From Desulfuromonadales bacterium (lineage in GTDB: Bacteria; Desulfobacterota; Desulfuromonadia; Desulfuromonadales; SZUA-540): a stretch of DNA of 64,000 bases. Position 1 is the first letter of the stretch. Each line of letters starts with the position of its first letter. Position numbers and translations under genes: made by a program. The DNA lies in contig JAWSUS010000001.1 of the NCBI GenBank assembly GCA_033549025.1, positions 139,685-203,684 of the forward strand. The letters run 5' to 3'. Positions 1 through 64,000 of the stretch are shown one piece after another. The notes under the pieces were generated by a model. The model saw only the letters and a list, made by a program, of their open reading frames with translations. It was not told where the DNA came from and did no database searches.

Positions 1-247
1 GGTGGAGGTTCTCAAGCTGGCCGTCTCGCTCGGCAACTAGATGGTGGAGGTTCTCAAGCTGACCATCTCGCTCGGCAACCAAATGGTGGAGGTTCTCAAG
101 CTGGCCGTCTCGCTCAACAACCAGATGGTGGAGGTTCTCAAGCTGGCCGTCTCGCTCGGCAACCAGATGGTGGAGGTTCTCAAGCTGGCCGTCTCGCTCG
201 GCAACTAGATGGTGGAGGTTCTCAAGCTGACCATCTCGCTCGGCAAC
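1..247. repeat. 42-bp coding tandem repeat, about 6 copies visible, truncated by the window edge
   Basis: The unit ggtggaggttctcaagctggccgtctcgctcggcaactagat recurs at 1, 43, 85, 127, 169 and 211 with few substitutions; on the minus strand it encodes LVAERDGQLENLHH. Confidence 0.97.
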
Positions 248-997
248 AGCCAAATTAATTTCATCAATACCTTTTTTTAATGACTCAATCTCAAACCGCT
301 CAGATTGCCTCATGCCCAAGGCGGCAAAGTAGTCTTTTATGGTTTGTTGCACAGGCGATAGAGGCTGGAGCCATTCAGCCTCTATCGCCCCCCCCCCCCC
401 CTTTGTCTGCAAAATACCAAGACCATGGGAATGCATAAACTCAAGATGATTAGAATATTTTTTCTTTAGCTCTTCCCACAATTTCCAAACACCGAAACCA
501 CGTTCTCTGACATTAACATCATGAAAAAGAACGACTGCTCCGGGCGAAAGCTTGGGCACCCATGTCTCAAAGTCATGCCTAACAGCTTCATAAGTGTGCA
601 AGCCGTCGATATGCAGTAAGTCAATAGAACCATCTGAGAAGTAGTCAACAGCTTCATCGAAGGTCATACGCAGTAAGCGAGAAAATTTTTCGTAATTTTC
701 ATGGTTTTGAGCATTTACCTTACGAAAAACTTCTTCATCGTAAAAACCGGCATGTTCTTCCCCTTGCCAAGTATCAACTGCATAACACTTAGTCGGCAGG
801 CCGTCTTCAACGACTGCCTGGCAAAACGCGAAATAAGAATTCCCCGAATGTGTTCCTAGTTCTACAAAAATCGTTGGGCGAAGTCGTTTAATTAACCACG
901 CCGCAAAAGGCAAGTGTCCGACCCAGGCATTGGGCTGTTCAACGGAAACCGGGGAAAACGAAGCTGCCTCGAGTAAACTGGTGTGTATATCTTCCAT
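1..997 (-). CDS. Class I SAM-dependent methyltransferase followed by a coiled-coil repeat region; putative O-polysaccharide chain-terminating protein (3' end runs off the window)
   Basis: Not in the ORF track, apparently because no stop codon falls inside the window. Manual translation from ATG 997, which abuts the wzt stop, gives MEDIHTSLLEAASFSPVSVEQPNAWVGHLPFAAWLIKRLRPTIFVELGTHSGNSY...AVDTWQGEEHAG...IDLLHIDGLHTYEAV...HSHGLGILQTKGGGGAIEAEW..., then (LVAERDGQLENLHH)n. VELG and IDGLHTY are typical Methyltransf_24-type motifs. Confidence 0.85.
   Translation of the reverse strand, partial: MEDIHTSLLEAASFSPVSVEQPNAWVGHLPFAAWLIKRLRPTIFVELGTHSGNSYFAFCQAVVEDGLPTKCYAVDTWQGEEHAGFYDEEVFRKVNAQNHENYEKFSRLLRMTFDEAVDYFSDGSIDLLHIDGLHTYEAVRHDFETWVPKLSPGAVVLFHDVNVRERGFGVWKLWEELKKKYSNHLEFMHSHGLGILQTKGGGGAIEAEWLQPLSPVQQTIKDYFAALGMRQSERFEIESLKKGIDEINLAVAERDGQLENLHHLVAERDGQLENLHHLVAERDGQLENLHHLVVERDGQLENLHHLVAERDGQLENLHHLVAERDGQLENLH
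354..389. repeat. Perfect 14-bp inverted repeat with 8-nt loop inside the CDS
   Basis: ggcgatagaggctg (354-367) and cagcctctatcgcc (376-389) are exact reverse complements. Confidence 0.95.
388..401 (-). repeat. G14 homopolymer (C14 on plus strand), currently in frame
   Basis: 14 consecutive C at 388-401; the minus strand reads AAG GGG GGG GGG GGG GCG (K-G-G-G-G-A). Confidence 0.95.
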
Positions 998-2353
998 CTA
1001 ATTATCCTCTATGCAAAGCCTGATGGCCCTCATGGGTATACCAATGAGACCCCCGGCGACACTGGTTGACTCTGATTTAAAAAATACAGCGTCGTGAATC
1101 CAGTGATGCTGAACATGGACATCTTGCGTACCATTGGCTATGGCTACAGTTATTGAATAATCACCCGCAGCGAGCCTCGGCATTTGAAAGGAGAATTCTG
1201 CCTTCAAATAGTGGCCAGCATTGCAAATAACGGGCGAATCCAGATAACTCAAAAAAGTATTATCTCCAAATAAATTTTGCCCGAGTTTATCTTTAATGTA
1301 AAAACCAACTATTGGTGAATCCAAGGACTGTTGCGCCAGAACTTCTACTTGCAATACCACTTCTTCCCCACCGACTATCCAAGCAAGGGGATTACCATTC
1401 CTGTCCAACAACCTGACATCCGAAATTTGCGCGGCACCTTGTCCAAATGAAGGAGCTTCGGGATCGAAATCAAATATTTGGATATCATTACGCAGGTTGC
1501 TCGCGTTGATGAAATCCTGGCGTTGGTCCTTGACCGGTCCTGAAGTATTGCTTTTAGCCACCTTTATCCGTGTGGTCGTTGTTTTACCCTGCTTCGCTTC
1601 ATAAAAAGCCTCAAGGTAGCTTTCACACACATCCTTGGCCACCCCCTCTTGCAGCACATTTCCCTTTTCAAGCCAGATGGCCCGGCTGCACAGGTTTCGC
1701 ACTGAACCGGTATCATGACTGACGAAGAGAACCGTGCCGGTTTTCATGAATTTACGAAGATAGCGCATGCATTTCTGCGTAAAGAAAGCGTCACCTACTG
1801 CCAATGCCTCGTCAATCACGAGAATGTCCGCATCCACATGGGCAATGACCGCGAATGCCAATCGCACCATCATGCCGCTGGAGTAGGTTTTAACGGGTTG
1901 CTCTATAAAATCACCAATATCGGCAAAATTGACGATATCTTGAAACCGTGCGTCTATCTCATTCTTGGTCAGCCCCAGAACCGATGCATTCATGTAAACA
2001 TTTTCACGGCCACTGAATTCAGGATTGAAACCGGAACCGAGCTCCAACAAAGCGGCGATACGCCCACTGGTTTGAATCGTGCCAGTGGTCGGCGTCAAAG
2101 TGCCGCAAATCATCTGTAGCAAGGTGGACTTCCCACTGCCGTTACGACCAATGATCCCGATCGTTTCACCTCGGCGAACCTCAAACGACACATCCCTGAG
2201 AGCCCAGAATTCGTGGTGATACCTCCGGGGTGTGAGACCGACGGACCGCTGAAATCGAGGGAGGACAAACTGTTTTAGCCGATCCCGCGGTGTATCGTAG
2301 ATTTGATAACACTTGCTGAGATTTTCGACTTTGATAGCGATATCAGAGGACAT
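998..2353 (-). CDS. wzt: O-antigen ABC transporter ATP-binding protein with C-terminal carbohydrate-binding-type extension
   Basis: GRNGSGKST Walker A, YSSGM signature, ILVIDEALAVGD Walker B, and about 190 extra C-terminal residues; start taken at MSSDIAIK. Confidence 0.93.
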   Translation of the reverse strand: MSSDIAIKVENLSKCYQIYDTPRDRLKQFVLPRFQRSVGLTPRRYHHEFWALRDVSFEVRRGETIGIIGRNGSGKSTLLQMICGTLTPTTGTIQTSGRIAALLELGSGFNPEFSGRENVYMNASVLGLTKNEIDARFQDIVNFADIGDFIEQPVKTYSSGMMVRLAFAVIAHVDADILVIDEALAVGDAFFTQKCMRYLRKFMKTGTVLFVSHDTGSVRNLCSRAIWLEKGNVLQEGVAKDVCESYLEAFYEAKQGKTTTTRIKVAKSNTSGPVKDQRQDFINASNLRNDIQIFDFDPEAPSFGQGAAQISDVRLLDRNGNPLAWIVGGEEVVLQVEVLAQQSLDSPIVGFYIKDKLGQNLFGDNTFLSYLDSPVICNAGHYLKAEFSFQMPRLAAGDYSITVAIANGTQDVHVQHHWIHDAVFFKSESTSVAGGLIGIPMRAIRLCIEDN

Positions 2354-3161
2354 CGGCGAACCCCTTCCGTGTCTTCTGGAACCAGGCAAAACCAAGCCAG
2401 GCGAAAAATCCGTAAGCCAACAAAGACAATCCTAAGCCTTGCCAGTCAGGAAACTGGCCCAAAATTAAAACCTTTCGAACTTGCTCGATTATAAAAGTCA
2501 AGGGGTTGAGAAACAGGTACCCGCGGATCGATTCGGGCAAAGCCGAGGCAGGGAAGAAAATAGGGCTCAGAAACATTAAAGCTGTTGTGAGGATGCCGAC
2601 GGTCTGACCGACATCGCGTAAAAAAACGCCTAAAGAAGCCAGGAGCCAGGCAAAACCCAGAGTCAACGCAAACAGTGGGAGAAGAACCACCGGCAGCAAT
2701 AAAGCAGATAAAGGAAAAACCTGATTAACCATGCCATTAAAAGCAAGGAGTACGATTACGCTAACCAAAGCATGGAATAGAGATGAACCGATGGCTATAA
2801 CCGGAAGAACCTCCAGCGGGAAAACCACCTTTTTGACATAACTGACATTACTCAAAATCAAACTTGGCGCTCGATTAACCACCTCGGAAAAGAGATTGAA
2901 GACAATCAGGCCGGCGAAAAGAATAATAGCAAATTCGGTCTTGCTATCGGAGTGGCTGGCCCCCCATTTGGCCTTAAAAACCACACTGAAAACAAATGTG
3001 TAAATTGCCAGCATGAAGATCGGGTTAAAGAAAGACCAGAACAAGCCGAGAATGGATCCGCGATAACGGCCCATTACCTCGCGTTTGGTCATCTGCCAGG
3101 TCAGGTGGCGATTGCGCACCAGGGTGCGAATAAAGCTCAAGGGATTAACAGAATGATGCAT
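2343..3161 (-). CDS. wzm: O-antigen ABC transporter permease
   Basis: RYRGSILGLFWSFFNP, VKKVVFPLEVLP and LNPLT motifs; hydrophobic; adjacent to wzt. Confidence 0.93.
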   Translation of the reverse strand: MHHSVNPLSFIRTLVRNRHLTWQMTKREVMGRYRGSILGLFWSFFNPIFMLAIYTFVFSVVFKAKWGASHSDSKTEFAIILFAGLIVFNLFSEVVNRAPSLILSNVSYVKKVVFPLEVLPVIAIGSSLFHALVSVIVLLAFNGMVNQVFPLSALLLPVVLLPLFALTLGFAWLLASLGVFLRDVGQTVGILTTALMFLSPIFFPASALPESIRGYLFLNPLTFIIEQVRKVLILGQFPDWQGLGLSLLAYGFFAWLGFAWFQKTRKGFADVL

Positions 3162-3166
3162 CAGGG

Positions 3167-3715
3167 TTACTCAAAAACTTCAGCGTCGGCAAAACACTTG
3201 GCCAGACGATCCTTGTCGGAGAGCTGGGGTAGTTCGGGATAAGGCCAGGTGATATTGATATCGGGATCATCCCAGACAATGCCCCGATCATATTCAGGCG
3301 CGTAGTAGTTTGTTGTTTTATAAAGAAACTCGGCATGTTGGCTGAGCACCAAAAAGCCATGGGCAAACCCTTCGGGGATCCAGAACTGGCGTTTATTCTC
3401 AGCGCTGAGATGCACCCCGACCCATTTACCGAAGGTCGGTGAGTGTTGGCGAATATCCACCGCCACGTCGAAGACTTCCCCCACCACACAGCGCACAAGC
3501 TTGGCCTGCGCCATCGGCGGCAACTGGTAATGCAGACCGCGCAGAACCCCTTTCACAGAGCGGGAGTGATTATCCTGCACGAAAATTGTCTTCAACCCTG
3601 TTGCTTCTTCCCAAATCTTCTGGTTGAAGCTTTCATAGAAAAAACCCCGTTCGTCACCGAAGACTTTGGGTTCAAGGATTAAGACGTCGGGGATTTCTGT
3701 TTGGATTACGTTCAT
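3167..3715 (-). CDS. rfbC: dTDP-4-dehydrorhamnose 3,5-epimerase
   Basis: FGDERGFFYESF, QDNHSRS, VLRGLHYQ and GFAHGF motifs. Confidence 0.96.
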   Translation of the reverse strand: MNVIQTEIPDVLILEPKVFGDERGFFYESFNQKIWEEATGLKTIFVQDNHSRSVKGVLRGLHYQLPPMAQAKLVRCVVGEVFDVAVDIRQHSPTFGKWVGVHLSAENKRQFWIPEGFAHGFLVLSQHAEFLYKTTNYYAPEYDRGIVWDDPDINITWPYPELPQLSDKDRLAKCFADAEVFE

Positions 3716-4594
3716 TTAAAACCCATCCTCGATAATCCTCTCCAGGTACTCCCGATAACTCGACTTGGGGGTTTGGGCAATGACTTTTTCCATTGCTGCG
3801 TGCGTCAAAAAACCTTTCTTGAACGCGACTTCTTCAAGGCAGGCAATCTTCAAACCCTGCCTCGCCTCCAGGGTGCCGATGAAATGGCTGGCTTCGAGCA
3901 GGCTCATGTGGGTGCCGGTGTCGAGCCAGGCAATGCCGCGCTCAAGGCGTTCGACACGCAGTTCGCCGCGGTTGAGATACTCGACATTGACGTCTGTAAT
4001 CTCCAGCTCCCCACGGGCCGAAGGTTTCATCTGCTTGGTGATTTCGACGACCTTGTTGTCATACAGGTAGAGTCCGGGCACGGCATAATGGGATTTAGGC
4101 TTGGCCGGTTTTTCTTCGATACCGATGGCCTTGCCGTCTTTGTCGAACTCAACCACGCCGTAGCGCTCTGGATCGTGTACGGGGTAACCAAAGACTTTGG
4201 CGCCGCCATTGAATTCAGAGAAAATCTTCGTCAGTCCCATTTTGCCGTAGAAAATATTGTCTCCCAAAATCAGGCTGACGGCATCCTTGCCGATAAATTT
4301 TTCACCCACCAGAAAAGCTTGGGCGATCCCTTTGGGCTCAGGCTGCACGGCATAGCTCAGGCGGACACCAAAACGGCTTCCGTCCCCAAGCAAGGCCTCA
4401 AAACGAGGAGTATCCTGGGGAGTCGAGATGATGAGAATATCCTGCACCCCCGCCCGCATCAGGGTGGACAGAGGATAATAGATCATCGGCTTGTCATAGA
4501 CAGGCTGCAGTTGCTTGCTAGCCACTAACGTCAGCGGGTAGAGACGCGTACCGGCCCCACCGGCGAGTACGATACCTTTTTTTATTCCAGTCAC
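3716..4594 (-). CDS. rfbA: Glucose-1-phosphate thymidylyltransferase
   Basis: [36 protein letters not shown] and WLDTGT motifs; GTG start with AGGAGG upstream. Confidence 0.96.
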
Positions 4595-4617
4595 TAGAAC
4601 CTCCTGAAAATATTATT

Positions 4618-4701
4618 ACAGGGATGAAGGGGATTCAGGGGATGGATTCAAAACCCAAATCAAGACCCTGATTTTATCCTGTTCATCCCTTTTATCGCTG
4701 T
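4618..4701. repeat. Intergenic imperfect palindrome with 9-nt internal periodicity (REP-like)
   Basis: The left arm acagggatgaaggggattcaggggat (4618-4643) matches the reverse complement of the right arm atcctgttcatcccttttatcgctgt (4676-4701) at 19 of 26 positions. Confidence 0.7.
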
Positions 4702-4708
4702 TAAACGC

Positions 4709-5677
4709 CTATGTTCTATTGTCAAAATATTTGCGCAAACTCCGCTTCCACTCGGGCACCTTCGTACCGGTAGTCCTCTTGTACTTCTCCTTCGACAAAA
4801 CCGAATAGCTGGGCCGTTTGGCCGGAACGGGGAATTCCTCAGTTCGCAGTGGCTTGATCGTTTTGGCCTTGAGGCCCGCGCCTCTTTCGCGCAACTGGGT
4901 GACGATCTCGCAGGCGAAGTCGTACCAGGTGCATTCACCTTCGTTGGAAAAATGGTAAAGGCCGTAGGGGTTCTGAGGCGTAAGGGGTGAGGGGTGAGGG
5001 GTTGCCTCCAAAGCCAAAAGACGAATGATCGCCTCGGCCAGATCGCCAGTGAATGTGGGGGTGCCGTGCTGATCGGCGACAATACCCAGTTCTTCACGTT
5101 CGGCAGCAAGGCGGGCGATGGTTTCGACAAAGTTCGGGCCGCCGGGGCCGTAGAGCCAGCTGGTGCGAACGATATAATAGCGCTCCAGAGGGCTGTCTAT
5201 AATAGCCACCTCTCCTTCGAGTTTGGAGCGACCGTAGACGGACTGAGGGCCGACAGCGTCATCCTCTGTGTAAGGAGTAGTCTTGTCGCCGGCGAAAACG
5301 AAGTCGGTGGATATGTGCACCAGCACCGCACCGACTTGGTGCGCCGCTTCAGCCAGATTCCCCGGCCCTTGGCCGTTAACCTTGAATGCCGTCTCCTGCT
5401 CCGATTCACAGAGATCTACTTTGGTAAAGGCGGCGCAGTTGATGATCACATCGGGTCGAAGCTGAGCCATGACCTCCCGAACCTGCGCCGCACCGGTGAT
5501 ATCAAACTCCGGCAGATCGAAGGCGTGAATTTCCCAGGAGGCAGGAAAAACTCGTTTCAGCATCGTGGCCAGCATGCCGTTGGAACCAATGAGGGCGATG
5601 GTGCGGTTAGCATCTTCTCCTAGTAATCTGTGCTCCTTCACCCGTGATGAGTTTCCTATTGTCCTATTTTTGCTCAT
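4709..5677 (-). CDS. rfbD: dTDP-4-dehydrorhamnose reductase
   Basis: IALIGSNGML, INCAAFTKVD, HISTDFVF, YGRSKLEGE, VRTSWLYG and PAKRPSYSVL motifs; start uncertain, ATG 5677 chosen. Confidence 0.92.
   Translation of the reverse strand: MSKNRTIGNSSRVKEHRLLGEDANRTIALIGSNGMLATMLKRVFPASWEIHAFDLPEFDITGAAQVREVMAQLRPDVIINCAAFTKVDLCESEQETAFKVNGQGPGNLAEAAHQVGAVLVHISTDFVFAGDKTTPYTEDDAVGPQSVYGRSKLEGEVAIIDSPLERYYIVRTSWLYGPGGPNFVETIARLAAEREELGIVADQHGTPTFTGDLAEAIIRLLALEATPHPSPLTPQNPYGLYHFSNEGECTWYDFACEIVTQLRERGAGLKAKTIKPLRTEEFPVPAKRPSYSVLSKEKYKRTTGTKVPEWKRSLRKYFDNRT
4974..5001. repeat. Four tandem heptamers (TGAGGGG-like) inside rfbD
   Basis: tgaggcg taagggg tgagggg tgagggg; read in frame as TPHPSPLTP. Confidence 0.85.
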
Positions 5678-5711
5678 ATATCTTCTGTTTTCCTTTGAGG
5701 CAACTCCAAAC

Positions 5712-6767
5712 TCAAGCCTTAACTCCAAGCCTCTCCCGCTGATAAGAACCATCTTGTACGCGACGGCACCATTCAGAATTTTCCAGATACCATTCAACCG
5801 TTTTACGAATGCCGGATTCGAAAGTTTCTTCAGGCTTCCACCCCAGTTCGCACTGGATCTTGCTGGCGTCAATGGCGTAGCGCAGGTCGTGGCCGGGGCG
5901 GTCCTGAACGAAGGTGATGAGGGATTCGTATTGCACAGTGGCAGAAGGAGACAACTCCTCGAGCAGGGCGCAGATCGTTCGCACCACTTCAATGTTCTGC
6001 TTTTCGTTGTGACCACCGATGTTGTAGGTCTCCCCGATTTTACCTTCGGTCACCACCTTGTAAAGGGCCCGGGCATGGTCATCGACATAGAGCCAGTCGC
6101 GCACCTGATTGCCTTTGCCATAGACAGGGAGCGGTTTGCCATCAAGAGCGTTGAGGATCATCAAGGGGATGAGCTTTTCCGGGAAGTGATAGGGGCCGTA
6201 ATTGTTGGAGCAGTTGGTGATGACGGTCGGAAATCCATAGGTACGGCGCCAGGCACGCACCAAGTGATCAGAGCTGGCTTTGCTGGCGCTGTAGGGGGAA
6301 CTAGGTGAATAAGGGGTCTGTTCGGTAAAGAGATCTTCCGGCCCTTCCAGATCGCCGTAGACTTCATCAGTAGATATATGATGAAAACGAAATGCGGCCT
6401 TGCGGGGCGCATCCAGACTCTGCCAATAGGACCGTGCCGCTTCAAGTAGTGTATAGGTACCGACAATATTGGTTTCGATAAAAGTGGCGGGGCCATCGAT
6501 GGAACGGTCGACGTGGCTTTCGGCCGCTAGGTGCATCACGGCGTCGGGCTGATGCTGGGCAAAAGCGCGGTCGAGTTCGCCACGGTTGCATATATCGACT
6601 TGCTCAAAGGCATAGCGATCGCTGCTGCTGACAGAAACCAGGGATTCCAGATTCCCCGCATAGGTCAGCTTATCGACATTGATAACGGAGTCGCCCGTAT
6701 TCTGAATGATATGACGGATAACCGCCGAGCCGATAAAGCCGGCCCCGCCGGTAACGAGCAGTTTCAT
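5712..6767 (-). CDS. rfbB: dTDP-glucose 4,6-dehydratase
   Basis: [39 protein letters not shown] and YSASKA motifs. Confidence 0.97.
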
Positions 6768-6953
6768 GGATTCACCTCATTTTTTGAATAATGCTGCCTT
6801 CATGTCCGGTGGAGTTTTGTATACAGCAATTCATGCAAATATGCAAATTGAGCACTTTCAAGAGACAACTGGTGAATATTATGGATTTTCTAAAAGGGAC
6901 TGGGCCAAGGCCTTGCGTACAAACTACCGTAAAACCGGAAAGCCGACGTCTCT

Positions 6954-7565
6954 CTATGACTCCTCACGCCCCAAGACATACCAAGCAGCAGCCAGCAGGT
7001 CATCCGCTACATCATCCGCCACTTCCCCGGCTCCCTTTTGCAACTCCTCTTCGCCATATCCCGTGCGCACCAGAATAGTATAACAACCTGCGGTCCGGCC
7101 TGCTTCGAGGTCGGCACGTTTATCACCGATCATGATAGAAGCGGGCAGATCGATATTCCAGTCCTTTGTCGCCTGCAGCAGCATTCCCGGTTTGCCCTTG
7201 CGGCAATCACAGTCGCCCCCCCCTTCCCCCTTGCCATAGTCGGGATGATGAGGGCAAAGATAGAACGCATCGATACCGGTGCCATGCCGGGCAAGTTCTT
7301 TTTGCAAATGAGCATGGAGCCTGTTGACGTCGTCTTCAGTGAAATAGCCGCGAGCGACACCCGACTGGTTGGTCACCACTACGACGAGAAATCCGGCTTC
7401 CTTCAAACGCTGGATGGCCTCAATGGCGCCGGGGATAAACTCGAAATCTTCTATGCGGTGGAGATAATCCTTCTCGACATTGATAGTGCCGTCACGGTCG
7501 AGAAAGACCGCCCGGTGGGCGAATTTTTCGGTGAGTGGTGATGGGTGAGGTGTGCGGCGGGTCAT
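6954..7565 (-). CDS. gmhB: D-glycero-D-manno-heptose 1,7-bisphosphate phosphatase
   Basis: FLDRDGTIN, TNQSGVARG, CPHHP...CDCRKGKPGM and IGDK motifs. Confidence 0.93.
   Translation of the reverse strand: MTRRTPHPSPLTEKFAHRAVFLDRDGTINVEKDYLHRIEDFEFIPGAIEAIQRLKEAGFLVVVVTNQSGVARGYFTEDDVNRLHAHLQKELARHGTGIDAFYLCPHHPDYGKGEGGGDCDCRKGKPGMLLQATKDWNIDLPASIMIGDKRADLEAGRTAGCYTILVRTGYGEEELQKGAGEVADDVADDLLAAAWYVLGREES
7532..7559. repeat. Four degenerate heptamers at the 5' end of gmhB
   Basis: tgagtgg tgatggg tgaggtg tgcggcg; encodes RRTPHPSPLT. Confidence 0.7.
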
Positions 7566-7646
7566 TTTGGCAGCCTTTACTGCAGGGAATCCATCAGACA
7601 GCCTGAAAGCATGAAATTTTCTTCATTTTTCAAAGAAGTAGACTCC

Positions 7647-9119
7647 TCACTCCTCACGATATTGTTGAAGTATTTTTTCAACAATATTCGTCGTGGACTT
7701 GCCGTCGACGAAGGTGATGAGCTCAACGCGGCCGCCATAGCTTTCAACGACGTCCTTGCCGACGACCTGATCGGCCTGGTAATCCCCGCCTTTGACGAGA
7801 ATATGGGGGCGGACTTCACGGATGAGTTCGAGGGGGGTATCTTCATCGAAGATAACGACGTAGTCGATGCAGTCAAGGGCGGCGAGAATATGGGCGCGTT
7901 CGTCCTGATCGATGAGGGGGCGTTTGGGCCCCTTGAGGCGGCGGATGGAGGCGTCGGAGTTGAGGCCTAAGACCAGCAGATCCCCCAGGCGTCTGGCTTT
8001 CTGCAGGTATTTGACGTGCCCGACATGGAGCAGGTCGAAACAGCCGTTGGTGAATACGACAGTACGACCCTTTTGGCGTTCGCTTTCGAGCAGGCGCTTA
8101 ACAGAGACAGCGCTACGAATTTTGAGATCGCTGTCTCTGTGCTGATGGGACAGTTCCTCAAGAATCTCTTCGGGGGAGACCGTGGACGTGCCGACCTTGC
8201 CGACGACGATGCCGGCCGCCAGGTTGGACAGACGGGCGGCCTGGTTGACGGATACCCCGGCGGCCAGACAGGCGCCAAGGGAAGCGAGCACAGTGTCGCC
8301 GGCACCGGAGACATCGAAGACCTCGCGGGCCAGGGTGGGAAAGTGCTCTTCAAGACCGTCCGGAAGAAAGAGGGTCATCCCCTCTTCGCTGCGGGTTACC
8401 ACCAGGGCGTCCAGCGCCAGCTCGTCGAAAAGCTGACGACCCGCCCGGCGTAGGCTCTGCTCGTCCCCAATGGTGATCCCAGAGGCCAACTGGGTTTCCT
8501 TGCGATTGGGGGTCAGCAGGGTGGCACCGCGGTATTTGCGGTAATCGGTGCCCTTAGGATCGATGACCACGGGGAGAGCGGCGGCTTGGCCGAGGGCGAT
8601 AATTTCCTGGACGACTCTCTCCGTGAGAACGCCTTTGAGATAATCGGACAGCAGAATCCCCTGCACGTCGGGCAGCATCTGTCGGACTTTCGCCAGCAGG
8701 CGTTCCTCTTCTGCGGTGGAGATGGGGGTACAGACCTCGCGATCGATGCGCAGCATCTGCTGGTTGCTGGCGAGGATACGGCTTTTGCGGCTGGTGGTCC
8801 GGCCCGCGTCCCAGACCAGGCCATCGACGTCGATGCGGCGCACCTGCAGCAGTTCCTGCAGCCTGCGGCCGTCGGCATCTTCCCCCAGCACGCTGGCCAC
8901 GCGCACCCGGCAACCGAGGGACAACAGATTGTTGGCCACGTTACCAGCCCCACCCAAGCGCAGGTCTTCCCCTGTGATGTTCACTATGGGAACCGGCGCT
9001 TCCGGCGAAATGCGGTCGGATTTTCCCCAGAGGTACTCATCGAGAATCAGGTCGCCGACCACTAGGATGGATAGATTTTCAAAGGATTCCAGCAGTTTTT
9101 CCGTTTCGCCGTAATTCAT
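7647..9119 (-). CDS. hldE: Bifunctional heptose 7-phosphate kinase / heptose 1-phosphate adenylyltransferase
   Basis: RISPEAPVP, GGAGNVA and DVSGAGDTV (kinase), plus FTNGCFDLLHVGH and VKGGDY (nucleotidyltransferase). Confidence 0.96.
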   Translation of the reverse strand: MNYGETEKLLESFENLSILVVGDLILDEYLWGKSDRISPEAPVPIVNITGEDLRLGGAGNVANNLLSLGCRVRVASVLGEDADGRRLQELLQVRRIDVDGLVWDAGRTTSRKSRILASNQQMLRIDREVCTPISTAEEERLLAKVRQMLPDVQGILLSDYLKGVLTERVVQEIIALGQAAALPVVIDPKGTDYRKYRGATLLTPNRKETQLASGITIGDEQSLRRAGRQLFDELALDALVVTRSEEGMTLFLPDGLEEHFPTLAREVFDVSGAGDTVLASLGACLAAGVSVNQAARLSNLAAGIVVGKVGTSTVSPEEILEELSHQHRDSDLKIRSAVSVKRLLESERQKGRTVVFTNGCFDLLHVGHVKYLQKARRLGDLLVLGLNSDASIRRLKGPKRPLIDQDERAHILAALDCIDYVVIFDEDTPLELIREVRPHILVKGGDYQADQVVGKDVVESYGGRVELITFVDGKSTTNIVEKILQQYREE

Positions 9120-9126
9120 GGTTGAT

Positions 9127-9726
9127 CTATGCACTTTCCGCAGGGGTACAAAGAGCCTCTTCCACCAGGTCACAGAGGATGTGAATGATGGTCAGGTGGG
9201 CTTCTTGAATGTAAGGGGTGTGAGCAGCGGGAACAACCAGGGCCAGATCCGTGAATTGGGCGATGGGGCCGCCGTCTTTGCCGGCAAGAGCAATCGTCGT
9301 ACAACCACGTTCCTGTGCGAGGTTAAGAGCTTTTAGAACATTGGGAGACTGACCGCTGGTGGAAATGCCTAAAACAATATCGCCTGGGGCGGCCAGGGCT
9401 TCTACCTGGCGGCTGAAAACCTCGTCAAAGCCGAAATCGTTGCCGACAGCGGTCAGGATGGAGGTGTCAGTGGTCAGCGCGACAGCCGGCAGGGCCTTGC
9501 GGTTGCGCAGAAAACGCCCCACGAATTCTGCCGCCATGTGCTGGGCGTCGGCGGCGGAACCGCCGTTTCCCATGACTAGCAGCTTATTGCCCCGGGCCAT
9601 GGCATCGATAAGAGTCAGGCCGCAGCGCCGGATATCGGGGGCCATCTGCTGCACCACCTTTTCCATGGTGCGCATATGGCCGCTCAGGTGTTCGTTGATT
9701 TTGGTAGAGATACGATCTTCAGGCAT
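9127..9726 (-). CDS. gmhA: Phosphoheptose isomerase
   Basis: GNGGSAADAQH, TAVGNDFGF, GISTSG and IQEAH motifs. Confidence 0.95.
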   Translation of the reverse strand: MPEDRISTKINEHLSGHMRTMEKVVQQMAPDIRRCGLTLIDAMARGNKLLVMGNGGSAADAQHMAAEFVGRFLRNRKALPAVALTTDTSILTAVGNDFGFDEVFSRQVEALAAPGDIVLGISTSGQSPNVLKALNLAQERGCTTIALAGKDGGPIAQFTDLALVVPAAHTPYIQEAHLTIIHILCDLVEEALCTPAESA

Positions 9727-9774
9727 GGGATTGTCTCGATGATCAGTGTTTAGATGTCGGATAAAACTCGCTTA

Positions 9775-9803
9775 ACTATACCGATTACCTCAGGAAATAA
9801 CAA
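9775..9803 (-). promoter_or_regulatory. Putative sigma70 promoter for gmhA-hldE
   Basis: Minus strand TTGTTA-N17-TATAGT. Confidence 0.5.
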
Positions 9804-9818
9804 GATAGATACTCTTTT

Positions 9819-10550
9819 TCAGCGTTTGGCATCCTCGTACCCTTGTAAGAGCTCCAGCCAATCTTCGTGGTTGAAATGGAAGTTGGGGTGACGGTTCTGG
9901 ATTTTTTTGAGGGAACGCAGCAGGCGCGCTACATTATGCTGTTTCCACGAACCGGACTTTCGGAAGCCGCCACGGTCGAAATCGATAAGGTAAACCCGCC
10001 CTTGTTCATCCAGAAGGATGTTGTTGGCGTTGAGATCGGCATGAAAGACATTGGCTTCGTGAAAGCGCCTTATGCAGCGACCGACGGCCAGCCAGACGGA
10101 TTCGGGCTGCGGGGCCTTTTTCAGCCGGTCGGCCAGAGTGCTGGTGTCGGCAAGACGCTCGGTGATCAGGTCCGCCCGATAGACGCCAAAACCCGATACC
10201 ACACTGGCTGCTACTGGCCGAGGAACCGGAAGTCCCTGGGCATAGAGCGCCGCCAGCAGACGCCATTCCCGCCAGGCGCGGGATCGTTCGGGGTGCCACC
10301 CCAGATAGTGGTCGTGAAAAAGCTTGGCGACCAGACCGCCGCGACGATAGTGCCGCAGCACCCAAGCCTGCCCTTGATAACGAAGAAAATAGGCCTCGCC
10401 CCGGCCGAGAGCTTTGCCGACCAGAAAGCCGCCTTCGGCAAGCCTTTCCGGATCGAAAATGTCGTCGGAAGGCTTTGCAATCCGCCCGGCATCGTATAGA
10501 ATATGCCGATTTCCACTTCTGACGATGCGAGGATCCAGTTCAGATGTCAT
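9819..10550 (-). CDS. kdkA: 3-deoxy-D-manno-octulosonic acid (Kdo) kinase
   Basis: GRGEAYF, VLRHYRRGGLV, GLPVPRP, FHADLNANNILL and YLIDFDRG motifs; start 10550 or 10562. Confidence 0.9.
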   Translation of the reverse strand: MTSELDPRIVRSGNRHILYDAGRIAKPSDDIFDPERLAEGGFLVGKALGRGEAYFLRYQGQAWVLRHYRRGGLVAKLFHDHYLGWHPERSRAWREWRLLAALYAQGLPVPRPVAASVVSGFGVYRADLITERLADTSTLADRLKKAPQPESVWLAVGRCIRRFHEANVFHADLNANNILLDEQGRVYLIDFDRGGFRKSGSWKQHNVARLLRSLKKIQNRHPNFHFNHEDWLELLQGYEDAKR

Positions 10551-11614
10551 TATCCCTGCCATTAATGGCTCCCCCGGAGAGCCTCTGTATTTTACGTTTG
10601 TCCGCCCTGGGCGATGTCACCCATGTGCTGCCGACCCTGCGAACCCTGCAGCAGCACTGGCCACAATGTCACATAACCTGGGTTATTGGCAAGACCGAAG
10701 CGAGCCTGGTCAACGACATCCCCGGCGTCGAATTCATCATTTTTGACAAATCCCAAGGCGTGAAGGCCTACCGGGAGCTGCACGAAAAACTCAAAAACAG
10801 GCGCTTCGACGTGCTGCTGCACATGCAGGCCGCCTTGCGGGCCAGTCTGGCCAGCCTGCTGATCCGCGCCGACATTCGCCTGGGCTTCGACCGCGCCCGC
10901 GCCACCAACGCACAGTGGCTCTTCACCAACGCCCGCATCGCCCCCCAGAAACACCAGCATGTTCTGGACGGTTTTCTGGAATTCTCCAAAGCGCTCGGAC
11001 TGGAGCCCGCTCCTCTGCGCTGGGACATCCCTATCCCCTCAGCAGCCCGAGAGGCTGCCGAAAGGATGCTGCCTGACAAACCTTTTCTGGTTGTCAATCC
11101 CTGCTCCAGCGTACGTGCCCGCAACTGGCGCAACTGGAGTGTGGGATCGTACGCCGCCGTCATCGATGATGCCTTTGAGACCCACGGCCTGCGCACCGTG
11201 CTGACAGGCGGTCCGGCCGCCAACGAAAAAGCCTATGCCGAGGCTATCGTCACTGCCTGCCGTCATACACCCGTTAACCTGGTGGGCCGCACCACTCTCA
11301 AGCAGATGCTCGCCGTGCTGGATAAAGCCACAGTCGTCATCGCTCCCGACACCGGCCCGGCACACATAGCCAATGCCCTGGGGAAAAAGGTCATCGGCCT
11401 CTATGCCACCTCGAACCCTGAGCGCACCGGCCCCTATTGTCACCGGGAACTGACGGTCAACAGATACCCTGAGGCAATTGAAGCGGAATATGGCAAAGAC
11501 GTGGAGGAACTGCGCTGGGGCAAGCGGGTTAGAAATCCGGAGGCGATGGATGATATTTCTGCTGAAATGGTTTTGATAAAAATCTCTCAGGCTATGGGCT
11601 CAAGAGTGTTGTGA
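10544..11614 (+). CDS. Glycosyltransferase family 9 heptosyltransferase (OpsX-like)
   Basis: ILRLSALGDVTH, NLVGRTTLKQ and APDTGPAH GT9 motifs; divergent from kdkA; start 10544 or 10565. Confidence 0.85.
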   Translation: MSLSLPLMAPPESLCILRLSALGDVTHVLPTLRTLQQHWPQCHITWVIGKTEASLVNDIPGVEFIIFDKSQGVKAYRELHEKLKNRRFDVLLHMQAALRASLASLLIRADIRLGFDRARATNAQWLFTNARIAPQKHQHVLDGFLEFSKALGLEPAPLRWDIPIPSAAREAAERMLPDKPFLVVNPCSSVRARNWRNWSVGSYAAVIDDAFETHGLRTVLTGGPAANEKAYAEAIVTACRHTPVNLVGRTTLKQMLAVLDKATVVIAPDTGPAHIANALGKKVIGLYATSNPERTGPYCHRELTVNRYPEAIEAEYGKDVEELRWGKRVRNPEAMDDISAEMVLIKISQAMGSRVL

Positions 11615-12684
11615 ATATCGACAACATGAAAGAACTCACCTGAAAGCCTGGCATAACGGTCGTAAACATTCTTGACGCTTTCCCCGCGCTCGGCTTTTCG
11701 GGCGAATTGGTCATCGCTGAGAGTAAAAGCATAAATCGTCAGCATATCCCCAAAAATCGCGCGACAGTTCTCCAAGGCCGATGAGAAGAAGGCCGCGAGG
11801 ATCCGCGGTCGCGGACCAACAACAGCCAACTGAAACTCAATGGGGTAGTCAAACAGCCGCACATCCCACCCTAAAGCCCGCCCAATTCGCTTGACGCGCT
11901 CCCAGTTTTCACGCCGGTGCGCCACGTAGGTTACTTTTCGGTTGGAGAAATACCGAGCTACTCTCTCTAAGTGCCAGAGATATTCCTCTTCTGACAGAAT
12001 ACTTGCTTCAACCAGGGGGCCCCCAAGAAAAAACACCGATTCTTCCAGGGGCATATCGCCAGCTTGAGCACGAAGATCCATGAAAGTGTTTTTCACTACC
12101 AGGTCTTGCGGTGGCACTTCTATCTCGTAGGCAGAAAAAAAGGTGAGCCGACCCGGCAGATTATCACGCAACCCCAAGGCAATACGTTTTAACCAAAGAC
12201 CAGCCTTTTTACTCAATCGCTGCTTTCGCCCCCACCTCCCTTGATTTCGCCAAACCGCATACTGCAAGGTCGCCGTGCCATCATCAAGCGCTACCACTTC
12301 AGAGACATCGGCAAGATTGGCGAAATGCCGCATCATCAAGTTGCCTAAATCTCCCAGAAATACATAATCGAGGCGCCCAAGTCGGCGCGCCAGGTTTTTC
12401 AGCTTGATGATACCAAAGGCGTCATTGCCCCAGATGGCGTGGCGTTCATGGCTGAGGCCGTCAGATTCTTGAATAGAGGGGTCCAATCCAACATTTACCA
12501 ATGAAACGGTACCCCCCCAGCCTGAGGTTTTCTTAACGAGAGAAAGCATTTGAGGCAGACTTTTATGATCAGCCATCAATACAAGAACACATTCACGGCG
12601 CGCAATTCCGAAATGCTGACAAGCCTCTAGGGCATTGAGAAGCTGCAGGGGGGACTTCAACAGAAATACAGCGTGATAACTCAT
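11587..12684 (-). CDS. Putative nonulosonic-acid (sialyl/legionaminyl) transferase-like protein
   Basis: Last gene of the leg-type cluster; has SPLQLLNALEA, LDDGTAT, AHRRE and FFSSAL, resembling the D/E-D/E-G, HP and SS/T motifs of bacterial sialyltransferases. Confidence 0.6.
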   Translation of the reverse strand: MSYHAVFLLKSPLQLLNALEACQHFGIARRECVLVLMADHKSLPQMLSLVKKTSGWGGTVSLVNVGLDPSIQESDGLSHERHAIWGNDAFGIIKLKNLARRLGRLDYVFLGDLGNLMMRHFANLADVSEVVALDDGTATLQYAVWRNQGRWGRKQRLSKKAGLWLKRIALGLRDNLPGRLTFFSAYEIEVPPQDLVVKNTFMDLRAQAGDMPLEESVFFLGGPLVEASILSEEEYLWHLERVARYFSNRKVTYVAHRRENWERVKRIGRALGWDVRLFDYPIEFQLAVVGPRPRILAAFFSSALENCRAIFGDMLTIYAFTLSDDQFARKAERGESVKNVYDRYARLSGEFFHVVDIHNTLEPIA

Positions 12685-12688
12685 GTTA

Positions 12689-13381
12689 TTACTTTTCAAT
12701 ACGTTTGCTAAGAAGCGCGTCGCAAATTTCCAAATCGATTTCTTCATCGATATCAAGGGAACGTGAAATCGGCATGACAAAACCAACTGTCTCTGGCGTA
12801 AGGAATGTTTTTTCGGTTCTCAGCCATCCACAATCCGCTACGTATATGGCCCCATTGAGCACCATTGTGTCAGGCAGGTCTTGACGACGGAGAATTAATT
12901 CTTTCTTTATAAGGGGATGTAACTTGGCATTGGTGTCGAGTGTATACATCCAGAAAGGACTTTTGGCAGAGGGAGAAACAGAAACACATGCAGGGGCCTT
13001 CTGCTTCGCCCAGAAGTCTATCGCCCCGTCAATATCTGCAGAAGTACGTAGTGGTGAGGTCGGCTGAAGGAGGACCACAACATCGTAACCAGAGAGGTTA
13101 TCAAGCGCATGAAGAACTGGGGCAATTCCAGGAGTATCATCGCCGGAAAGCTCAGAAGGACGCAAAAAAGGAACCTCGCAACCGTACCTGCGAGCCACTT
13201 CAATAATTTCCTCATCATCCGATGAAAGCACCACGCGATCAATATAACGCGACTTTGCAGCCGCGTCTATGGTCCAGGCAATCAGTGGCTTACCCCCAAC
13301 GTCTCGAATATTTTTGCGTTTTATTCCCTTAGAGCCCCCACGTGCAGGTATGATCGAAAGAATTTTTTTCCCGTCAATCAT
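12689..13381 (-). CDS. neuA: Acylneuraminate cytidylyltransferase (NeuA/LegF-like)
   Basis: IIPARGGSKGIKRKN, LLQPTSPLR, NGAIY and DID motifs. Confidence 0.92.
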   Translation of the reverse strand: MIDGKKILSIIPARGGSKGIKRKNIRDVGGKPLIAWTIDAAAKSRYIDRVVLSSDDEEIIEVARRYGCEVPFLRPSELSGDDTPGIAPVLHALDNLSGYDVVVLLQPTSPLRTSADIDGAIDFWAKQKAPACVSVSPSAKSPFWMYTLDTNAKLHPLIKKELILRRQDLPDTMVLNGAIYVADCGWLRTEKTFLTPETVGFVMPISRSLDIDEEIDLEICDALLSKRIEK

Positions 13382-14427
13382 CGGAACACCTTATCGTAAT
13401 CTGCCTGAGCTCGGGCAAAGTCGTCAACCCGCCCAAGATCCAGCCAGTATTCACGCAAAGGGAAAACGGCTGGTTTTCTATTATTTTTAATCATCTCGTC
13501 AAAGGCCGATGGCATGTCAAAGAATTTCCCTTGAGGGATAATCTCCAGAGATTCCGGAGATAACACATAGATTCCAGCATTAACAAAGAAACGCTGCACT
13601 GGCTTTTCCTCAATCCCCAGAAGCTGGTGTTCTTCCACCTTGGCCACTCCGTAAGGCACCTGAAAATCATATTCCCGCACGCACATCGTGCCATGAGCTT
13701 TGTGCTCTATATGAAATTCAATCAAGGAACGAAAATCTACATTGGTTAACAAATCGCCGTTCATCACAATAAATGGGTTGTTCGGACAGTGAGGCAACAA
13801 GCTAAGAGCCCCCGCCGTCCCCATCCGTTCAACCTCGTGTAGATAACGGATATTCACACCAAACCGGGAACCATCGCCAAAATAGTCGATTATTGACTCA
13901 GCAAGGTAGTTGACCGAAATGAAAATTTCCGAAAAACCTTGGTCACGGAAATTGTTAAGAATCGTCTCGAGGATAGGACGTCCACCAACCTTAAGCATAG
14001 GCTTAGGGCAGGTTTCAGTCAGGGGCATCAATCGTGTCCCCAGACCTCCTGCCATCAATACTACCCAGTTGTCACAGGACTGCTGCTCAAGCAGGTCATC
14101 GAGGACAAAAAGGGAGACGACCTGCCTGTTTTCATTGACAACCGGTACATGTTGAAGCCCTTTACTGCGCATCAACTCGCGAATCGCTTCGCGCCCGCTC
14201 CCCTCAGAGGCGGTCGTCGGCACATTGTTCATAATCGAGCGTGCAGGCTGCTTCAGGGCTACACCACGCAGAATACCTCTCCGCACATCACCATCGGTTA
14301 AGGTTCCCAGCAACCGTTGCTGGTCATCCACTATCAGGGCAATTTTCAAAGCCCCAGCGTCGATAATCTGAATGGCATCAAGGATTGTTGCGTCCTTTTG
14401 TACAAGAACCTGTTTCCAGTTTTTCAT
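13378..14427 (-). CDS. CBS-domain nucleotidyltransferase (PtmE-like sugar-1-phosphate guanylyltransferase)
   Basis: N-terminal CBS pair (GTLTDGDVRR), then LMAGGLGTRL, PKPML, GTAGAL and VMNGDLLT. Confidence 0.88.
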   Translation of the reverse strand: MKNWKQVLVQKDATILDAIQIIDAGALKIALIVDDQQRLLGTLTDGDVRRGILRGVALKQPARSIMNNVPTTASEGSGREAIRELMRSKGLQHVPVVNENRQVVSLFVLDDLLEQQSCDNWVVLMAGGLGTRLMPLTETCPKPMLKVGGRPILETILNNFRDQGFSEIFISVNYLAESIIDYFGDGSRFGVNIRYLHEVERMGTAGALSLLPHCPNNPFIVMNGDLLTNVDFRSLIEFHIEHKAHGTMCVREYDFQVPYGVAKVEEHQLLGIEEKPVQRFFVNAGIYVLSPESLEIIPQGKFFDMPSAFDEMIKNNRKPAVFPLREYWLDLGRVDDFARAQADYDKVFR

Positions 14428-15062
14428 TTCACCACCTTCGCGGGAACCCCCATCGCCTTGGCTCCAGGAGGAATGTCGCAAACAACTACCGCACCGGCAG
14501 CGACAACGGCGCCCTCGCCAACAGACACCCCCTGAATGAGAGTCGCACCGCTCCCAATATGGCACCCAGCCCCAACAAGCACTCCACCCGACATGGTTAC
14601 ACCTGGCGCAATATGGCTATGTGCAGAAATTTTACAATCATGGTCTATAGAAGCACGGGTATTGACAATGACATTTTCATCAATCTGCGCACCGGCCTGG
14701 ATTACAGCACCGGCCATCACCTGAACCCCTTCAGCACACTGAGCATGTTGTGATACGGCAGATAACGAGTGAATAACACTACGAAAAGAGAACCCTTGTT
14801 GACGAAAACGAAAAAATATATCCGTGCGCAGACGTGGCAGAGTGACCGAACCTATTGCATTAACCAAAGCAACATCCCCTGGCGGGTAATCGGCCAGTAA
14901 TTCATCATTGCCGAGCACCCGGCACCCAAGCAAACTGGTTCCCGTCAAAAGGGGGTCTGGATCGAGGATACCAAGAACCTTAACGCGCATCAGCAACAGT
15001 GCGTCGATCAAAACCTTAGCGTGACCACCTGCACCGATAATGACAACAGGCTTGCTTTTCAT
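14424..15062 (-). CDS. NeuD/PglD-family hexapeptide-repeat acetyltransferase
   Basis: IIGAGGHAKV, IDHDC, hexapeptide repeats and GVPAK. Confidence 0.9.
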   Translation of the reverse strand: MKSKPVVIIGAGGHAKVLIDALLLMRVKVLGILDPDPLLTGTSLLGCRVLGNDELLADYPPGDVALVNAIGSVTLPRLRTDIFFRFRQQGFSFRSVIHSLSAVSQHAQCAEGVQVMAGAVIQAGAQIDENVIVNTRASIDHDCKISAHSHIAPGVTMSGGVLVGAGCHIGSGATLIQGVSVGEGAVVAAGAVVVCDIPPGAKAMGVPAKVVK

Positions 15063-16138
15063 AATTCAATTAATTCATCCGGTTGAAAGTCCCTAGACGC
15101 CACCCTCCCAATAAGCTCCCAATAATTCATGGGACTTAACCCCTTTCCAGGTCGCTTCACCCCAAGATTATCCTCAGAAAAAACCTCCCCCGCTCTGATG
15201 GCACACCGAGCAACTAAACTCTTGCGCGCCACCTCCATGTTTTTCCTTTCACTGATCGTCGGAGCTTTCACAGCCTCTCCGAGAGCCTGTTCGACTTGGC
15301 GGATTCCTCGCACCATGTTTGCGAGTTCCTGCGGTTCCAGCGATGCTTTGTGATCTGGACCAGGAAGTGACCGGTCTAATGTAAAATGCTTTTCAACAAC
15401 CTTGGCCCCTCGCGCAGCTGCCGCAATGGCTACCGCTACACCTTCGGTGTGGTCGGAAAAGCCAACCGGTAGTCCGAAGGCCTTCGATAATGCCTCCATA
15501 GCCCTAAGGTTGACTTCCGCATACGGCGCTGGATACTCAGTTGTACAGTGCAATAATGTTACCTTTTCACGCAAAACGTGCTGGCCTTCTGCAGATTTAA
15601 AAGCGTCCTCAAAATCGCGTACACCATTCGGGATAGAATCATACAGCAGACCATAGGCCAAGACACCCAGCGCCGCAGTAACGTCCGCCAGAGTACACAT
15701 TCCGGTAGAAACAATCAAAGGACGACGGAACTGGGCAACCTTCAATAATAGGGGTGCGTTGGTTACTTCACCGGAAGGAACTTTGATAATCGGCATATCA
15801 AACATTTCTACCAGCATTTCAGCACTGCCCGCATCGAAAGGAGTTGAGAGAAACTGGATCGCACAATTTTGGCAGTGAGCAACCAGATTGGCGTGGGCTT
15901 GAGCATCGAGTTCAAGACGGGAAATCATCGTCCACTGACTCTCTTCCGCACCAGTGGAATCGATCTGATATGCGGCTTTTGGTGCTCCCGCAATGATTAG
16001 TTCTGCTGCCTTGAACGTTTGGAACTTAACGGCATCCGCTCCAGCCTCGGCGGCAACCTCGACCAGGCGTTTTGCCATTGCAAGAGAGCCGTTATGGTTT
16101 ACTCCTGCTTCAGCGATAATATAACAGCGATCAGTCAT
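15059..16138 (-). CDS. neuB: Nonulosonic acid synthase (NeuB/LegI-like)
   Basis: IIAEAGVNHNG, AVKFQTF, LHCTTEYPAP, GFSDHT, EKHFTLD and a C-terminal SAF domain. Confidence 0.94.
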   Translation of the reverse strand: MTDRCYIIAEAGVNHNGSLAMAKRLVEVAAEAGADAVKFQTFKAAELIIAGAPKAAYQIDSTGAEESQWTMISRLELDAQAHANLVAHCQNCAIQFLSTPFDAGSAEMLVEMFDMPIIKVPSGEVTNAPLLLKVAQFRRPLIVSTGMCTLADVTAALGVLAYGLLYDSIPNGVRDFEDAFKSAEGQHVLREKVTLLHCTTEYPAPYAEVNLRAMEALSKAFGLPVGFSDHTEGVAVAIAAAARGAKVVEKHFTLDRSLPGPDHKASLEPQELANMVRGIRQVEQALGEAVKAPTISERKNMEVARKSLVARCAIRAGEVFSEDNLGVKRPGKGLSPMNYWELIGRVASRDFQPDELIEL

Positions 16139-16280
16139 TTAACCCACCTTGATCACGCTCATTGCGTCACTTCAAGATTAAAGGTTCAACCCCGCAGATG
16201 CAGTCAAAACTGCGGCAGAGTAATATGGTGCCAACACCCAAAGAACCTATTTAGCGGATGCTGAATAATAAAATTGATTA

Positions 16281-17441
16281 CTAAAAATCAAAAAATGATT
16301 TTTTAATCAATTCTGCCTCAAGACCGATCTCACAAAGTACCTTGGCTATTCGAGGGGATGAGTCGCCGTCACCGTATGGGTTCACCGCCATACTACAATC
16401 GAGGACCACGGCATGCTCGATAGCAGCCCTTATAGCCTCACAGTGAGGTTCACAATTGATCACAGATGACGCCTGTAGTCGCCCTTTCTGGCGGTCTCCT
16501 ATATTGACCGTAGCCGTGTGCAACGAAGGGGCCTCATAAAGACCACTCGACGAATTACCAACCACGACATCAACTAACGCTAAGACACTGAGGTAACGCA
16601 ATTGCCCCAGAGAAGTATGAACGGTGGAGTTGTCGTGAAGCACAACGAACTCGTCAATCATGGCATTTAGGACCCGTCCATCAGTATCCGCATTGGGACG
16701 AGTGAAGATGAAACCGTAATCGTCACCAAAAGTAGAGAGAGCCATTAACAATTGTGTAAACTGTTCAGATGGAGCCTTTTCCTCAAGAGTGGCCGGATGG
16801 AATGTAATCAACAAATTACGTTCCCGAAAAGAAAAACCAAGGGCTGCCTCCAGTTCGGGCTTCCTTAGCAATTCTAATCGTTTAATCTGGTCAATTCCGG
16901 GGCTTCCAACATTAAATATAAATTGAGGGTTTTCACCGAGTTGACGTACCCGCCTAGCCGCCGAATCATTGGTCACGAAATGAAGATGGGACATTTTAGT
17001 AATGCTATGCCGTATAGCCTCGTCCATGGCTCCCTCTGTCGTATCTCCACCTGCGATGTGCGCTACAGGAATTCTGCGAGGGAGGGCGGCCTGAACGGCT
17101 GCAAGAATTTCGAAACGATCCCCTAGGACCACGAGCAGATCAGGTACTAGGCTTTGATAAGCATCTGCGAACCCAATTACACCGAGTCCCATTGACTTGG
17201 CAATACCAATGGGCGAGTCGCTTGAGAGAAGCATTTCGACCTTGGCATCGATTCTAAAACCATCATCCTCGATCTGTCGGTAGGTCAATCCAAACTCAGG
17301 GGAAAGATGCATTCCGGTTGCGATCACCTGCAATTCACAACGATCATCAAAATGCAATTCCTTGAGCAGCCAAAAAAGAAGACCGTAGTCAGCTCGTGTT
17401 CCCGTCACCACGCAGATTTTTCTCTTATTCATTCGTGACAC
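16281..17441 (-). CDS. neuC: Hydrolysing NDP-sugar 2-epimerase (NeuC/LegG-like)
   Basis: VVTGTRADYG, TGMHLSPEFG, LGDRFE, DEAIRHSITK and VGNSSSG; start 17441 (GTG) or 17432. Confidence 0.93.
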   Translation of the reverse strand: MSRMNKRKICVVTGTRADYGLLFWLLKELHFDDRCELQVIATGMHLSPEFGLTYRQIEDDGFRIDAKVEMLLSSDSPIGIAKSMGLGVIGFADAYQSLVPDLLVVLGDRFEILAAVQAALPRRIPVAHIAGGDTTEGAMDEAIRHSITKMSHLHFVTNDSAARRVRQLGENPQFIFNVGSPGIDQIKRLELLRKPELEAALGFSFRERNLLITFHPATLEEKAPSEQFTQLLMALSTFGDDYGFIFTRPNADTDGRVLNAMIDEFVVLHDNSTVHTSLGQLRYLSVLALVDVVVGNSSSGLYEAPSLHTATVNIGDRQKGRLQASSVINCEPHCEAIRAAIEHAVVLDCSMAVNPYGDGDSSPRIAKVLCEIGLEAELIKKSFFDF

Positions 17442-17467
17442 AAAATCACCAGTTTCCTCACCAGAGG

Positions 17468-18643
17468 TTATTCACTCTCAAGGCCAACACTACTGGGGAT
17501 ATTCACTAAGCTAGAATGTAATTTCTTAGCAATCGGCAATGACATTCGTGGACAGTCAGAAAACATCTTCAGTTGTGGCATTAAATCCCAGGCAGGGCGC
17601 GTCATTACGCCGGCATCATTGGTAAGACCAAGCAAAGTGTCTCTCGCCTCAGGAGAATCTGTTTGTAACAGAATGACATTAAGCCAATAATTGCTCCGCG
17701 CGAATTCTGGCTCATTGAAGAACTTGACTCCGTTGACGTTCGAAAAAGCCTCTCGATAGCGATTCGCTAAACGACGCTTTCGTTTGAGAAATTGAGGTAA
17801 TTGTTCAAGTTGTGCACATCCCAGAGCTGAATTGATGTTAGGTAACCTGTAATTATACCCTATGGCATCGTGGACAAAAGCCCAGCGATGGGGCAATTTA
17901 GCAGTGGTTGTCAAATGTTTAGCGCGGACGCCCAACTCCTCATCGTTCGTGAGAATCGCCCCTCCCCCGCCAGTTGTAATGACCTTGTTTCCGTTGAAAC
18001 TCAGAGCTGCAATTCTACCCCAGTTGCCGGTATGCCGCCCCTTATAAAAAGAACCAAGTGATTCAGCGGCGTCCTCAATCAGTTGAAGCGAAAATTGGTC
18101 ACATACCTCGACCAAAGGATCAAGATCAACGGGATGTCCATAAGTATGCATCGGAACTACCGCTCTAATGCGACGGCCGGTCAATTTGTTAATGCACTCA
18201 CCGTTTCGTACTTCGGAGATTTCTTTGAGATAGGATTCTAAATTGACTGGATCGATGCCAAGTGTGCGCATCTCACTATCGACAAAGTGTGGAATGGCTC
18301 CCTGGTATACGACAGCATTTGCTGTTGCAACAAACGTAAGTGCGGGAATTAGTACCTCGTCATTTGGCTTTACACCACACAACACAAGAGCAATATGAAG
18401 TGCGGCGGTACCGTTTACAACGGCCACCGCTCGCTTAACACCTGTGTACTCTGCAAGCATTTGCTCAAATTGATCTACATAACTTCCTACCGAAGAGACC
18501 CACCCGGTATCAAGACATTCCTTGACATAGCGCCACTCATTCCCCCCAAAGTTTGGCTCATGTAAAGGCACAAATTGAGAGTTTGATCCAACAACACTTC
18601 GAATTGCCGCAAGAATTGACTTACTATCCATTTTCAAACTCAC
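17468..18643 (-). CDS. legC: LegC-family PLP-dependent aminotransferase
   Basis: PLHEP, GWVSSVG, EDAAESLGS, SFNGNKVITTGGGG and GYNYRLPN motifs. Confidence 0.88.
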   Translation of the reverse strand: MSLKMDSKSILAAIRSVVGSNSQFVPLHEPNFGGNEWRYVKECLDTGWVSSVGSYVDQFEQMLAEYTGVKRAVAVVNGTAALHIALVLCGVKPNDEVLIPALTFVATANAVVYQGAIPHFVDSEMRTLGIDPVNLESYLKEISEVRNGECINKLTGRRIRAVVPMHTYGHPVDLDPLVEVCDQFSLQLIEDAAESLGSFYKGRHTGNWGRIAALSFNGNKVITTGGGGAILTNDEELGVRAKHLTTTAKLPHRWAFVHDAIGYNYRLPNINSALGCAQLEQLPQFLKRKRRLANRYREAFSNVNGVKFFNEPEFARSNYWLNVILLQTDSPEARDTLLGLTNDAGVMTRPAWDLMPQLKMFSDCPRMSLPIAKKLHSSLVNIPSSVGLESE

Positions 18644-19647
18644 AGATTATAAATGTCTGCTTTATAGATTTTCAAATTCCCAGGATCTGTGAACCACTCT
18701 ATGGTTTTGGCTAACCCCCGCCGCAACCCTTCACCCCCGCCATAACGAGGTGTCCACCCTAACAGTTCTTTCGCCTTCCTATTGTCAGCCCAAAGCCTCT
18801 CCACCTCACTTTTTTCAGGTCGAATTCGCTTGTCATCTGTCACGATTTCAACCTCAACCCCCATGAGGTCGGCAATCATCTCGACCGTATTACCGATAGA
18901 CACCTCGAAATTACTGCCGACATTGATCACTTCTCCGACAGAATGTTCGGATTCGGCAACGGCGATAAATCCCTCAACTGTATCCGTGACATAATTGAAA
19001 TCTCGGGTAGGGTGTGTGGCCCCAAGCTTAAGCCTTCTCTGACCATTGGCGATCTGTGTGATAATGGTCGGGATGACTGCGCGTGCTGATTGACGTGGCC
19101 CATAAGTGTTGAAGGGGCGAATGGTCGCAACCGGAGTTTCGAATGAAGAATAAAACGACATGGCAATCTGGTCGGCACCAATCTTCGATGCAGAGTAAGG
19201 AGACTGCCCCTGCAAGGGATGCTCTTCGGTGATCGGCACGAAACGGGCCGTCCCGTAAACCTCGCTGGTCGAAGTATGTACAACCTTGGAAACCCCTAGT
19301 TCACGCGCAGCTTGCACCACGTTCAAGGTTCCCTTAACATTGGTGTCCACATAGGTATCAGGCGAATGATACGAATAGGGGATTGCTATCAGAGCGGCCA
19401 GATGCAGAACAACATCACAGCCCCTCATCGCGTGTTTGACCCCATATGGATCGCGGATGTCCCCAGCAAATACCTCAATGGACGATTTAATCTCTGGAGA
19501 GGAATGATCAAGCCACCCCCAAGAGTTAAATGAGTTATATAAAACAAAAGCCTTTACAGTGTGGCCACGTCGTACCAGTTCTTCCGTCAGATGGGAGCCG
19601 ATAAAACCATCCGCACCTGTTACCAGTATTTTCTTTCCTTTTGACAT
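18640..19647 (-). CDS. legB: NAD-dependent 4,6-dehydratase (LegB-like)
   Basis: VTGADGFIGSHL, HLAALIAIPYSY, QSPYSASK and RPFNTYGPRQSARAVIP motifs. Confidence 0.88.
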   Translation of the reverse strand: MSKGKKILVTGADGFIGSHLTEELVRRGHTVKAFVLYNSFNSWGWLDHSSPEIKSSIEVFAGDIRDPYGVKHAMRGCDVVLHLAALIAIPYSYHSPDTYVDTNVKGTLNVVQAARELGVSKVVHTSTSEVYGTARFVPITEEHPLQGQSPYSASKIGADQIAMSFYSSFETPVATIRPFNTYGPRQSARAVIPTIITQIANGQRRLKLGATHPTRDFNYVTDTVEGFIAVAESEHSVGEVINVGSNFEVSIGNTVEMIADLMGVEVEIVTDDKRIRPEKSEVERLWADNRKAKELLGWTPRYGGGEGLRRGLAKTIEWFTDPGNLKIYKADIYNL

Positions 19648-19670
19648 ATATACGCTGTCCTCTGGTTAAG

Positions 19671-20735
19671 TTAAATCAAATGGTAATATACCAATTTTCT
19701 ACGCATTTTCCATTTGCGCAGCAGATTGAACGGTTTAGGTTTCAATCCTGCCCTGCCTTGGGTAAGAAACTGGTCGACGGCCTCCAAAACACGCTGACTT
19801 GATCGCCCGTCGTTCCAAGGATGAAGAGCATGAGTGAATTGCCGTGTCGCTTTCATAAGCTCTTCAGGTCGCTGTAGTGCCTTGTTCAGGGCCGTTTCAA
19901 CCTTCTCGCTGTCTCGCACATCAATTTGCTGCGGTCCTGGGCACTTGGCCCGAAAAGTAACCAAGGGCTTGTCGAGCATCTGAAATTCAATGGCAATGGA
20001 GGAAGTATCGCAGAGCATGACATCCGCCGCACGTAGCAGTGGGACAATATCTTCGTGACTTTCAAAGAATCGCAGGTTTTTTCCGGCTAGCCCTCGATAG
20101 CGGGCTACCAGATCCGGATCGGTTTTCGGATGAAGCGTCACGAGCCAGAAAAAGTCCCCCTGCTGGGCAAGTTGCCGGATCGTCTCATACAGAAAAGGCG
20201 CTGAAGTCAGCGATGGACTGAAAGTGGAACCATAGAGCACAACCGGCTGTTTGGCATCGATACCGAGTTGGGTGTGCAGATCGGCGTCCTGCGTTTCGGA
20301 GAATAAGGGGTCGAGCTTGGGCCAACCGGTCTGGGCGACGCGAAAATATCTGTATTTTTGAGCCAATTGCTGAAAACGGCGGGTTTCTTCATCCCCCCGC
20401 GTGCAGTACAGGTCGAAAAAGCCACGAATACGGTAGTGTCCCTTTTTGCCAGTATCGTCCGTGGCGAGGCCATGGAAGACCTGCACCTTGATACCGGGAA
20501 AAAAGTCAGGGACGACGTTGCCGGGGACGAATACCGCCTGCGGCTCGAACGTTTTGACCTCTTCCACACTTTGTAGGTGGCGCTCGTGTGCCTGTAGATG
20601 GTCGGCCCCTGGTCCATCAAAGAACCAGGCCACTTCATCCCCACGCTCTATAATGGCACTCTGCAGAGGCCGTAGAATGGCCAAGGCGTAGAGTTGGGAG
20701 CCGTACATCAGGTAACGTTTTTTAGTCATGACCAT
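19671..20735 (-). CDS. CDP-glycerol glycerophosphotransferase (TagF-like) family protein
   Basis: QVFHGL, TGWPKLD, LHPK and DTSS motifs; LPS core context. Confidence 0.72.
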   Translation of the reverse strand: MVMTKKRYLMYGSQLYALAILRPLQSAIIERGDEVAWFFDGPGADHLQAHERHLQSVEEVKTFEPQAVFVPGNVVPDFFPGIKVQVFHGLATDDTGKKGHYRIRGFFDLYCTRGDEETRRFQQLAQKYRYFRVAQTGWPKLDPLFSETQDADLHTQLGIDAKQPVVLYGSTFSPSLTSAPFLYETIRQLAQQGDFFWLVTLHPKTDPDLVARYRGLAGKNLRFFESHEDIVPLLRAADVMLCDTSSIAIEFQMLDKPLVTFRAKCPGPQQIDVRDSEKVETALNKALQRPEELMKATRQFTHALHPWNDGRSSQRVLEAVDQFLTQGRAGLKPKPFNLLRKWKMRRKLVYYHLI

Positions 20736-20783
20736 TTCATATCCAATCGGCGAGAACTAAAATCCCTGTTCAGACCGAGCTGC

Positions 20784-21878
20784 CTAACCCGCAAGCAGTG
20801 ATTGAAAAAACGCAAGATAGTGCTCCGCCGTGCGTTCGCAGGAGAGATCGCTTCCTATCTTTTGCCGGCATCTTCTGGACATATCCTTGAGCAATTCCGG
20901 TTTCTCGTGAAGCTCACGGACTTTATCCGCTATAGACTCCGGATCATGAGTCGGCACAACAAAGCCGGTCACGCCATTTTCGACCACCTCTTTTCCTCCC
21001 CCAGTCGTGGTGATGATTGGCGGCGTGCCACATCCCATGGACTCCATGACGGCCCGCGGCAGCCCTTCCCCGCTGATGGATGGCTGCACGAGTACGTCAC
21101 TGGCGGTGATCAATGCCGGCACATCCTGGCGATAGCCTGCCACATGGATGCGGCCTGCCATGCTATTCTGGCTAATGAGGTCGCGATATCCGTCCATATT
21201 TTTGCCGACGAGAAGCAGGTGCAGATTGGCGATGTCGGCCAATTGATCGACCGCCTGCAGCAGGACGGGTACCCCCTTGCTGGGACGGGCATTTACGGCG
21301 CAGATTACGACAAAATCACCGGCTGTGATACCAAATTCTTCCAGATCGGCGGGTGGAGTATCGTACCAGGAGAGATTGTGCCCCTTATGGATCGCCACCA
21401 TCTTGTCCTTGTTTTTCCAGACCCGCCGCAGCATATCTTCCCGCACCGCTTCGGAAACGCAGACGATGCCGTCGACCCGGGGATGCAGATGGGTCAGATA
21501 GGCAGAAGGATCGTGGCGATACAGCCCCCCCGTCGTACCACGATAGGTGACGACCTTGACATCAAAACCGATGGCGGCAAAAGCGCCATTCGGGATCGAT
21601 TTGGAATTGGTGGCATAAAGAATGTCGTACCTTGTGCGTCTAAGCTCCTCTCGCACGGTTTGGATAGCCTTCCAGGAAATCTTTTTGCGTGGCTGACAAT
21701 CGACAACCCTGATGCCCTGGGACTGATATATGCGGCCGTATTCAGAGTCCTTGTCGGTCAGAATCGTGACCTGATGACCCATTTTGGCAAAATGAATAAA
21801 CATCTCCGCTTCGGGACGGATGCTGTTCAGTGAGCTTCTGGAGTCCGTAAAAACAAGGATATTCATGCAACCCGTCAT
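20784..21878 (-). CDS. Glycosyltransferase family 4
   Basis: EGLPRAVMESM (EX7E) and SKG motifs. Confidence 0.85.
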   Translation of the reverse strand: MTGCMNILVFTDSRSSLNSIRPEAEMFIHFAKMGHQVTILTDKDSEYGRIYQSQGIRVVDCQPRKKISWKAIQTVREELRRTRYDILYATNSKSIPNGAFAAIGFDVKVVTYRGTTGGLYRHDPSAYLTHLHPRVDGIVCVSEAVREDMLRRVWKNKDKMVAIHKGHNLSWYDTPPADLEEFGITAGDFVVICAVNARPSKGVPVLLQAVDQLADIANLHLLLVGKNMDGYRDLISQNSMAGRIHVAGYRQDVPALITASDVLVQPSISGEGLPRAVMESMGCGTPPIITTTGGGKEVVENGVTGFVVPTHDPESIADKVRELHEKPELLKDMSRRCRQKIGSDLSCERTAEHYLAFFQSLLAG

Positions 21879-22669
21879 CCGTCCTGAGTTTTGCCCTGCA
21901 GTCGGTCCTGACGCTGCAGCGTCCAGAGCCCAGCATATTTGTTGAACGCTACCTGACTGTACATCACCGCCATCAAAAAACCAACTGACCCGTCAAGAAA
22001 GCCCCCCCGCAGAATATAGACCTGCAGAAAAACGAGGATGCCCCTCGCGGTGGCACCGACCAGCCCCCCACCCTTCTTGCCGGCGTCATGGCGTTGTTTG
22101 GCGCCCAGCCAGGCGTAATGGGCGTTTTTGTAGAGCGTCTCCCCGAAATGCCGGTGAGTGAAATGGAGGAGTCGCCCCTTCATGGTGCCGACCTTACCGG
22201 GTGGCAACAACACCGTTTCATGGACCTGGGCATCGGTGAAGCGGGAGCCTTCGCGCCGAAACAGCCGCAAGGGGGCGCGGGCACTGCGACCATGATCCAG
22301 TCGCTTGCCAAAAATGGTCACGGCCCAAGGCAGGCAGTAAGCTACTTCTTGCGGATTACCATCGAGCATTGCGGCTATTTCCTGCTGAAGTTCGGGCGTG
22401 AGAACCTCGTCGGAATCGATGGCCAGAACCCAGTCGCCTGTGGCTTTTTCGAGGGCACGCTGCTTTTGTGGTCCATAGCCGGGCCAGTCGGTGACCCAGA
22501 CCTTGTCTGTATAGCGTCGGGCGACCTCAACGGTGTGATCCGTACTGCCACTGTCAAGAACGATAATCTCATCCGCTAACTCTTGGACAGAATCAAGACA
22601 GCTGCCAAGACGGTCTTCCTCATTTTTGGTGATGACCGTGACCGAAAGGGACTGGCGGCGCTTTGTCAT
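21875..22669 (-). CDS. Glycosyltransferase family 2 (LPS core, WaaE/KdtX-like)
   Basis: ITKNEE, LDSGSTD, GYGPQKQRA, IDSDE, VHE and GFLDG motifs. Confidence 0.88.
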   Translation of the reverse strand: MTKRRQSLSVTVITKNEEDRLGSCLDSVQELADEIIVLDSGSTDHTVEVARRYTDKVWVTDWPGYGPQKQRALEKATGDWVLAIDSDEVLTPELQQEIAAMLDGNPQEVAYCLPWAVTIFGKRLDHGRSARAPLRLFRREGSRFTDAQVHETVLLPPGKVGTMKGRLLHFTHRHFGETLYKNAHYAWLGAKQRHDAGKKGGGLVGATARGILVFLQVYILRGGFLDGSVGFLMAVMYSQVAFNKYAGLWTLQRQDRLQGKTQDG

Positions 22670-23946
22670 GCACGCTCCTTCATTGGTTCGGAATCAAGAA
22701 CTTCGATTGATGTATCAGGGCCTGCATACACGCCGGTTGAAAAAACGAGCAGGCATACCACATACGAGGTGAGCAGAGGAGAACGCGCTGTCCAGGCCTC
22801 ACTCAGTCCAAAAACGGCAAAACTGAGCAAACAGCCCAAACCCGCGGCCACGGGGAAGGTCACTGAACTCATTTTACCCCCTTGCGTTTTCCGAAAATAC
22901 GCCACAGAGGGGACAACGAACAGTCCCCCCACCAGAGCCAGCAGACCAACCAGACCGGTGGTCGCCAGCAGCTCAAAATAGATGCTGTGGGCATGGGGCC
23001 ATACTGTATTCAACCGCGTTTCGCCCGCATCGATTATTTGGTCGATATCGTGGGAATAGTCGCCAAGCCCCGTTCCCAGAAGCAGATGTTCCTTCCAGAT
23101 ATCAATAGCGAGGTCCCATAAGAGGAAACGTGAACCAAGAGAGGTATTTACCTTGTCTCCTGAGCGATAGTTGACGATATCTTCATAAGCGTGGGTTATC
23201 CTCTCCCTGACGGGATTGTGGCTGACGGTCATGCCCGTTGCCATAACAAAAAAAACGGCCAGGATGAGGACACGGAACCGGCGGGCCAGAGCTGAACGGA
23301 AAAGCCAGAGATACAGCGCCACCAAAAACGGCAACGCCAGCCAACCACCACGCGACCCAGAGAGACCGGAAGCGACGAGAGCGCTACACAGGGATAGCAG
23401 TGTTAAAACCCAGAGCATTCGGGAGCGGGGAGAAAAACAGAGCGAAGCCCCAAGCACCCCGGCAATCAATACGGCCTGGTCACCGAAAACAATAGGGTGA
23501 TAGGCCCCAGCGCTGCGGGAAGCTGTTTCAATGACGGCCTGGTAAAGTGAAACGGCCAACATCCAGGGCCCGGCCAAAAGACATCCCCAGAAAAAGGGGC
23601 GAACCAGACTGACATTCAACTGCCGGAGCGAAAGATAAATGGGGATGAAGGCCAATATTCGTGCTACTTTTTCCAGCCGGCTGAAACCGTTCTTCAGATC
23701 ATCCGCATTCACAAGACTCAGGACAGAGACAGCGAAAAAAGACAGCATTCCCAAAAGCATGGCCTTTTCCCAAAAATCCAGATCTCTCCAGCCTCCCTTG
23801 CAGCCAGCAAATCCAACCAGAAGCAGGAGAACAAAAAGAATGGAACCGGCGTGGTCAACGGTCGCCAAGAGTCCGGGGAAAAGAAAAACGGATCCTGCCG
23901 CAGCCCAGGTCAGCCATCTGCCAGAGGACGGCTTTGCGGTGATCAT
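22666..23946 (-). CDS. waaL: O-antigen ligase family protein
   Basis: Polytopic membrane protein with SGSRGGWLA, TSLGSRF, GTGLG and HAHSIY...GLVG. Confidence 0.87.
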   Translation of the reverse strand: MITAKPSSGRWLTWAAAGSVFLFPGLLATVDHAGSILFVLLLLVGFAGCKGGWRDLDFWEKAMLLGMLSFFAVSVLSLVNADDLKNGFSRLEKVARILAFIPIYLSLRQLNVSLVRPFFWGCLLAGPWMLAVSLYQAVIETASRSAGAYHPIVFGDQAVLIAGVLGASLCFSPRSRMLWVLTLLSLCSALVASGLSGSRGGWLALPFLVALYLWLFRSALARRFRVLILAVFFVMATGMTVSHNPVRERITHAYEDIVNYRSGDKVNTSLGSRFLLWDLAIDIWKEHLLLGTGLGDYSHDIDQIIDAGETRLNTVWPHAHSIYFELLATTGLVGLLALVGGLFVVPSVAYFRKTQGGKMSSVTFPVAAGLGCLLSFAVFGLSEAWTARSPLLTSYVVCLLVFSTGVYAGPDTSIEVLDSEPMKERA

Positions 23947-24113
23947 CAGAGTGTTTCAGCCTCATCCATCAGCATCACCGGGATTTCATCCCGGATGGGG
24001 AAACCCAGGCGGCAGGGTTCACAGACCAGCCGACTCTCGGGTACTTCATAGCGCACCACCCCCTTGCATTGCGGGCAGGCGAGGAGTTCCAGAAGTTCTT
24101 TATTCAGGGACAT
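23946..24113 (-). CDS. Trm112/YcaR-like small protein
   Basis: MSLNKELLELLACPQCKG...LVC..C...FPIRDEIPVML; follows lpxK as is typical. Confidence 0.88.
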   Translation of the reverse strand: MSLNKELLELLACPQCKGVVRYEVPESRLVCEPCRLGFPIRDEIPVMLMDEAETL

Positions 24114-25194
24114 GTTCTCTCCCGGGTATGAGTTGGTGGAGTTTTTGAAAGAAGCGTTTCTCCTCGAAAAGTTGAACGGCGAGGGGAACCTGATAGCAGG
24201 GGATGCCAAAATCGGTCTGGTCCAGTTTCACGGCGTCCTTTTCGGTGGTGACCAGATAATCCGCCTCTTTCGCGAGGCATCTAAGCCGCTTCAGCAACTG
24301 TTCATCATAAACCACATGATCGGACAGGGCAAGGTTTTCGGCGAGCCGAAGTCCTTTGGCGGCAAGCGCCCCAAAGAAGGAAATCGGGTCGGCGATTCCG
24401 GCAAAGGCCACTCCTTTTTTTGTCTGCAGACGCGTCAGCGGAACGACATCGCCGGTAAGACTGGTTGCCTCGGATGCCAGCAGATGTTGACTATAAAAAG
24501 CGGGCTTTTTGCCTTGATGACGAGGGATGGAGGGAGGATTTGAAACTTCTGGACAGCGGGTAAAAACCAGCAGGTCGGCCCTTTTCACGGCAGAGGGAAA
24601 CTCCCGCAGCAGGCCGGCCGGCAGAACCTGGCCGTTGCCCAGGGGCTTGCTGCCGTCAAGGAGCAGGATATCCACATCGCGCTGAACGGCAAGATGCTGA
24701 AAGCCGTCATCGAGAATGATCAGTTCGGCCTGGTAGTGTTCTACGGCGGTGCGGACGCCATCAGCCCTTTTGCGGGCGACAAAAACCAGCGCTTGCGGAT
24801 TTCGCCGGGCCAACAGAAAGGGTTCGTCACCACATAGATCGGCGGTCAGTTGCGGCCCTTCGCCGGCACTCACTACACCTACCCCTTCCTTCAGCGTTCC
24901 ACCATACCCCCGACTGACCACAGCAACCCGCAATCCCTTCGCCAGAAAGTGCTTGACGATGGCATCAACCACAGGTGTCTTGCCGGTACCGCCGGCGGTA
25001 ATATTGCCCACCGACAAAACAGGTACCGAAGCTCGAAAAGACGGGAGAATGCCCCACCGGTACAGGGGGGCTCGACCAAGCCCAGCCAGGCCATAGAGCC
25101 AGCCAAGGGGGATAAGGAGGCCAAGCAGAAGACGATCCAGTACTCCCTGAGGTCCTTTTAGCACCAGGCGTCTATGCCAGAACACAATACTCAC
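24100..25194 (-). CDS. lpxK: Tetraacyldisaccharide 4'-kinase
   Basis: VGNITAGGTGKTP, SRGYG, GDEP, LDDGFQH and TTEKDAVK motifs. Confidence 0.96.
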   Translation of the reverse strand: MSIVFWHRRLVLKGPQGVLDRLLLGLLIPLGWLYGLAGLGRAPLYRWGILPSFRASVPVLSVGNITAGGTGKTPVVDAIVKHFLAKGLRVAVVSRGYGGTLKEGVGVVSAGEGPQLTADLCGDEPFLLARRNPQALVFVARKRADGVRTAVEHYQAELIILDDGFQHLAVQRDVDILLLDGSKPLGNGQVLPAGLLREFPSAVKRADLLVFTRCPEVSNPPSIPRHQGKKPAFYSQHLLASEATSLTGDVVPLTRLQTKKGVAFAGIADPISFFGALAAKGLRLAENLALSDHVVYDEQLLKRLRCLAKEADYLVTTEKDAVKLDQTDFGIPCYQVPLAVQLFEEKRFFQKLHQLIPGREHVPE

Positions 25195-25196
25195 GT

Positions 25197-26489
25197 TTAA
25201 GATTCCAGGAAGGATTTCATCACGTCGAGGGTCTTGCGCGTGGCGCCGGCATTGCTGGCCAGCACGCCGTTACCATTATTCCCGAGGACGCGGCGGGCGC
25301 GGCTGTCCTTCAAAAGTTTGCGGACCTGAAGGACCAGATCCTGCCTGTCCGCCACCTGGACGCCCCCTTTGGCGGTAAGCAACAGGTGGGAGATTTCCTT
25401 GAAGTTGTGCATGTAGGGCCCGAACAGCACGGGTTTTTTCAGCAGGGCGGGCTCCAGAATGTTGTGACCGCCAACTGGGACAAGGCTGCCGCCGACAAAC
25501 ACCAGATCCGCCGTCGCATAGAGATCGAGCATTTCTCCCATCGTATCGACGAGTAGGACTTCGCCGGGTGCCACCCTCTTCATCCCCTGTTCCAGAGAAC
25601 TGCGAAGGACGTAAGGGATCTTTTCGCTGGCCAGCAGTTCCCCCACGATCTTACAGCGTTCTACATGCCGTGGCACCAGCACCAAAACGACATCGAGCCC
25701 CTCGGTGACCAGTTGCCGATAGGCTTCGACAAGGATCTCGTTTTCGCCCGAGCGGGTACTGCCAGCCACCCAGATCATCGTCTCTTCAGGCAGCCGGAAC
25801 TTTTCCTTGAGTGCGGTGATGCGGGCCGGTTCGGGCGCCACGACCTGCATATCGAATTTGAGATTGCCGGGGACGCCAACACGCTCGGAGGGGGCGCCGA
25901 GATAGTGGATGCGCTGCGCGTCGGTCTCACTCTGCATGCATAAAGAGGAAAAGTTCTGGAGAACGGGGCGTAGCAGGGGCCGAATGAGCTTGTAGCGCGG
26001 GAAGGAACGATCGGAGATGCGGCCGTTGACAAGGACTATGGGAATCCCGGCTTTTTTAGCCTCGTGAAGGAAATTGGGCCAGATTTCGGTCTCGACGATG
26101 ACAAGCAGGTCCAGAGGAAGTTGGCGGAAAATGCGGCGAGCAACCCAGGAAAGGTCATAAGGAAAAAAAACACACAGATCAGCGAGGCCGGAGTTCCGCG
26201 CGATGGTCTGCCCGGTAAAAGTCATGGTCGACAGAATAAGGGAAGACTCCGGATAGGCCTCCTTGACCTGACGCAGCAGTGGCATGGCTGCCCGCACCTC
26301 TCCCACGGAGACGGCATGGACCCAAATGAGCGGCTTCCCCTGCAGATCGGCCAGACGCTCCCGGGAGTAGAAGCCGATCCGCTCCCCCATTCCACGCCAG
26401 CCGTTGCCGTGCCTTAACCCCTTGAGCAGCGCATAGGGAAGCAGCACCACGCTGGCCAGCAGCAATATGACATCATACAGCAGATACAC
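25197..26489 (-). CDS. waaA: Kdo transferase
   Basis: WVHAVSVGE, VETEIWPN, NGRISDRS, GNLKFD and GGHNILEPA; GTG start with GGAG upstream. Confidence 0.95.
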   Translation of the reverse strand: MYLLYDVILLLASVVLLPYALLKGLRHGNGWRGMGERIGFYSRERLADLQGKPLIWVHAVSVGEVRAAMPLLRQVKEAYPESSLILSTMTFTGQTIARNSGLADLCVFFPYDLSWVARRIFRQLPLDLLVIVETEIWPNFLHEAKKAGIPIVLVNGRISDRSFPRYKLIRPLLRPVLQNFSSLCMQSETDAQRIHYLGAPSERVGVPGNLKFDMQVVAPEPARITALKEKFRLPEETMIWVAGSTRSGENEILVEAYRQLVTEGLDVVLVLVPRHVERCKIVGELLASEKIPYVLRSSLEQGMKRVAPGEVLLVDTMGEMLDLYATADLVFVGGSLVPVGGHNILEPALLKKPVLFGPYMHNFKEISHLLLTAKGGVQVADRQDLVLQVRKLLKDSRARRVLGNNGNGVLASNAGATRKTLDVMKSFLES

Positions 26490-27144
26490 CACAGCTCTCC
26501 AAGTGGGCACGGGCCTGTTTCTCATTCTCTTCCATTGCGGCCTGCAGTCGCTGTCCGAAGGCTTCCACCGATTCATCGCTTTCGTAAATCATAGGTTTGC
26601 CAAATGAGTACACCCCGCGACCAAAAGGGTATGGGAGCAAAAAGCGGTCCCACGAGGCAAGGCGATGTCCCCGGCTGGCGGCAAAAGCCATCGGAACGAC
26701 ATGCCGGCCGCTCAGGCGGGCCAGCTGGACGACCCCTTCTTTCACTTCATGGCGCGGGCCACGCGGGCCGTCGGGGGTAATCACCAGATCAAAGGGCTCT
26801 TTGGCCAGGCTCAGCAGATGCCGAAATGCCGCCCGCCCCCCGCGGGAGGAGGACCCACGCACGGCATCCTGACCGAAATAGGCCATGGTACGGGCGATCA
26901 ATTCCCCATCCTTGGAGGCGCTGATGAGGATCTTCGCTCCCGGCCCATGGTAGCCACAAGCCATGAGCAGCAGCTGGTCGTGCCAGAAGGAAAGGATAAC
27001 CTGCTCCCCCCGATCCCAGAATCCCTGGGGATGCTCTGCGCCTACCGTATCGATACGAAGGGACCAATACAGAAAGCGGATCAGCACGGCGCCCACAAAA
27101 GGCACCACGGCCAGCAGTAATTTGTCGAGAAAATTCTTCAGCAT
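26473..27144 (-). CDS. DUF374 / lysophospholipid acyltransferase family (LpxJ-like)
   Basis: SFWH, ISASKDGE, RGSSSRGG, ITPDGPRGP and SWDRFLLP motifs. Confidence 0.85.
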   Translation of the reverse strand: MLKNFLDKLLLAVVPFVGAVLIRFLYWSLRIDTVGAEHPQGFWDRGEQVILSFWHDQLLLMACGYHGPGAKILISASKDGELIARTMAYFGQDAVRGSSSRGGRAAFRHLLSLAKEPFDLVITPDGPRGPRHEVKEGVVQLARLSGRHVVPMAFAASRGHRLASWDRFLLPYPFGRGVYSFGKPMIYESDESVEAFGQRLQAAMEENEKQARAHLESCGVSAV

Positions 27145-27146
27145 TA

Positions 27147-28880
27147 TCAGCTCTGAAACTGCATATCGTAGAGTTTTTTATACAGTCCGCCATGGGCCAG
27201 CAGCTCTTCATGGCGACCGACTTCACAGACACGCCCTTGTTCCAGCACCACGATTTTATCGGCATGCAGAATCGTCGAGAGTCGGTGGGCAACGACAAAG
27301 GTCGTGCGGTTCTGCATCAGGTTGGTCAGGGCCTGTTGCACCATGGCCTCGCTCTCCGTATCGAGGGCGCTGGTCGCTTCGTCGAGGATCAGGATGGGCG
27401 CATTTTTGAGGATGGCGCGGGCGATACAGATGCGCTGACGCTGGCCGCCGGAGAGACGCAGACCGCGGTCTCCGATCTCTGTTTCGAACCCCTCGGGCAA
27501 TGTCTGGATAAACTGATCGGCATAGGCCTGCCGAGCCGCCTCGGCCACTTCCTCGTCAGAAGCCTCGGGACGCCCGTAACGAATGTTATTCGCCAAGGTA
27601 TCGTTGAACAGGAAGGTTTCCTGATCCACCATGGCAATATGGGCCTTCAGGCTGTCCAGAGTCAGGTCTCGAATGTCCTGACCGTCAATCAGCACGGCAC
27701 CGGACTGGGGGTCGTAGAAGCGATTAAGCAGGGAAACAATGGTCGACTTGCCGGCACCGCTGGGTCCCACCAGGGCCACGACTTCTCCCTGCCTGGCGAT
27801 CAGGCTGACATCTTGCAGGATCGGTTCATCGCCATAAGAAAAGGAGACGTGATCGAAGCGCACATCTCCCCTGACATGGGTCAGAGGTTTGGCGCCAGGA
27901 CGGTCGACGATCTCATGGGGTGTCTCCAGTAGTTCAAAAACCCGCTCCGCCGCGCCAATAGCCTGCTGTATCCGGTTGTACATTTTGGATAGTCGTTTGG
28001 CTGGGGTGTACATGAACATGATGGCCCCGATAACGGAAAAGAGTTCCCCCTGGGTCATGCCGCCGGACATGACCCGGTGCAGACCAAACCAGAGCACCGC
28101 CGCCACGCCGAAAGAAGACATAATTTCCATCACGGGCGACGAGGCTGCATCGTATTTGATGACTTTGCGCAAGAAGCGGTAATAGAAGAGGTTGCGGTCC
28201 CGAAAACGACCGACTTCTCGCTCTTCGGTGCCGAAAGCCTTGATGACCTTGATGCCGGAGAAGGTCTGCTCCAGCACCTGAGTCAGGGTGCCCATGGCGC
28301 TTTGACCGCTGCGGGTGTATTGCTTGATTTTTTTGCCGATGCGAGAGGCGGGCCAGGCCGCCAGGGGCAGTACGACAAAGGCCATCAGCGTCAATTGCCA
28401 GTCACCGTAAAAGGCGACCAGAGTCAGGGCAACTAGAGTGAGCCCCTCACGCAGAAGACCGACCAGCACTTCGGCGACGGCGGCCTGCATCACTGTCACG
28501 TCATTGAGGATGCGGGACATCAACGTCCCCGAGGAGGTTTTGGAGTAGTAGCGCATACCCAGGTGGAGGGAGTGGCCGAAGAGATCGTTGCGCAAATCCT
28601 GCATGACCAACTGACCGGCGGTCTTGATGTAGTATTCCTGCACAAAACGGGAAACGCCTTTGATGGCGGCCAGTCCGAGCACAAAAACAGGCACCAGATT
28701 AACCAGAGAGACATCCCCGGCCACGACGAGGCGATCAATAAAGGGCTGAATCAGCTTGGCCGCGGCCGCATCGGAACCGGCCACCCCCAGAGAGGCCACC
28801 ATAGAGAAGATAATTCGCCAGCGGCAGGTGCGGGTATAGCCGAGCAGCCGCAGATAGACCTGGGTTCCCTTGCTCTTCAT
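27147..28880 (-). CDS. msbA: Lipid A export ABC transporter
   Basis: Transmembrane domain plus NBD (GPSGAGKST, LSGGQRQR, LILDEATSALD); lies within the lipid A operon. Confidence 0.9.
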   Translation of the reverse strand: MKSKGTQVYLRLLGYTRTCRWRIIFSMVASLGVAGSDAAAAKLIQPFIDRLVVAGDVSLVNLVPVFVLGLAAIKGVSRFVQEYYIKTAGQLVMQDLRNDLFGHSLHLGMRYYSKTSSGTLMSRILNDVTVMQAAVAEVLVGLLREGLTLVALTLVAFYGDWQLTLMAFVVLPLAAWPASRIGKKIKQYTRSGQSAMGTLTQVLEQTFSGIKVIKAFGTEEREVGRFRDRNLFYYRFLRKVIKYDAASSPVMEIMSSFGVAAVLWFGLHRVMSGGMTQGELFSVIGAIMFMYTPAKRLSKMYNRIQQAIGAAERVFELLETPHEIVDRPGAKPLTHVRGDVRFDHVSFSYGDEPILQDVSLIARQGEVVALVGPSGAGKSTIVSLLNRFYDPQSGAVLIDGQDIRDLTLDSLKAHIAMVDQETFLFNDTLANNIRYGRPEASDEEVAEAARQAYADQFIQTLPEGFETEIGDRGLRLSGGQRQRICIARAILKNAPILILDEATSALDTESEAMVQQALTNLMQNRTTFVVAHRLSTILHADKIVVLEQGRVCEVGRHEELLAHGGLYKKLYDMQFQS

Positions 28881-30046
28881 GACCGCACCTTTCCCTGACT
28901 CATTTCCGCCGCCATCTTCGCCACCCGGGTCGAACAACCGGGCGCGCCCATCTTCTCTTTGACCGCGGCCAATCCAAGCTGAATCTGCTGGTTATAGCCG
29001 CTGTCGCTCAGAATGCGCAGAAGCTCGGCGGCAATATTCTCGGCCTTCGCCTCATCCTGCAGGAGCTCTCTGACGACCTCCTCGCCGGCCACGATATTGA
29101 CCAGACTGACATAGGGTACCTTGACCAGCAGCCTGGCAATGGCAAAACTTATCGGCGACATGCGATAGACCACCACCATAGGGGTTCCGGCCAGAGCCGT
29201 CTGCAGAGTCACCGTCCCGGATACGCAGGCCACAGCGTCACAGGCATGGGCCAGATCGTAAATGCTCTCGTTCTCGACCAGGGTCACCGGCAGGTCTTCT
29301 TCGGCCAGCAGCTCGTCAAACAGCGCCCGGGGAAGTGATGAGGCCACGGGCAGCAGGAACCTGGCCGCGGGCTTATCACGAAGAATCAGGCGGGCGCTCT
29401 GCACCAGAGTCTGAAAATTGTAGCGGATTTCACTGCGGCGGCTTCCGGGGAAAAGACCGATCACCGGAGCAGCAGCCTCGATGCCGTAACGATGGCGGAA
29501 AAGGTCCCGGCTCTCCAGATCCTGCACTTCGTCCATCAAGGGATTGCCCACGTACACGGCTTCCAAATCAAGCCCCTGAAAGTAGGCTTCTTCAAAGGGA
29601 AAAATGAGAGCCAGCCTGTCAACAAAGCGGGCGATGGTCTTCACCCTCCCCTTCTTCCAGGCCCAGACCTTGGGACTGATATAGTAAAGAACAGGTATGC
29701 CGATCGTTTTGGCATGACGGGCCAGTCGAAGATTGAAGCCAGGGTAGTCGATGAGAATAACGAGATCGGGCCTGGACTCTGCGTCTAGAACGGTACGCAG
29801 TTTACGCATGGTTTTGGCGATGACCCGAATATTGGCCAACACCTCGACCGCCCCCATGACCGCCAGCTCTTCGCTGGGAATCAGGATATCACAACCGGCT
29901 TCGGCCATGCGCTTGCCGCCCACGCCAAAAAAAGACAGTCCGGGGTCCACCTTGGCGGCCGCTCTGATGAGGTTGGCGCCATGCAGATCCCCGGAGGCCT
30001 CGCCGGTTACAATAAGGGCCCTGCGCTTACCGTCCTGACTGCTCAA
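28877..30046 (-). CDS. lpxB: Lipid-A-disaccharide synthase
   Basis: GEASGDLHGA, IDYPGFN, SPKVWAW, FPGSRRSE and SGTVTL motifs. Confidence 0.95.
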   Translation of the reverse strand: MSSQDGKRRALIVTGEASGDLHGANLIRAAAKVDPGLSFFGVGGKRMAEAGCDILIPSEELAVMGAVEVLANIRVIAKTMRKLRTVLDAESRPDLVILIDYPGFNLRLARHAKTIGIPVLYYISPKVWAWKKGRVKTIARFVDRLALIFPFEEAYFQGLDLEAVYVGNPLMDEVQDLESRDLFRHRYGIEAAAPVIGLFPGSRRSEIRYNFQTLVQSARLILRDKPAARFLLPVASSLPRALFDELLAEEDLPVTLVENESIYDLAHACDAVACVSGTVTLQTALAGTPMVVVYRMSPISFAIARLLVKVPYVSLVNIVAGEEVVRELLQDEAKAENIAAELLRILSDSGYNQQIQLGLAAVKEKMGAPGCSTRVAKMAAEMSQGKVRS

Positions 30047-30073
30047 AATCTCTCCCGACAGTGGCCTGTTCGA

Positions 30074-30844
30074 TCAGCGGGCAATACCTCGCTGGCTGTT
30101 CTGAATAAAGTCGATAAAGACCTGTAGCTCCGGCGTCTTGACAATGTCCTGATCAATCTTCGACAAGGCGTCTTCCATGCGTAGACCGGAGCGGAAGATC
30201 AGCTTATAGGCCTGCTTGATGCCACGGACAGCCTCATCGGAAAAACCGCGACGTTTGAGACCGATGAGGTTGAGGCCGACGGTCTTGGCCCGATCGCCCT
30301 GGGCAATGGTGTAAGGCGGGATATCCTGAGCGACCATGGAACCGCCACTAATCATGACATGGCAGCCGACGCGGGTAAACTGATGCACTGCGGAAAGGCC
30401 ACCCAGAATGGCGTGGTCATCGACCTGCACGTGCCCGGCCAGGGTGGCGCCGTTGGCGAGAATGACCTGATTGCCGACAATGCAGTCATGGGCGACGTGG
30501 GAATAGGCCATGAGCAGGCATTGATTTCCCACAATCGTCTCGCCGCCGCCGTCCTCGGTACCACGGTGCAGCGTGGCGAATTCGCGGATGGTGTTGCCGT
30601 CGCCGATGCGCAAGAAGGATTTTTCGCCATGGAATTTCAGATCCTGGGGAACGGCTCCCACGGAAGCGAACTGAAAAATCCTGTTGTTTTTACCGATCTC
30701 GGTCCACCCTTCAATGACGGTGTGGGGACCGATGACGGTGCCGGCACCGATGCGGACGTGTTCGCCTATGACGGCGTAAGGCCCCACCTCGACGGTCGGA
30801 TCAAGCTGGGCACCCGGACTGATAATGGCAGTTGAATGAATCAT
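30074..30844 (-). CDS. lpxA: UDP-N-acetylglucosamine acyltransferase
   Basis: IHSTAII, PQDLKF, HVAHDC, LAGHV and VHQF motifs. Confidence 0.96.
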   Translation of the reverse strand: MIHSTAIISPGAQLDPTVEVGPYAVIGEHVRIGAGTVIGPHTVIEGWTEIGKNNRIFQFASVGAVPQDLKFHGEKSFLRIGDGNTIREFATLHRGTEDGGGETIVGNQCLLMAYSHVAHDCIVGNQVILANGATLAGHVQVDDHAILGGLSAVHQFTRVGCHVMISGGSMVAQDIPPYTIAQGDRAKTVGLNLIGLKRRGFSDEAVRGIKQAYKLIFRSGLRMEDALSKIDQDIVKTPELQVFIDFIQNSQRGIAR

Positions 30845-30851
30845 GACGGTA

Positions 30852-31295
30852 TCAGGACTCCTGTCGGGGGGCAAAAGTGGCCTTCAGCTCAGCCTCGGCA
30901 ACCAGAACATCTTCGACATAGGCCTTACCGGAAAAGCAGTAAAGCCCGCGCTTGCAATTGATCATTTCCAGCTCAATGCGCAGCACGTCGCCGGGAACAA
31001 CCGGTTTACGGAAACGGGCGTTGTCGATGCCGGCGAAGTAGGTCACCTTGTCGTCGCCGATCTTGTTGACCACCATGGCATACAGACCACCCACCTGGGC
31101 CATCGCCTCGATAATGAGAACTCCTGGCATGATGGGGTGCCCCGGGAAATGTCCCTGAAAAAAGGGCTCATTGATGGTGACATTCTTGATGCCGACAGCC
31201 TTTTTGCCTTCCTCCAGCTCCACAATGCGATCCACCAGCAAGAACGGGTAGCGATGGGGAAGGAGCTTCATGATTTCCTGACTATTGAGAACCAT
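30852..31295 (-). CDS. fabZ: 3-hydroxyacyl-ACP dehydratase
   Basis: [12 protein letters not shown] and FFQGHFP...[12 protein letters not shown] motifs. Confidence 0.97.
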
Positions 31296-31300
31296 GGTCT

Positions 31301-32341
31301 CTATTTCTCCTTTAAGAGCTTTTCAAGAGCTTCCACCTGATTTTTAAGGCGGTTCAGCTCACGACGCATATCGGGCAGCTTGGCGAAACTCATGGACGAC
31401 TTGAGCCAGTCCCTGTGAGGGATGGCCGGCACCCCTGAAAGCACCTGATTGCCTTCGGTGTGGCTGGTTATCCCTCCGCGCCCGCCAATCATGACATTGT
31501 CGCCAATCCGCAGATGGCCGGCCGTACCGGCCTGCCCCCCGAAGGTACAGTGATTGCCGATAGCCGTACTGCCGGCAATACCCACCTGGGCCGCCATCAC
31601 CGTATCTTCCCCGACGGTGACGTTGTGACCGATCTGCACCATGTTGTCGAGTTTGACACCGCGGCGGATGCGCGTCTCTCCCATGGCGGCGCGATCGATA
31701 CAGCTGCAGGCGCCGATTTCCACGTCATCTTCCACGACAACGATGCCGACTTGGGGGATTTTGAAATATCGCGGTCCGTCGGGTGCGAAGCCAAAACCGT
31801 CGGAACCAATAACGGCGGCAGGCTGCAGGATAACCCGATTGCCCAGGCGGCATTCTTCCCGCACAATCGCCCCGGCATGCAGGACACAATCCTCGCCAAC
31901 CTGAACGCGGTCATAGAGCGTGACGCGGGGATAAAGGATCGTGCCACGGCCGACCCTGACCCCTTCACCAATGGTGCAACCGGGATAAACGGTCACATCC
32001 TCCTCGAGGATGGCGGAAGGGTGAATCCAGGCTCCTTCCATCACCCCTTTGGGCTCCGGATGAACGACCTTCAGGCGGGTCAGAATCTTGGCAAAGGCCA
32101 GATAAGGGTTCTTGACCACCAGCAGGTTGAGTCCCGGCATCTCTACACCAGGCCCCACAATGACAGCCGAGGCACGGGTTGCCTTGGCCTTGGCGGCGTA
32201 TTTGGGGTTGGCGAGAAAAGTGATATCGCCTTCACGGGCGGCATCGATGGGCGCGACCTGGCCGATCCGGATCGATTCATCCCCGAGAACAGAGCCTCCA
32301 ACCAGATCGGCAAGCTCTCGAAGAGTTGCCGTCGTCGCCAT
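31301..32341 (-). CDS. lpxD: UDP-3-O-(3-hydroxyacyl)glucosamine N-acyltransferase
   Basis: [17 protein letters not shown] and [11 protein letters not shown] motifs. Confidence 0.96.
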
Positions 32342-32343
32342 GA

Positions 32344-32871
32344 TTACTTGCCACCCTGCTTTTTGAACTGGGCGTTGTAGCGCTCAATGACCTTGTCGGT
32401 CAGATCGGCCGATTTATCGGCGTAAAGAACCGAGCTTTCAGATTTTTCAAAGACCATGGACATCCCCTCGCTGGCGCCGATTTCCTGCACGATCTTGAGC
32501 AGATCTTCGATAATCTGGCGGGTGAAGTCGGCGTCTTTCTGCTGCAATTCTTCCTGAATGTCTTTGGTGAAACGCTGGAACTCCTTGAGCTTCTGCTGAT
32601 AGTCGCGCTCCTTGGCGGAACGGGCATCGGCACTTAAAGCCATGGACTGTTTTTCCAACTCATCCTTGAGCTTCTTGATCTCTTCCTGGCGGACCTGGAT
32701 CGTCCCTTCATAGTTTTTCACCGAGGCGGCGATTTTTTCCTTGGCGGCCTTGCCGGACTCGGAGAGGTTCAGGGCTTTTTGCAGATCGACATAGCCGACC
32801 TTGACCTCAGCGAAGGCAGGGGCAGCAATCAGGGCAAAAACCAGCAGAAAGGGCACGAGCAATCTTTTCAT
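32344..32871 (-). CDS. skp: OmpH/Skp periplasmic chaperone
   Basis: Signal peptide, KVGYVD, coiled coil and DLTDKV; lies between bamA and lpxD. Confidence 0.9.
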
Positions 32872-32897
32872 GTAAAACTCCTTTTTAGATAATAGGC

Positions 32898-35141
32898 TTA
32901 AAAAAACCGACCGATGGAAAACTCAAACCGTGAACGATCCTCATCCTCTTTCGGATCCAGATTGTAGCCCCATTCAAGCCGCAAAGGCCCCATGGGGCTG
33001 TTCCAGCGAATTCCCCAGCCGGCGCTGTAGCGCATGCTGGAGAAATACTCTTCATCCTTGCTCCAGGCGTTGCCGATATCGAAGAAGAGCAGACCCTTAA
33101 AGCCGAGGTCCCGAATGAGCGGGAAGGTATATTCGGCATTGAAGAAAGTCTCTTTTTCGCCGCCGATAAAGTCACCGTTTTCGTCCTGCGGACCGACTTC
33201 CCGCGTTGAGAAGCCCCGCAGGGTGTTGATGCCGCCCAGAAAGAACTTTTCGTCGATGGGGATCTCTTCGGTGCTGCGCAGCTTGTGGACATAACCGACC
33301 TGCCCGTGGAGAGAGAAGACCGAACCCCATTTCCAGGGGAAGAAGACCCGGTGGTCGGCGATGTACTTGCTGAAATACTCTGTCCCCCCCAGACCGGCAA
33401 TTTCCCAGGAGATCTCCCCAAGGTGACCGCGGGTCGGATCGGGCCGATAGTCCGTCGTATTGAGGGAAAAGGAGGAAAAGAGGGACGACAGCGTGGAGCG
33501 GCCAGCTTGATCCTGCCAGTAAATGCTGGCAAAGGGATCGATATCGTATATTTCTTTCTCTTCGTAGCGATAGACGAAAAAGAGGCGGGTGTTTTCGGTC
33601 AGCGGGATGCCGAGCTTGATATCGCCCCCCGTCGTTTTTTTGGAGAAATCCGTATATTCGCGGTCGGTGTTATAGATGTCGCCGCCCAGGGCGAAATCCG
33701 TATCGAGAAAATAGGGGTCGAGGACCCCGAACTGATAGGTGGTCGTCGTGCCCCCCAGCGAAGCGGAGAGGTTCATGCGTAGCGCCCTCCCCAGAAAATT
33801 CTCCTGGGAAACGGAGCCCTGGGCGATAAAACCATCGACGGACGAGTAGCCGCCACCGATACTGAAAGTACCCGTCGGCTTCTCCTTGACCTCCACGTCC
33901 ACATCGAGATGAGCTTCGTCCTTACCCTTGCTGGTAGAGACATTCACCTCTTCGAAAAAGCCGAGGTTGTTGATCTTGCTCCGGCTCGACTTGATCAGGC
34001 TGGCGTTGTACAGCTCGCCTTCGAGCAGATGCATTTGCCGCCGGATGATCTTGTCCCGCGTCCTGGTATTGCCGGTAATGCGGATGCGGTCGATGCTGAC
34101 CTGAATCCCCTGCTCGATATCATAGAGAATATTGACCAGGCGCTCCTCATGATCAAGCCGGGTAACGGGCGAGACATTCACGTAGGCATAACCCTGATTG
34201 GCGTACAGATCGTTGAGGACCGTCACGTCGCCACGCAGGATTTCGCGACTGAAGACATCGCCCTGTTTGAGTTTGAACAGAGAAAAAAGTTCCCCTTTTT
34301 CGCGAAGGAGATCCCCCTGCAGCCTGATCTCGCCCACCCGGTACTGCTCGCCTTCCTCGATCTCAATCAGCACGTCCATGTACTCTTTGTCGTCGCTGAA
34401 GGTGATCTGGGGCTGCATGACCTTCACTTGGACATAGCCCTTGTTGTAATACTGGTCGGCGATGATTTCCAGGTCGATCTGTAGAACTTCTTCTCGGTAG
34501 GTGCCCCGATCGGTCAGCCAGGAAAGCCACCATTTTTCTTTGGTCTGGATGGCTTTCTTGAGTTCCTTGTCGGTAAAGACAGTGTTCCCCTGCAATTGAA
34601 TATTGCGAACCAGAACTTTCTGTCCTTCGGTGATCTCAAAGTGGACCGTGGCCTCATTGCGCTCGCCCGTTTCCACCCGAGGCTCGATGCGCACCCCGTG
34701 ATAGCCCTCTTCAATATAGGCGTTGCGAATGGCTTCGACGCTTTTCTCCAGAGTCTTGGGATGGAAGATGCTGGCCGAGCGAAAGGTAACCAGGGGGCGC
34801 AGTTTTTCTTCTTTAAGCTTCTTGTTGCCTGAAAAGACGACGCGCCGAACCAAGGGGCGTTCGACCACCCGGAATGAAAGAATCTGGCGATTACCTTCCT
34901 GTTCCAGTTCCGCGGCAATGTCGGAGAAGTGCCCCAGTTTGAAAATGGCCTTGACATCCCGGTCGATCGTCTCGGCGGACACGGTGCTACCGGCCTGAGC
35001 CGAGAGAACGGCCGTGATCGTCGAAAGCTGCACCCGCTGGTTTCCGCTGACGGCTACCTGATCGACCCTGTAATCCTCAGCCCAGCCTGCCATCGGCAAC
35101 AGAAACAACAGGACAAGTCCGATCAGCACTCTTCTGGTCAT
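32898..35141 (-). CDS. bamA: Outer membrane protein assembly factor
   Basis: POTRA repeats (GNxx), LRGF motif and C-terminal SPMGPLR...FEFSIGRFF. Confidence 0.95.
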   Translation of the reverse strand: MTRRVLIGLVLLFLLPMAGWAEDYRVDQVAVSGNQRVQLSTITAVLSAQAGSTVSAETIDRDVKAIFKLGHFSDIAAELEQEGNRQILSFRVVERPLVRRVVFSGNKKLKEEKLRPLVTFRSASIFHPKTLEKSVEAIRNAYIEEGYHGVRIEPRVETGERNEATVHFEITEGQKVLVRNIQLQGNTVFTDKELKKAIQTKEKWWLSWLTDRGTYREEVLQIDLEIIADQYYNKGYVQVKVMQPQITFSDDKEYMDVLIEIEEGEQYRVGEIRLQGDLLREKGELFSLFKLKQGDVFSREILRGDVTVLNDLYANQGYAYVNVSPVTRLDHEERLVNILYDIEQGIQVSIDRIRITGNTRTRDKIIRRQMHLLEGELYNASLIKSSRSKINNLGFFEEVNVSTSKGKDEAHLDVDVEVKEKPTGTFSIGGGYSSVDGFIAQGSVSQENFLGRALRMNLSASLGGTTTTYQFGVLDPYFLDTDFALGGDIYNTDREYTDFSKKTTGGDIKLGIPLTENTRLFFVYRYEEKEIYDIDPFASIYWQDQAGRSTLSSLFSSFSLNTTDYRPDPTRGHLGEISWEIAGLGGTEYFSKYIADHRVFFPWKWGSVFSLHGQVGYVHKLRSTEEIPIDEKFFLGGINTLRGFSTREVGPQDENGDFIGGEKETFFNAEYTFPLIRDLGFKGLLFFDIGNAWSKDEEYFSSMRYSAGWGIRWNSPMGPLRLEWGYNLDPKEDEDRSRFEFSIGRFF

Positions 35142-35181
35142 CCAGATCACATCCTCACTAAAAACCTTCGAAAAATAGAGC

Positions 35182-35211
35182 ATTATAGATTAAGTCCAAA
35201 AAGGGTGTAAA
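35182..35211 (-). promoter_or_regulatory. Putative sigma70 promoter for bamA
   Basis: Minus strand TTTACA-N18-TATAAT. Confidence 0.45.
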
Positions 35212-35218
35212 TCAAAAA

Positions 35219-35908
35219 CTATTCCCGTATGCGGCCGTCTTCCATGCAGACCACGCGGTCAAGACGCGAGGCCAGCGTCTCGCTGTGGGTGACAATAATC
35301 ATGGTCAATCCTCTGGTCTGGTGCAGATGATTGAGAAGCCGGTAAATTTCATCGCTGGTGCCGCTGTCGAGATTACCGGTAGGCTCATCAGCCAACAGAA
35401 GACGGGGGCCCATGACCAGCGCCCGGGCAATGGCCACCCGCTGCTGTTCCCCCCCGGAGAGCTGGCCCGGCTTGTGCGTCAACCGATGAGACAGGCCAAC
35501 CTCTTCCAGCAGCCCCGCCGCCAGAGTTCTGGCTTCAGCCTTGGATCGACGGGCGATAAGCGCGGGCATCATGACATTTTCCAGGGCCGTGAATTCGGGA
35601 AGCAGTTGATGAAACTGAAAGACGAATCCCGCCGTCTGGTTCCGGAAGGCATCGAGGTCGCCGCCCTTGAGAGAAAAGACGTCGCGCCCTTCAACGGCTA
35701 CCCGTCCGGCAGTCGGCTGGTCGAGACCGCCGAGAATATGCATGAAAGTGGTCTTGCCGGCCCCCGAGGACCCGACAATGGCCACCCTTTCGCCCCGATG
35801 GATCCTCAGATCGATGCCGCGCAGGACATCCACCCGGCCACTGGCGGTCTGAAACGATTTCTGCAGACCGTCGACCTGGATCAATACGTCCGACTGCAGA
35901 TCATTCAT
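35219..35908 (-). CDS. lolD: Lipoprotein-releasing ABC transporter ATPase
   Basis: [33 protein letters not shown] and ADEPTGNLD motifs. Confidence 0.92.
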
Positions 35909-37154
35909 AGCGCAGAGCCTCCGCCGGATCCATTCGGGCCGCCCGCCAGGCCGGATAGATCGTGGCCAGCAACGAAATGGTCATGGCTACCAGGACCACA
36001 GCCGTCACATCGGCGGAATGAACCACGGATGGGAAGCGGTCCATACCATAGACCGACTGATCGAAAATCTTCACCTTAAAGACCTGTTCGCACCATTTGA
36101 TGATCGGATCGGCGTTTTTGGCCAGAAAGAGCCCCAGCATGGTCCCCAGGGCAGTGCCAACGGTCCCGACGATGAGGCCTTCTAAGACAAAGATCTTCAT
36201 AATGCTGTGAGAGGTGGCGCCCATGGCCCGCAAGACAGCGATATCCTTGTGTTTTTCCATAACCACCATAATCAGGGTGGTGGCGATATTGAAGGCCGCA
36301 ACCAGCACGATGATTCCCAACACAATGAAAAGTCCGAGTTTTTCCAGCTTGAGGGCCGAGAGAAAGGAGCCGAACAGCTCCTCCCAGGAACGCACCATGT
36401 AGGGATAGGTAAAATCCTGGCGCAGCTCCGAGGCCACCAGGCGGGCGTTGTCGAAACTGTCGACCTCAACTTCGATGCCGCTCGCACTTTCCGGCAGATC
36501 GAAGAAGGTCTGGGCCTGGCCAAGGGAGACGTAGGCGAAGTAGGTATCCATGAAGCCGCCGCGATGCCGGAAAATGCCGACGATCTCAAAGGGCTTCATT
36601 TTGGGAATCATGCCGAAGGGGGTGATGGTGAACATCGGCGGAATGACGTTGAGCCGGTCACCGACGGCCACCCCCAGGGAAGTGGCGGTGTCGAGACCGA
36701 TGACGATGCCGGGGATGGAACGGTCACCCTGGTAGAGGAGATCTTCCACATCCTGGTCATCGACCGTGAGAAATTTCTGCACAAAAATCTTGTTCCCCGG
36801 TTCGATCCCCTTGACGTTGACGGCGGCGACGTTCCCGCGGGCCAGCAGCATGGCCTCCTTCGACACGAAAGGCGCCGCGCTGACCACGTGCGGTGAGACC
36901 GAAAGAGCTTTTTCGGTGATCTGGTCGTAATCCCGAATCTCCTTGCCGTGCGACTGGATAAGCACATGGGGAACATTGCCCAGGATCTGCTGACGGACAC
37001 CGTCGTGGAAACCGGTCATGACCGCCAGCACGACAATAAGGGCCGCCACGCCCAGCGTGACGCCGGCGATGGAGATGAAGGAGATGACCGAGATGAAGGT
37101 CTGTTTGCGCTTCGCCCGCAGATAACGCAGACTGACAAACCATTCGTAGCCCAT
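35901..37154 (-). CDS. Lipoprotein-releasing ABC transporter permease (LolC/E family)
   Basis: [29 protein letters not shown] and [15 protein letters not shown] motifs. Confidence 0.92.
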
Positions 37155-37164
37155 GAGGAATTCC

Positions 37165-37236
37165 GTGAGGGGTAAGGAGTAAGGAGCAAGGCGGCCGGGG
37201 CGAGATTCACACCTCGGCAAGGGCCTTGCTCCTCAC
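37165..37236. repeat. Intergenic hairpin built from heptamer repeats
   Basis: tgagggg taaggag taaggag caaggcg (37166-37193); ccttgctcctcac (37224-37236) is complementary to gtaaggagcaagg (37179-37191) with one mismatch. Confidence 0.75.
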
Positions 37237-37240
37237 TGGA

Positions 37241-38725
37241 TTACTTGCTTTCCCGCCGCAGTTGGGGGAAGAGGATCACGTCGCGGATCGAGGCGGAGTC
37301 GGTGAGCAGCATCACCAGGCGATCGATGCCGATCCCTTCACCGGCCGTGGGCGGCAGGCCGTATTCGAGGGCACGGACATAGTCTTCGTCCATGGCATGC
37401 GCCTCTTCGTCGCCCGCCTCTTTTTCGGCAAGCTGTTTGGTGAAGCGATCCTTCTGATCGACCGGATCGTTGAGCTCGGAGAAGGCGTTGGCCAGCTCAC
37501 GGCCGACGATGAACAGTTCGAAGCGGTCCACAACTTCGGGGTTCTGCTCGTTTTTCCGGGACAGGGGCGAGACCTCGGTGGGGTACTCGGTGATAAAGGT
37601 CGGATTCCACAGATTGGGTTCGACGACCTCGTCAAAAATCTCGGTCAACAGCTTACCGAAGCCAATATGGTCGTCGAGTTCAAGGCCCAGACTCTTGGCG
37701 TAGGCCAGGGAACGATCCCGATCCTCAAGAATGGCTGGATCGATCTTTCCGTACTTGACAATGGACTCCTTCAGGGTCAGACGATCCCAGGGAGCCGTCA
37801 GATTCACCTCACGGCCGCCGTAGGTGAAAACCTGGCTGCCGACCACTTCCTGAGCCACGTGGCAGATGAGTTTCTCGGTGAAATCCATCAACTCCCGGTA
37901 GGTGGCATAGGCCTGATAGAACTCCATCATGGTGAACTCGGGGTTGTGCTGGATGGAGATTCCCTCGTTGCGGAAATTGCGGTTGATTTCAAAGACGCGC
38001 TCGAAACCACCGACCACCAGACGTTTGAGATAGAGCTCGGGCGCGATGCGCAGAAAGAGATCCATCTTGAGGGTGTTATGGTGGGTGACGAATGGCTTGG
38101 CCGTGGCGCCGCCGGCAATGGGCTGCATCATGGGGGTTTCGACTTCGAGGAAGTCGTGCTCTTCCATGTATTCACGGATAAGGCGGATGATGCGCGTGCG
38201 CTTCTGGAAAACCTCCCGGACCTCGGGGTTGACCATGAGGTCAAGGTAGCGCTGGCGATAACGGGTTTCGACATCGGTCAGGCCATGCCACTTTTCCGGC
38301 AAGGGCAGCAGGGATTTGGTCAGGATGCGAATCTGCTCGGCGCGAACAGACAGTTCGCCGGTCTTGGTGCGGAAAGGCTTGCCGGAAAAGCCGACGATAT
38401 CGCCGATATCGAGGCGCCGAAACTGTTCAAAGGCCTCATCCCCCACTTGATCGCGACCGACGTAGACCTGCAGGCGGCCCTTGCGATCCTGAACCTGGAT
38501 AAAGGCAGCCTTGCCGAAATCGCGGCGGGCCATGATGCGGCCGGCAAGCGTGTAATGATGCGGGCAGTCTTTCAACGCCTCGGCATCCTGGGTTTCGTGG
38601 GCGGCCATCACATCGGCGGAGGTGTGGGCCACCGGAAAATCATTGGCGTAGGGGTTGACCCCCTGCTGGCGCAGGTCGTCTATCTTGGTACGCCGCTGAA
38701 GCAGCAGATCGTTCAGTTCTTCCAT
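37241..38725 (-). CDS. lysS: Lysine--tRNA ligase (class II)
   Basis: [34 protein letters not shown] and [12 protein letters not shown] motifs. Confidence 0.98.
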
Positions 38726-38763
38726 GAAATTCAACACCTTTCATCCCGGTTTGGCGAGGGGGT

Positions 38764-38792
38764 ACGATATACTCAGGGCGTCTTCAAGTCAA
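38764..38792 (-). promoter_or_regulatory. Putative sigma70 promoter for lysS
   Basis: Minus strand TTGACT-N17-TATCGT. Confidence 0.5.
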
Positions 38793-38874
38793 GGAGCAAG
38801 GGCCAGTCGCCCCACTACATCCAAAGACCACTGAAATCTCCCCAGAAAATGCGCCACCCTCTGCCTGAGCCGGC

Positions 38875-39970
38875 TTATTTTTTACTCAAAAGATAGGCTT
38901 CGATAAAGTCGTCTAGTTCCCCATCGAGAATCGCGTCGGTATTGCCCACCTCGTAGCCGGTTCGATGATCCTTGACAAGCCGATAGGGGTGCAGCACATA
39001 AGAGCGGATCTGGCTCCCCCAGCCGATTTCCTTCTTTTCGCCGGCAATGACCGAGGCCTCCTCTTCCTTCTTGCTCACCTCCATCTCATAGAGACGGGCC
39101 TTGAGCTGCTTGAGAGCCACGGCCCGGTTCTTATGCTGGGAGCGTTCGTTCTGGCAGGCCACGACAATACCGGAAGGGATGTGCGTAATGCGGATGGCCG
39201 AATCGGTCTTGTTGACGTGCTGGCCGCCCGCGCCGCTGGCCCGGTAGGTGTCGACCTTCAGATCTTTTTCGTTGATCTCGATCTCGATATCGTCGGAGAG
39301 CTCGGGAAAGACAAAGACCGAACAGAAGGAGGTATGACGACGGGCGTTCGCATCAAAGGGTGAGATGCGCACCAGGCGGTGGATCCCCATTTCGGCCCGC
39401 AGGTAGCCGTAGGCGTATTCCCCCTCGACATTGAAAGTGGCCCCTTTGACCCCGGCTTCATCGCCGGGTTGATAATCGGTGATCTCGGTGCGGAACCCCT
39501 TGCGTTCACAATAACGAAGGTACATGCGCAGCAGCATCTCGGCCCAATCCTGGGCTTCGGTGCCGCCAGCGCCGGCATTGATGCTGACGATGGCGCTGTT
39601 GGCGTCATGCTCGCCGGAAAGCATGCGGGCAAATTCCATCTTGGCGACTTTTTGCTGCAGATCAGGGAGAATCCCCTTGATCTCCTGCAGGGTCGCCTCG
39701 TCCTCCTCGGCTTCGCCAAGCTCGACCAGCACCTGCAGGTCCTCCAGTTCCTGGGCCGCTTCGTCCCAGGCGTCGACCCATTTCTGCAGGGAGGTACGCT
39801 CCTTGAGACGTTCCTGGGCCTGTTCCCCCCGGTTCCAGAAATCGGGATGGGCTATTTCCGCTTCCAGCTCGGCAATACGTTCTTTCTTGGTGTCAACGTC
39901 AAAGATACCTCCTCAGCTCTTCGAGCTTGAGCTTGATCTCTTTGAGTCCCTCTTTTTCATCACGAAACAT
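38875..39970 (-). CDS. prfB: Peptide chain release factor 2, with programmed +1 frameshift (join 39970-39902 and 39900-38875)
   Basis: ATG 39970 gives MFRDEKEGLKEIKLKLEELRRYL ending in CTT TGA C; the +1 frame continues DVDTKKERIAELE... to the SPF and GGQ motifs. Confidence 0.97.
39898..39913 (-). promoter_or_regulatory. prfB autoregulatory frameshift site
   Basis: Minus strand AGGAGG TAT CTT TGA C, the canonical SD-like element plus slippery stop. Confidence 0.95.
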
Positions 39971-40001
39971 GGTAAACCCCTTTTAAAAATTCAGGAGGGG
40001 G

Positions 40002-40030
40002 ATTATAGCGGCTGATGATCATTTCCACAA
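40002..40030 (-). promoter_or_regulatory. Putative sigma70 promoter for prfB
   Basis: Minus strand TTGTGG-N17-TATAAT. Confidence 0.5.
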
Positions 40031-40056
40031 GGTTTCTTTCCCGGTTTCCAGACTGC

Positions 40057-41586
40057 TCAACCGCGCAATCTTCGGCGGGTACGCAAGAGCCAGAAAGTGC
40101 CGAGAATCAGGGCGAGAACGGGACCGACATCGCCGTAGCGGGTGTAGATGGTCGGCGTACTGCCCAGACCGACCTCTGCATTAAGATAGCCCCTTTCGAA
40201 AATCGGGGTCTGCCGGTCGATGACGCCGAGGGGAGAGATTACCGCCGAGATGCCGGTGTTGGCGGCCCGCGCCACCCAGACGCGGTTTTCGATGGCCCGG
40301 AAACGGGTCATGGCGAGGTGCTGATAAGGGGCGGAGGAACGGCCGAACCAGGCGTCGTTGGTAATATTGACCAGCAGGTCGCTGCCTCGGCGGACATAGT
40401 CGCGGGCCAGTTCGGGGAATATCCCCTCAAAGCACACAAGGGTGCCGAGTCGGGCACCGTTCATGGGCAGGGGGCTGATGAGGCCGGGGGAGAAATCGCC
40501 GACGCCCACCACCAGCTTGTCGATGAAAGGCAGGTAGGCGCCAAAGGGGACGTACTCCCCGAAGGGCACAAGATGGACCTTGTCGCTGCGCCCAAGAGTG
40601 TTGCCTTGCGCATCGAGCAGAAAAGCGCTGTTGAGATAGCGGAAAGAGCGATTGACAACCTGATAGGCAGGACTGCCGAAAAGCAGGAAGGCCTCGGTGT
40701 CCACCGGCACCGCCGCGACCTGCCCTGCCAGCTCCTCCCCTTCCTGAAAATAGAAGGGGGTGGCGCTTTCAGGCCAGAGGATCAGGTCAAGGTCGTCCTT
40801 GGCTGCCGCCTGCCGGGACAGCTGGCCGTACAGGGCCACCGTTTCAGCCTGATAGGCCGGGTCCCACTTGAGAGACTGGTCAATGTTCCCCTGAATCAGC
40901 CCGACACGCAACACCTTCTCGGGCGGGCGGTCAAAGGTTTGCAGGCGAAAATAGCCGTACCCCAAATTCAGACCCAGCAGCAGGAAAAAGACGCCCCACG
41001 CCCGCCAGGGCAGCGCAGGAATGAGGCCGATGCCCCGACGGCGCAAGGTCTGCGCCAGCACGGCATTGCTCAAAACAAGCAGAAAGCTGAGTCCATAGAG
41101 CCCGAAAAGATCCGCCGACTGCAGGACAAGCAGATGGTTCTGGGAATAACCGAGGGAGGCCCAGGGGAAACCGGAGAGCATAAAAGAGCGGGCAAATTCC
41201 AGCGCCACCCACAGCACAGGCAGGGTCAGGGTAATCGACAAGTTGCTCTTTTCACGCAGGCGGCAGGCCGCCCAGGTGACGGTCGCAAAAAAAAGGGACA
41301 GGTAGGCGACGAGCAGCAGATAGGCGACCAGGGAAAAAACAGGAGCCAGCCTTCCGTAGGTCGTCATGACGATATTGAGCCAGTAGAGCACCACCCCAAA
41401 AAAGGCCATCCCTGCGGCAAAACCACTGCGGAAGGGCCTTTTGTCCATGACCAGAAAGAGCGGCACCAAAGCCACCCAGGCGAGCAGAGACAGGGAGGGG
41501 CGGGGAAAAGACAAAGCCAGCAGACCACCGGAAAGCGCCGAAATGGCCGTCACCCGATCGGGCAACAGGTGCCTCATCCTGCTCAT
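40057..41586 (-). CDS. lnt: Apolipoprotein N-acyltransferase
   Basis: GFPWASLGYSQ, IQGNIDQ, WPESA, KVHLVPFGEYVP, VCFE, TNDAWFG and RAANTGIS motifs. Confidence 0.96.
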   Translation of the reverse strand: MSRMRHLLPDRVTAISALSGGLLALSFPRPSLSLLAWVALVPLFLVMDKRPFRSGFAAGMAFFGVVLYWLNIVMTTYGRLAPVFSLVAYLLLVAYLSLFFATVTWAACRLREKSNLSITLTLPVLWVALEFARSFMLSGFPWASLGYSQNHLLVLQSADLFGLYGLSFLLVLSNAVLAQTLRRRGIGLIPALPWRAWGVFFLLLGLNLGYGYFRLQTFDRPPEKVLRVGLIQGNIDQSLKWDPAYQAETVALYGQLSRQAAAKDDLDLILWPESATPFYFQEGEELAGQVAAVPVDTEAFLLFGSPAYQVVNRSFRYLNSAFLLDAQGNTLGRSDKVHLVPFGEYVPFGAYLPFIDKLVVGVGDFSPGLISPLPMNGARLGTLVCFEGIFPELARDYVRRGSDLLVNITNDAWFGRSSAPYQHLAMTRFRAIENRVWVARAANTGISAVISPLGVIDRQTPIFERGYLNAEVGLGSTPTIYTRYGDVGPVLALILGTFWLLRTRRRLRG

Positions 41587-42470
41587 TCGCCGCTTTCCTG
41601 CAAAAACTCGGGAGACTCCCGGTGAACGCGTACCTTGCCGATCTTGCGCGAATCGCACTCGACCACCGTCATGTGCAGATCGCCGTCCCGCAACGCCTCC
41701 CCGCGCACCGGGATACGCCCAAGCAGATTGAAGACATAGCCGCCGACAGTATCGAACTTGTCCCGGGCTATCTCGATATCGAAATGCTCTTCGATTTCCT
41801 CTATATTCAGGCGGCCGTCAACGAGGACTGTCGACTCATCCTCTTCGACCAGCCATTCCTCTTCCAGGTCATACTCGTCCTGGATGTCTCCGACGATCTC
41901 TTCCAGCAGGTCTTCGATGGTAATCAGTCCGGAGGTCCCGCCATATTCATCGATGGCGATGGCAATATGGACACGCCGCGAGCGGAAATCCTGCAGCAGA
42001 TCTTCAATGTTTTTGGTTTCCGGCACGAAAAAGGGTGTGCGCATGACCTGCGCAATGTCGAGATCTTCGCTGCTACGACCCCAAAAACGTAAAAGGTCTT
42101 TGGCGTAGACCATGCCGACGATGCGATCGTTGCTCCCTTCGTAGATGGGAATACGCGAATGCCCTGAGGAAATGATGGCCTCCAGCAATTCATCGAGGCT
42201 GGCCGTCAGGCTGCAACAGACCATATCGGTGCGCGGCACCATGACCTCACGCACAATGGTGTCGCCAAACTCGAAGATGGAGTGGAGCATGTCCCCCTCC
42301 CCTTCGTTGATCAGCCCTTCTTCTTCGGACTGTTCGATAATATCCTGCAAGTCTTTTTCGGTCATGGGCCGCCGGCGACCGAACAGCAGGCCGCGAAGGC
42401 CTGTCATCCACGAGGGCGGTTTGTCATGGGGACTGTCATCGTCCACGGAAATTCTCCTTGAATCTGTCAT
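41583..42470 (-). CDS. corC: CBS/CorC-HlyC domain protein (YbeX/CorC-like)
   Basis: VREVMVPRTDM, GHSRIPIY, DEYGGTSGLITIEDLLEEIVGDIQDEYD and DTVGG motifs. Confidence 0.88.
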   Translation of the reverse strand: MTDSRRISVDDDSPHDKPPSWMTGLRGLLFGRRRPMTEKDLQDIIEQSEEEGLINEGEGDMLHSIFEFGDTIVREVMVPRTDMVCCSLTASLDELLEAIISSGHSRIPIYEGSNDRIVGMVYAKDLLRFWGRSSEDLDIAQVMRTPFFVPETKNIEDLLQDFRSRRVHIAIAIDEYGGTSGLITIEDLLEEIVGDIQDEYDLEEEWLVEEDESTVLVDGRLNIEEIEEHFDIEIARDKFDTVGGYVFNLLGRIPVRGEALRDGDLHMTVVECDSRKIGKVRVHRESPEFLQESGE

Positions 42471-42491
42471 GTTATGACCGCCTGCGGGCGG

Positions 42492-43190
42492 TCAGGAAAA
42501 AAGCCAAAACAGCAGCCAGGTTACACCAGCCCCCAACAGGGCACCGGCCACCACCTCGCGCAGCGTGTGAATTTTAAGGAGAAGACGGCTCTGGCTGACC
42601 ATGATCGCCAACCCCAAGGTCAGCAGGGCAATCACCGGACCGACCTGGGCCAGCACGATGGAGGTGGCAATGGAAAAGGAGATCGCGGCATGCCCGCTGG
42701 GCATGCCGCCGTGCAGGGGCGTTCCTTTGCCCAGAACAGCCTTGAGCAGAACCACCAGAATGGTGACCACCAGCACGGACACCACGGCCAGCTCTCCCGG
42801 AGGGTGTCCGAGCAGGCTCAGCCCCTGCCCCAGTATCGGGAAGAAGTAATGGGACAAGGCCAGATACCCCATGACCACCGCCCCGATACTGGCAATGAGC
42901 ACGGCGCCGGCGGCGACGTCCTTGACCCGGCCGGCCAGGGGATGATATTCGGGCGAGACGAGATCGACGAAAACTTCCAGGGCCGTATTGATCATTTCGG
43001 CGAAGAGCACCAGGGTGACGGCAAAGGCGAGCAGAATGAACTCAAGGGCCGTCACTTGAAAAAACAGGGCCAAAAAGAGCAGTACTAGCGCCGCGACAAA
43101 GTGATAGCGCATGTGCCGCTGGGAGCGGGCCGCCCAGATAATCCCTTCGATTGCGCAGTTGACGCTCTGAATCCACCCGGAAGGTTTCAT
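42492..43190 (-). CDS. dgkA: Diacylglycerol/undecaprenol kinase (DgkA family) fused to a PAP2-like domain
   Basis: EMINTALE and VKDVAAGAV (DgkA), then GGMPSGHAA and SR...H (PAP2). Confidence 0.85.
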   Translation of the reverse strand: MKPSGWIQSVNCAIEGIIWAARSQRHMRYHFVAALVLLFLALFFQVTALEFILLAFAVTLVLFAEMINTALEVFVDLVSPEYHPLAGRVKDVAAGAVLIASIGAVVMGYLALSHYFFPILGQGLSLLGHPPGELAVVSVLVVTILVVLLKAVLGKGTPLHGGMPSGHAAISFSIATSIVLAQVGPVIALLTLGLAIMVSQSRLLLKIHTLREVVAGALLGAGVTWLLFWLFS

Positions 43191-43215
43191 CCCCTCTTTC
43201 AAACTGGCCCCCGCC

Positions 43216-43671
43216 TCACGCCGCCAGGAACTCTTCCCGGATGACGTCGAATATTTCCCGTTCTTTTGCTTCCATAAGTCTGGCCTGTTCCTCGGTGCCA
43301 CGCTCGTGATCGTAGCCGAGCAGATGCAGAATCCCATGGATCAGGAGGAAATACAACTCGCTCTCAAAACTCACGCCGGCCTCGGCGGCATCGCGGGCGG
43401 CCGTGTCGGCAGAGATGAGGACGTCGCCGAGCAACAGGGGATTCAGCCCGGCGCCCTCCCCCTCCTGCATGGCAAAAGAGATCACGTTGGTGGGGCGGTC
43501 CTTGTGCAGGTAATCGCGGTTGACCTCGCGGATCTCTTCATCCGAGAGAATGACGACGGAGAGTTCGGCGTCAGGACATCCCGAGACGCTTAAGATCTTC
43601 CGAGCCACCTTTCGCAGGTCCAGCTTCCTTATCTTTTGCCTCTTTTGGCGGTTCTCGATCTGAATCTTCAA
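43216..43671 (-). CDS. ybeY: rRNA maturation RNase YbeY
   Basis: PTNVISF, LLGDVLIS and HGILHLLGYDH motifs; TTG start. Confidence 0.95.
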   Translation of the reverse strand: MKIQIENRQKRQKIRKLDLRKVARKILSVSGCPDAELSVVILSDEEIREVNRDYLHKDRPTNVISFAMQEGEGAGLNPLLLGDVLISADTAARDAAEAGVSFESELYFLLIHGILHLLGYDHERGTEEQARLMEAKEREIFDVIREEFLAA

Positions 43672-45946
43672 CGTTCTTCCTTTTGCTCGGATCTTTATCC
43701 CTCTCCTTAAACGCAGGCTCGGGATAGTCGATGCGATGGTGAAAAATGCCAGACAGTATGCGGTTGAAGCTCTTGGCGATGTTGTGGAGGTCTTTAAGGG
43801 TCAGCTCGCATTCGTCCAGCTGGCCGTCGATAAAAATGTTGTTGATAATCTTCTGCACCATCCCCTGAATGCGGGCCGGCGTCGGATCGGTCAGAGTGCG
43901 GCTGGCCGCCTCCACCGCGTCCGCCAGCATGATCAGGGCCGCTTCCCTCGTCTGCGGTTTGGGCCCGGGATAGCGGTATTCGCGCTCGTCCACCTGCTGC
44001 ACACCGGGGTCTTCCTTGCTCTTGGCCTTGTCATAGAAAAACTTGATAAGGGCGGTGCCGTGATGCTGGCGGATGATATCTACCAACGGATCACCCAATT
44101 TGATTTCGCGGGCCAGCTCGACACCGTCCTTGACATGGGCCATAAGGATCAGGGCACTCATGGAAGGAGCCAGCTTGTCATGCTTGTTCTCCAGGTTGCC
44201 GATATTTTCCACGAAGTAGAGCGGTTTGCGGATCTTGCCGATGTCATGGTAATAGGCGGCCACTCGGGCCAGCAGGGGATTGGCGTTGATGGCCTCGGCG
44301 GCAGCCTCCACCAGGTTGCCGACAATAATAGAGTGGTGGTAGGTTCCCGGCGCCTGAATCATCAGCTCCCGAAGGACCGGCGTATTCATGTTAGCCAGTT
44401 CCAGCAGCTTGATATCGGTCGTATATTTAAAAAGGTGCTCCACCAGCGGCACGGTGCCCGTCACGATCACCGCGCAGAAAAAGCCGCCGGCCAGGCCGAA
44501 ACCGAGTTTGTAGAGAAGCTGGATATCCATGGCCCGGCCCGCCATAAAATGCAGGGCCAGAATCATCAGGACATTGGCGATGGAGACCCACATACCGGCC
44601 CGATAGAGGGTCGTACGCTGCTTGCACTGGCGCACCCAGTGAGCGCCGGTAAGGCTGCCGACCAGGGTGTACAGGGTAATAAAGAGGCTGTTACCGAAGA
44701 GCAGGCCCATCAACACGGAAAAGACCAGCGTGAAAATCAAGGCGATTTCCGAGTTGAGAACGATGCGGACCAGAATGGCGCCGACGGCAAAAGGAAAGAC
44801 ATAGTAGTAGGTTGGCGACTCGATGTACGGAAAGGCCGTTTCGAGAGCGGTGGAAATAAAGATGGCGATCTTGATCAGGAGAAAAAGGCCCAGAAAAGCC
44901 GCCGTGAGAAAGAGAAAATCCCGTGTTCTGGGGCGGTATTTACGGATGTTGACCTGGGCGAAGCTGTGGGCGGCCACGATGAGCAGGGCGATCCCCCCCA
45001 ACATGCCGAGTCCCATGCGAAAAACGTTCAGATCTCCCCCAAGTTCACGCAGTGCTCGAAGTTTCTTGATCTGGTCGCTGGTAACCTTCTCTCCCTCGCG
45101 CACAATCATCTCGCCCTTTTTCATCTGAAAAAGAACGGGTTTGACCTCCTCGGCGGCCTTGCGTTTTATCGCCTCGGTCTCACTCTTGTTGAAGGTGAGG
45201 TTGGGACGCAGCAGTTTCTGAATAACGGCGAAAACCAGGGTTCGGTCTTCTTCCGACACACCCTCAAGGGTTTTGAGCTTGGAGCGCGCGAAATCCTGAG
45301 CCTCTCCCAACCCGATCACCTGATCGAGATTTTTCCCGGGCGCTTCCTTCTGAGTCTCCAGGTCGCGAATGACAATCCCCTTCTCCCGGTCCGCTTCAAA
45401 GAGCTGCAGATTACCGACGACCTGACGGTTCAGGGTCTGAATAAGGATGTTGCGCAGGGGAACCTGGTACACCTCCAAGGGAGAAAGGCGCCCCAGGGCG
45501 CGCACTTCATCGGCGGTCAGACTAACACCGACCAGCCCTTCGACCTCCTTGAGCAGGCTCTCGAATTCGCCCTCTTTGCCTTTGGCGCCCTGAATGGCCT
45601 TCAAGGCCTGCAAAAGGCGATCAAAAATCTCCTGGCCGGCCTTTGGGTCAAAGTCGTACAGAGCCAGGGTGGCATCATGGGCTTCCTGGCGCTTTTTCTC
45701 GGTCAACTCCAGGTCGGGGATCAGCATGTCCCGGGGCGCTTTGATATCCCGCGAAGCGATATCTCCCGGCGCATAGTAATCGGGGACGAATCCTCCCTTG
45801 GGAATAATGACCACGGTTAGCAATACGGCCAGCGTAAAGAGAAGCAGCAGACGAACATAGCGCTCCTCCAAGGAAAACCGGAATCCTGTAGTCAGCCCCT
45901 TCGCCTTTCGGGGGGTCGACTCGTTTTTACGTTCGTTTTTAGTCAT
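43571..45946 (-). CDS. 7TM-HD phosphohydrolase (PgpH-like, putative c-di-AMP phosphodiesterase)
   Basis: N-terminal TM helix, large periplasmic domain, TM bundle, then APGTYHHS, YYHDIGK, QHHGT and MLADAVEAA. Confidence 0.88.
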   Translation of the reverse strand: MTKNERKNESTPRKAKGLTTGFRFSLEERYVRLLLLFTLAVLLTVVIIPKGGFVPDYYAPGDIASRDIKAPRDMLIPDLELTEKKRQEAHDATLALYDFDPKAGQEIFDRLLQALKAIQGAKGKEGEFESLLKEVEGLVGVSLTADEVRALGRLSPLEVYQVPLRNILIQTLNRQVVGNLQLFEADREKGIVIRDLETQKEAPGKNLDQVIGLGEAQDFARSKLKTLEGVSEEDRTLVFAVIQKLLRPNLTFNKSETEAIKRKAAEEVKPVLFQMKKGEMIVREGEKVTSDQIKKLRALRELGGDLNVFRMGLGMLGGIALLIVAAHSFAQVNIRKYRPRTRDFLFLTAAFLGLFLLIKIAIFISTALETAFPYIESPTYYYVFPFAVGAILVRIVLNSEIALIFTLVFSVLMGLLFGNSLFITLYTLVGSLTGAHWVRQCKQRTTLYRAGMWVSIANVLMILALHFMAGRAMDIQLLYKLGFGLAGGFFCAVIVTGTVPLVEHLFKYTTDIKLLELANMNTPVLRELMIQAPGTYHHSIIVGNLVEAAAEAINANPLLARVAAYYHDIGKIRKPLYFVENIGNLENKHDKLAPSMSALILMAHVKDGVELAREIKLGDPLVDIIRQHHGTALIKFFYDKAKSKEDPGVQQVDEREYRYPGPKPQTREAALIMLADAVEAASRTLTDPTPARIQGMVQKIINNIFIDGQLDECELTLKDLHNIAKSFNRILSGIFHHRIDYPEPAFKERDKDPSKRKNVEDSDREPPKEAKDKEAGPAKGGSEDLKRLGMS

Positions 45947-45958
45947 AGAAAGATTGAA

Positions 45959-46975
45959 TCAGTCCTTTTCCGCGACACGTTGAGAAACGGCATCCCCGGT
46001 GGCCCGATCATAGGCCTGCACGATACTCTGCACGATGGGATGACGAACGACATCACGGTCTGAAAAATACTGCAGGAAGATACCGTCGATCCCCTGCAGA
46101 AAATCGGCAGCCTGCACCAGCCCCGAAAGACGCCCGGCGGGAAGATCGATCTGCGTTTTGTCGCCGGTGACCACCGCACGGCTGCCGAAACCCAGGCGGG
46201 TCAGAAACATTTTCATCTGTTCGGTGGTCGTGTTCTGGGCTTCATCCAGAATAACGAAGGCGTCATTGAGAGTTCTTCCCCGCATGAAAGCCAACGGCGC
46301 TACCTCGACAATCCCTTGCGCGATGAGCTCCTGCCCCTTGTCGATGCCCATCATATCGAAGAGGGCGTCGTAAAGGGGGCGCAGGTAGGGATTCACTTTT
46401 TCGGCCAGATCGCCCGGCAAAAACCCGAGCTTCTCACCGGCTTCCACGGCCGGGCGAACGAGCACGATGCGGCTGACTTCCTTCTTGAGCAGAAAGGAGA
46501 CCGCCATGGCCATGGCCAGATAGGTCTTTCCCGTGCCGGCCGGACCGATGCCGAAAACGATATCATTGGTCCGAATGGCGTCGATATACTGCTTCTGCGC
46601 CAGGCTCTTGGGGGAGATGATCTTTTTACGGGCGGAAACGAAAATGGTATCCAGGAAGATGGACTTCAAGGAAGCCTTGGAGTCACTGCTGAGGATACGG
46701 ACAGCGTAATCGATGTCCGTAGAGTACAGAGGATAGTCCTCCTGCAGCAGGGCATGCAGTTCCGCCATCAACCGGACAGCGAGGTCGACCTGAGACCCCT
46801 CCCCCTCGATGGTGAGCTCCAGCCCCCGGGAGCCGATACGGACCCCCAGAGAACGCTCTACCTGCTTCAGATTCTTATTCTGTTGACCGAACAAGAGGTT
46901 CGCCAAGCGCTGATCCTCAGCGACGAACCTCTTTCGCATGTTGCTCTTATCCAAAAAATGTCCCTTTGCTGGCAC
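45959..46975 (-). CDS. phoH: PhoH-family ATPase (YbeZ-like)
   Basis: GPAGTGKTYLA, RPAVEAGEKLGFLPG, MRGRTL and DEAQN motifs; start 46975 or 46939. Confidence 0.93.
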   Translation of the reverse strand: MPAKGHFLDKSNMRKRFVAEDQRLANLLFGQQNKNLKQVERSLGVRIGSRGLELTIEGEGSQVDLAVRLMAELHALLQEDYPLYSTDIDYAVRILSSDSKASLKSIFLDTIFVSARKKIISPKSLAQKQYIDAIRTNDIVFGIGPAGTGKTYLAMAMAVSFLLKKEVSRIVLVRPAVEAGEKLGFLPGDLAEKVNPYLRPLYDALFDMMGIDKGQELIAQGIVEVAPLAFMRGRTLNDAFVILDEAQNTTTEQMKMFLTRLGFGSRAVVTGDKTQIDLPAGRLSGLVQAADFLQGIDGIFLQYFSDRDVVRHPIVQSIVQAYDRATGDAVSQRVAEKD

Positions 46976-47136
46976 ATATATTCGAACGCGCAGAATATCA
47001 CCGGGTCAAAATAAAATCAAATCATTTCAGCAAACCCGACTGGTGCCGCGCTGGTGGAAAAAGGGGTTTCAAATTAACTCCATTGTGCTATATAAAGACC
47101 CTGTCGCCGGCACGCCGGCCCATCTCATTCTTTTGA

Positions 47137-48444
<1,308 letters not shown>

Positions 48445-48461
48445 TTGAAAGATCGTTAGAA

Positions 48462-48505
48462 AAACAGAAAGGGCCCGCGGCATGATGCGCGGGCCCTTTC
48501 TGTTT
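48462..48505. terminator. Bidirectional rho-independent terminator
   Basis: aaacagaaagggcccgcg...cgcgggccctttctgttt between convergent genes. Confidence 0.88.
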
Positions 48506-48528
48506 GGGTTCTGAACCACGCTCTATTT

Positions 48529-48909
48529 TCAGGGCACAAAGAGCCGGTAGGTGCTCCCTTCCTTTTCCCGCCGCAGCAGGCCGCCGCGAGCCATCTCCAG
48601 CAGAATCCCCTGCATGGTCTTGCGATCCTGCTCGGGAAAGTAGCCATAAAGCTCCGTCTGGAGCATCCCCTGGCGCCCGGCCAGGCACTGGAGGATTCGG
48701 GTTTCCATGGAGAGGCCCTCCTCGGTCTCGACATGGAGAGGCGCCGGTTCCGGTTCGGCCTGGACATCCGGTGGACGCTTCTCCTGGCCAGGTTCGGTGA
48801 CAGACCCCACCTCCTGGCGAATCTCCCGCTCGATTTCCTTGAGTTTTTTGACACCCAGATAGCCCGCCGCAGCCGCACCGGCCAGAAACACCATAAATCC
48901 CAACCCCAT
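48529..48909 (-). CDS. Hypothetical membrane-anchored protein with possible C-terminal winged helix
   Basis: GGGAGG RBS; hydrophobic N-terminus, acidic/Pro linker, C-terminal RILQCLA..QGMLQTELY...LLRREKEGSTYRL. Confidence 0.7.
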   Translation of the reverse strand: MGLGFMVFLAGAAAAGYLGVKKLKEIEREIRQEVGSVTEPGQEKRPPDVQAEPEPAPLHVETEEGLSMETRILQCLAGRQGMLQTELYGYFPEQDRKTMQGILLEMARGGLLRREKEGSTYRLFVP

Positions 48910-48953
48910 GAGCTCGCCTCCCTTCAGGATAAAGTCTCGTCTTTGCGTCGATT

Positions 48954-50843
48954 TCAGCCTGACGGATCATCCTGCTCGTCCGTTTCGGCCAATTTCAGGA
49001 TGTCATCCACCCGGACCCGCTCCAGCACCTCTTCCTCCAGCAGGGCCGCGGCCAGTCGCTCCAAGGCGGGTCTATGCCCTTCCATGATTTCTTCGGCGAC
49101 CCTTTCTCCCTCTTTGATGATCTTTTCGATCTCCTGATCGATCAGCCAGGCCATCTGTTCGCTGAAGGTCTTCTCGACCGCCAGCTTGCGCCCCAGAAAA
49201 GGGTGCTCTTCGCCCCGGCTGAAAGTAACCGGGCCGATCTTGTCGCTCATCCCCCACTGGCATACCATTTTTTCGGCCAGGTCCGTCACCTGTTTGAGAT
49301 CGCTCTGCGCCCCCGTCGACACCACACTGAAAACGGCCTTTTCCGCCGCCCGCCCGCCAAGGCTCACGGCGATGCGCGTCATCAGGTAATCCCGGGTATA
49401 GTGATAGCGGTCATCCTCGGGTAACTGCTGGGTGACACCCAGCGCATGCCCCCGCGGGATGATGGTGACCTTATGAATGGGATCGGCGCCGGGCAGCAGT
49501 TTGGCCACCAGCGTATGCCCGGCTTCATGATAGGCCGTAATTTTCTTCTCTTCTTCCGAGAGAAAAAGTTTGCGCTCGGCCCCCATGAGAATTTTGTCCT
49601 TGGCCGTTTCCAGGTGGGCCATACCGACCTGATCACGATCCTGCCGGGCCGCAATGAGAGCCGCTTCGTTGACCAGACTTTCCAGATCCGCTCCGCACAT
49701 CCCCGGTGTGCCGCGCGCGATGACCTGCAGGTCGACATCATCGGCCAGCGGCACCTTGCGGGTATGCACCTTCAGGATGGCTTCACGGGCCCGCCAGTCG
49801 GGGCGTTCCACCACAACTTGGCGATCAAAGCGGCCTGGCCGCAGCAGGGCGGGGTCAAGCACATCGGGCCGGTTGGTCGCCGACATGATGATGACTTCCT
49901 CGTGGGGCTCAAAACCGTCAAGCTCGGCCAGCAGCTGATTCAGGGTCTGTTCCCGTTCGTCATTGCCGCCCCCCAGGCCCGTACCCCGCGATCGGCCGAC
50001 GGCGTCGAGTTCATCGATAAAGATGATGCTGGGCGCGTTTTTCTTGGCGTTGGAGAACAGATCGCGCACCCGGCTGGCACCGACACCGACAAACATTTCG
50101 ATAAACTGTGAAGCCGAAATGGAGAAGAAGGGAACCCCGGCCTCACCGGCCACTGCCCTGGCCATAAGTGTCTTGCCCGTCCCCGGCGGGCCGACCAGCA
50201 GTATGCCGCGAGGCACCTTGCCGCCGAGTCGGGCGAATTTCTTGGGGGAGCGCAGAAACTCCACCACCTCCATAAGCTCCTGCTTGGCTTCGTCCAAACC
50301 GGCAACATCATCGAAGGTAACGCGCGAATGCTCCTGCGAATAGAGTTTGGCGCCCGACTTGGAGAAATTTCCCATCAAGCCACCGCCGACGCCGCCGCCC
50401 CGGTTGCGCAGCCCCTTGATTATAAACCACCAGAAGCCGATGATGAGCAGCCAGGGGATCAGGTACACAAGAACAGAAGACCAGGCCGAGGGTGTCTTGT
50501 CGGGGAGGATGTGGATCTCGACCTGACCCTTCTGCAGAAGCTCAAGCAGTTCGGGATCATCGAAAGGAGGCAGGGTGGCAGAAAATCGCGGGTAGAGGAC
50601 AGCTGAATCTGGGGCCGTTTTTTCCCCATTCAAAGCAATGGGCTCTCTGAAAACGCCCTCGATTGTCTTGTCCTGAAAGGTTATTTCCTGGATATTGCTC
50701 CGACGGGCTTCCTCCTTGAGGAGACTATAGCTGACGGCCGCAACCCGTTCCGGTTCAACCGGCGCCCGATAGATCAGATAGGCGTTGAAGACAAAGGCCA
50801 CCAGGGCCAGGATAAGAATCTGACGCCAGACAAGCTTGGGCAT
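48954..50843 (-). CDS. ftsH: ATP-dependent zinc metalloprotease FtsH
   Basis: Two TM helices, [27 protein letters not shown] and HEAGH motifs. Confidence 0.96.
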
Positions 50844-50951
50844 GGTGTTCCCCGAGACTAAGCAAAAGGCAGCCAGTCAATGCGGCCTGACCTGGGCGGC
50901 AACCTTCACCCCAGGCCGACAAACAACTGGTTTCGCCTTGCAGCAGCCGTG

Positions 50952-51251
50952 TTATTCTTCTTCCGACTTGAACCAGTGTTCAAACCAAGTGCGATGGTCC
51001 TTCTCAGCCAGAATCTGCAAATCTTTGGGTCCCAGCCAGACACCGCCGCACTTTACGCATTTATCGAGCGGGACACCGCGAAATTCCATGGGAACAATTT
51101 CATGACCGCATTTGGGACAGCGATTTCGGCACAGTTCCCGAATGAGTTGTTCGCGATGCTCCTCACGCATCTTTTCAATCAATTCTTTTTCGTGTTTGTA
51201 GAAATAACTGTTCTCCAGGGCCTTTTTTCGCTCTTCCCACAGATCTGTCAT
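50952..51251 (-). CDS. Zn-ribbon (zf-TFIIB-like) protein with charged N-terminal helix
   Basis: MTDLWEERKKALENSYFYKHEKELIEKMREE...CPKCG...LDKCVKCGGVWL. Confidence 0.8.
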   Translation of the reverse strand: MTDLWEERKKALENSYFYKHEKELIEKMREEHREQLIRELCRNRCPKCGHEIVPMEFRGVPLDKCVKCGGVWLGPKDLQILAEKDHRTWFEHWFKSEEE

Positions 51252-51285
51252 AGCGCACCCCCCCAGAATCATTGGATTTTGTAAA

Positions 51286-51313
51286 AGTATAACCGAGGGG
51301 AGGTGCTTGGCAA
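51286..51313 (-). promoter_or_regulatory. Putative sigma70 promoter for the Zn-ribbon gene and ftsH
   Basis: Minus strand TTGCCA-N16-TATACT. Confidence 0.5.
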
Positions 51314-51332
51314 GGCACGCGGGACTGGAACA

Positions 51333-52274
51333 TCACTCCAGCAGACGATAATGGCCCTGCCCAAAGGAAGCACTCTTGCCGATGTTCATGAGGGCGCCAA
51401 GGCGCAGCACCCAGGCAAGGTGATTGAGAGGTGCGCCGGTCAAGGTGGTAGTGCCGACCACGCCGCCAAGATCAATAGCATGGTCCTGCCCTTCGAGCGT
51501 ACGCCAATCCTCCCAACACAGGGAAGAGTCAGACTCTTGCACCAGAGACGCCTGAGCGAGCAGCTCCCGAGGATCGTCCTCAAGTTCAACGCCGCAGTGG
51601 GAAAAAAGCATTGAGGTCACCCGACGCAGCACAAAAGGGAAAACACGGGCGAACTCCGGCCGAAACAGGGGCCGTCCACCGGAGAGCAGCCGGGCCGGCG
51701 TCAACAACTGCAGAGTGAGAGTTTGCGGCACCGCTCCAAGGCGGTCCAGCTCCCAGGCCGCCGAAGAAATAGCGGGGCACAGGGGTTCGATCGGCTGTCC
51801 CTCCCGCCAGATTTTTTTAAAATGGCCGGCCGGATCGGCCGTCTCCAAGGCAATCACGTCAAAGCTCCCCTCCCCCCGACTGATCCCCTGTCGCCCCAAC
51901 TCCTGCAGCGCCCGCAGAAAATCCCCCATGGCCGCAATCCCCTTGCCCCAGAAAACCACCGGCAGACGCAGGAGGTCACCCGCCTCATAAAGCGAGGCCT
52001 GAGTTTCTTCAGGCAACAGGGCAAAGGGGGGAGTGGGTTTCTGGTGCCGGCGACGCCCCTGAACATCGGGGCTGACGTTGGGCGAAAAGAGTTGACGAAA
52101 ACGTTCGGCCGAGCCCTCGACAGCCGCAAGGACGGAAGTCGCCTGCAGAAGTTCCCGGCGCAGTCGCAGCAGATGGGCGATAGCCAGATCGCAGGGATCC
52201 TGAAATTCCAGGACAAATATCGCCCTAGTGAATTCAGCCCTCTCCAATCCAGTGGGAATTTCCGGCAGAAACAT
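51333..52274 (-). CDS. cas6: Stand-alone Cas6-family RAMP endoribonuclease-like protein
   Basis: C-terminal glycine-rich loop IGKSASFGQG (hGxxxxxGxG), plus PTPPF, LLTPARL, LRRVTSM, WEDW and LGGVVG motifs of the Cas6 (DUF2276-type) family; AGGAG RBS. Confidence 0.82.
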   Translation of the reverse strand: MFLPEIPTGLERAEFTRAIFVLEFQDPCDLAIAHLLRLRRELLQATSVLAAVEGSAERFRQLFSPNVSPDVQGRRRHQKPTPPFALLPEETQASLYEAGDLLRLPVVFWGKGIAAMGDFLRALQELGRQGISRGEGSFDVIALETADPAGHFKKIWREGQPIEPLCPAISSAAWELDRLGAVPQTLTLQLLTPARLLSGGRPLFRPEFARVFPFVLRRVTSMLFSHCGVELEDDPRELLAQASLVQESDSSLCWEDWRTLEGQDHAIDLGGVVGTTTLTGAPLNHLAWVLRLGALMNIGKSASFGQGHYRLLE

Positions 52275-52312
52275 GGTTCATCTCCTGTTAGTCGTCGAAC
52301 CCAGAATGGCCA

Positions 52313-52341
52313 ATCATACCCGCAACCGCCGGGCATTCCAA
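52313..52341 (-). promoter_or_regulatory. Putative sigma70 promoter for the cas6-like gene
   Basis: Minus strand TTGGAA-N17-TATGAT, about 40 bp upstream of the ATG. Confidence 0.5.
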
Positions 52342-52513
52342 GCGGGAAGCACGGGAAGGGGTCTGGTGGAAACACCGTAAAGCATTTGGTTGCGCCTCCA
52401 TCTTCCTTCTGCTAAAGTTGGCCCCAAAATGAACCGGAATAGGCTCCTTTTAAAAAACCGACGACCTGTTTCCCACACGACACCATACTTTTCCCAAGGA
52501 CAACACGCATACC

Positions 52514-53632
52514 ATGCTGCAATTTGAGCTTCTGGCCCAGGACAAGCAGACGGCGGCCCGACGCGGCCGCGTCACCACCCCGCACGGCGTCATCGAGACG
52601 CCCATCTTCATGCCCGTGGGGACCCACGCCGCCCTCAAGGCCATGACGCCGGCCCAGGTCGAAGAGACCGGCGCCCAGATCATCCTGTCCAACACCTACC
52701 ACCTGCACCTCAAACCCGGCGAAGGCCTAGTGGAAAAAGCGGGCGGGCTGCACACCTTCATGAACTGGCACAAGCCGATCCTCACCGACAGCGGCGGCTT
52801 TCAGGTCTTTTCCCTGCCCAAGAAAAAAATCACCGAGGATGGCGTCTTCTTTCGCCATGAATATTCCGGTGATGAGATATTCCTTGGACCGAAAGAGGCC
52901 ATGGCCATCGAGAATGCTCTCGGCGCCGACATTATTATGGCCTTCGATGAGTGCATCCCCTACCCGGCCACCCACGACTATGCCGCCCGATCCATCAAGA
53001 AGACCCTGCGCTGGGCCGAACAGTGCCTGCAGAGCCACGGGCGCGCCGACCAGGCTCTCTTCGGCATCGTACAGGGGAGCGTCTATGAGGATCTGCGCCG
53101 TGAGTGCGCCAAAGCCCTGACGGCCATGGACTTTCCAGGCTACGCCATTGGCGGCGTCAGTGTCGGAGAGGGGCTGGAACTGCTGAAAAAGGTCGTGGAC
53201 TATACGGCTCCTTTCCTGCCGGAGAACAAGCCGCGCTACCTCATGGGGGTCGGTCTGCCCGAGGATATTTTGGAGAGCATCGAGCGCGGCATGGACATGT
53301 TCGACTGCGTCATCCCCACCCGCTACGCTCGCAGCGCCACCCTCTTTACCAGCCGCGGCAAGATACGCCTGACCAACCGCCGCTACCGCCGCGACTTCTA
53401 TCCGGTGGACCGCGCCTGCGACTGCTACTGCTGCCGCAACTTCACCCGGGCCTATCTGCACCACCTGTATAACGCCAACGAAATTCTGTCAGCGATCCTG
53501 GCGGCCATCCACAATGTCCGCTTCTATCTGACTATGGTCGAAGGTGCCCGAAAAGCGATTGAGAAGGGGGAATACCTCGATTACAAACGTGAATTCCTCG
53601 GACAGTACGGATTTAACGAAGACGGGGAATAA
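52514..53632 (+). CDS. tgt: tRNA-guanine transglycosylase
   Basis: TPIFMPVGT, NTYHL, TDSGGFQV, GIVQG, YLMGVG, DMFDCV and the CDCYCC Zn site. Confidence 0.96.
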   Translation: MLQFELLAQDKQTAARRGRVTTPHGVIETPIFMPVGTHAALKAMTPAQVEETGAQIILSNTYHLHLKPGEGLVEKAGGLHTFMNWHKPILTDSGGFQVFSLPKKKITEDGVFFRHEYSGDEIFLGPKEAMAIENALGADIIMAFDECIPYPATHDYAARSIKKTLRWAEQCLQSHGRADQALFGIVQGSVYEDLRRECAKALTAMDFPGYAIGGVSVGEGLELLKKVVDYTAPFLPENKPRYLMGVGLPEDILESIERGMDMFDCVIPTRYARSATLFTSRGKIRLTNRRYRRDFYPVDRACDCYCCRNFTRAYLHHLYNANEILSAILAAIHNVRFYLTMVEGARKAIEKGEYLDYKREFLGQYGFNEDGE

Positions 53633-53654
53633 CCGGAGCGGATAGACGGAAAGG

Positions 53655-54440
53655 ATGAGCAGCCTGGATGCGAACAAGGCCATAAGGCTCCGGCAAGCGT
53701 TGACAGCTGCGGCAGACGAGCTTTTTGCGTTGCTGCAGGAGGCCGATGGAGAGGTACTGCGCGCCACCCTCAAAAACCCTCGCCTGACAGAAGAACACCT
53801 GCTGGTTCTCCTCAAGAGACGAGATCTGCCGGAAGAGCTTCTCCAAGTAGTTTATCAGCACAAACACAGCGCCGAAAGTCATCGACTCAAATTGGCTCTG
53901 GCCCAGAACCCGGCCACACCGGGGCACCTGATGCAGACCCTGCTGCCACAGCTCTTCACCTTCGAACTGCTCAACCTCTGCGTGCTGCCGGGCACAACCA
54001 GCGACCAGAAACTGGCGGCGGAACGGGTCATCGTGCAACGGCTGCCCACTATGCCGCTGGGCCATAAAATGACCCTGGCCCGCCGGGGGACGGCTCTCAT
54101 TGTCGGTGAACTGCTCAAAGAGGGGGATACCCGACTGCTGGAGGCCTGCCTGGCCAATGCGCGCTTAAAGGAATCTGCGATTTTTCAGTTTCTGAACGGC
54201 GCCAAGGCCACGGCCGAGACCATCTCCTGCGTGGCCCGTCATCCGCGCTGGAAAAACCGCCCCAATCTGCAGATGGCTATCCTGAAGAACCGCAAAACCC
54301 CACCCATCTGGTACACGGTGCTGCTACCCCGCCTCCGGCCGACGGAGATCCGGCAGCTGCGGACCAACCCCAGCCTGAGCCCCGCCCAGCGCACCCTCAT
54401 TCAGGAAGAGATGAACAGGCGCCAAAAACGCTCTTCCTGA
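53655..54440 (+). CDS. Hypothetical Leu-rich helical-repeat protein
   Basis: Good RBS directly after tgt; recurring L..NP motifs (LKNPRL, LAQNPAT, LANARL, LKNRKT). Confidence 0.7.
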   Translation: MSSLDANKAIRLRQALTAAADELFALLQEADGEVLRATLKNPRLTEEHLLVLLKRRDLPEELLQVVYQHKHSAESHRLKLALAQNPATPGHLMQTLLPQLFTFELLNLCVLPGTTSDQKLAAERVIVQRLPTMPLGHKMTLARRGTALIVGELLKEGDTRLLEACLANARLKESAIFQFLNGAKATAETISCVARHPRWKNRPNLQMAILKNRKTPPIWYTVLLPRLRPTEIRQLRTNPSLSPAQRTLIQEEMNRRQKRSS

Positions 54441-54452
54441 TTCTTCCCCTTA

Positions 54453-55211
54453 TCAGTCAAACGCCACGATAAATCCGCTGCCGTACCCCTGTGCCACAAA
54501 ATCCCGCTGGGCCGCTTCCGCCGCCGGCAGCGTCTTGTACTGGCCGACCCGCACCCGGTAGAAGCGCTGCCCCTTCACCACCGTTTCAGCCACCGTCGCC
54601 ACGCCGTAGCGACTTTTCAGCTCGGCGGCGAACCGGCGGGCGTTCTCCGGCTGGGTGAAGGCGCCCAGCTGCACGGCATAGCTCGCCGGGGCATAGCTCA
54701 CCGGTTCACGGTACGTCACCTGGCCGGATGAACCCTTGACCTGGTAACCCAGCGCCTCGATGCGCACCGGCGCCGTGCCCGGCCCCACCACTTCCAGCTC
54801 CTTGGCGGCCGCAAAGGAGAGATCGATAATGCGACCCTTGACGAAGGGCCCGCGATCGTTGACCCGTACCACCATCTGTCGGCCGTTGTTTTTATTGTGA
54901 ACCCGTACGTAGACGCCCAGGGGCAGGGTCTTGTGGGCCGCGGTCATGGCGTACATGTCGTAGATTTCGCCATTGCTGGTCTTTTTACCGTGAAAATCCT
55001 TGCCGTACCAACTGGCCAACCCTTCTTCGATGAAACCGTGATGGGAGCTCAGGGGATCGTATCTCTCCCCGTTGACCGTGTAGGGTTTCTGATGCCCCTT
55101 CAATTCACGGGTCTGCGGTGTGTCGATCACGCGGGTATCGTAGATCGGCTGACCGGCACAGCCGGCCAACAGCCACAGGGCACCCAAAACAACAAAGAGT
55201 TCTTTCCTCAT
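54453..55211 (-). CDS. rlpA: Septal ring lytic transglycosylase lipoprotein with SPOR domain
   Basis: Lipobox LAGC, GLASWYG..FHG, TAAHKTLP, VNDRGPF, RIIDLS and VQLGAF SPOR motif. Confidence 0.94.
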   Translation of the reverse strand: MRKELFVVLGALWLLAGCAGQPIYDTRVIDTPQTRELKGHQKPYTVNGERYDPLSSHHGFIEEGLASWYGKDFHGKKTSNGEIYDMYAMTAAHKTLPLGVYVRVHNKNNGRQMVVRVNDRGPFVKGRIIDLSFAAAKELEVVGPGTAPVRIEALGYQVKGSSGQVTYREPVSYAPASYAVQLGAFTQPENARRFAAELKSRYGVATVAETVVKGQRFYRVRVGQYKTLPAAEAAQRDFVAQGYGSGFIVAFD

Positions 55212-55242
55212 GAAAACCTCGCCAGCGTGAGTCAAATAAGGA

Positions 55243-55276
55243 ACAGGGCGGTGGCCTCTGTGGCCTACCGCCCTGT
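55243..55276 (-). terminator. Stem-loop between accA and rlpA (possible terminator)
   Basis: acagggcggt (55243-55252) pairs with accgccctgt (55267-55276); the U tail is weak. Confidence 0.5.
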
Positions 55277-55323
55277 GTATTTAGCATGCTTTTTAACGGA
55301 TGGTGCTCCCCCGACCGGCCAGG

Positions 55324-56277
55324 CTATTCTACCACGCGGCTCATGGCGCGGAATTTCTGGTAGCGCTGTTCCACCAGTTCCTCCGGTGAAAGCTGGTTGA
55401 GCTCATCCAGGTGTTTCTTCAGGTATTTCTTCAGATTCTCGGCGGTGGCCTGGTGATCGTTGTGCCCCCCGCCGACGGGCTCTTCCACCACATCGTCGAT
55501 GACACATCCGAGCTCGGCGATGTCCGTCGCTGTCAGCTTCAACGCTTCGGCCGCCTGCGGTCCCTTGGTACCGTCACTCCACAGGATGGCGGCGCAGCCC
55601 TCGGGGGAGATAACGGCGTAAACCGAATATTCCATCATCAGTACCCGGTTGCCGACGGCGATGGCCAGCGCCCCGCCAGAACCCCCTTCACCCGTGATGG
55701 TGACGATAACCGGCACGGTCAAGGCCGCCATTTCCCTCAGATTGCGGGCGATGGCCTCGGCCTGGCCCCGCTCTTCGGCACCTATACCAGGAAAGGCCCC
55801 GGGCGTGTCGACGAAAGTGAAGATCGGCAGGCCGAACTGTTCCGCCATCTGCATGACGCGCAGGGCCTTGCGGTAACCTTCGGGATTGGGCATGCCGAAG
55901 TTGCGATAGACCTTTTCCTTGGTGTCCCTCCCCTTCTGATGGCCGATAACGGCACAGGGCTGTCCCTCGAACCGGGCAAAACCGCAAACCAGGGCCGGAT
56001 CGTCACGGAAATTGCGATCGCCGTGGACCTCGAACCAGTCGGTAAAAATATGCTGCACATAGTCGAGGGTAAAGGGGCGGTTGATATGCCGCGCCAACTG
56101 CGTGCGCTGCCAGCGGGTCAGATTGGAAAAGATCTCTTCGCGTAGTTTCTGGGCCTTTTTTTCCAGCTTTTTCAGATCGCTGGAAAAATCGACCTTGTCG
56201 GTGGAGTAATCACGCAGTTCGCGGATTTTCTGTTCCAGGTCGACAAGGGGCTTTTCAAAATCAAGGTAGAATTGCAT
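55324..56277 (-). CDS. accA: Acetyl-CoA carboxylase carboxyltransferase alpha subunit
   Basis: [33 protein letters not shown] and [10 protein letters not shown] motifs. Confidence 0.97.
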
Positions 56278-56412
56278 AGCCACATCTCCTGACTTGTCCA
56301 TTTGGGTCGCAAGCGTCTATGTATATACCAACAAGGCCAAAATAACAATGCCTTATCGCCCGCCGGCACCAAAACCCGAGTAAAAGCCTGGATTTTCCCT
56401 AAAATTCGATCC

Positions 56413-59886
<3,474 letters not shown>

Positions 59887-59907
59887 AAATCCTCTGGTGC
59901 TAAATAG

Positions 59908-59984
59908 GTGAGGCGTGCGGTAGAGACTGAGGTGCGAGACGGCGGAATGAAGCGTTTACCTCAACCTTACTCCTGACGCCTCAC
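59908..59984. repeat. Intergenic hairpin with heptamer-type arms between maf and dnaE
   Basis: gtgaggcgt (59908-59916) pairs with acgcctcac (59976-59984); inner tgaggt/acctca; the right arm ccttac tcctgac gcctcac is heptamer-periodic. Confidence 0.6.
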
Positions 59985-59988
59985 AGGC

Positions 59989-60570
59989 TCAGATCACTTC
60001 CACGCCGAACTGGCCGAGCAGATCGACCAGCTTGATGAGCGGCAGGCCGATGAGGCTGGTGTAATCCTCCCCTTCCACCTTCTGCATGAGGGCAATGCCG
60101 AGCCCTTCAATCTTGAAGGAGCCGGCGCAGTCCACGGGATTTTCCCGCTGCACATAGCGGCTGATTTGCTCGTCGGTAAGGGTTTTGAGGGTCACCGTGC
60201 AGGTGGCGAAATCGGAAAGGGACTGGCCGTTGCTGGCATCAAAAACCGTCACCCCGGTATAAAAGGTGTGGCTGCGGCCGGCCATGGCTCGCAGCTGTTC
60301 CACCGCCTTGGCTTGGGTCATCGGTTTGCCGAGCACCTGATTGCGCGGATCAACAAAGATCTGATCCGAACCGATGATGAGCGCTTCCGGGTAGCGCTCA
60401 CGCAGGCTGTGCGCCTTGTGGTAGGCCAGGTGCTTGACCAGCAGCTCCGGCGCGATGCCTTTGTGCATCTCCTCCTTGTAGAGGGGCGCATCGGCCACAA
60501 AGGGGATTTCCAGTTGGCGGAGCAGTTGACGGCGGTAAGGGCTGGTGGAGGCCAGAACGATGGATCGCAT
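59989..60570 (-). CDS. maf: Maf-family nucleoside triphosphate pyrophosphatase (YceF-like)
   Basis: IVLASTSPYRRQLL, IGSDQ, LGKP, CAGSFKIEGLG and LIGLPL motifs. Confidence 0.93.
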   Translation of the reverse strand: MRSIVLASTSPYRRQLLRQLEIPFVADAPLYKEEMHKGIAPELLVKHLAYHKAHSLRERYPEALIIGSDQIFVDPRNQVLGKPMTQAKAVEQLRAMAGRSHTFYTGVTVFDASNGQSLSDFATCTVTLKTLTDEQISRYVQRENPVDCAGSFKIEGLGIALMQKVEGEDYTSLIGLPLIKLVDLLGQFGVEVI

Positions 60571-60659
60571 GGAGATTCCTCAGGGTAAAAATTCCTCCCC
60601 TTTTTACTCCAGCTACCGCAGAATTGCAATGGTTGAACCGGCCATTCGCGCCAATCCAA

Positions 60660-61049
60660 TCAACCCTGCCGGCACCAGCCTGGCACGTCCTCCGCGATCA
60701 GGCCCGCTGCCGAAAAGAGGGGCAAATGCACATGGGGCAGGGGCTGGCGGCCGCCTTCATCGGACCGCATCCCCCGCACCAGGGGCAGATCAAGGGCAGC
60801 CTCCACCAGGGCGGCGCGCAGCCTGTCGGCACCGCAGCGCGACAGAAAGGAAGCCGCCTCCCGGCACCCCAGCCACTGGTCGACAAAAGTCACCTCGGCC
60901 TCGCCGCCAACCTCGATAAGCACCTCCCCTTCATAGCAGCCGTCCCCCACCGTACCGCATACGCGCACGCCACGCCCGCTGCGCTCCACCGAACGAGTAT
61001 CAAAATAGACGCCCCGGCCTTCCATCTCTTCCGTCGCAATGTAAATCAT
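60660..61049 (-). CDS. Hypothetical 129-aa protein
   Basis: Strong AGGAGG RBS before ATG 61049 (MIYIATEEMEGRGVYFD...); no recognisable family. Confidence 0.65.
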   Translation of the reverse strand: MIYIATEEMEGRGVYFDTRSVERSGRGVRVCGTVGDGCYEGEVLIEVGGEAEVTFVDQWLGCREAASFLSRCGADRLRAALVEAALDLPLVRGMRSDEGGRQPLPHVHLPLFSAAGLIAEDVPGWCRQG

Positions 61050-61076
61050 CCTGTCCTCCTTCTCGGTTATGATTCC

Positions 61077-61108
61077 ATCATACCGAGCTGAGTGACAGAA
61101 TGTGTCAC
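61077..61108 (-). promoter_or_regulatory. Palindromic operator GTGACA-N5-TGTCAC, 9 bp upstream of a TATGAT -10 box
   Basis: Perfect inverted repeat at 61092-61097 and 61103-61108; -10 element at 61082-61077 on the minus strand. Confidence 0.65.
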
Positions 61109-61148
61109 ACAGTTTCGACCACACAAAAAGGGAAAAAACTGTTGATTC

Positions 61149-62141
61149 CTACCTTTTCGCCATCGTCTTCAGCCCCTGCCGCAGCCCCGCCACAAAGGTC
61201 TTGCGCAGGCCTTCCGGCGCCAGTACTTCCACGTGCGGCAGGTAGGAATAGAGCCAGGAGAGGATCTCCTGCTCACCTGCCGCCTCAAAGGAGAGGATCA
61301 CCGAGCCGTCCTCCTGCTCGTCCAGCTGCTGAGCCGGGTGCCAGATGCGCTCACGGATCAGGTGGGCCACGGCCGGGCCGAAACGGACCTTAAGAGCCAG
61401 CGGTTGGTCGTTGATCAGACCGAAGGCGTTGCCGGTGAGATCCTCCAGGCGGAAGTTTTCGGGAATCTCGAAACGCGTATCGCTACAGTGAAGCTCCTGA
61501 ATCCGGTCGACCAGAAAGAGGCGCAAATCCTGGCGGTTATGAGCGTAACCGCCCACATAGAGGGAATCCTTGTAGAAGAGCAGTGTGTAAGGGTCGAAGA
61601 GATATTCCTGACCGGAGCGGTGGGGCGGCGCGTAGATCAGGGTGCAGCGGTACTGATAGAGCAGGGCCTCGCGCAGGCGACGCAGGATTTCCTTTTTGCC
61701 GCTGTAGTCCCGTATTCCCTGAAAACGGGGGGCTGCCGCTTCGGCCAGGCGTTCGAGATGGGCGACGCTACGCGGCGGCAGACTGGAGCGGATGCGGCCA
61801 AAAATGGCGTCGAGATCATCGGAAAAAGGCGTTCCCTGCAGAAAGGAGAGTTGCCCCCGACAGAAATAGAGGGTCATCAACTCCGGTAGGGAAAACGTGA
61901 TGGGTGGGATATTCTTGAAGCCGGTGATGAATCGATAAAGGGTGCGTCCATCGGCCTCGCGCTCCCGCACCAGCGGATAACCGGCATCGGCTATTGCCTG
62001 CAGGTCGCGGTAGATGGTGCGCCGATTAACCTGGCACTCCTCGACCAGTTCCTCCACCGTGGCGCCGTACCGGGCTTCGAGCAGGCGGATGACATCATGC
62101 AGTCGGGCGGCCTGGCTGTATTTCTTGGCCGGCTTGGTCAC
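61149..62141 (-). CDS. HTH-WYL(-WCX) transcriptional regulator
   Basis: N-terminal wHTH (TVEELVEECQVNRRTIYRDL), WYL domain (FDPYTLL...YVGGY...RLFLVDRI) and C-terminal WCX-like region (WLYSYLPHVEVLAPEGLR). Confidence 0.92.
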   Translation of the reverse strand: MTKPAKKYSQAARLHDVIRLLEARYGATVEELVEECQVNRRTIYRDLQAIADAGYPLVREREADGRTLYRFITGFKNIPPITFSLPELMTLYFCRGQLSFLQGTPFSDDLDAIFGRIRSSLPPRSVAHLERLAEAAAPRFQGIRDYSGKKEILRRLREALLYQYRCTLIYAPPHRSGQEYLFDPYTLLFYKDSLYVGGYAHNRQDLRLFLVDRIQELHCSDTRFEIPENFRLEDLTGNAFGLINDQPLALKVRFGPAVAHLIRERIWHPAQQLDEQEDGSVILSFEAAGEQEILSWLYSYLPHVEVLAPEGLRKTFVAGLRQGLKTMAKR

Positions 62142-62144
62142 ACC

Positions 62145-62519
62145 TCACTCTTCATTGGTCACATAATAGGTGTACTTGTGGGCCTTTCCGCGGACCTGCT
62201 CGCTGGGGTACTTGCGGATGTTCTTCTCCATCTTGGCCAGCACCGTATCGGCCATGTCCAGCCCCAGTGTATTGGCCAGCGAGAGCGCATAAATGACGAT
62301 ATCGGCGAGTTCTTCGCCGATATCCTGGAGTGCTGCAGGAGACAGATTTTTCGACTGCTCCACTGTCAGCCACTGAAAATGCTCCATCAGTTCGCCCGCC
62401 TCGATGGCAATGGACATGCTCAGGTTCTTCGGGGTATGAAATTGCTCCCAATCCCGCTCCCGCACAAAGTCCGCCATCTTCTCCTTGAGGTCCTGCAAGG
62501 TGGTCTGGTTGTCGCTCAT
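62145..62519 (-). CDS. MazG-like nucleotide pyrophosphohydrolase (dCTP pyrophosphatase-like)
   Basis: ERDWEQFHTPKNL, EAGELMEHFQW, EELADI and KYP motifs. Confidence 0.9.
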   Translation of the reverse strand: MSDNQTTLQDLKEKMADFVRERDWEQFHTPKNLSMSIAIEAGELMEHFQWLTVEQSKNLSPAALQDIGEELADIVIYALSLANTLGLDMADTVLAKMEKNIRKYPSEQVRGKAHKYTYYVTNEE

Positions 62520-62558
62520 GGATATCTCCTTGAATGCCTTTAGCGCAATTTCTCTTGA

Positions 62559-64000
<1,442 letters not shown>

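Follow-up and report, generated by a model that had tools for sequence, protein, structure and literature searches.

Our data indicate that the cas6-like gene of the Desulfuromonadales bacterium analyzed here encodes a genuine Cas6-type protein, in both family and fold, and that it is a conserved chromosomal gene that keeps one position, in the loci examined, across the class Desulfuromonadia. The gene occurs independently of CRISPR and is carried by genomes with and without Cas1 and RAMPs. The explanation that we favor, and consider fairly likely, is that a Cas6 of the family serving type III CRISPR-Cas systems was exapted for a CRISPR-independent role and was then vertically inherited as a conserved chromosomal gene.

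A Cas6-type protein encoded among housekeeping genes

The window, i.e., the whole 64,000-nucleotide stretch of DNA analyzed here, was previously predicted from its letters to contain an intact 313-aa Cas6-family protein with a glycine-rich loop. This observation is confirmed because a Cas6 profile, Pfam, an AF2 model, and Foldseek agree. The PADLOC Cas6 profile PDLC01477 matches residues 13-311 of the protein (1e-56, 190.6 bits), and Pfam PF10040 matches it at 3.8e-11 (44 bits vs a cut-off of 25); NCBIfam models gave no match to the protein. PF27225 (AF_1859_N in the protein atlas) is also found on relatives in a large protein collection, and public records name the relatives "CRISPR system precrRNA processing endoribonuclease" or Cas6. 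Across 62 homologs 17 residues are invariant, and the glycine-rich loop is conserved (Table 1).

The AF2 model, for which the 62 homologs served as input, is confident (pLDDT 92.9, pTM 0.91), with beta-alpha-beta-beta-alpha-beta elements present in each half, i.e., two ferredoxin/RRM-like halves. When the model was compared with the PDB by Foldseek, the top matches were the Cas6 structures 6dd5, 4c9d, 4c98, and 4c8y (E 1e-12 to 3e-10, probability 1.00). These best structural matches are the Thermus thermophilus Cas6 proteins TTHB231 and TTHA0078 (4c9d, 4c98, 4c8y) and the Cas6 domain of a Marinomonas Cas6-RT-Cas1 protein (6dd5). They share 14-19% identity with the cas6-like protein and, in contrast to its setting away from any cas locus, process CRISPR repeats in cas loci. 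A sequence search of the PDB with the single protein found no match, and the family profile matched only the C-terminal G-rich region of Cas6-RT-Cas1 proteins (6dd5, 7kft). Since these sequence and profile matches are nil or C-terminal only, the catalytic His of TTHA0078 (PDB title "H37A mutant") is not mappable onto the cas6-like protein.

The ribosome-binding site had been called good, and a Shine-Dalgarno motif is indeed well placed before the start codon (Table 1). The candidate promoter fared less evenly. Its two hexamers recur in four genus-level loci (L002-L005), but the number of sigma-70-like sites in the cas6-like region is near chance (2 vs 1.2 +/- 1.1 in shuffles) and is weak evidence taken alone. 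The terminator scan of the region returned 4 sites vs 5.0 expected.

Table 1. Features of the cas6-like locus (positions in the window)
Feature	Position	Strand	Basis
Second FtsH paralogue, FtsH2	48954..50843	-	Pfam M41/AAA/FtsH_ext
Zn-ribbon protein gene (PF13453, 5.7e-15), 99 aa from second ATG	50952..51251	-	Pfam; downstream of cas6-like gene
Promoter-like site TTGCCA-16-TATACT, between cas6-like stop and Zn-ribbon gene	51286..51313	-	10/12 match, predicted
cas6-like CDS, 313 aa, ATG start (solo Cas6 derivative)	51333..52274	-	ORF, PADLOC, Pfam, AF2, Foldseek
Glycine-rich loop codons, G299-K300...G305-x-G307	51354..51380	-	Invariant or at least 90% in 62 homologs
Codons for residues ~30-62: LLRLRRELL and no Cys, in place of the YKGSTLRGxxG and four-Cys cluster of CRISPR-linked relatives	52089..52187	-	Alignment
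Shine-Dalgarno AGGAG, 7 nt 5' of cas6-like ATG	52282..52286	-	Sequence
Promoter-like site TTGGAA-17-TATGAT, upstream of cas6-like gene	52313..52341	-	Consensus scan and conservation, predicted
tgt (queuine tRNA-ribosyltransferase), divergent neighbor of cas6-like gene	52514..53632	+	Pfam TGT 6e-159

The position of the gene between ftsH/Zn-ribbon and tgt was borne out by Pfam on the neighbors. FtsH2 is 55% identical to the FtsH on contig C3 (118512-120113), which lies in a tilS-ftsH-folP-cdaA-ybbR-glmM cluster. The start of the Zn-ribbon gene was set at 51251 because the 5' extension holds stops in three relatives. By eye, most of the 20 intergenic sequences from across the order that separate the cas6-like and Zn-ribbon genes (window and loci L003-L021) contain an element of the form CTTGCC(A)-N16/17-TATA(C/A)T. 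This recurrence suggests that the Zn-ribbon gene probably has its own promoter, separate from the cas6-like gene, and that co-transcription of the two does not follow from adjacency.

Elsewhere in the window are genes for LPS and lipid A enzymes, BamA, RF2, PhoH, enolase, RlpA, AccA, and DnaE, among others. Two further claims, that the 64 kb hold no other cas gene, array, or mobile element and that the composition of the gene looks native, were upheld. Of the 58 large ORFs, 49 were scanned with Pfam and none matched a cas gene, transposase, or integrase; TRF over the window found no array-like repeat. GC content around the cas6-like gene is 0.53-0.62 vs 0.51-0.64 for 45-58 kb.

Searches for CRISPR-Cas in the source genome

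The genome assembly comprises 3.39 Mb in 78 contigs with a marker completeness of 100%, and our searches covered all but 9464 bases, 8 kb of which are on contig C18 with housekeeping flanks. Arrays often fail to assemble in drafts, and this draft has 78 contigs. K-mer scans of the genome contigs for spaced repeats found no array. Their sole match was a 42-bp tandem repeat at the start of the window (positions 1-247; 5.9 copies, 93% matches), directly after a 95-base N run of the contig, and it is not a CRISPR array because spacers are absent.

Profile searches of the genome found no Cas1, Cas2, RAMP (PF03787), Cas3_HD, or Cas5d, and the cas6-like gene is the sole match to PF10040. We also queried the genome by tblastn with 18 Cas proteins that phylum relatives encode in type III loci, two of them canonical Cas6 and the other 16 type III or adaptation proteins. 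The 16 type III or adaptation proteins found no match in the genome, and the two canonical Cas6 queries matched the cas6-like gene alone. Searching the genome with a type III repeat taken from a phylum relative returned short chance matches only (best E 0.24), and Rfam over 46-56 kb returned nothing above gathering, with sub-threshold chance matches only. Neither search turned up an RNA target for the protein. Thus, the CRISPR array and effector cas genes that mark the genome of a crRNA-processing Cas6 were not found in the 78-contig draft less 9464 bases, which goes against the originally suggested trans-acting processor of a remote array.

Conservation of the gene and its position across Desulfuromonadia

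We found that the cas6-like gene is widespread among relatives. With the protein as query, homologs were detected in 38 of 41 relatives drawn from the same genus and 27 families of the order, and most of the 41 have one full-length open copy at 33-91% identity. Across the class, 185 of 201 sampled genomes (approximately 92%) match; the order of the window accounts for 92 of its 101 genomes, and the other families for 93 of 100. The gene was not found in any of the eight genomes of one family of the order (f5). Cas1 was detected in 19 of the same 41 relatives and RAMPs in one. Moreover, 20 of the 38 carriers are without Cas1 and without RAMPs, and 17 of these 20 are at least 90% complete (several were searched minus some stretches).

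Synteny within the order was assessed in the best-scoring 20 loci, own genome included, with a flank of 1.5 kb each. The Zn-ribbon gene is directly downstream of the cas6-like gene in all 20, FtsH follows in 17, and tgt is divergent upstream, within the 1.5-kb flank, in 11. The suggested check of synteny with tgt across Desulfuromonadales came out in favor of a conserved locus in the loci examined. In family f5, tgt faces FtsH2 directly, and the cas6-like and Zn-ribbon genes are both missing. Since FtsH2 is kept there without the cas6-like gene, the FtsH2 protease does not need it.

For the sister order, 14 loci were picked non-randomly from long contigs. FtsH is adjacent in 9 of the 14 and tgt lies within approximately 5 kb in 11; each of the 14 has at least one of these. 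Here the cas6-like gene typically follows an operon resembling succinate dehydrogenase/fumarate reductase, with genes for cytochrome b, flavoprotein, and Fe-S subunits. The Zn-ribbon gene occurs in some sister-order genomes only, far from the cas6-like gene. We also observed that in several sister-order loci (among L022-L035) the cas6-like gene is on the same strand as, and directly after, a three-gene frdCAB/sdhCAB-like operon, with a gap of approximately 90 bases in L029.

Motifs kept and lost relative to CRISPR-linked Cas6

We aligned 48 sequences, comprising 19 solo proteins of this order, 14 solo proteins of the sister order, and 15 CRISPR-linked proteins. Common to all three groups are R39, F63, G110, T192-P193-x-R195, F208, R217-R218, W254-x-D256-W257, G270-G271, G274, and the glycine-rich loop G299-K300...G305-x-G307. 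We considered a motif lost if it was conserved in at least 80% of the 15 CRISPR-linked proteins and in less than 20% of both solo clades. By this definition, both solo clades have lost residues K, G, S, and T of YKGSTLRG along with the Gly residues that follow, the Glu after F63, the His of APHPF, the PY/Y block, a Tyr near residue 156, and the RYSxRQ block after WxDW. All 15 CRISPR-linked proteins have the complete four-Cys cluster. It is absent from the order of the window and largely retained in the sister order (three of the four Cys positions at 0.64-0.86). The loss of the LRG..G motif and of the Cys cluster, which the original prediction had put forward, is thus evident in the alignment with CRISPR-linked relatives, and motifs conserved in CRISPR-linked members of the subfamily are missing from the cas6-like protein.

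Judged from the alignment, these changes may represent the loss of canonical active-site or repeat-recognition elements from a protein that keeps its RNA-holding core. Cleavage without His does occur among Cas6 enzymes. One might speculate that the separate Zn-ribbon protein stands in for the lost internal Cys cluster; some sister-order genomes with the cluster intact carry the Zn-ribbon gene too, at other loci.

Origin, selection, and expression

Outside the class, a profile of the order-level homologs matches 102 of 291 genomes of the phylum, in a patchy distribution and often with several copies each. Nine of the best 10 loci outside the class are beside type III cas genes (Cas10, Csm, Cmr) or CARF genes, and the tenth ends at a contig edge. 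The eight cas6 ORFs scanned from these best 10 loci score 334-381 bits on PDLC01477 vs 190.6 for the protein of the window. Of eight second copies in class genomes, seven are canonical cas6 genes with Csx1, Cas10, or Csm3 as neighbors; therefore, class genomes with type III systems carry their own cas6 plus the solo gene.

A maximum-likelihood tree (quick search, SH-aLRT support only) recovered clades of this order's solo genes (support 100), the sister order's solo genes (98), and the CRISPR-linked genes (98). The branch joining the three clades is just 0.008, and therefore the sisterhood of the two solo clades rests on shared synteny and not on the tree. The shared position suggests that recruitment took place in the class ancestor, while the tree leaves the number of recruitments open.

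We found that the cas6-like gene evolves faster than its neighbors yet is under purifying selection. Within the genus, its dN/dS (Nei-Gojobori) is 0.13-0.18, compared to 0.02-0.05 for tgt, 0.06-0.11 for the N-terminal part of FtsH, and 0.015-0.03 for the Zn-ribbon gene. For the Zn-ribbon gene, three rows involving L005 were left out, as an in-frame stop in the non-coding 5' extension shifted the codon mapping. The relaxed selection that would mark a decaying gene was thus not seen. Furthermore, the same-order matches listed are full-length and have no internal stop, except in genomes G183 (TGA), G036, G103, and G159. With regard to expression, metatranscriptome contigs from two runs of one study hold pieces of the cas6-like gene at 96-98% identity, which is a weak hint only because DNA can occur in such libraries. 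Two RNA runs (X15 and X20) have zero cover of the gene and carry no weight as evidence.

A proposed CRISPR-independent role and its alternatives

We propose that, after descent from the Cas6 family serving type III systems, recruitment would have preserved the parts of the protein that hold RNA (the two RRM-like halves, the glycine-rich loop, and core Arg/Lys residues) and given up the YKGSTLRG block, the conserved His, RYSxRQ, and, in this order, the four-Cys cluster. The most likely mechanism would be binding of a cellular structured RNA via the retained Cas6 core. As far as can be told from sequence, the canonical cleavage chemistry is probably absent or the specificity altered. With less weight, we suggest that the role may perhaps be tied to the downstream Zn-ribbon gene and the FtsH2 protease gene. 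A narrower version, which we offer tentatively as one possibility, is that a Cas6 nuclease was domesticated at the root of Desulfuromonadia as a core, vertically inherited RNA-binding factor for a cellular hairpin in place of CRISPR repeats, possibly together with the Zn-ribbon protein and with an effect on the FtsH2 operon. If true, it would be a Cas protein that does housekeeping work without any CRISPR system.

The original prediction had named domestication as one of two options, and this option gains from the class-wide occurrence, conserved position, independence from Cas1 and RAMPs, purifying selection, and distinctness from canonical cas6 copies. The other option, in which the protein still processes crRNA in trans from an array elsewhere in the genome, is in our judgment highly improbable. 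Membership in the Cas6 family and the intact glycine-rich loop would fit such an enzyme, as would a 78-contig draft with 9464 bases outside the searches, and, according to a 2025 classification (PMC12669027), most type III loci apparently rely on a Cas6 from elsewhere. However, the draft genome yielded no array, Cas1, Cas2, RAMP, Cas3_HD, or Cas5d and, by tblastn, no type III proteins; more than half of the carriers (20/38) are without Cas1 and RAMPs; class genomes with type III systems have a separate canonical cas6 alongside; and several motifs that its CRISPR-linked relatives conserve are gone. Decay after the loss of a CRISPR-cas locus, with the gene as its remnant, is scarcely credible. 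Its faster evolution than the neighbors and its lost motifs are what decay might produce, but a dN/dS of 0.13-0.18, 17 invariant residues in 62 homologs, same-order matches listed as full-length without an internal stop in all but four genomes, a position kept across two orders, and a confident AF2 model all speak against it.

The cas6-like gene might instead form a unit with the Zn-ribbon protein, and perhaps FtsH2, in a stress or quality-control module, with the Cas6 fold acting as adaptor or sensor and no need for RNA binding. We regard this as unlikely, although the adjacent Zn-ribbon gene in 20 of 20 order-level loci, the joint absence of the cas6-like and Zn-ribbon genes in family f5 (where tgt faces FtsH2), and the adjacency across both orders of FtsH2, the second paralogue and not the tilS-linked one, all favor it. 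On the other hand, the Zn-ribbon gene has its own predicted promoter and in the sister order is patchy and distant from the cas6-like gene, FtsH2 persists without the cas6-like gene, and the retained residues are typical of RNA contact in Cas6. It is very unlikely that the gene is part of an unrecognized defense or RNA-guided system with partners unmatched by current cas profiles. Cas6 relatives are otherwise linked to defense and the profile set searched in the genome was limited, which leaves some room for such a system, yet the surroundings are housekeeping genes (enolase, tgt, accA, dnaE, and lipid A genes) and the gene is near-universal in the class at one position, as opposed to patchy and often multi-copy elsewhere in the phylum (102/291 genomes with a match).

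Comparison with known Cas proteins

The cas6-like protein resembles type III-associated Cas6 (PF10040/PF27225, PDLC01477) in its two-domain architecture, length, glycine-rich loop, TPxRL, RR, and WxDW, and shares 21-25% identity with CRISPR-linked members from the phylum. It differs from them in having no adjoining cas gene or array, a lower PDLC01477 score (190.6 vs 334-381 bits), no YKGSTLRG, His, RYSxRQ, or four Cys, and one class-wide position.

Exapted Cas parts have been described, including solo Cas4, the Cas1-solo of casposons, and a Streptomyces module derived from type I-E with a STAND NTPase (PMC8730458, in its accessible portion). As there presented, these are, like the cas6-like protein, Cas proteins outside adaptive immunity; they are tied to mobile elements or defense, whereas the cas6-like gene is a single gene in a housekeeping setting. 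More generally, the accessible parts of this literature describe CRISPR-Cas exaptation mostly for mobile elements and other defense functions. The cas6-like gene, unlike those exaptations, follows the species phylogeny of a whole class. In the available portions of the literature on orphan or exapted Cas6, including PMC8616872, PMC8730458, and PMC12669027, we found no description of a class-wide solo Cas6.

If our reading holds, the gene would clearly illustrate how a Cas RNA-binding protein can be absorbed into ordinary cell physiology. The sister order includes genetically tractable Geobacter species, and since orthologs are present there, the role of the gene is open to direct testing. There is also a consequence for annotation, as the name pre-crRNA endoribonuclease can wrongly imply a CRISPR system in CRISPR-less genomes.

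Other features of the window and of related loci

Several minor observations concern other genes. Downstream of tgt, a 261-aa ORF (53655-54440, +) has no Pfam or NCBIfam match and is kept beside tgt across the order, family f5 included. A gene for an HTH_11-WYL-WCX regulator is located at 61149-62141 (-), approximately 9 kb from the cas6-like gene; such regulators are frequently associated with defense loci. The release factor ORF at 38875-39732 (-), with PCRF and RF-1 domains, begins at position 60 of the PCRF profile, which fits the usual programmed frameshift of prfB. Lastly, in a relative from the phylum, a TnpB/Cas12f-like ORF (L038, 9633-10949, +; PADLOC Cas12f 1e-59) is found beside a type III-C locus and a 4-repeat array.
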